Made by a program: the position numbers and the translations under genes | Notes under the pieces: generated by a model | Seen by the model: only the letters and a program-made list of their open reading frames with translations | The model's database searches: none | What the model was told of the DNA's origin: nothing | From: Candidatus Hydrothermales bacterium | GTDB taxonomy: Bacteria; Hydrothermota; Hydrothermia; Hydrothermales; JAJRUZ01 | NCBI GenBank assembly: GCA_039630575.1 | Contig: JBCNUW010000022.1 | Location: forward strand, 1 to 31,527 | Length of the DNA stretch: 31,527 nucleotides | Reading direction: 5' to 3' | In this document: positions 1 through 31,527 of the stretch, in pieces | Position numbering within the stretch: position 1 is the first letter of the stretch | Layout of the letters: every line of letters begins with the position of its first letter

Positions 1-240
1 GAGCTAATTAAGATAAATAGTATTTCTTTTAAAAATATAGAGATTGAATTCATTTTAGATAAAAAATCAGAAATTTCCTTAAATATTTATGATGTTTCTG
101 GAAGAAAGATAAAAACCATAAATAAAAGTTTAGAATCAGGTATTCATAGGCTGAAAATAAATAATCTTAAAAAAGGTACTTATTTTATAGACGCTAAAGT
201 TAATGGAATAAAAAGGAGATTTAAGGTTTTAAAGATTTAG
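1..240 (+). CDS. 3' end of a secreted protein with a T9SS type A (Por secretion)-like C-terminal sorting domain; partial
   Basis: Frame 1 is open from base 1 to TAG at 238-240 and reads ...KKSEISLNIYDVSGRKIKTINKSLESGIHRLKINNLKKGTYFIDAKVNGIKRRFKVLKI*. The IYDxxGR, GxYF and terminal KxxKx motifs are typical of this domain. Confidence 0.8.
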   Translation, partial: ELIKINSISFKNIEIEFILDKKSEISLNIYDVSGRKIKTINKSLESGIHRLKINNLKKGTYFIDAKVNGIKRRFKVLKI

Positions 241-279
241 GATTAAAGATGCTTTTTGCAAACGATTATAGAAGGTTGA

Positions 280-332
280 CCATGTTTGCCAACACAATTT
301 TAAAAACATTGGATTTAAATTATCCTCATTTT
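280..332 (-). repeat. Degenerate isolated copy of the IS1634-like element right end, inverted relative to 490-547
   Basis: CCATGTTTGCCAAC (280-293) is the exact reverse complement of GTTGGCAAACATGG (530-543). The next ~39 bases align by eye at about two-thirds identity with the reverse complement of 491-529. Confidence 0.65.
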
Positions 333-363
333 TAACTTAACCCCACCGAGAAAATTTGCTTAC

Positions 364-544
364 CCCATGTTTGCCATTTTTACCTTAAAAATTTTTGGGG
401 CTTTTTATTATTTTAAAAATCCCTTGATTTTCAATAATTTTTGATTTTTAAAAAGAGGAGATAAAAAGGAAAATATTTTTAGGTAGAAACAAGATGAAAA
501 TAACTGATATTCAACGATTTTTAAGTTAAGTTGGCAAACATGGG
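364..544 (+). mobile_element. MITE-like non-autonomous element (~181 bp) derived from an IS1634-family IS
   Basis: Perfect 13-bp terminal inverted repeats CCCATGTTTGCCA (364-376) and TGGCAAACATGGG (532-544), with no ORF inside. Similar to 3188-3331 along its length, and ATATTCAACGATTTTTAA (507-524) is identical to 3144-3161 at the end of the transposase relic. Confidence 0.75.
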
Positions 545-555
545 TTAATAAACAA

Positions 556-918
556 TTATTTGATTTCTCTTATTTTTCTTTCAGCTTCTTCTGCTGTGAT
601 TACGCCTTTTTCAAGCAAATCAAGGATTTCCATTAATTCATCTTTTGAATAAAAAGGTTCAATTCCTATTTTCTTTAAAAATTCTTCAAACCTTTGTCTT
701 GTAGTAGGGTAAGAAAGACCAAGTATTTTTGAAATTTCAGAGAGATTTCCTCTTGTTTTTAGAAATAAAAATAAAAGATTAAGTTCGTCCTCAGAAAGTA
801 AAAACAAAAAAGGAATGTCAAATTCACCTTCTATTTTAGTCTTACAAGAAGGACACTCAAATAGTTTTATTTTTAATTTTTCAGAACATACAGGACATTT
901 CCCAATTATCTTTTTCAT
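556..918 (-). CDS. DUF2089-family protein (zinc ribbon + HTH + C-terminal SHOCT-like module); probable transcription regulator
   Basis: CPVC...CPSC ribbon, HTH-like RGNLSEISKILGLSYPTTRQRF, and C-terminal EILDLLEKGVITAEEAERKI. Confidence 0.85.
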   Translation of the reverse strand: MKKIIGKCPVCSEKLKIKLFECPSCKTKIEGEFDIPFLFLLSEDELNLLFLFLKTRGNLSEISKILGLSYPTTRQRFEEFLKKIGIEPFYSKDELMEILDLLEKGVITAEEAERKIREIK

Positions 919-1178
919 TCTACTTCTTTTATTCTCTCTATTGCTTCTTCTATATTTATTTCACCTCTTTCAAGTTTATCAATTACATCTTTTATTCTTT
1001 CTTTTTTAAATTTTCCTAATCTTTTTATTTTTCTCTTAAAATAACCAAGAATAGAAAAAATACCGATTATTATAAGTATCCATGGCCAGTCTCTTTTCCA
1101 GTTCCAGAAGGAGAAAATCCCAAGATTTAAAAACCATATAAAAAGCCCCAAAATTATTAAAAATATCCCTACTTTCAT
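915..1178 (-). CDS. Small two-TM membrane protein (LiaI/LiaF-TM, DUF5668-like) with C-terminal SHOCT-like module
   Basis: GIFLIILGLFIWFLNLG and WPWILIIIGIFSIL helices; C-terminal DVIDKLERGEINIEEAIERI. The start is placed at ATG 1178 (87 aa), just after the upstream stop, rather than at 1211 as in the ORF track. Confidence 0.75.
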   Translation of the reverse strand: MKVGIFLIILGLFIWFLNLGIFSFWNWKRDWPWILIIIGIFSILGYFKRKIKRLGKFKKERIKDVIDKLERGEINIEEAIERIKEVE

Positions 1179-1179
1179 T

Positions 1180-1530
1180 TTACTCAATCCATATTTTAAT
1201 ACAAGAACCATCTTTATCTTTAATGTTTATAATTTCCCCTTCAGCTGATTCTTTTATTGTAGAGAGAATTTCTTCAATATCTATATCTTTTTCCTTTAAA
1301 TGTTCTTTTTTATCCTTTGGTATAAACTTTGTAGCCATCTTTATAAGTCCCATAGGAATGCTCATGTTCACTTTGTCTCCCCTTTCATCTTCAATCTTTA
1401 TTTTTAAAAACTTTCCCGATGGAGTTTTCTTTTGAATGTCAAGAATTGCTTCAAGAAGCCTTTCAGCTTCCTCAGCCTTTAATCTTCCTTCTTCCACCAT
1501 TTTAAGTATTCTTTTAATCTCTTCTTTCAT
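1180..1530 (-). CDS. SHOCT-like domain protein of the type usually found next to DUF2089 genes
   Basis: N-terminal MKEEIKRILKMVEEGRLKAEEAERLLEAI followed by FLKIKI...KVNMSIPMGL...IINI...IKIWIE; GGAGG-type RBS; start overlaps the upstream stop. Confidence 0.8.
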   Translation of the reverse strand: MKEEIKRILKMVEEGRLKAEEAERLLEAILDIQKKTPSGKFLKIKIEDERGDKVNMSIPMGLIKMATKFIPKDKKEHLKEKDIDIEEILSTIKESAEGEIINIKDKDGSCIKIWIE

Positions 1531-2243
1531 TATTCCTCCTTGAATTTTAATTCAAAATCACCTTCATGACTTTCTATATTTACTCTCCTATATTCCTTTT
1601 CCCCATAAATATAAATATCTCCTTCTTTTTTGAATCCTTCAGGTAATTTTATTTCACCACTATATGTATCCACTTTTATTAAGATTGGTTTTCTTTTTGT
1701 TTTTAACTTAAAATTGCCCGTATAGGTTGCTATATTTATTTCATCAAATTCTACATCAGCATAAATATCACCAGAATAAGTTTGAATTTTAATTTTTTTA
1801 AAATTTCCGCTTAATTCAATATCACCGCTATAAAGAGTAGCATAGATTTCTTTATATTCAGGAACAAAAAGCTCTAAGTCTCCACTATGAGAATTTATAA
1901 AAACTTTATGTTCTGTTTCCTCAAGTAATGCGTCTTCTGCTTCTATCTTTATATTTTCTCTTTTTTCAGATTTAATTTCTACATCGCCAGTATAAGATTT
2001 TAATTGAATTATATCTTTTGGAAGGATTTCAGTACTTATTTCACCTTTCTTTGAAAAAATAAAGGCAGAGCGAATTGAATCCTTTATTTTCTTTTCTATC
2101 ATCTCTGGTATCCATCTAAACCCAAAAAATTCAGATTCCTTTTTACCCGCTTCTTTTACTGCCTTTATAAGCCTTTCAGCTTCCTCTACACTTATTTTCC
2201 CTTCCTCAAGTAAACTTATTATCTTTTTAATGGCTTCTTCCAT
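1530..2243 (-). CDS. SHOCT-like N-terminus + DUF4097 (Toastrack) beta-strand repeat protein, YvlB/LiaX-like
   Basis: N-terminal IKKIISLLEEGKISVEEAERLI; repeated (S/T)(Y/H)(S/T)GD(V/I/L) strands (SYTGDV, SHSGDL, LYSGDI, TYSGDI, TYTGNF, TYSGEI, SHEGDF); AGGAGG RBS. Confidence 0.8.
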   Translation of the reverse strand: MEEAIKKIISLLEEGKISVEEAERLIKAVKEAGKKESEFFGFRWIPEMIEKKIKDSIRSAFIFSKKGEISTEILPKDIIQLKSYTGDVEIKSEKRENIKIEAEDALLEETEHKVFINSHSGDLELFVPEYKEIYATLYSGDIELSGNFKKIKIQTYSGDIYADVEFDEINIATYTGNFKLKTKRKPILIKVDTYSGEIKLPEGFKKEGDIYIYGEKEYRRVNIESHEGDFELKFKEE

Positions 2244-2278
2244 ATTTTACCTCCTAAAATTTAAAATCAAATTTATAA

Positions 2279-2307
2279 ATTATAAAGAATTTTTTCTAAA
2301 TTGTCAA
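2279..2307 (-). promoter_or_regulatory. Perfect-consensus sigma70 promoter of the SHOCT/DUF2089 operon
   Basis: Minus strand reads TTGACA (2307-2302), a 17-nt spacer, then TATAAT (2284-2279), about 35 nt upstream of the ATG at 2243. Confidence 0.85.
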
Positions 2308-2372
2308 GTTTTCTTAAAAATTTTATAAAACTATTTGAAAATTTAGAAAATTTAAAATCTTCTAATATTTCT

Positions 2373-2459
2373 TCAAGTTTTTTCACATTTTCTTACTTCT
2401 CCTTTAATCCATTCTAAGATTTCCATTGCGGTCTTTGCATAAAAAGGAAGGGTGGATAT
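2373..2459 (-). pseudogene. Possible remnant of a HEPN-domain gene C-terminus
   Basis: Reads ISTLPFYAKTAMEILEWIKGEVRKCEKT*, resembling the final helix of HEPN proteins (A..A.EIL.WI). No start and no rest of the domain; it abuts the IS relic. Confidence 0.25.
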
Positions 2460-2510
2460 TTTAATTTTAAAATTTTGGCACTTTAATAAAAATTTCTAGT
2501 TTACCCCTAA

Positions 2511-3172
2511 AATGGTAAACCAAAACAAAGAATCATATCTACATTAGGAAGGTTGGATAAGTTAAAAGAAATAAACGATTTAAAAACTTAGGAGATAGTT
2601 TTTTAAGGTCTAAAGAATTATGGCAGATAAAAAAATAATTAAAGAATTAAAAAACCTATTAGAGGTAAAACATATTATGGGTATAACTTTTAAAATGGCT
2701 AAAAAAGAAAGGATATCTTTCGCAGAGATAAAGAAAAATTTAGAAGAATTATACTAAAAAACTCATTTCAAGGTGTTGCTGGTAGGATATTTCAAACTCT
2801 TAGGATAAAGGGTCGACCAACAAATTATTCGTCCTCTAAAATTAAAGCAAAGTTTATATAGTACAATGCCAAAATTTTATTTTCAAAAATTATTTTAAAT
2901 TATTATTTTTAAAAGAAGTTTAAAAATGGGTTTAAAGAGGTTATTGGAGGTATAGAGTGCTATTCAGAAAAATAAAAGATTTTATGAAGATAAGACTATA
3001 TTTGTTGCAGTTCTTAGGTATTTAGTTGAGAAAGCAATTATGAAATTTTGAAAAAGAGCTATAGAAAGAAAAATATTTGAGTTTTTTGATGTAAAAATAA
3101 GGAGATATCTTTTAGTGGAGACAAGATAAAAGTAAAATTGATAATATTCAACGATTTTTAAATTAAATTGGG
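2511..3172 (+). pseudogene. Heavily deleted and frameshifted IS1634-family transposase relic with degenerate right end
   Basis: Colinear fragments: NGKPKQRIISTLGRLDKL from 2511 (family N-terminal GKP.QR.I..LGR.D motif); IKELKNLLEVKHIMG (~2640-2680); LLEV*SA/FRKIKDFMKIR (~2941-2996, catalytic VE.AFR.IK...IRP region with a stop and a frameshift); IFVAVLRYLVEKAI (~2998-3039). These are followed by sequence matching the MITE right end. Confidence 0.75.
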
Positions 3173-3187
3173 TTAGAAAAGAGTTAA

Positions 3188-3331
3188 CCAATTTCCCATT
3201 TTCACCCTAAAAATTTTGGGGACCTTTATAATTTTAAAAATCATCAGGTTCCAATAATTTTAAATTTTTAAAAGAAAAGATAAAAATATAATTTGTATTC
3301 AAAGATTTTTAATTTAAGGGGCAAAAATGGG
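3188..3331 (+). mobile_element. Second, more degenerate and internally shortened copy of the MITE-like element
   Basis: CCATTTTCACCCTAAAAATTTTGGGG...CAATAATTTT...GATAAAAA...TATTCAAAGATTTTTAA...GGCAAAAATGGG aligns colinearly with 364-544; flanked by TTAA (3184-3187) and TTAA (3332-3335). Confidence 0.7.
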
Positions 3332-3798
3332 TTAAAATTGTATAGGAAACAAAGCCACAACCAAAAACGAGAGAAAATTGTAAATATCTTACCTATTATA
3401 ATTAAAAATATCTCTTCTAAAATATTAAAAATGTTATCGTCTAAACTTTAATAAATTTCCATAATTAATATCTTTTGTTGCAAACATTTATCTGAAATTT
3501 ATTATATTCTATCAGGTTTACTTTTAATACTGAAATTTCAAGACAATTTTTCTATCAATATTAATATGAAGATTACCCATTATTTCTTCATAATACTTAT
3601 GCCCTTTTTCAAGAAGACTTTTTGAAATTTCTTTTTTTATGTTCATAAACCACTTTCAAAACACCATGAACATCTTTCTTTTCTTACTCATGTTTTATTC
3701 TTTTAGCCTTCTTCTTAGAAGATTTTCAATTAAATGGGAGCAAGACTTACAAAGATATTTCTTTAAAAATATAGAAAAACTAAACCTTTTCTTTGCCT

Positions 3799-4959
3799 TT
3801 AAACTCTAAAAATTACTTTTTCTTTTTTAAATGTACGTACACTGTAAATAAAAGCAAAAAGCATATAAAAAATGTTTGAAATAAGAGTTATAAAATATTC
3901 AATCAATACAAATTCTCCCTGAAGGACCTTTTTAATTGTAATTGCAATATTTAAAACAGGTATTAAAAAATGATAGGGAGAAAAATTAATTGAGGGCAAA
4001 AAGGAATAAAGGGCTGGTATTATAACCGCAAATGTAAGAGGTGTTAAAAGACTTTGTGCTTCTTTATAACTCCTTGCATAAGATGCTATTGCTATTTCTA
4101 TTCCGGAAATTAAGAAAGCAAAAGGAATTATAACAGAAAAAATAAGAAATATTTCTTTAATACTTATTGCTTTAAATATGTGGACTTGCGAAATACTTTC
4201 TTCTATTAAAATACCACCTTTTAAAAGAGTTATTGAGAGGGAAATTATTGTAAGTATTGCAGTAATAAATGAAACAACTGTTACAACAAGAATTTTTGAT
4301 ATTATAACTTTATTTATCCCTGCTGGTGAGGAAAGCAAGATTTCAAGGGTTCTTCTTTCTTTTTCACCCGTTACAAGGTCTATTGCAGGATACATTGCAG
4401 ATGTCATCATTAAAATTACTGTTATAAACCCAAAAACTGTTCCCAAAAAATATCCAAAAAATTTTTTACCTGACTCTATACCTTTTTCCTCTAACACAAA
4501 AGGGATTAATTCACTTAATCTTATTCCTCTTTCTTCAAGTCTTTCATTAAACAATTTCTCTTTAAAAGAATCCAAAATTTTTTTTAATCTTATTCTTGCA
4601 AATTCAGATGTCTTCTCTTTAATAAGATAAATGATTTCAATAAAAAACTTATCTTCTTTTTTATCAATAACAATCCCAACATCTATTTCTTTTTTGATTA
4701 AAAGAGAGTGAGGGTCATTTGTTTCTAAAATATCAAAATTCAAATCACTCATAATATCCCTTATTTCTTTAAATTCAACTTTTTCATAAATACCTACTTT
4801 ATATTTCATTTTACCAAGTTCTTTAATTGACTTGGTCATTATTCCACCCATAAAAACCATTAAAAAAGGAACACCAAAAACAGGTATTATTATCATGTTT
4901 ATTATTGTCCTTTTATCCCTTAAAACATCAAGAAATTCCTTTTTAAGGAGTGCTTTCAT
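3799..4959 (-). CDS. ABC-2 type exporter permease, NatB-like
   Basis: LLKKEFLDVLRDKRT N-terminus, PAIDLVTGEKERRTLEILLSSP, ASYARSYKEAQSLLTP, multiple TM helices. Confidence 0.85.
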   Translation of the reverse strand: MKALLKKEFLDVLRDKRTIINMIIIPVFGVPFLMVFMGGIMTKSIKELGKMKYKVGIYEKVEFKEIRDIMSDLNFDILETNDPHSLLIKKEIDVGIVIDKKEDKFFIEIIYLIKEKTSEFARIRLKKILDSFKEKLFNERLEERGIRLSELIPFVLEEKGIESGKKFFGYFLGTVFGFITVILMMTSAMYPAIDLVTGEKERRTLEILLSSPAGINKVIISKILVVTVVSFITAILTIISLSITLLKGGILIEESISQVHIFKAISIKEIFLIFSVIIPFAFLISGIEIAIASYARSYKEAQSLLTPLTFAVIIPALYSFLPSINFSPYHFLIPVLNIAITIKKVLQGEFVLIEYFITLISNIFYMLFAFIYSVRTFKKEKVIFRV

Positions 4960-5691
4960 TTAAGTAAGGCCAAAAACATCTCTCTTAAAGTTTTTTTACC
5001 GGTTTTATCTCTCATTTCTTCAATCCTCCCAATGTATGTTATCTTTCCTTCATTTATAATACCTATTCTATCAGCAAGATATTCTGCCTGTTCCATTATA
5101 TGTGTTGATATCAAAATTGTTTTCCCTTCTTTTTTTAATTTCAAAAGATACTCCTCAAGGAGCTTTGCTGCAACAACATCAAGTCCTTGCGCTGGCTCAT
5201 CAAGGACTAAAACAGGTGGGTCTGAGATTAAAATTTTTGACAAAAGAACCTTTTGCTTTGTTCCTTCTGAAAGTTTATCAATTATTGTTTTTGAATATCT
5301 TTCAATACCAAGAGACTCAAAAACTTCTTTTTTTCTTTTATTTATTATATCTTTTTGTAATCCATATAAACTTGCAAATATCTCAACAAATTCAGAGGGT
5401 GTCAATCTATGATAAAGACCTGTATCCCCTGGTAAAAAACCTATTGATTTTCTAACCTTTTCAGGTTCCTTTAAAATATTATATCCATTTATAAATGCCT
5501 CACCTGAATCAGGTTTTAAAATTGTTGTAAGAATTCTTAATGTTGTTGTCTTCCCAGCACCATTTGGGCCTAAAAGAGCAAAAATCTCTCCTTCTTTAAC
5601 AAAAAAAAGAAACACCATCTACTGCTTTAACAATTACCTTCTTTGAATAAAAATATTTTCTTATATCTCTTACAAAAATTTTACTATCCAT
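4956..5691 (-). CDS. ABC exporter ATP-binding subunit, NatA-like, with a one-base frameshift at 5601-5608
   Basis: Walker A GPNGAGKTT, signature LSEGTKQK, Walker B VLVLDEP, H-loop STH. The upstream frame from ATG 5691 reads MDSKIFVRDIRKYFYSKKVIVKAVDGVSFF and joins VKEGEIFALLG if the T8 run is read as T7. Confidence 0.85.
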
Positions 5692-5699
5692 AGGTCCAA

Positions 5700-5729
5700 A
5701 TTTTAAAGTAACCTGATAAAATTAATCAA
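5700..5729 (-). promoter_or_regulatory. Probable sigma70 promoter of the ABC exporter operon
   Basis: TTGATT-N18-TAAAAT, ending 8 nt before ATG 5691; no SD. Confidence 0.45.
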
Positions 5730-6147
5730 ATAAACCTGTAGGCTAATATAAGAATTGACTTTTATTAAGATATAAAAAATATTGAATAGAATTGGAAGGA
5801 GTCAATAATTTCTATCTAAATATCTTTTCAAATTATAATAGGTTCTATCTCTTTATACCCTATCTCAGTATTTTTCTATTTTCTTGTTTTTAAAGAAATA
5901 TATATTTTAGAAGTGATCGTGGTTTAGTAGAACATCTTCTATTTCTTTTGAGTTTTATTTTTTATCTTTTAAAAGTCTAATTATATACCTTATGATCCTA
6001 ATTTGTATTATAAGTGCTACTTTAATAGTTAGTTTTGTAGCTTTTATAGGAATAATTTTTAATTTTCTAAAAAAATTTTTGATAAAATGCTTTTTATTAC
6101 AGTCTATTTTGCTTAAGGGGCTTTAATAGTTAATATCTTACACGAAA

Positions 6148-6273
6148 AATGCTTTTCCACCAAGAAAGCCTGATACAGAACCTTCTCTTTTTGAAATTTT
6201 GTCTCCTTAAAGCAATGCAGTTGTTTCAGGTGAAATAGTTAAAATCCATGATTTTCTTAGATTAAAAATTTAA
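6148..6273 (+). pseudogene. Possible degraded fragment of an Ig-like (Big-type) domain gene
   Basis: Reads NAFPPRKPDTEPSLFEILSP*SNAVVSGEIVKI, resembling the DTxPP.V.I.SP.NG..VSG.V.I start of bacterial Ig-like domains; in-frame stop at 6208-6210. Confidence 0.3.
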
Positions 6274-6557
6274 AAATACATATTACCAACCTTCATTATA
6301 TTTAAGAAAACGGTTTTTCCAGCTTGAAAAAATTAAAAAAATATAGAAAAAATGATAATTTTGAGAGTGAAAAAAGTTAGGATAAGACTTATTGGCAAAT
6401 TTAGAATTCAAAACTTATTAAAACAGAATGATTAATAAAAATGAAGTAAAAGATGAGAATCACCAGGTTCTTTAGTTTGAGAGTCTCTTATCATTTAATA
6501 TTAGATTTCTTTATAAAGTTTTGAAGTATAATTTTAATAAATTAAAAAGGAGGTAAT

Positions 6558-7592
6558 ATGGGTATTATTTTATCTTTAATAATAATTTCTGGAACATTTT
6601 CAATAGTTGCAATGGATCCCGAGACAGAAGAATTCGGTGTCGGGGTTGCTTCAAAAGTTTTAGATGTTGGTTATATCGTTCCTTGGTTAGAAGCAGATGC
6701 AGGTGCAGTAGCAACACAGGCTCTTGCTAACCCATATTTAGGCAAATGGGCTATTGAGCTTCTAAAAGAGGGTAAAAGCGCTGAAGAAGTTCTTAAAATA
6801 ATTCTCGAAAGAGATACATCACCGGAGGATAGACAGGTAGGAATTGTTGATAAAAATGGAAATTCAGTATCTTTTACTGGAAAAAATACAATCTCATGGG
6901 CAGGACATAAAAATGATAAATATGTGGCAGTCCAGGGAAATATACTTGTAGGTCCAGAAGTTATTGATACGATGTTTAAAGTTTTCAAAAATACTGAAGG
7001 GCTACCTCTTGCAGAAAGGCTCCTTTTAGCTCTCGAAGCAGGAGAGGCAGTAGGAGGAGATAAAAGGGGAAAACAATCAGCAGCTCTTTATGTTGTAAGG
7101 AAAAGAGGAGGATATCAAGGAGCAAACGATAAACTTGTTGAATTAAAGGTTATTGATAATCCCGAACCTTTAAAAGAATTAAGAAGAGAGTATGAATTAT
7201 GGCAATATGCATTCCTTGCAACAAGCTATTTAAGGCTCGGGAAGGAAGAAAAAGATAAAGAGGAAATATTTTTTAAAAGAGCTTATTCACTTTTAAAAAA
7301 AGCTTTAGAAATTGACTTAAAAAATGCAGATGTTTATAATAATTTGGCATGGGAATTTGCTTTGATGAAAAAATATCCAAAAGAGACAATTGAAGCAGCA
7401 AAAAGAGCACATGAGTTGTCCCCAGAAGATCCAAATATAATGGATACACTTGCAGAAGCCTATTATGCAGCAGGAATGTATAAAGAGGCTATTTTTTGGG
7501 AGAAAAAAGCTCTTGAAAAAGAACCTAATAATGAATTCTTTAAAAAACAACTTGAAAAATTTAAAAGGGCATTAAAAAAATCTAAAAAGTAA
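6558..7592 (+). CDS. DUF1028-family putative Ntn-hydrolase with C-terminal TPR region, probably exported
   Basis: TFSIVAMDPET...GVGVAS, GAVATQA, RQVGIVD, QGNIL, AGEAVGGDKRGKQSAAL; TPR-like YNNLAW...DTLAEAYY; AGGAGG RBS at 6548-6553 and TATAAT at 6527-6532. Confidence 0.85.
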   Translation: MGIILSLIIISGTFSIVAMDPETEEFGVGVASKVLDVGYIVPWLEADAGAVATQALANPYLGKWAIELLKEGKSAEEVLKIILERDTSPEDRQVGIVDKNGNSVSFTGKNTISWAGHKNDKYVAVQGNILVGPEVIDTMFKVFKNTEGLPLAERLLLALEAGEAVGGDKRGKQSAALYVVRKRGGYQGANDKLVELKVIDNPEPLKELRREYELWQYAFLATSYLRLGKEEKDKEEIFFKRAYSLLKKALEIDLKNADVYNNLAWEFALMKKYPKETIEAAKRAHELSPEDPNIMDTLAEAYYAAGMYKEAIFWEKKALEKEPNNEFFKKQLEKFKRALKKSKK

Positions 7593-7607
7593 AACAATAA
7601 ATTTAAA

Positions 7608-7646
7608 CCCCTCCTGCCCCAGCAGCCCTTTTTCCCACTACTTTTT
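7608..7646 (-). ncRNA. Candidate sigma54-dependent small RNA with a G-quadruplex-type tract; 3' end unknown
   Basis: Minus strand GGGAAAAAGGGCTGCTGGGGCAGGAGGGG (7636-7608) starts about 10 nt after the predicted +1 of the adjacent -24/-12 promoter. No credible ORF follows. Confidence 0.35.
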
Positions 7647-7656
7647 ACTTAAAATA

Positions 7657-7672
7657 AGCAAAAAATATTCCA
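7657..7672 (-). promoter_or_regulatory. Sigma54-type -24/-12 promoter with no downstream gene
   Basis: Minus strand TGGAATATTTTTTGCT, i.e. GG-N10-GC; 12/16 identical to the element upstream of hdrC. Confidence 0.6.
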
Positions 7673-7714
7673 CTCAAAAATTTTTAGAAAATCAAAGGAT
7701 TTTAAAATGAAAAA

Positions 7715-7745
7715 GTGTATCAAAGATACAATCATTATGAGACAT
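7715..7745. promoter_or_regulatory. Candidate enhancer-binding-protein site (upstream activator sequence)
   Basis: Perfect palindrome TGTATC-AAA-GATACA (7716-7730) followed by TGAGACAT (7738-7745); a similar block lies at 28070-28099. Confidence 0.5.
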
Positions 7746-7760
7746 CTAATAATAAAAAAA

Positions 7761-8762
7761 TCAACATATCCTAGGTAAAGGATCAGCATAAGGCATATCC
7801 AAAATTCTCGTAACTTTTAATGATGTTAAAAGCTTCAAACTTCCCCCACTTTTTGAAACTTCTCCTATTACCTTACTTTCTCTCCCAAACTCACATCCTC
7901 TTAAAACTTCTAAGGCTCTTTCAGCATCACTTGCCTTAACAAAAAAAATCATTTTACCCTCATTTGCCATAAGCAAAGGATCAATACCAAGAATCTCTGA
8001 TAAACCCCTCACCTCATCTGTTATAGGGAGATTATCCTCAAATAAAACAATGTCATAACCAGACTCCTTCGCAATTTCATTTAAAACACCCTGAACCCCT
8101 CCTCTTGTTGGATCCCTCATAAAATGAACTTCAATCTTATTCTCATAAAGAGCTTTCCACAATTCTAAAAGAGAAGCTGTGTCACTTTTTAAATTTCCCT
8201 CTACCTTAATATTTTCCCTTGCTACTAAAATAGAAAAACCATGTAACCCTATTGGACCATTTATTATTAACTTGTCATTCTCCTTTATTCTATGATAACC
8301 CAAATCTATATCCTCTGGAATAAAACCAATTCCTGAGGTATTGATAAAAATTCCGTCACCTTTTCCTCTTTCAACAACTTTTGTATCTCCTGTTACAACT
8401 TTTACATTTGCTCTCTCAGAAGCTTCCTTTACAGAATCCAAGATTTTTTCTAAATCTTCAAAGGAAAAACCCTCCTCAATTATAAGTGAAAGAGAGATAA
8501 ATTCTGGAAATGCCCCTACAGCAATAAGATCGTTTACAGTTCCATTTACCGCTAATTCACCAATATTTCCACCAGGAAAAAAAATTGGTGAAACAACATA
8601 AGAATCTGTTGTAAAAGCTATTCTTTTGTTTTTATTTTTTAATATAGCGGAGTCAAGGAGTTTGTTAAGCTCTTCATTTTTAAACCTTCCTTTAATTTCC
8701 TTTTCTATGAATTCTCTCATTAAAATTCCACCGGCTCCGTGTGCAAGTTCAACTTTCTTCAT
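7761..8762 (-). CDS. hypE: Hydrogenase maturation carbamoyl dehydratase HypE
   Basis: LAHGAGG, FTTDSYVV, GTVNDL, TGDTKVV, MRDPTRGG, ANEGK and C-terminal LPRIC. Confidence 0.97.
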   Translation of the reverse strand: MKKVELAHGAGGILMREFIEKEIKGRFKNEELNKLLDSAILKNKNKRIAFTTDSYVVSPIFFPGGNIGELAVNGTVNDLIAVGAFPEFISLSLIIEEGFSFEDLEKILDSVKEASERANVKVVTGDTKVVERGKGDGIFINTSGIGFIPEDIDLGYHRIKENDKLIINGPIGLHGFSILVARENIKVEGNLKSDTASLLELWKALYENKIEVHFMRDPTRGGVQGVLNEIAKESGYDIVLFEDNLPITDEVRGLSEILGIDPLLMANEGKMIFFVKASDAERALEVLRGCEFGRESKVIGEVSKSGGSLKLLTSLKVTRILDMPYADPLPRIC

Positions 8763-9844
8763 CTTTTAAATTTATAATAAGCTGCACAGGCACCCTCGGA
8801 TGATACCATAGGAGCTCCTAATGGATTCAAAGGGTTGCACTCCTTACCAAATAATGCACAATCAGAAGGTTTCTTTTTTCCTTGCAAAATCAAAGCTGCT
8901 ACACAACCTTCCTTTGTCTCTTCAATTTCGTCAAAATACTCTTTTAACAAAATGTTCGCATCCATCTCCGCAAACTCCTCTTTCAAGACCCATCCACTAT
9001 TTTTAATTACACCTATACCCCTCCATTTTAAATCACCAATCTTGAAAACCTTATTTATAACTTCCTTAGCCTTATGATTTCCCTCAGGTTTACATGATCT
9101 TTTATACTGTATCTTAACACCCTTTTCCTTTCTTTCAAGCATAGAAACTAAAAGAAGTATCCCTTGAGATAGATCAAAAGACTCAAAACCAGTAACCACA
9201 ATAGGAACATTGTACTTTTCAGAAATTGGCACATATTCTTCTATTCCCATAACAGTACATACATGACCAGGAGCTAAAAAACCTTGAACTTTATTAAAAG
9301 GATCATTAAGTATTGCTTCAATCGCAGGAGGAACCCTAAATTGAGCAATTAATGTAAAAAAATTCTTTAAATTTAATTCTCTTGCCCTTAATATTGTAGT
9401 AGCATTACAAGGAGTTGTAGTTTCAAAACCTATACCAAAAAATACTACTTTTTTATCAGGATTATTCTTTGCAAATTCAACAACCTCAAATGGTGAATAA
9501 ACCATTTTAACCTTAGCTCCGTCTGCCTTAGCCTTAAATAAAGATTCCTTTGAACCAGGAACTCTCAACATATCACCATAGGTAAAAAGAATTACATCTT
9601 TCATCTTTGAAAGACTAATTGCCCTATCAATCATTTCCTTAGGCGTTACACAAACTGGACATCCAGGACCATGAACAAGAGTTATATTTTCAGGCAAAAG
9701 CTCATCTATCCCCGCACTTAAAATAGAGTGAGTTTGAGAACCACAAACTTCCATTATTGTCCATTTACCCTTACATATCTTCCTTATACTCTCAATAATT
9801 AACTTTACTTTTGAACCCTCTCTAAATTCATAAAGATATTTCAT
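8759..9844 (-). CDS. hypD: Hydrogenase maturation protein HypD
   Basis: MEVCGSQTH, HGPGCPVCVT, GFETT, PGHVC, PMVSSEGACAAYY. Confidence 0.97.
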   Translation of the reverse strand: MKYLYEFREGSKVKLIIESIRKICKGKWTIMEVCGSQTHSILSAGIDELLPENITLVHGPGCPVCVTPKEMIDRAISLSKMKDVILFTYGDMLRVPGSKESLFKAKADGAKVKMVYSPFEVVEFAKNNPDKKVVFFGIGFETTTPCNATTILRARELNLKNFFTLIAQFRVPPAIEAILNDPFNKVQGFLAPGHVCTVMGIEEYVPISEKYNVPIVVTGFESFDLSQGILLLVSMLERKEKGVKIQYKRSCKPEGNHKAKEVINKVFKIGDLKWRGIGVIKNSGWVLKEEFAEMDANILLKEYFDEIEETKEGCVAALILQGKKKPSDCALFGKECNPLNPLGAPMVSSEGACAAYYKFKR

Positions 9845-10079
9845 TTTCTTCTAATTTTTCTAAATATTCCTTATAAGTTTTCAATGTCTCCTCAGCTTCT
9901 ATCTTGTCAAGTATCTGAATAGAAAAACCAACGTGAACAATCACATAATCACCCTCTTTAGCCTCTGGAGTTAAATCAAGACAAACCTCTCTTTTTATAC
10001 CACCAAACTCTACTTTAGCAAACTTTACTCCATCTTTCTCATAAATATCTATAATTTTCCCTGGAATACCAAGACACAT
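9828..10079 (-). CDS. hypC: Hydrogenase maturation chaperone HypC
   Basis: N-terminal MCLGIPG and GDYVIVHVGF. Confidence 0.97.
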   Translation of the reverse strand: MCLGIPGKIIDIYEKDGVKFAKVEFGGIKREVCLDLTPEAKEGDYVIVHVGFSIQILDKIEAEETLKTYKEYLEKLEENEISL

Positions 10080-10090
10080 CTAAATTTTCT

Positions 10091-10417
10091 TTATTTACCT
10101 TTTCCCTTCTTTACCTTATACTTCTTTTTGTAATAAGAATGCTTTTTCCAAGGCTTATCATCGAAAGTTTCTATAATTACATATTCTGTAACTTCAATTC
10201 CCTTTGGTTTAGTTTTAATCTCTACCCATTCTCCCTCTTTATTTATTATATAAATCTCCCTTTTTACATCATAATAAATTTCAAGAGATGGATAATACCA
10301 GAATAAATACTTTGCCCTATAGCCATGAGCCTCTGCATGGGGAGGTGGACCTCTTCGATCCTCAACTACAGCAACGCATCCAATAATAAAAGTTAAAAAA
10401 ATTAAAGATTTTTTCAA
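10091..10417 (-). CDS. Small putative lipoprotein of unknown function
   Basis: MKKSLIFLTFIIGC signal with lipobox-like IIG/C; GPPPHAEAHGYRAKY motif; Lys-rich tail; TTG start overlaps the htpX stop. Confidence 0.7.
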   Translation of the reverse strand: MKKSLIFLTFIIGCVAVVEDRRGPPPHAEAHGYRAKYLFWYYPSLEIYYDVKREIYIINKEGEWVEIKTKPKGIEVTEYVIIETFDDKPWKKHSYYKKKYKVKKGKGK

Positions 10418-11397
10418 GCCATCCCCCTTTCAATCTGTGAGAGATACTTTATCCTCTTTAGCATATTCGGATGAGTTGACAAAAGTTCAAAAAGTTTGTC
10501 AGTAAAAGAAAGTTTTACTTTTTTATTCCTCAAAGCTAAAAGTTCATCTTCTTCAATTTTCCCACTTAAGTTAATATCTATCTCTCTTAACTCCCTAATT
10601 TCCTTTAAAGCCTTTGAGGGGTCATTCAAGAAAAAGGCCTTTATTCCCTCATACTGTCTTAACTCCTCCCTATCCACCTTAGCACTTCCATAAGCAAGCT
10701 TGTAAAGGGCTGAAGCTAAATGGATAGGTCTTGAACCCAAACTCACTGACCCTGTATCAGCAAAGTATTCTCTTATTCTTGAAGCATACAAAACAAGTAA
10801 GTTGGTTATAAAATAAAGGATAAAAGAAAGAAAACCAACCAAAACTAATGGCAAATTACCACTACTTCTTTCATCTCTTCTTTCAAACATTCCCATAAAA
10901 ATAAGATTCCTCGCTATAAGATAAAGCACAAGTGGTAAAACTGAAAGTAAGGTAATAAACATTACATCTCTGTTTTTAAGATGTGATATCTCATGACCTA
11001 AAACTGCTTTAAGTTCGTCCCTGTTTAAAAGCCTTAATATTCCCCTTGTTACACATACTCTTCCATCACCTAAAGATCTTCCAAAAGCAAAAGCATTAGG
11101 TATATTAATTTCCGCTATTCCTATCTTAGGTTTAGGAATACCTGCTTTACTTGAAAGTTCCTCTACAACTTCATGCAACCAAGGTTCCTGACTCTTATCA
11201 ACATACCTGACATTCATCATGAGCTCAACAATATTTGGTCCTATCATATACTGGATGAAGAGAAAAACTAAAGCCAGTAGGAGATAAAAGTAAAAACTTT
11301 TTATCCCTATAGCATATCCTATAACAGAAACAACAGCATAAATCAAACCAAAAAATATTATTAAAAGTAAATACAATTTAAACCTTAAACCAAACAT
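10414..11397 (-). CDS. htpX: Membrane zinc metalloprotease HtpX (M48)
   Basis: PNAFAFG, AVLGHEISHLKNRD, SRIREYFAD, STHP; AGGAGG RBS. Confidence 0.92.
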   Translation of the reverse strand: MFGLRFKLYLLLIIFFGLIYAVVSVIGYAIGIKSFYFYLLLALVFLFIQYMIGPNIVELMMNVRYVDKSQEPWLHEVVEELSSKAGIPKPKIGIAEINIPNAFAFGRSLGDGRVCVTRGILRLLNRDELKAVLGHEISHLKNRDVMFITLLSVLPLVLYLIARNLIFMGMFERRDERSSGNLPLVLVGFLSFILYFITNLLVLYASRIREYFADTGSVSLGSRPIHLASALYKLAYGSAKVDREELRQYEGIKAFFLNDPSKALKEIRELREIDINLSGKIEEDELLALRNKKVKLSFTDKLFELLSTHPNMLKRIKYLSQIERGMA

Positions 11398-11467
11398 AGA
11401 ACCTCCTTTTTTAGTAAATATAATACATCTGATTCAAATTAAATTTCAATATCCCTTATTATATATT

Positions 11468-11830
11468 ATGATTCAAACTATAGTTTTTCTTCTTATAGGA
11501 ACTATCGCCGGTATACTTTCCGGACTTTTTGGAATTGGGGGTGGACTTATAATAATCCCCTCTCTTGTTTTGATTTTCAAGATGAACCAACATCTTGCCC
11601 AGGGCATATCCTTAGGTTCTCTTTTACTACCTGTAGGAATTCTTGGATTTCTGGAATACATGCGAAATAACAATGTTAACTTAAAGGCATCTTTTATTAT
11701 AGCCATAGGACTCTTTGTAGGAACCTATTTTGGTGCTTATTTAGCAAATTTAATTCCAACAAGAGAACTCTCAAAACTTTTTGCTATTTTCCTTATGTTT
11801 GTTGCAATTAGACTCTTTTTTCTTAAATAA
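11468..11830 (+). CDS. Half-size TauE/SafE (TSUP) family membrane transporter
   Basis: AGILSGLFGIGGGLIIIP, QHLAQGISL, GTYFGAYLA; about 4 TM helices in 120 aa. Confidence 0.85.
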   Translation: MIQTIVFLLIGTIAGILSGLFGIGGGLIIIPSLVLIFKMNQHLAQGISLGSLLLPVGILGFLEYMRNNNVNLKASFIIAIGLFVGTYFGAYLANLIPTRELSKLFAIFLMFVAIRLFFLK

Positions 11831-11837
11831 TTAAACT

Positions 11838-12032
11838 ATGAAAGTAAAAATTGGAAATGATATTAAAATAATTGAGGGAGAAAACTACAAAGTATACGAG
11901 ATTTTCAAGATACTTAACTTTAATCCAGAAGAATACATCGTAATTAGAAATAACGAAGTTTTAACAGAAGACGAAATTATAAAAGGTGATGATGAAATAG
12001 AACTTATCAGAGTCATTTCAGGCGGAATTTGA
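11838..12032 (+). CDS. ThiS/MoaD-family ubiquitin-like sulfur carrier
   Basis: 64 aa beta-grasp-like pattern VIRNNEVL...IKGDDEIELIRVISGG followed by one extra Ile. Confidence 0.85.
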   Translation: MKVKIGNDIKIIEGENYKVYEIFKILNFNPEEYIVIRNNEVLTEDEIIKGDDEIELIRVISGGI

Positions 12033-14581
12033 TAGGCATTTTCTTATTTTCTATTAATCTAATAGTTCCGTTAGGAGAAGAATATAACCTTTCATTTAGT
12101 GAGCTTAAAAAAAAGATAGAAATCAAAAAAGAACAACTTATCCAAAAAATTCATTCTTTAAACGGTGATTTAAGAGATAAAATTAAAATTAAAAAAGAGT
12201 TCATCCTATCACAAAAGATCCTTATTGAAATACCTGATTATCTCTTAGGAGAATTTCAAAAACTTTCAATACCTTACTCATATGATCATCTAATTCCTTT
12301 GCCAAAACTCTTTCATTCAAATCACGTTAAAAATTTTTGGCATAAAAATTTAATAGGAACTGACACATTACATAAACTAAACATAAAAGGTAAAGGAAAT
12401 ATTATTGTAATAATTGATACCGGAGTTGATACATCTCATCCTGAATTGAAAGGAAAAGTAATTAGCTTTATGGACTTTGTAAATTATTTACCACCTTCGG
12501 ATCCTATTGGACATGGTACGTTTGTTGCCTCCCTTGCCGTTGGAGACTCAGCAGGAATTGCACCTGAGACAAAAATTATTGTTTTAAAGGTTTTTTCCGA
12601 ATACGGAGGTTTCATTTCAGACATCCATGAAGCCTTTGACTATGTAGCACAGCTTATAGAAAATGGAATTTCTATAAGGATTTTAAACGGCTCATTTGGA
12701 ACTCATCCATACTTTGATGAATTTTTCCCTGCTCTGTTCTATTTAAAGAAAAAAGGGGTCTTTCTATGTTTTGCAGCAGGTAATGAAGGACCCTCTTCAG
12801 GAACAACTTCGTCACCTTCAAATTATCCCTTTATATTTTCAGTAGGAGCCTGCGACTCAAACTTAAATGTTACAAACTTTTCTTCTAGAGGACCATCCCC
12901 CTTTATTTTACCATGGAGCGACAGTTCATACTGGTTTTTTAAAGATTGGAACTTTTTATCACCTTTTTTAATTGCACCTGGGAAAAATATAAAAGGAGCC
13001 TTTTTGAATAAAAGCTTTATAACTGCAGATGGGACAAGTGCTTCCTCACCAATTCTTGCGGGTGCTATCTCTTTATTACTTGAATATAATCCTTTTTTAA
13101 CCCCTGAATCTCTTGCAAAAATATTTAAAGAAAAACTTGAAAGAAAACACGATAGAATTTACCCAAACTATGAAGAGGGTTACGGATATTTGAACCTAAG
13201 AGAGTTGATTAAAGTGATAAAAAGATACGACACTTTAATTTACTCAATTGAAGATTTTTATATAAATACAAAAACAAACCCATTTTTCCCTTATGACACT
13301 TTAGAAATAGGTGTATCTTTAATTTCAAACAAAATACTAAATGATAGTGTAAGAATAAAAATTTTAAATAATCAAAACATTTTTTTCTTTGACACTCTTT
13401 TTAAATTTACTGAAGTAAAAAGAAGTATTAAATTCTTTACTAAAGGTATTCTTTTAAATTATCCTGAAGACACTCTAAAAATCTTCTTTTCGCTTAATTC
13501 GACCAACTTTTCAAAAATATTTAAATTAAAAAAAATTTTTTTTGATACTTTAATAACTTTCAAAAATCGTGATTATACCTTCTCAACTTCAGCAACTGGA
13601 TCAATTGGATTTATAGGTTCAGACCAAAAAAGGGGAACTGGATTTGTTTTTAAAAATTATGGAAACCTTTTATATTATGGTAGTATTACTTTTGGTAACT
13701 ATTATAATTACATTGTTGACAGATTTTACGAAAAATTTAATATTGATGATAGAGATACAAAACCTTTAAAAGAAGGTCCATTTTATTTTAATAAAGAAGG
13801 AGATTATATTAGTTTTAAGATAAAAGATGATTATACACAGCATCCAAAGGGAAACATATTAAAGGTGAAAATTAAAGATTTAAATGATGGTTTTCTAATA
13901 AATTTAAAAACAGAAAATTTTTTAAGAGAGGAAACTTATCTTGCATCTTTCTTTGACCCTGATGTTAAATCTCCTTTAGTTAACTATGCTGACTACGATA
14001 GTGCCTCAAGAATTTTGTTTACCTCAACCTCAGGTGGACCTGTTTTTGCCTTATTAGATATTGATGATCATTCCTTATGTGGAACAATAAAAAATGAAGA
14101 GTTTGTTTATCCTTATGGTGGACTACCTGATTCTCTCCAATTTTCTTTTATGAAAGGAGAAACAGAGAGATTTTGGAAAGATATAGGTGATTACTCAATT
14201 TACATTTCAAAAAAAATAATTCCACCTGATTCTCTTATATATGTTATTCTTGCTGGAGAAAATTTTGATTCACTTCTATCAAAAAGAGAAAGAATTTTAA
14301 ATAAATTAAACTTAAATCAAAAAAACAACTTTAGAGGAATATCAAGGATTTATCCAAATCCCTTCATTGATCCTTACCAAAAAACTTTAAGAATTATAAG
14401 TTATGGAAAGGGGAAGTTAATTTTTTACGATATTTTAGGTAGAAAAACAGCATCAATTGAAAATTTAAATGAAGGAATAAACATCATAAAACTTAATAAC
14501 TTCAAAAAATCTGGTGTTTATTTTCTCAAATTTAAAGAAAAGGGGAGAGTTTTTAAGCTTGTTTACCTTAATTTAAAATGA
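12029..14581 (+). CDS. S8 subtilisin-family serine protease with T9SS-like C-terminal sorting domain
   Basis: Catalytic motifs IIDTGVD, GHGTFVA, AAGNEG, DGTSASSP; C-terminal IYPNPF...YDILGRK...SGVYFLK; TTG start overlaps the upstream stop. Confidence 0.9.
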   Translation: MIGIFLFSINLIVPLGEEYNLSFSELKKKIEIKKEQLIQKIHSLNGDLRDKIKIKKEFILSQKILIEIPDYLLGEFQKLSIPYSYDHLIPLPKLFHSNHVKNFWHKNLIGTDTLHKLNIKGKGNIIVIIDTGVDTSHPELKGKVISFMDFVNYLPPSDPIGHGTFVASLAVGDSAGIAPETKIIVLKVFSEYGGFISDIHEAFDYVAQLIENGISIRILNGSFGTHPYFDEFFPALFYLKKKGVFLCFAAGNEGPSSGTTSSPSNYPFIFSVGACDSNLNVTNFSSRGPSPFILPWSDSSYWFFKDWNFLSPFLIAPGKNIKGAFLNKSFITADGTSASSPILAGAISLLLEYNPFLTPESLAKIFKEKLERKHDRIYPNYEEGYGYLNLRELIKVIKRYDTLIYSIEDFYINTKTNPFFPYDTLEIGVSLISNKILNDSVRIKILNNQNIFFFDTLFKFTEVKRSIKFFTKGILLNYPEDTLKIFFSLNSTNFSKIFKLKKIFFDTLITFKNRDYTFSTSATGSIGFIGSDQKRGTGFVFKNYGNLLYYGSITFGNYYNYIVDRFYEKFNIDDRDTKPLKEGPFYFNKEGDYISFKIKDDYTQHPKGNILKVKIKDLNDGFLINLKTENFLREETYLASFFDPDVKSPLVNYADYDSASRILFTSTSGGPVFALLDIDDHSLCGTIKNEEFVYPYGGLPDSLQFSFMKGETERFWKDIGDYSIYISKKIIPPDSLIYVILAGENFDSLLSKRERILNKLNLNQKNNFRGISRIYPNPFIDPYQKTLRIISYGKGKLIFYDILGRKTASIENLNEGINIIKLNNFKKSGVYFLKFKEKGRVFKLVYLNLK

Positions 14582-15246
14582 CAAAAATTATAAAAACTAC
14601 ATATTATTATGGACCTCTCGAAATACTTTTAAAATGGCTTTTATCAAAAGAAATAGATCCCTTTAAAATAGAAATATCTATTTTATTAGATGAATTTATA
14701 GAATATTATTTAAAGAAAGAAGAATTAACCTTTAGAGAAAAAAATGAATTTTTATTTGTTTTAAGTTTTTTCATTTTACATAAAACCAATCTCCTCTTTG
14801 ATAGGCATAAAGACTATGAAAATTTTAATAAAGAAAATTTAAGGGTAGAAACTGTGTCTTTTATTGAGATTATTGAGTTTTTAAGCAAAAAGTTTGAAAC
14901 CATGTCAAAGATGTTTACAAGAGAAGAGAGTGATTATATTATATCAGAAGAAGAAAAATTGGATCCATCTATACTTTTTTCAATCTTTGAAAAGCTTATT
15001 CAAAAGATTCCTGAGATAAAGGAGAAATTACCGGAGATCCCTAAAATAGAGGAAAAAATAGAACTTATAATAACTAGCTTAGATAAAAAAAATTTTATTT
15101 TACTAAGTGAACTTATATTAGGAGCCAAAACAAAAATTGAAGCAATTGTAACCTTTCTTGCTCTACTTGAACTTATTAGGCTTGAAAAGATAATCTGTAT
15201 ACAAGAAAAGTTATTTGAGGATATAAAAATATATAAGAGGGTATGA
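14578..15246 (+). CDS. scpA: Segregation and condensation protein A (kleisin)
   Basis: N-terminal YYGPLEILL...EIDPFKIEIS and C-terminal IVTFLALLELIR...QEKLFEDI. Confidence 0.8.
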   Translation: MTKIIKTTYYYGPLEILLKWLLSKEIDPFKIEISILLDEFIEYYLKKEELTFREKNEFLFVLSFFILHKTNLLFDRHKDYENFNKENLRVETVSFIEIIEFLSKKFETMSKMFTREESDYIISEEEKLDPSILFSIFEKLIQKIPEIKEKLPEIPKIEEKIELIITSLDKKNFILLSELILGAKTKIEAIVTFLALLELIRLEKIICIQEKLFEDIKIYKRV

Positions 15247-16094
15247 ATTTTAATTTAAGAGAAAAAATTTTATTTTATATTTCATACATATTCTACAAGC
15301 TAATGATAATAGTTGAAGTTAAAAAACCTAAGATTAAAATGTTTATTTATGAATTAGTTTATTCTTTTTATAAAATTATTGATTACAAAAAAAATTTTCC
15401 TTACTTTTTTAATGATGAGTTAATAATATCAAAATTTGGAAAATTCAAGATAAGAAAGAGAACACCAGATGCAGCTTCTGTTTCACCTGCCTATGAAAGG
15501 AGAGATATCAATTTTTTAATCAAAAAAATTAAAGAAAACTTAAAGAAAAATAAGAAAATTTTATTTATAGATATAGGAGCAGATATTGGCTATTATTCTA
15601 TTTTAATAGGTAATAAGTTTAAAGGGAAAATAAAAATATTTTCCTTTGAACCGGTTCCTTATAATTTTGAATTGTTAGAACAAAACATTAAAATAAATAA
15701 CCTGACAGAAATAATTAAACCCTTTAATTTTGCCTTATCAGATTCAGAAGAAAACTTAACAATAAACTATAGTCAAACTTCTCCAGGTGAAAGCTCAATA
15801 GTTAATATTCCTCATGGCTCAAAAAAAATAACAATAAAAACTAAAAGACTCGATGAAGTTATTAAAAATGATATAAAAAATTTTGATGTTATCTTCATCA
15901 AAATTGATGTGGAGGGTTTTGAAGAAAGAGTTTTAAAAGGTGCGGAGAAGATTTTAAAAATAAATTCCAAAGAGATTATACTTCTGGTTGAAGATTTTAT
16001 TAATCCATCAATAAAGGAATTTTTAAAAAAAAGTGGTTTTAAATTTCTATGTAAGTTAACAAGTTATAACAGTTTCTGGATTTACAAGTTGTGA
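15243..16094 (+). CDS. FkbM-family SAM-dependent methyltransferase
   Basis: FIDIGADIGYYS, FSFEP, NFALSD, IKIDVEGFE. Confidence 0.9.
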   Translation: MNFNLREKILFYISYIFYKLMIIVEVKKPKIKMFIYELVYSFYKIIDYKKNFPYFFNDELIISKFGKFKIRKRTPDAASVSPAYERRDINFLIKKIKENLKKNKKILFIDIGADIGYYSILIGNKFKGKIKIFSFEPVPYNFELLEQNIKINNLTEIIKPFNFALSDSEENLTINYSQTSPGESSIVNIPHGSKKITIKTKRLDEVIKNDIKNFDVIFIKIDVEGFEERVLKGAEKILKINSKEIILLVEDFINPSIKEFLKKSGFKFLCKLTSYNSFWIYKL

Positions 16095-18349
16095 TACAAA
16101 ATCATGATTTGACCGATAGATATTCCACCATCATTTGGTGGTATTAAAGAATGTGTGTATACTTTATTTTTCTTTACTTTCCTTAAAATAAGTTCCGTAA
16201 GAAGCTTGTTTTGAAAAACACCCCCACTTAATAAGATTTTATAATCACCTGCTATCTCTCCTAATTTTTTAACTATCTCTGCTAATGTTAGGTGAAATTT
16301 AAAGGCTATATGAGGCTTATTTATTTTATTTTTCAAATCAGTTATTATACCCTCGATCATTGGAAAAAAGTTAATAATAATAGGATTGTTACCTATCAAC
16401 TCAAAATCGTAGTGAGAGATTTTATTTTTCTTATAATCTTCAGCAAGCCATTCGAGCATCATAGCTGATTGACCTTCAAAGGTAATTTTTTGCTTTAAAT
16501 TAAGTATTGAAGAAACAGCATCAAAAATCCTACCAACTGAAGTGTATTTAAAAATATAAATGTTTTTTTCATAACAGGTTCTAAAAATATTTTTCTCCTC
16601 TTCAGAAAGAGTTTTAACTGGATCAATATCAAGATCAAAAATTTTTTCTTTATAAATTTCATATAAAATTCCTATTGCACTTCTTCTTGGTTCTTTCATT
16701 GCCTTATCACCACCCAAAATTCCAAATTCTCTGAAGGTAGCAAACCTACTAAAATCTTTAAAATTACAAATTAAAAATTCACCTCCCCAAATTTTTCCGT
16801 CTCTTCCATATCCAGTTCCGTCCCAAGATACACCTAAAACTTCTTCTTCTAATTTATTTTCAACCATACATGAAGAAACATGGGCATGATGATGAAAAAT
16901 CTTCATTAATGGTATATTCTCACTTTTACTTAATTCTTCACCATATTTTGTAGATAGATAATCTGGGTGGGCATCACAGGCAATAAATTCTGGTCTAAAT
17001 TCAAAAAGATTTTTAAAGTCATTAATTATTTTTTTAAAAGCATTAAAGGAGTTCTCATTATCGAGATCACCTATATGTTGCGAAACGATAATTCTATCTG
17101 ATTTTGAGATTGCAATTGTGTTTTTAAGATAAGAACCTAAAGCTAAGATTTGTGGTAATTTTCTTTTCAATATAAAAGGTAAGGGTGCATAACCTCTTGC
17201 CCTTCTTATTATTAAAATTTTTTTATTTACGACTTTGACAACTGAATCATCAACATATCTTTCTATAGGTCTTGTATTCATTAAAAGATAATCAGCTATA
17301 TCTTTCAATCTATGAAATGCCTCATCATTGTCATAAGCAATGGGTTCATCTGATATGTTTCCTGATGTGCAAACAACAGGGAAATCAATTTTGTCCATTA
17401 AGAGAAGATGCAAAGGAGTATATGGAATCATAGCCCCTATATAGGGGTTATTGGGAGAAACATATTTTGAAAGATTAGTTTTCTTTTTTGCTTTCAAAAT
17501 AACAATCGGTGAACAGTAAGATAAAAGTAATTTTTTTTCAATTTCATTAACATAGGCATACTTTCTTATATCACTTATACTTTTAAACATTAATGCAAAA
17601 GGTTTTTCATCTCTCTTTTTTCTTTTTCTCAATTCTAAGACAGATTCATCATTTGTTGCGTCAGTTAAAAGCTGAAAACCACCAATACCTTTAACTGCCA
17701 CTATTTTACCCTGCTTTAAAATTTTTATTGTTTCTTCAATAGCTTTCTCTTTTTCATATAAAAGATTCCCTTTATTATCTACTAAAAAAACTTTAGGGCC
17801 ACATTTAGGACAAGCATTAGGTTGAGCATGAAATCTTCTGTCAAGAGGATCTTCATATTCCATCTCACATTCCTCGCACATCTTGAATATCTTCATAGTA
17901 GTATTTTTTCTATCGTAGGGAATATTCTCTATGATGCTGAATCTTGGACCACAGTTTGTGCAGTTTGTAAAGGGGTAATAAAATCTTTTATTTTTTTTAT
18001 CAAAAATCTCTTTTTTACAATCTTTACATATGGCAAGATCAGGTAAAATTAGAGCTATTTTCTCTCCTTTTTCTTCAGACTTAAGAATTTCAAATTTACT
18101 ATCATTTTTTAACCTTATTTCTTTTATTTCTATATGAGTGAATTCAACAAGAGGTGGTTTTTCATATTTAAGTTGTTTTATAAATTTATTTAAATTTTTA
18201 TTTTCTCCCTCAACTTCTATAACAGCACCTTCATTACTGTTTCTTACAAATCCCTTTAAATTATTATTTAAGGCTATCCTGTATACAAAAGGACGAAATC
18301 CTATACCCTGAACCTTCCCCTGAACCTTTATTAAAAATCTTTTTGTCAA
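16082..18349 (-). CDS. hypF: Carbamoyltransferase HypF
   Basis: Acylphosphatase domain GKVQGIGFRPFVY; zinc fingers CKDC/CTNCGPRF/CEEC/CPKCGP; RRARGYAP, HHHAH, DGTGYG, PPNDGGISIGQ. Confidence 0.97.
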   Translation of the reverse strand: MTKRFLIKVQGKVQGIGFRPFVYRIALNNNLKGFVRNSNEGAVIEVEGENKNLNKFIKQLKYEKPPLVEFTHIEIKEIRLKNDSKFEILKSEEKGEKIALILPDLAICKDCKKEIFDKKNKRFYYPFTNCTNCGPRFSIIENIPYDRKNTTMKIFKMCEECEMEYEDPLDRRFHAQPNACPKCGPKVFLVDNKGNLLYEKEKAIEETIKILKQGKIVAVKGIGGFQLLTDATNDESVLELRKRKKRDEKPFALMFKSISDIRKYAYVNEIEKKLLLSYCSPIVILKAKKKTNLSKYVSPNNPYIGAMIPYTPLHLLLMDKIDFPVVCTSGNISDEPIAYDNDEAFHRLKDIADYLLMNTRPIERYVDDSVVKVVNKKILIIRRARGYAPLPFILKRKLPQILALGSYLKNTIAISKSDRIIVSQHIGDLDNENSFNAFKKIINDFKNLFEFRPEFIACDAHPDYLSTKYGEELSKSENIPLMKIFHHHAHVSSCMVENKLEEEVLGVSWDGTGYGRDGKIWGGEFLICNFKDFSRFATFREFGILGGDKAMKEPRRSAIGILYEIYKEKIFDLDIDPVKTLSEEEKNIFRTCYEKNIYIFKYTSVGRIFDAVSSILNLKQKITFEGQSAMMLEWLAEDYKKNKISHYDFELIGNNPIIINFFPMIEGIITDLKNKINKPHIAFKFHLTLAEIVKKLGEIAGDYKILLSGGVFQNKLLTELILRKVKKNKVYTHSLIPPNDGGISIGQIMILYHNL

Positions 18350-19011
18350 TTTTTGAACTTTCTCTCCCTTTCTTCCTTTATAAAATCTGCAAGATCCTTA
18401 ACACCTTCTCCTAATAAAGCAGATATCTTAAAAATTTTAACTTCATTTTTTATTTTCCGTGCTTCTTCTTCAACTTTTTTTATATCAAAAGGCAAATATT
18501 TTAAAAGATCTATTTTATTTATGACTATAACATCAGATGTCAAAAAAGCTTTAGGATACTTTAAGATTTTATCATCACCTTCAGGAGTTGATATCATAGA
18601 GATTCTCAAATGCTCCCCAAGATCATAACTTGCGGGGCAAACAAGGTTTCCAACATTTTCTATAAACAAATATTCAGTACAATCCTCAATCAAAGATAAT
18701 CCCTTTTTTATCATTATTGCTTCAAGATGACAAGTGTTACCAGTTATAATCTGATATGAATTTGCCCCCTTTTCTCTTATTCTTTTTGCATCTTTTTCTG
18801 TTTCAATATCACCAACAAAAACAAAAACCTTTTTTTTATCGAAATAATCCAGTAATCTCTCGATGAGCATTGTCTTTCCAGATCCGGGGGAGGATATTAA
18901 ATTAACTACAAAAATTTTTTTTTGGTTAAAAAATTGCCTTAATTCGTTAGCAATTTCCTCATTAACCCTAAGTATAGAAATTGATATATTTTCCTTTACA
19001 ATTTCTGCCAT
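18346..19011 (-). CDS. hypB: Hydrogenase nickel-incorporation GTPase HypB
   Basis: SSPGSGKT, CHL, ENVGNLVCPA, EGDDK, NKIDL; no His-rich N-terminus. Confidence 0.96.
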   Translation of the reverse strand: MAEIVKENISISILRVNEEIANELRQFFNQKKIFVVNLISSPGSGKTMLIERLLDYFDKKKVFVFVGDIETEKDAKRIREKGANSYQIITGNTCHLEAIMIKKGLSLIEDCTEYLFIENVGNLVCPASYDLGEHLRISMISTPEGDDKILKYPKAFLTSDVIVINKIDLLKYLPFDIKKVEEEARKIKNEVKIFKISALLGEGVKDLADFIKEERERKFKN

Positions 19012-19017
19012 GAATTA

Positions 19018-19047
19018 ATTTTAATACCTTTAAATAAAACTTTTCAA
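19018..19047 (-). promoter_or_regulatory. Probable internal sigma70 promoter for hypB-hypF (leaderless arrangement)
   Basis: TTGAAA (19047-19042)-N18-TAAAAT (19023-19018), then 6 nt to ATG 19011. Confidence 0.5.
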
Positions 19048-19082
19048 ATTTTTAAAAATACTAAATTTAAATTTTTTATAAA

Positions 19083-19430
19083 CTAATCTTTTATTAATTC
19101 TAAGCTTTTAACTGTTATTTTATCACCTTTTAATATTTGACCCCCTACATTTTCACAGAAGGGACATAAAAATGGGAATGTAGTAGCTTTAAAAATTTCA
19201 TCGCATTTTAAGCATTTTATTTCAGGTTCAATCACGTCAATTACAAGTTCAGTATCTTCAAATTCTGTTTGCTTTTTTATTATATCAAAAATTTCTTTTA
19301 AAATTAAGGGTTCTGCCGCAGATAATTTTCCAAACTCTATTTCAACTTTTAATATTTTTTTTAAATTCCGCTTCCTTTTTTCTTCTTTTAAAATTTCTAT
19401 TAAGTTTGTAGCTAAAGAGTATTCATGCAT
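19083..19430 (-). CDS. hypA: Hydrogenase nickel metallochaperone HypA
   Basis: N-terminal MHE; CLKC and CPFC zinc motifs. Confidence 0.95.
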   Translation of the reverse strand: MHEYSLATNLIEILKEEKRKRNLKKILKVEIEFGKLSAAEPLILKEIFDIIKKQTEFEDTELVIDVIEPEIKCLKCDEIFKATTFPFLCPFCENVGGQILKGDKITVKSLELIKD

Positions 19431-21097
19431 TAAAAGAGGCCTGAGATCTCACCATTTTCATTTATATCAATAAGTGTAGCTGCAGGTTGCTGAGGAAGAC
19501 CAGGCATTTCCAGTATATCACCACAAAGGGGGACTAAAAATTTAGCTCCAGATTTAATTCTTAAATCATCAACCCTAATTTCAAAATCCCTTGGCCAGCC
19601 CTTTAGTTTAGGATTGTCAGAAATTGAGTACTGAGTTTTAGCCATACATATATAAAAGTCTCTAAAATTGAGCTTTTCACATAACTCTATCTTCTTTAAA
19701 GCTTCATCTGAATAAGAAACAGAGCTTGCGCAGTATACGTTCTTCGCAATTCTCTCTATTTTCTCCTTTATACCCATGTGTACATCATACACTCTTTTAA
19801 AATTATTATCCTCTTTTTCAATAACTTCAATTGCTTTTTTTGCAAGATCTTTTGTACCTTCTCCACCCTTTAAAAATCCCTCACAAATTGCATTTGGGAT
19901 ATTCTCTTTATCTAAAAAATCTTGAACAATTTTTATTTCCCTATCTGTATCAAAAGGAAATCTGTTTATGGCAACACAGGTTCTAATTCCGAAGGCATTT
20001 TTAAGTATATTTAAATGTGCTTTTAAATTATCAAAACCTTTAATAAGAGCATTCTCATTTTCCTGTTTTAATTCTTCTTTTTTCATTCCGCCATGGAATT
20101 TCAAAGCTCTTATAGAAACAACAAGAATAGCCAAATCAGGGACAACTTCAAGTTCCTTAGTAACAATATTTAAAAACTTTTCGGCTCCGAGATCAGATCC
20201 AAAACCACTTTCAACAACAGCATAATCGCAAACTCTTAAAGCAAACTCTATTGCTGTTAGTGAACATGTTCCGTGAGCGATATTTCCGAAAGGTCCTGTA
20301 TGAATTATTGCTGGAGTATTTTCGGTAGTTTGTGCAAGGTTTGGTTTTATAGCATCTTTTAAAAGAACAGCCATTGCACCTTGTGCTTTTAAATCCTTTG
20401 CAAATAGTGGTTCCTTTTTGAAGGTAAAACCTATCAGTATATTTGAAAGTTTTTCTTTAAGTTCAGCATAATTTCTTGACAAACCTAAAATTGCCATTAT
20501 TTCAGAGGCTGGTGTAATAACAAACTTCTCAAGTCTTAGCGGACCGTTCTTAGTTGGATTCAATCCGATCACAATGTCTCTTAAGGACCTATCGTTCATA
20601 TCGATAGTTCTTGGCCATAATACATTATTAGGATCTATTCCCAAGGAATTTTTATGGAAAATTGAGGCATCAATCATTGCTGAGAGCAAATTATGGGCTG
20701 AAGTAACAGCGTGAAAATCTCCTGTAAAATGAAGATTTATGTCCTCCATTGGTAAAACCTGTGCATAGCCTCCACCTGTGGCTCCGCCCTTAATTCCAAA
20801 AACAGGTCCTAGTGATGGTTCTCTTAAAGCAACAAGCGAAATTTTTCCTATTTTCCAAAATCCCATAGATAGGGATATAGAAACAGTTGTTTTGCCCTCA
20901 CCAAAAGGTGTAGGGCTTATTGCTGTAATAAGTATTAACTTTGCTTTTCTTTCTTTATTTTTTAAAAAATCTAAATTTATTTTTGCTTTATATTTCCCAT
21001 ACAACTCCAAAAATTTTTCCTCTATACCTAACTTTTCGGCAACTTCTCTTATATCGATTAATTTAGTTGATCTTGCAATTTCAATGTCTGTTTTCAT
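19430..21097 (-). CDS. fhs: Formate--tetrahydrofolate ligase
   Basis: SPTPFGEGKTT, LREPSLGPVFGIKGGATGGGYAQV, INLHFTGDFHA, GPFGNIAHG, GFGSDLGAEKF, CMAKTQYS, MPGLP. Confidence 0.97.
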   Translation of the reverse strand: MKTDIEIARSTKLIDIREVAEKLGIEEKFLELYGKYKAKINLDFLKNKERKAKLILITAISPTPFGEGKTTVSISLSMGFWKIGKISLVALREPSLGPVFGIKGGATGGGYAQVLPMEDINLHFTGDFHAVTSAHNLLSAMIDASIFHKNSLGIDPNNVLWPRTIDMNDRSLRDIVIGLNPTKNGPLRLEKFVITPASEIMAILGLSRNYAELKEKLSNILIGFTFKKEPLFAKDLKAQGAMAVLLKDAIKPNLAQTTENTPAIIHTGPFGNIAHGTCSLTAIEFALRVCDYAVVESGFGSDLGAEKFLNIVTKELEVVPDLAILVVSIRALKFHGGMKKEELKQENENALIKGFDNLKAHLNILKNAFGIRTCVAINRFPFDTDREIKIVQDFLDKENIPNAICEGFLKGGEGTKDLAKKAIEVIEKEDNNFKRVYDVHMGIKEKIERIAKNVYCASSVSYSDEALKKIELCEKLNFRDFYICMAKTQYSISDNPKLKGWPRDFEIRVDDLRIKSGAKFLVPLCGDILEMPGLPQQPAATLIDINENGEISGLF

Positions 21098-21103
21098 AAC
21101 CCT

Positions 21104-21583
21104 TTAAATTTCAATTTTAAAAAATTTTTTAATAATTTTTTCTATTTTATTTAAAATTTCCGGTATCTTATTCTTCAAATCCTCAGAAATTGTGGGTCTT
21201 ATGGTAAAGGGATCCTCAACTGAAATTCCGATAATAAGAATCTCTTTTGGAAATGGAAGTCTTAATTTCCTTGCAACATGAATAAGTTCAGGAATACCTA
21301 TGTAATGGTTACTTTTCAATTCACTATCATTGATGTTTTTCCCATTAAATACATAGATATTTCCGGTATCCTGTTTACCTGTATATATACTATCAATTAT
21401 AACTGCCTTTTTATACGGTGAAAGGAAATCAAGCAATGAAAGTCCCATCTCCTCAGTTGATACAACATCCACTAAATCTTTAAATTTCTTTGACAAAAAT
21501 CCAGTTATGTAAATACCGATTCCGTCATCTCCTCTTATTGTGTTTCCGAGTCCAATAATAACATTTTCCTTTTGATTATTCAA
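21104..21583 (-). CDS. Hydrogenase maturation endopeptidase (HycI/HybD family)
   Basis: IIGLGNTIRGDDGIG, VIIDSI, SNH; directly downstream of the large subunit. Confidence 0.92.
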   Translation of the reverse strand: MNNQKENVIIGLGNTIRGDDGIGIYITGFLSKKFKDLVDVVSTEEMGLSLLDFLSPYKKAVIIDSIYTGKQDTGNIYVFNGKNINDSELKSNHYIGIPELIHVARKLRLPFPKEILIIGISVEDPFTIRPTISEDLKNKIPEILNKIEKIIKKFFKIEI

Positions 21584-23042
21584 AGTTCTTTATAGTCTCA
21601 ATTATTTTACCATCTTTATTTCTTATATTAATCAAAACAGGAATATTTCCTGGTAAAGAGTGAGTACCACAAGCATGACAGGGATCATAGGCTCTAAATG
21701 CCATTTCTATCATATTCAAAATTCCCTCATCATATTTTCCTTCCTTTATAAGATTCCTTGCAGCTTTATCAATAGACATAGATATACGTGCTGAATTATT
21801 CTGAGTTGCAACTATTAAGTTTGCCTTTGTAATATATCCCTTTTCATTGGTTTCATAATGATGTATAAGTGTTCCCCTAGGTGCCTCAACAACACCTATT
21901 CCCACAGTAGGTGTTTCTGTTGGAATTTTTCTTATATTATCTGAAGTAATTTCAGGATCCTTTGCAAGCTCAAGGAATCTTTCTGCTGCATAAATCATTT
22001 CAACTACCCTGGCCCAATGATTAGCAAGTGTATGATGAACAGGCTTTCCTCCCAAATTTTTATAGAACTCTTCATATGCTTCCTGAGCCTTTGGTGTAGA
22101 AATACCATCACAGGCATTTAGTCTTGCAAGTGGTGCAACAGAGTATACTCCAGAATCTTTACCATCAACAAAACCTTTCCAACCTACTTTCTTTAAAAAA
22201 GGAAATTTAATATAGGTCCAGTTTTCAACATGCTCAGCTATATGATCTCTATAATTCCTTACATCAAATAAAGCATATTCTTTGCCGTCAGGATCAACTA
22301 CTCTAATTTTACCATCATAGAAATTAAGTTTTTTGTTTTCATCAACAAGTCCCATATAGTATGTTCTATGGGTATAAGCATCAGATAATATAAGATCAAC
22401 ATATTCCTTATTTGAAAGGACAATATCTTTAAAAACCTTAAGAGTAAACAGAGCAAATTCAACTCCCTTCTCAGCAACCTTTACAAAGTTTTCTTTTTCA
22501 TCTTTTTTTATTCCTCTCGTTACTCCACCAGGTACTCCCCAAGCAGGATGTATTACCTTTCCTGCAAGAAGTGTCATCAGTTCTCTTATTTCTCTTCTCA
22601 TCGATATTACCTTTTTACCAACCTCAAGTCCAACTTTCTGTATTACTCCCAGAACATTTCTCTCGGACTTTTTGGCTTTTGGTCCAACTATGAAGTCAGG
22701 TCCACCAAGAACATAAACATGGAGAGCATGGTCTTCAAGCATAAACATGTTATATAACATCTCTCTCAACTTTTTTGCAGGTGAGGGGGGTTGAGTTTTA
22801 TATAGATCATCTAATGCTTTAGTGCTTGCCATATGGTGAGCTGTTGGACAGACACCACAAATTCTTGGTGTTATTATAGGCATATCTTCAGCAGGTTTTC
22901 CCTTAACAAAAATCTCAAACCCTCTTAATTCTGGAACAACAAGAAAAGCTTTTTCTACATTTCCCTTTTCATCAAGAAAAATTTCAATTTTACCATGTCC
23001 TTCAAGTCTTGTTATTGGATCAATAGTTATTTTATGTTCCAT
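21576..23042 (-). CDS. mvhA: Group 3c [NiFe]-hydrogenase large subunit
   Basis: IDPITRLEGHG, L1 motif PRICGVC, EAPRGTLIHHY, L2 motif RAYDPCHACGTH followed by a cleavable C-terminal extension; hdr/mvhD context. Confidence 0.93.
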   Translation of the reverse strand: MEHKITIDPITRLEGHGKIEIFLDEKGNVEKAFLVVPELRGFEIFVKGKPAEDMPIITPRICGVCPTAHHMASTKALDDLYKTQPPSPAKKLREMLYNMFMLEDHALHVYVLGGPDFIVGPKAKKSERNVLGVIQKVGLEVGKKVISMRREIRELMTLLAGKVIHPAWGVPGGVTRGIKKDEKENFVKVAEKGVEFALFTLKVFKDIVLSNKEYVDLILSDAYTHRTYYMGLVDENKKLNFYDGKIRVVDPDGKEYALFDVRNYRDHIAEHVENWTYIKFPFLKKVGWKGFVDGKDSGVYSVAPLARLNACDGISTPKAQEAYEEFYKNLGGKPVHHTLANHWARVVEMIYAAERFLELAKDPEITSDNIRKIPTETPTVGIGVVEAPRGTLIHHYETNEKGYITKANLIVATQNNSARISMSIDKAARNLIKEGKYDEGILNMIEMAFRAYDPCHACGTHSLPGNIPVLINIRNKDGKIIETIKNFE

Positions 23043-23044
23043 TT

Positions 23045-24031
23045 TTAACCTCCGTTTTTCTTAATTTTTGTATCAAAAATTAAAGATTTTGGTAAAGAGT
23101 ATCTATAAACTATAGCAAGAGGGTTTGAAAGACCCTCATCTATAATTTTTTCTATTTCCTTTTCATCGATTGAATCAATAATTGATGAAAGAAAAGATAT
23201 AGCCTTTGCTCCATAATCTTTAACACCATCCACAGGACCAAAGCATCCAGTACACGGGTAATTAGCTTTTACACACAAAGCTTCACATCCACCTCTTGTA
23301 ACTGGACCGAGACATGGGTATCCCTGAATCAATAAACATTTATCAGATTCTGGTTGAGATTTGTCAATTCTTTTAAAACTTTTCAAATATATTTTTTCAG
23401 GTTTTGTTTCATTTAAAGGGCATTCACTACATAAACTCCTACTACTTGCTCCCAAAACAGAGCCTTTTGGAGGAATCTGAGACGAAAATAGAGCATCTAT
23501 TGAATTTTTAACAACTTTTCTTGTTGGTGCACAACCTGGGATGTAATAATCAACATCAACTACCTGATCAACTGCATAAACTCTCTCGTAAAACTCTGGT
23601 ATTTCAAAAGCAAAATTACCTTCGATAAAATGTGGTGTAGGTCTTTTATTATCAGGATTAAATACTGTGTCACCGTCTTTATAATAAAAGCTAAGTATTT
23701 CCTCTCTTGAGTAAGAATTAGCAAGCCCTGGAACTCCTCCAGTATAAGCACAAGAACCAAAGGCTATTAGTATCTTTGATTTTTTTCTCAAAAGTCTTAC
23801 CATTTCTTCCTGTTCAGAGGTTCTCACTGCACCATTAATAAAAGTAACTAAAATTTCCTCATCCTTCAAACTTTCCACATCTTCTCTTTTAAAATCCATA
23901 GCAACTGGCCAAAAAACAATTTCAGCCTTATCTACAACTTGTAAAATATCTTCTGCAAGATCGACCACAGCCTCCTCACAACCACCACAGGAGGCACACC
24001 AATAAAAGGCAACTTTTGCCTTTTCAGCCAT
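23045..24031 (-). CDS. mvhG: Group 3c [NiFe]-hydrogenase small subunit
   Basis: CASCGGC, GSCA, PGCAP, CSEC, CLLIQGYPCLGPVTRGGCEALC, PCTGCFGP; no Tat signal, so cytoplasmic. Confidence 0.93.
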   Translation of the reverse strand: MAEKAKVAFYWCASCGGCEEAVVDLAEDILQVVDKAEIVFWPVAMDFKREDVESLKDEEILVTFINGAVRTSEQEEMVRLLRKKSKILIAFGSCAYTGGVPGLANSYSREEILSFYYKDGDTVFNPDNKRPTPHFIEGNFAFEIPEFYERVYAVDQVVDVDYYIPGCAPTRKVVKNSIDALFSSQIPPKGSVLGASSRSLCSECPLNETKPEKIYLKSFKRIDKSQPESDKCLLIQGYPCLGPVTRGGCEALCVKANYPCTGCFGPVDGVKDYGAKAISFLSSIIDSIDEKEIEKIIDEGLSNPLAIVYRYSLPKSLIFDTKIKKNGG

Positions 24032-24040
24032 ATTTTCCCC

Positions 24041-24490
24041 CTATTTTTTATGTTCTGCTAATTGTAATTTAAAGGCTCTATCTTCACTGATAGGTCCTAA
24101 ATTCCTTATTTCTTCGGTAAACTCCCTCACTACTCTTTGAAGTTTTTCACCCTCTGATGCGGATATCCATTCAAGTCTTAATCTTTTTTCATTTATACCC
24201 ATCTCTCTTAATATCCTTTTTAATATCAAATATCTTCTCAGTGTCTTGTAATTCCCTTCAATATAGTGACAATCTCCAGGATGGCATCCTCCTATCAGAA
24301 TACCATCTGCACCATTTTTAAAACCCCATAAAACAAACTGAGGATCAACCCTTCCTGAGCACATTGTTCTAACTATTCTTATATTTGAAGGATAATCCAT
24401 TCTTGAAACACCTGCCAAATCAGCTGCAAGATATGTACACCAATTACAAAAGATTCCTAGTATTTTAGGTTCGAACTTATTATCCTTCAT
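24041..24490 (-). CDS. mvhD: [2Fe-2S] subunit MvhD/FlpD
   Basis: FCNWCTYLAAD, MCSGRVDP, GCHPGDCHYIEGN, WISASEG. Confidence 0.95.
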   Translation of the reverse strand: MKDNKFEPKILGIFCNWCTYLAADLAGVSRMDYPSNIRIVRTMCSGRVDPQFVLWGFKNGADGILIGGCHPGDCHYIEGNYKTLRRYLILKRILREMGINEKRLRLEWISASEGEKLQRVVREFTEEIRNLGPISEDRAFKLQLAEHKK

Positions 24491-24523
24491 TTAATACCTC
24501 CTTTTTTTAAATTTAAATAAATT

Positions 24524-26515
24524 TTAAAGTAGAGCACCTTCAATTTCAGCGTATATTTGATCATCAAGAAATAGTCTCTGCTGAGCAGCTTTTGAAGGAC
24601 ATGCAGCTACACATACTCCACAGCCTTTGCATAAAGCCTCATTTATTACAGCAATTTTTCTTTCTTCGTTATAAGAAATTGCAGAATAAGGACAAAGTCC
24701 GATGCATATGTGGCATCCAGAGCACTTTTCCTCGTCAATCCATGCGGTATTTGGTTCAAGCTCAATTTTCTTTCTATCTATAAGAGATAAAGCCTCAGCT
24801 GCAGCTGCCTCAGCTTGAGCAACAGTATCTGGTATATCCTTAGGTCCTTGACATGCTCCAGCAATAAAAACCCCATCTGTAAAGGTTGAAACAGGAGCAA
24901 GTTTTGGGTGTCTTTCAAGGAACCAACCTTCCTTTGAACAAGATATGTTTAAAAGTCTTCTTATTTCATCAGCATCTGGTTGAGGCTCAAGACCTACAGC
25001 AAGAACAACCATATCAACGGGTATTCTCCTAACAACCCCTATAAGTGTGTCCTCAACTCTTATTACAAGTTTCCCTTCCTCTTCAGGTGTGATCGCCCAG
25101 TCTGTAACTTCTGCAACTTTACCTCTTATAAAATGAACACCTTCTTCCATTAATTTGTGATAAAATTCCTCATAACCCTTTCCAGGGGTTCTCATGTCAA
25201 TGTAAAAACAATAGACTTCAGCATGAGTTCTTTCTTTAATCAAATGGGCAAGTTTCAAAGAATACATACAACAAACTCTTGAACACCAAATGTTATAATT
25301 TTTATCCCTTGATCCAACACAATGAATTATTCCAACTGATTGAGGTTTCCTTCCATCTCTTAAAATAACCTCCCCACCTGTAGGTCCTGAGGAATTAACA
25401 AGTCTTTCAATTTCAATTGATTTATAAACATTTTGATATCTTCCGTAACCATATTGCGGAATTCTTGAAGGATCAAAAGTCTTAAAACCTGTAGCTACAA
25501 TTATTGCACCAACTTGAACTTCTACTATCTCATCTCTCATATCAAAGTCTATTGCACCTCTCTCACAAGCCTGTTGACATGACCTTTTGCACTTACCTGA
25601 TAGAAATTGTATACAGGTTGCTGGATCTATAACAGCAGCAAGAGGTACTGCCTGTGGAAAAGGAATGTAAATTGGTTTTCTTTTTGAAAGTCCCTCATTA
25701 AACTCGTCAGGAAATTTACCTTCCTTATAGACACATGCTTCTATACAGGCATAGCAACCCACACACTTTTCAACATCAACATATCTAGCCCTTTTTCTAA
25801 TTTTTACTTTAAAGTTTCCCACATATCCATCAACTTCCTCAATTTCAGAATAGGTAAAAAGTTCAATATTAGGATGATCTTTAACTTGAGTCATTTTAGG
25901 AGTTAAAATACAAGAGGCACAATCAAGTGTGGGGAATGTTTTATCAAACTTTGCCATATGGCCACCTATTGAAGGCTCCCTTTCAACAAGATAGACCTTT
26001 TTACCAGAATCAGCCACTACAAGACTTGCTGAAATTCCAGCTATTCCACCACCTATCACTAAAACATTTGGATTTATTTCTTGGGATTTCCTCTCAAGAC
26101 TTTCATGGAAAACTACCCTATAAACAGCAGCTCTTACCATTGCCTTTGCTTTCTCAGTAGCTTCCTTAGATTCCTTTGTTACCCAGGAAACATGCTCTCT
26201 TATATTTGCCATCTGAAAATTAAAAGGATTTAGGCCCGCATCTTCACAAGCCTTTCTAAAAGTATGCTCATGAAGATGAGGAGAACAAGAAGCTACAACT
26301 ATCCTGTTTAGCTTTAACTCCTTTATATCATTTTTAATTAACTCCTGACCCGGATCAGAGCACATATATTTATATTCTCTGGAAACAACAACATAAGGTA
26401 GTTTTGAAGCAAATTCAACTACTTCTTTTATATTCACTCTTCCTGCTATGTTTGTTCCACAATGACAAATATAAACACCTACTCTTATTTCACCGTTTCC
26501 TTTGATTTTATCCAT
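24524..26515 (-). CDS. hdrA: Heterodisulfide reductase subunit A (flavoprotein)
   Basis: VGVYICHCG, ASCSP, GGGIAG, DKTFPTLDCASCIL, HCVGSRD, CSRVCC, GACQGPKD; inserted and C-terminal 2x[4Fe-4S] ferredoxin domains. Confidence 0.96.
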   Translation of the reverse strand: MDKIKGNGEIRVGVYICHCGTNIAGRVNIKEVVEFASKLPYVVVSREYKYMCSDPGQELIKNDIKELKLNRIVVASCSPHLHEHTFRKACEDAGLNPFNFQMANIREHVSWVTKESKEATEKAKAMVRAAVYRVVFHESLERKSQEINPNVLVIGGGIAGISASLVVADSGKKVYLVEREPSIGGHMAKFDKTFPTLDCASCILTPKMTQVKDHPNIELFTYSEIEEVDGYVGNFKVKIRKRARYVDVEKCVGCYACIEACVYKEGKFPDEFNEGLSKRKPIYIPFPQAVPLAAVIDPATCIQFLSGKCKRSCQQACERGAIDFDMRDEIVEVQVGAIIVATGFKTFDPSRIPQYGYGRYQNVYKSIEIERLVNSSGPTGGEVILRDGRKPQSVGIIHCVGSRDKNYNIWCSRVCCMYSLKLAHLIKERTHAEVYCFYIDMRTPGKGYEEFYHKLMEEGVHFIRGKVAEVTDWAITPEEEGKLVIRVEDTLIGVVRRIPVDMVVLAVGLEPQPDADEIRRLLNISCSKEGWFLERHPKLAPVSTFTDGVFIAGACQGPKDIPDTVAQAEAAAAEALSLIDRKKIELEPNTAWIDEEKCSGCHICIGLCPYSAISYNEERKIAVINEALCKGCGVCVAACPSKAAQQRLFLDDQIYAEIEGALL

Positions 26516-26528
26516 TTTAAACCTCCTT

Positions 26529-27416
26529 TTAAACTAAAGCTTTTTGATATAAAATATCAGGATAAATTAAACTGTGATTAAAACCTAACTCTTTTCCATC
26601 TATTTCAAAAGCAACTCCGAGAATTTGAGTAAAAAATATAACAGGTATTCCTAATTTATCATGAAAAATTTTTTCCATCCTATCTTGATAAGCTTCAAGA
26701 TTAAACTGACAAAGTGGACACACTGTCACGATTAAATGGGCACCTTTTCTTTTTGCTTCTTTGAGTATAAGATAAGAAAGCCTAAGTCCTACGTTCTCAA
26801 GAGTACCGGTCAAAGATCCACCACAACACTTTGTCTTTAAGGCACTTTCTATTGTTTCAGCACCAGTAGCACTAACAAGATTATCAAGCATGGTAGGGTA
26901 TCGTGGATTATCAAAGTCTGTAAAGGGCCTTACAAGAAGACATCCATAGTAAGAGAAAACTCTTACGCCATTTAATTTTCTTTTGATCTTTGCCTTAATA
27001 TTTTCTATACCTATTTCATTTATAAAAATGTCAAGAGGATGTCTCACCTTTACATCTCCTTTAAAATGTTCTTTTAAACCAATTTTTTCTAATCCTTTAA
27101 ATATTACATCTTTTACACCTTCATATTCCTCAACATATTTTTTAGCTTTATTTAACACCATATAACAGGCAGAACATGGAGCAACAATATCTCTTTTTTC
27201 TTTTTCTGCTATAGCAAGATTTCTTACTGCAAGGGAGAAAGCTGACATCTCATCTATAGACATATAACTTGTTGCACCACAACAGTTCCAATCCGGAAGT
27301 TCCGGTGCCTCAAATCCAAGGTATTTAAAGACAGCAAGTAAGGACTTCTCGTATGCAAGACTTGTTCCTTTTAGGGAACATCCAGGATAATAAAAATACT
27401 TTCTATTTTCTCTCAT
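26529..27416 (-). CDS. hdrB: Heterodisulfide reductase subunit B
   Basis: YYPGCSL, WNCCG...PCSAC, YYGCLL, KCCGG...VCPLCQFNL (two CCG domains). Confidence 0.95.
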   Translation of the reverse strand: MRENRKYFYYPGCSLKGTSLAYEKSLLAVFKYLGFEAPELPDWNCCGATSYMSIDEMSAFSLAVRNLAIAEKEKRDIVAPCSACYMVLNKAKKYVEEYEGVKDVIFKGLEKIGLKEHFKGDVKVRHPLDIFINEIGIENIKAKIKRKLNGVRVFSYYGCLLVRPFTDFDNPRYPTMLDNLVSATGAETIESALKTKCCGGSLTGTLENVGLRLSYLILKEAKRKGAHLIVTVCPLCQFNLEAYQDRMEKIFHDKLGIPVIFFTQILGVAFEIDGKELGFNHSLIYPDILYQKALV

Positions 27417-27985
27417 TTTTTAACCTCCTCAAGTAAAAGTTTCAAAGATTCCCTATCTTTAATTTTTTCTTCTTTAAAGTGAAGTTTTCCCTTTCTTAAA
27501 AGTTTTAAACCAAACAGTGAATTCTTAAGAATTTTAAGTAAAGAAATCTTCAACCAAACATTCATAACAAGTTTCGATTCAGTTTGTCTACCCTTATTTG
27601 AGACAATATCAAAGAATGCCTTAGCTAAGATAGGTATAGGAAATCCTTTAGGATATCTCCTCTCTCTCATAGCTATTCTTTTTAAGGCATACATAATATC
27701 TGTGATTTTTATGTTTTGAGGACATTCTACTGTACAGGCGTAACAAGAAGCACACAACCAAATAGTCTTTGAAGATAAAACCTCATCTTTAAAACCTTCT
27801 CTAACCATTGCAATAATTCTTCTTGGAGGATAATCCATATAAATAGAAACAGGACAGGTTCCGGAACATGTTCCACATTGGATGCAATTAGTCAAACCTT
27901 CACAACCAGGTATACTCAAAATTTCTTTAGTAAAAGACCTATCTAATTCCTTTTCGTACTTAATTGTCCTTACATAAGTTTCCAT
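27413..27985 (-). CDS. hdrC: Heterodisulfide reductase subunit C
   Basis: CIQCGTCSGTCP and IWLCASCYACTVECP. Confidence 0.95.
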   Translation of the reverse strand: METYVRTIKYEKELDRSFTKEILSIPGCEGLTNCIQCGTCSGTCPVSIYMDYPPRRIIAMVREGFKDEVLSSKTIWLCASCYACTVECPQNIKITDIMYALKRIAMRERRYPKGFPIPILAKAFFDIVSNKGRQTESKLVMNVWLKISLLKILKNSLFGLKLLRKGKLHFKEEKIKDRESLKLLLEEVKK

Positions 27986-28033
27986 CTTTTTATGAGTTTT
28001 TAACCGGATTTGAACCTTAATTTAACATTTAAT

Positions 28034-28049
28034 AGCAAATTTTGTTCCA
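28034..28049 (-). promoter_or_regulatory. Sigma54-type -24/-12 promoter of the hdr-mvh operon
   Basis: Minus strand TGGAACAAAATTTGCT (GG-N10-GC), about 50 nt upstream of the hdrC ATG and in the correct orientation. Confidence 0.7.
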
Positions 28050-28069
28050 TATACTTTTTCTATAATTTC

Positions 28070-28109
28070 GTGTATTTTTAAAACATCTATTTGAGACATA
28101 GAGAGACAC
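28070..28109. promoter_or_regulatory. Candidate enhancer-binding-protein site upstream of the hdrC promoter
   Basis: GTGTATTTTTAAAACA (TGT-N9-ACA) followed by two GAGACA half-sites (28093-28098, 28103-28108); similar to 7715-7745. Confidence 0.45.
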
Positions 28110-28124
28110 TTATTTTAATTTAAA

Positions 28125-28153
28125 TTGATATGAAAAAATTTTTTTCTTATAAT
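28125..28153 (+). promoter_or_regulatory. Sigma70 promoter of the aminotransferase operon (leaderless arrangement)
   Basis: TTGATA (28125-28130)-N17-TATAAT (28148-28153), then 5 nt to ATG 28159; no SD. Confidence 0.7.
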
Positions 28154-28158
28154 TAGCG

Positions 28159-29235
28159 ATGGAAGGGAGAAAAAAGCTTTTTATACCTGGTCCTACAGAG
28201 GTTGTGGAGGAGGTACTTGAAGCTCAGAAAAAGTGGATGATCGGTCATAGAGAAAAAGAGTTTTCTGTTTTATACGAGAGGGTTATAGAGAAGTTGGTTA
28301 AACTTTTAAATACAAAAAAATTTGTGACAGTTTTTACCTCCTCCGCTACTGGGGTAATGGAAGGCTCAATACGTAATACCGTTAAAGAGAAAGTTCTTTC
28401 AACGGTATGTGGGGCTTTTTCTTACAGATGGTCTGATATTGCTCTAAGATGTGGAAAAAAAGTAAAAAGCATTGAAGTTGAGTGGGGTAAGGCAATAAAG
28501 CCTGATATGATTGAAAAAGAACTTAAAAATAATGGATATGAAGCAATTCTCATAACACACAATGAAACCTCAACAGGAGTTAGAAATCCCTTAAGGGAAT
28601 TAACTGAAGTAGTAAAGAGTGTATCCCCTGAAACTCTTATTTTAGTTGATGCTGTAAGTTCTTTGGGTGGAATGGAGGTTTTGATTGATGATTGGGGGAT
28701 CGATGTTATATTTGCGAGTGTACAGAAATGTTTTGCTTTGCCTCCTGGTCTAACTGTTACTGTTATAAGTGAAAGAGCATTAGAGAAAGCTAAGGAAGTG
28801 AAAGACAGAGGTTACTACTTTGATTTCCTTGAAATGAAAAGATATTATGATGAAAGAAAGCAGACACCAGCCACTCCTGCAATTTCCCTTTTATATTCTC
28901 TTGATTTCCAACTTGATAGAATGCTTAAAGAGGGTATGAACAACAGATATAAAAGACACAGTGAAATGGCGAAAAAGGTGAGAAATTGGTCAAAAGCAAG
29001 AGGTTTTGAATTATTTCCTGAAGAGGGTTTTGAAAGCGATACGGTAAGTGTAATAAAAAATAACAAAAATCTTGATATTCCTAACCTTATTGACAAACTT
29101 AAAGAGAGGGGATTTAAAATTGCTAATGGATATGGAAAGCTTAAAAACATAACTTTTAGAATAGGGCACATGGGAGATTTAAGTATAGAGGAAATTGAAG
29201 AGCTTTTAAAGAATATTGATGAATTAATAGCTTGA
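28159..29235 (+). CDS. Class V PLP-dependent aminotransferase (serine-pyruvate/alanine-glyoxylate family)
   Basis: LFIPGP, THNETSTGV, VDAVSS, SVQKCFALPPG (PLP lysine), TPATP, FRIGHMG. Confidence 0.9.
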   Translation: MEGRKKLFIPGPTEVVEEVLEAQKKWMIGHREKEFSVLYERVIEKLVKLLNTKKFVTVFTSSATGVMEGSIRNTVKEKVLSTVCGAFSYRWSDIALRCGKKVKSIEVEWGKAIKPDMIEKELKNNGYEAILITHNETSTGVRNPLRELTEVVKSVSPETLILVDAVSSLGGMEVLIDDWGIDVIFASVQKCFALPPGLTVTVISERALEKAKEVKDRGYYFDFLEMKRYYDERKQTPATPAISLLYSLDFQLDRMLKEGMNNRYKRHSEMAKKVRNWSKARGFELFPEEGFESDTVSVIKNNKNLDIPNLIDKLKERGFKIANGYGKLKNITFRIGHMGDLSIEEIEELLKNIDELIA

Positions 29236-30611
29236 AGGGTAAGAGAGTAGAAGTAGATCCCTTTGGTGAGGTAGAAATTCCAGATAATTTTTATTACGGT
29301 GCCCATACTCAACGTGCCATAGAGAACTTATCTGTTTCTGATTTTAAAATTCCTTTTGAACTTATAAAAGCTTTATCTTTAATAAAGATCTGTGCAGCTG
29401 AGGTTAATTATGAGCTTTTTAATCTTGATGAGAAAATCTACAAAGCTATTTTAAAGGCTGGTGAAGAAATTTACGAGGGTAAACTTTCTGACAATTTCCC
29501 TTTGGATATATTTCAAAGCGGTTCAGGAACGAATACAAACATGAATGTAAATGAAGTAATTGCGGGAAGAGCTAACGAGATTTTAACTGGGAAAAAGGGA
29601 GGCAAAAGTCCCTGTCACCCGAATGATCATGTAAATTTGGGGCAATCTTCAAATGATGTGATTCCCTCTGCAATGCAAATTTCTTCAAGGCTATTACTCG
29701 ATGATCTAATTAAAGAGCTAAAAAATCTCGTGGAAATCATCAAAACAAAGGAGAGAGAGTTTAAAAAAGTTATTAAAATTGGAAGAACTCACCTTCAGGA
29801 TGCAGTTCCAATGACTCTTGGGCAAGAATTCTCAGCTTACAGAGCACAAATTGAAAGTAATATAAAGAGGATAAAAAAAGTTTTTAATAGTCTTATTGCT
29901 TTACCTCTTGGAGGAACAGCAATTGGAACAGGTGTTGGTGCTCATCCAGAATTTGGAAAAAGAATATGTAAAAAGATCTCAAAAAGAACTAATATTAATT
30001 TTAGGGAAGCAAAAAATAAATTTGAGTACATTTCATCAAGAGACTGTATGGTTGAGCTTATGGGGGCTCTAAACACTCTTGCTACCTCACTTATGAAAAT
30101 ATCAAACGATTTAAGACTTCTTTCAAGTGGGCCTTTAGCAGGATTAAATGAGATTGAACTGCCCTCTCTTCAAGCAGGTAGCTCAATAATGCCAGGTAAG
30201 GTAAATCCTGTTATTCCTGAAATGATGATACAGATTTGTGCTTTTGTTCACGGTGCTTACAATTCAGTAGTAATCGGAGCTGAAACTGGACCTCTTGAGC
30301 TTAATATGATGATGCCTTTAATTTCCTTTCTAACAATTAACTCGATCAAAATTTTAACAAAGGGAGTTAGTATCTTATCTAACAAATGTATAAAGGGAAT
30401 AAAGGCAAACGAAGAGGTATGTAGGAGATATGCTGAAATGAGTTTAGCACTTATAACTTCTCTTACAAAAAAATTAGGTTATGATAAAGCCTCAGAGATA
30501 GTTTTAAAAGCCAGGAGAGAGAGAAAAACGCTGAGAGAGGTATTAATAGAGGAAAAAATTTTAAGTGAAAGAGAAATTGATCAAAATCTAAACCCATTTA
30601 ATATGATATAA
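29232..30611 (+). CDS. fumC: Class II fumarate hydratase
   Basis: FQSGSGTNTNMNVNEVIA, HPNDHVNLGQSSND, KIGRTHLQDAVP, GSSIMPGKVNP; TTG start overlaps the upstream stop. Confidence 0.85.
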   Translation: MKGKRVEVDPFGEVEIPDNFYYGAHTQRAIENLSVSDFKIPFELIKALSLIKICAAEVNYELFNLDEKIYKAILKAGEEIYEGKLSDNFPLDIFQSGSGTNTNMNVNEVIAGRANEILTGKKGGKSPCHPNDHVNLGQSSNDVIPSAMQISSRLLLDDLIKELKNLVEIIKTKEREFKKVIKIGRTHLQDAVPMTLGQEFSAYRAQIESNIKRIKKVFNSLIALPLGGTAIGTGVGAHPEFGKRICKKISKRTNINFREAKNKFEYISSRDCMVELMGALNTLATSLMKISNDLRLLSSGPLAGLNEIELPSLQAGSSIMPGKVNPVIPEMMIQICAFVHGAYNSVVIGAETGPLELNMMMPLISFLTINSIKILTKGVSILSNKCIKGIKANEEVCRRYAEMSLALITSLTKKLGYDKASEIVLKARRERKTLREVLIEEKILSEREIDQNLNPFNMI

Positions 30612-31527
30612 TGAAAAGAATTTCAAATTTTACTTTAAAGTTTAATCCTATTTATTTAATTCCTTTTTTTATTTTTCTTTTATTTTGTATTTTGCTTTTT
30701 GATATAAAGGTTGATACAGGAGGAGATAATGTTATTTACATGATTCTTGCTAAATCTATTGGTGATCATAATAGTTACTCTAATCTTCATATAGTATCTT
30801 CTCCGCCTCATAACCGTTTTCCTCCCTTTTTTCCTTTACTTCTTGTTCCCTTCTATAAAGTTTTTGGATTAAATGAATCATTTTTAAAAATCCTTCCATT
30901 CATCTCTTCTATCTTTTCTTTTATTTTTCTTATTTTTATAATCAAAGATTTTTGGATAGTACTTGTTTTTTCAGTTACTCCAATTCTAATCAGTTATAGT
31001 AGTAAGTTACTATCTGAATCAACTTTTCTTTTTTTCTCTCTTTTAGCAATATATTTTGTATTGAAGGGAAATTATTTCATTTCTTCGATTTTTTCAACAA
31101 TAACATTTTTTATAAGAAATTCAGGAATTGCCCTTGTTTTTGGGCTATTTACGCTTCTTCTAATCAGAAAGAAATTTAAAGATTTTTTAATTTCAGCAAC
31201 AATTTTTTTCATTCCAACATTTTTGTGGTTTTTAAGAACAAGAGCAACATTAAAAAGTCCTGAAGATACCTATTATTTTGATTTTATATATAAAAATCCA
31301 TATAATCCAGAAATTGGAATTATAGGTTTTGTAGATCTTTTAGCAAGAATTGTACAAAATATAAAGATTTATGTTTTTCAAATTTTACCCTACAACTTTT
31401 TGCCTTTCGAAGATAAAAGTTTTTTAACTCTTTTTGGAATCATAATAATTTTTTTTGTTTCATTCTCTTTTTTTAGGAGAATAAAAAGGATCTCAATAGT
31501 TGAATTATATTTCCTTTTTTTCCTTTT
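30611..31527 (+). CDS. GT-C fold membrane glycosyltransferase (ArnT/PMT-like); partial, runs off the window
   Basis: ATG overlaps the fumC stop (TAATG) and the frame stays open to the end. MKRISNF...TM...GGDNVIYMILAKSI...RFPPFFPLLL...LLSESTFLFF...FFIRNSGIAL; many TM segments. Absent from the ORF track because no stop is in the window. Confidence 0.8.
   Translation, partial: MKRISNFTLKFNPIYLIPFFIFLLFCILLFDIKVDTGGDNVIYMILAKSIGDHNSYSNLHIVSSPPHNRFPPFFPLLLVPFYKVFGLNESFLKILPFISSIFSFIFLIFIIKDFWIVLVFSVTPILISYSSKLLSESTFLFFSLLAIYFVLKGNYFISSIFSTITFFIRNSGIALVFGLFTLLLIRKKFKDFLISATIFFIPTFLWFLRTRATLKSPEDTYYFDFIYKNPYNPEIGIIGFVDLLARIVQNIKIYVFQILPYNFLPFEDKSFLTLFGIIIIFFVSFSFFRRIKRISIVELYFLFFL

Follow-up and report, generated by a model that had tools for sequence, protein, structure and literature searches.

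On the minus strand of the window, by which we mean the whole 31,527-nucleotide stretch of DNA analysed here, a sigma54-type promoter stands behind hypE and would drive a small RNA that we call RNA B. We read RNA B as a decoy, and not as a G-quadruplex, because the 15-mer that is constant in all its copies is exactly complementary to the core of another predicted, unannotated RNA, RNA A. Our proposal is that RNA B is a sigma54-induced sponge of RNA A, which would neutralise RNA A when the hydrogenase operon is on; we give this reading an even chance of being right. The initial annotation of this DNA had suggested a small RNA at the locus and that part stands, but the partner RNA on contig C23 was absent from it. 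An Rfam search, which it had also proposed, matched no family: there was nothing above noise for the element region, no match for RNA B, nothing but tRNA at the RNA A loci and nothing above noise at six further loci. What emerges are two RNA families without an Rfam match, a predicted class-wide anti-Shine-Dalgarno (SD) RNA and its family-specific, sigma54-driven complement.

The promoter behind hypE and the hydrogenase operon

The element lies in the gap between two convergent genes, which end at 7592 and 7761. The features of the locus, and the related site at the head of the operon, are as follows.

7761..8762 (-): hypE (TIGR02124), with which the hdr/mvh/fhs/hyp run ends
7738..7744 (-): upstream activator half-site TGTCTCA; TGTCYCA is kept in 7/7 copies of the element, and the box is also present at the hydrogenase operon promoter
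7715..7730 (-): activator dyad (palindrome TGTATC-AAA-GATACA, 7716-7730), which in relatives aligns as TGTCTCA-T-TGAGACAC
7688..7707 (-): AT-rich spacer, defined by sequence only and not conserved (15-22/42 identical)
7672-7657 (-): TGGAATATTTTTTGCT, sigma54 -24/-12 promoter, with GG at 7671-7670 and GC at 7659-7658
6558..7592 (+): DUF1028-TPR gene (PF06267), the convergent neighbour, not conserved beside the element
28034..28109 (-): region before hdrC, the operon head, with a sigma54 promoter at 28034-28049 and TGTCTC boxes at 28090-28109

The positions first given for the promoter, the palindrome, the G-tract and the convergent DUF1028/hypE gap were all confirmed. The suggestion that the promoter is of the RpoN type and has an activator site upstream is likewise borne out: rpoN, whose presence the initial annotation had proposed to check, was found in the genome (30% G+C, 94.7% complete) together with four receiver-type activators, and both the -24/-12 element and the TGTCYCA boxes are conserved. 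Taken with these genes and upstream boxes, assignment of the element as a sigma54-dependent promoter is well supported, the predicted start on the minus strand lying at about 7646. The form TGGAA-N6-TTGC is present in all seven copies of the element. On its own a GG-N10-GC pattern is trivial, with 3558 sites genome-wide. The longer TGG-N8-TTGC is found at 236 sites, 23 of them outside long ORFs, and the intergenic form TGG[AC]A-N6-TTGC at nine, only two of which, the element and the site at 28049, have TGTCYCA boxes upstream. Within the spacer is what we take to be an IHF-like site with one mismatch; the genome has two HU/IHF genes. Strong sigma54-type sites without TGTCYCA boxes were also seen at G000:C1:118368 (-), before a pilin-like gene, and at C8:6839 (-), after a tRNA-Leu (G000 being the window genome).

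The operon has the order hdrCBA-mvhDGA-fhs-hyp, with hdrC first. Its promoter and boxes at hdrC are conserved in four related genomes (G001-G004), and the palindrome of the element has a letter-for-letter copy at the hdrC promoter of G002. When the box-plus-promoter pattern was searched for, only the RNA B element and hdrC were marked in G001, G003 and G004, only the RNA B element in G005, and hdrC plus one unrelated-looking site in G002, with controls at 0. Since the element and the hdrC promoter share the promoter type and the TGTCYCA boxes, it seems likely, as had been suggested from the outset, that the element is co-regulated with the hdr/mvh/hyp operon. The link to the hydrogenase is not universal, because no such promoter was found in G005 within 36 kb around hypE.

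RNA B and RNA A across genomes

BLAST searches with the whole gap against 41 genomes gave mainly AT-rich noise. The combination of promoter plus 15-mer was found in 5/272 phylum genomes, all in the family of the window genome (control 0), and in 2/23 metagenome hits, the other 21 looking like chance. Seven copies were compared, the window copy and six relatives. Six of the seven lie behind hypE; in G005 the element stands by itself, flanked by one divergent and one convergent gene. In each of the six copies for which there are data the next gene is convergent, and three kinds of gene occur in this place. The features of the two RNAs are given below.

7592..7646 (-): predicted RNA B, a shortened copy of about 55 nt with an uncertain 3' end, placed from the promoter and the six relatives
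7608..7622 (-): invariant 15-mer, 15/15 identical in 6/6 relatives, exact complement of the RNA A core at G000:C23:130330-130344
7608..7636 (-): G3x4 quadruplex pattern (G-tract), in the window genome only
7603..7638 (-): GTG frame of 11 codons that lacks a ribosome site, in the same frame as the micro-ORFs of the relatives
G000:C23:130392-130304 and L113:1805-1893 (-): predicted RNA A, about 89 nt on C23, unannotated

In the six relatives RNA B is predicted to be 73-75 nt long, with both promoter and terminator. A weak 5' hairpin over AGGAGG is followed by an ATG, an A-run, a 10-pair hairpin and a U-run, with the 15-mer forming the 5' arm and the AGGAGGGG loop of this terminator-like hairpin at the end of the RNA. 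The hairpin is 100% paired in the six relatives (slid controls 36-67% vs 96%). Five of the ten pairs vary, each on one side only and none on both, and a shuffle control is uninformative because of this one-sided variation. Across the seven pairs of the core, substitutions are confined to four columns of the 3' arm, the 5' arm being constant, and are always between C and U or between A and G. On the G-rich strand these substitutions give wobble pairs and on the opposite strand mismatches; the hairpin folds at -14.3 to -15.8 kcal/mol on the former against -8.2 to -10.8 on the latter (four relatives). This wobble pattern on the G-rich strand agrees with the direction of the promoter. The AGGAGGGG loop is predicted to be unpaired in the relatives (0.99-1.0) and less so in the window copy (0.55-0.79). 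Outside family f1 the model R2, built from the six intact copies of RNA B, matched at only 22-26 bit, where the four genomes used for training, out of the 64 searched, scored 80-97. No B-like second copy was found in family f2, though RNA A is present in four of its five genomes.

The only other genomic copy of the 15-mer is at C23:130330-130344, where the opposite strand is the core of RNA A. On this contig RNA A comprises a sigma70-like promoter, the C-rich CCCCAUACCCCCUCCU and a terminator, and a tRNA-Lys follows. By our own count the RNA A 15-mer is exact in 28/41 genomes and present in 32/41 if one mismatch is allowed. A species-wide scan returned 57 hits, of which 20 look like chance and 37 have the RNA A terminator, in one case truncated where the contig stops. 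WOR-3 or one of its synonyms (Hydrothermota, Hydrothermia) is the label of 28 of the 37, and nine are unlabelled. It is by these labels that the window genome, from an uncultured bacterium of a hot-habitat type, is assigned to WOR-3. Thirty-four distinct copies were collected, and a model made from 26 of them matches 29/151 phylum genomes, a good many of which had gone into its training, and weakly matches four genomes outside the class; it misses families f3 (0/7) and f9 (0/5). Across the 26 aligned copies 14 positions in a row are invariant, and the terminator has one compensatory pair, in four sequences. RNA A is either stand-alone, with a sigma70-like promoter, or found just behind a small gene, in its 3' UTR, in several families, and some genomes have two or three copies. 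We take this host gene to be ferredoxin-like from its cysteine pattern; it was not found in the window genome with one query.

The RNA A seed is predicted to be unpaired at 0.32-0.81. It complements the SD and, a few bases on, the AUG, which suggests that it represses at ribosome sites and that RNA A would be a lineage-wide anti-SD small RNA. As predicted targets, operon start regions were not favoured (ranks 65-1348 of 1648), and the strength of the top candidate, rplB, was not conserved. Regarding a phage origin of the 15-mer, 0/82 viral loci carrying it resemble RNA A or RNA B. A tRNA remnant or att site was also considered and rejected, as there is no tRNA in the window and the second genomic copy of the 15-mer sits in RNA A, not in a tRNA. 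An RNA of similar build, a C-rich seed plus terminator with a different sequence, was noticed in a family outside the class (L238, G098:C14:30096-30156).

The proposed pairing and its alternatives

RNA B and the hdr/mvh/hyp operon have their promoter type and activator boxes in common, and one two-component activator would presumably switch both on. In the relatives the hairpin loop of RNA B is predicted to display AGGAGGGG, a mimic of the SD, which would seed on CCCCUCCU of RNA A. Pairing would then run via the wobble-weakened 5' arm of RNA B into the base of the RNA A terminator stem, so that strand invasion over 15-16 pairs would open the protected 3' end of RNA A. It would seem likely that RNA A would in this way lose activity or stability, and that mRNAs blocked at their ribosome sites would be released.

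The complementarity has two parts, the loop of RNA B matching the exposed seed of RNA A and the 5' arm matching the base of its terminator. Of all perfect complements to RNA A in the genome the 15-mer is the longest; the chance expectation is 0.0005 for this specific 15-mer and 0.66 for any 15-mer complement along the whole of RNA A. A frozen 5' arm facing a drifting, wobble-weakened 3' arm is most simply accounted for by a second partner, and RNA A is the only perfect one. The predicted gain on cofolding the two RNAs is -11.7 to -18.0 kcal/mol (five genomes); among 200 shuffles, 30-72 did as well in four genomes and 4 in G005. RNA B was outside the top 25 of the 374 sites rescored in the window genome, which had been chosen from 16908 G-rich windows. 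No covariation was seen between the two RNAs, and in G005 the last base of RNA A is changed with its RNA B unchanged. The base of the RNA A stem is also invariant in families without RNA B, which indicates a constraint of its own. RNase III was not found in the genome.

The window copy keeps the boxes, the promoter and the 15-mer and is without the 3' arm and about 19 nt that hold the SD and ATG. Judged by its sequence it appears to be a stripped-down or decaying copy of RNA B, and whether it makes a working RNA is close to evenly balanced. One explanation is that the family is real and the window copy is a dying relic, in which promoter and 15-mer persist and no working RNA is made. We think this unlikely. 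In its favour, the 3' arm, ribosome site and ATG are lost, no terminator was called for this copy and model R2 misses it even with the filters off; in G002, which is the nearest relative and shares the gene order, there is a trace that is further decayed in the boxes, the -12 element and the core. On the other hand, the core is intact (15/15), as are both promoter elements, and the flanks are mostly less than 55% identical (11-14/31-34, 15-22/42 and 11-24/37-45 against the six relatives, about 27-59%). That the core has stayed intact between such diverged flanks points to continued selection, and the window copy, which has no hairpin, shows the largest predicted gain on binding RNA A (-18.0).

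Rather unlikely is a second explanation, in which the loop of RNA B serves a different partner, the 30S anti-SD or a protein, or the hairpin is a two-way terminator, with the match to RNA A stemming from an inverted duplication or from common SD mimicry. AGGAGG would complement any anti-SD, and the A-run before the hairpin and the U-run after it would suit a two-way terminator; the unremarkable cofolding energy and the lack of A:B covariation also fit. It leaves unexplained, however, why the 7 nt of the 5' arm do not change although the 3' arm does, as well as why the match extends beyond the SD, and neither CsrA nor Hfq was found in the 94.7% complete genome.

RNA B could also be a tiny mRNA for a peptide of 16-33 residues and simply a target of RNA A. 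The relatives do have micro-ORFs of 16-33 codons, with AGGAGG and ATG in 6/6 intact copies, and the frame survives a 3-nt deletion. We nevertheless regard this as quite improbable, for the stop position and the tail vary, the early codon changes are mostly replacements with no silent change in the core codons, and the start site is lost in the window genome.

The initial annotation had placed weight on the G-tract, and that the RNA works through a three-tier G-quadruplex fold is now very improbable. The G3x4 pattern occurs five times in the genome against 0-3 times in eight Markov simulations, so that it is rare and only modestly above chance. It is present in 0/6 relatives and, when folded with ViennaRNA with quadruplex folding on, is not the predicted fold of the window copy at 37 or 70 C. 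The same program does predict a two-tier quadruplex in the core of 6/6 relatives at 37 C, with every relative folding as the hairpin at 70 C, and the window copy might have gained the three-tier pattern in place of its lost hairpin. The comparison of RNA B copies thus corrects the quadruplex reading of 7593..7760. With the relatives aligned downstream of hypE, a conserved promoter with no gene following it was seen and a conserved quadruplex tract was not. Antisense action on DUF1028, which had also been suggested, is not supported, as the convergent neighbour differs in 5/6 copies with data.

That the promoter and ribosome site were stranded when their gene was lost by rearrangement is largely refuted and scarcely credible: the relatives do have an SD and an ATG after the promoter, though without a long ORF, but one and the same hairpin is the end point of all seven copies, whose convergent neighbours are of three kinds, conservation stopping there and at the U-run, and no sense gene lies behind in 6/6 copies with data, a finding that upholds the earlier suggestion of a small RNA without a gene behind its promoter.

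Known sponge RNAs and other features of the window

CrcZ and CsrB/RsmZ are RNAs that sequester proteins; CrcZ is driven by sigma54, and the CsrB-type RNAs have GGA in their loops. RNA B differs from them in having one conserved loop instead of many repeats, in a genome where Hfq and CsrA were not found.

We consider RNA B as a sponge to be closer to RosA of Bacillus subtilis, a sponge of RoxS and FsrA that provides the precedent for a G-rich sponge (PMC8216469). On our reading both are stand-alone RNAs with a G-rich region complementary to the C-rich region of an sRNA (in the case of RosA a metabolic one), both have an SD-like site with a small ORF, need no Hfq and have expression tied to a metabolic regulator. 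RosA is 229 nt long and is transcribed in Bacilli from a sigmaA promoter under the control of CcpA (PMC8216469), whereas RNA B has about 70 nt, a sigma54 promoter with enhancer, and one perfect match of 15-16 nt that runs into the terminator stem of its partner; it belongs to another phylum and is predicted from sequence. Owing to these differences in size, sigma factor, regulator and phylum we do not describe RNA B as a member of the RosA family. RsaI of Staphylococcus aureus, as summarised in the discussion of PMC8216469, binds the C-rich RsaE, RsaG and RsaD through G-rich regions; by that summary it is in addition under CcpA control and possesses a C-rich region meant for mRNAs, which RNA B lacks. 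RNA A, for its part, resembles RoxS/RsaE, FsrA and CsfG in having a C-rich, single-stranded seed complementary to ribosome-binding sites, and differs in being a seed plus terminator of 55-90 nt, often in the 3' UTR of the ferredoxin-like gene, and without an Rfam match.

Nothing specific on the motifs, or on a sponge that is sigma54-driven or from WOR-3, came up in the literature searches, most subscription papers being outside their scope, and a small-RNA study in the phylum was not found. Should RNA A and RNA B indeed pair, the kind of G-rich sponge that has been shown to act on C-rich sRNAs in Firmicutes would have arisen again in a distant lineage, here wired to hydrogen and disulfide metabolism and with a predicted terminator-invasion step. 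A bolder extension, which as a whole we hold to be fairly improbable, is that, without Hfq, CsrA or RNase III, the activator of the Hdr/Mvh hydrogenase switches on a decoy by which the terminator of an anti-SD RNA found throughout the class is unzipped. Translation would thereby be shifted between SD-led genes and about 40 genes, hdrC included, which are mostly SD-less and carry a T-loop-like signal, GGUUCRAAUCC, about 20 nt before the start.

The 11-mer GGTTCRAATCC, which resembles the T-loop of tRNA, was seen at 28006-28016 (-) of the window and has 44 copies in the genome outside tRNA and tmRNA genes. Thirty-eight of these lie 17-39 nt before the start of an ORF (25 at 18-22 nt), with an SD core in the spacer in 9/38, and four control motifs gave 0 copies. 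The motif is a candidate SD-independent initiation or leader signal; a literature search on a signal of this type found no paper.

Some other features were noticed in passing. Another of the five G3x4 occurrences, at G000:C78 near 5779 (-), resembles a cobalamin riboswitch core. ARAGORN found 46 tRNAs in the 94.7% complete assembly, with tRNA-Asp not among them. Related AT-rich, MITE-like elements with terminal inverted repeats occupy 360-548 and about 3100-3320 of the window; the repeats at 360-390/518-548 are 31 nt long and 81% complementary, and a motif inside the elements resembles 7677-7714.
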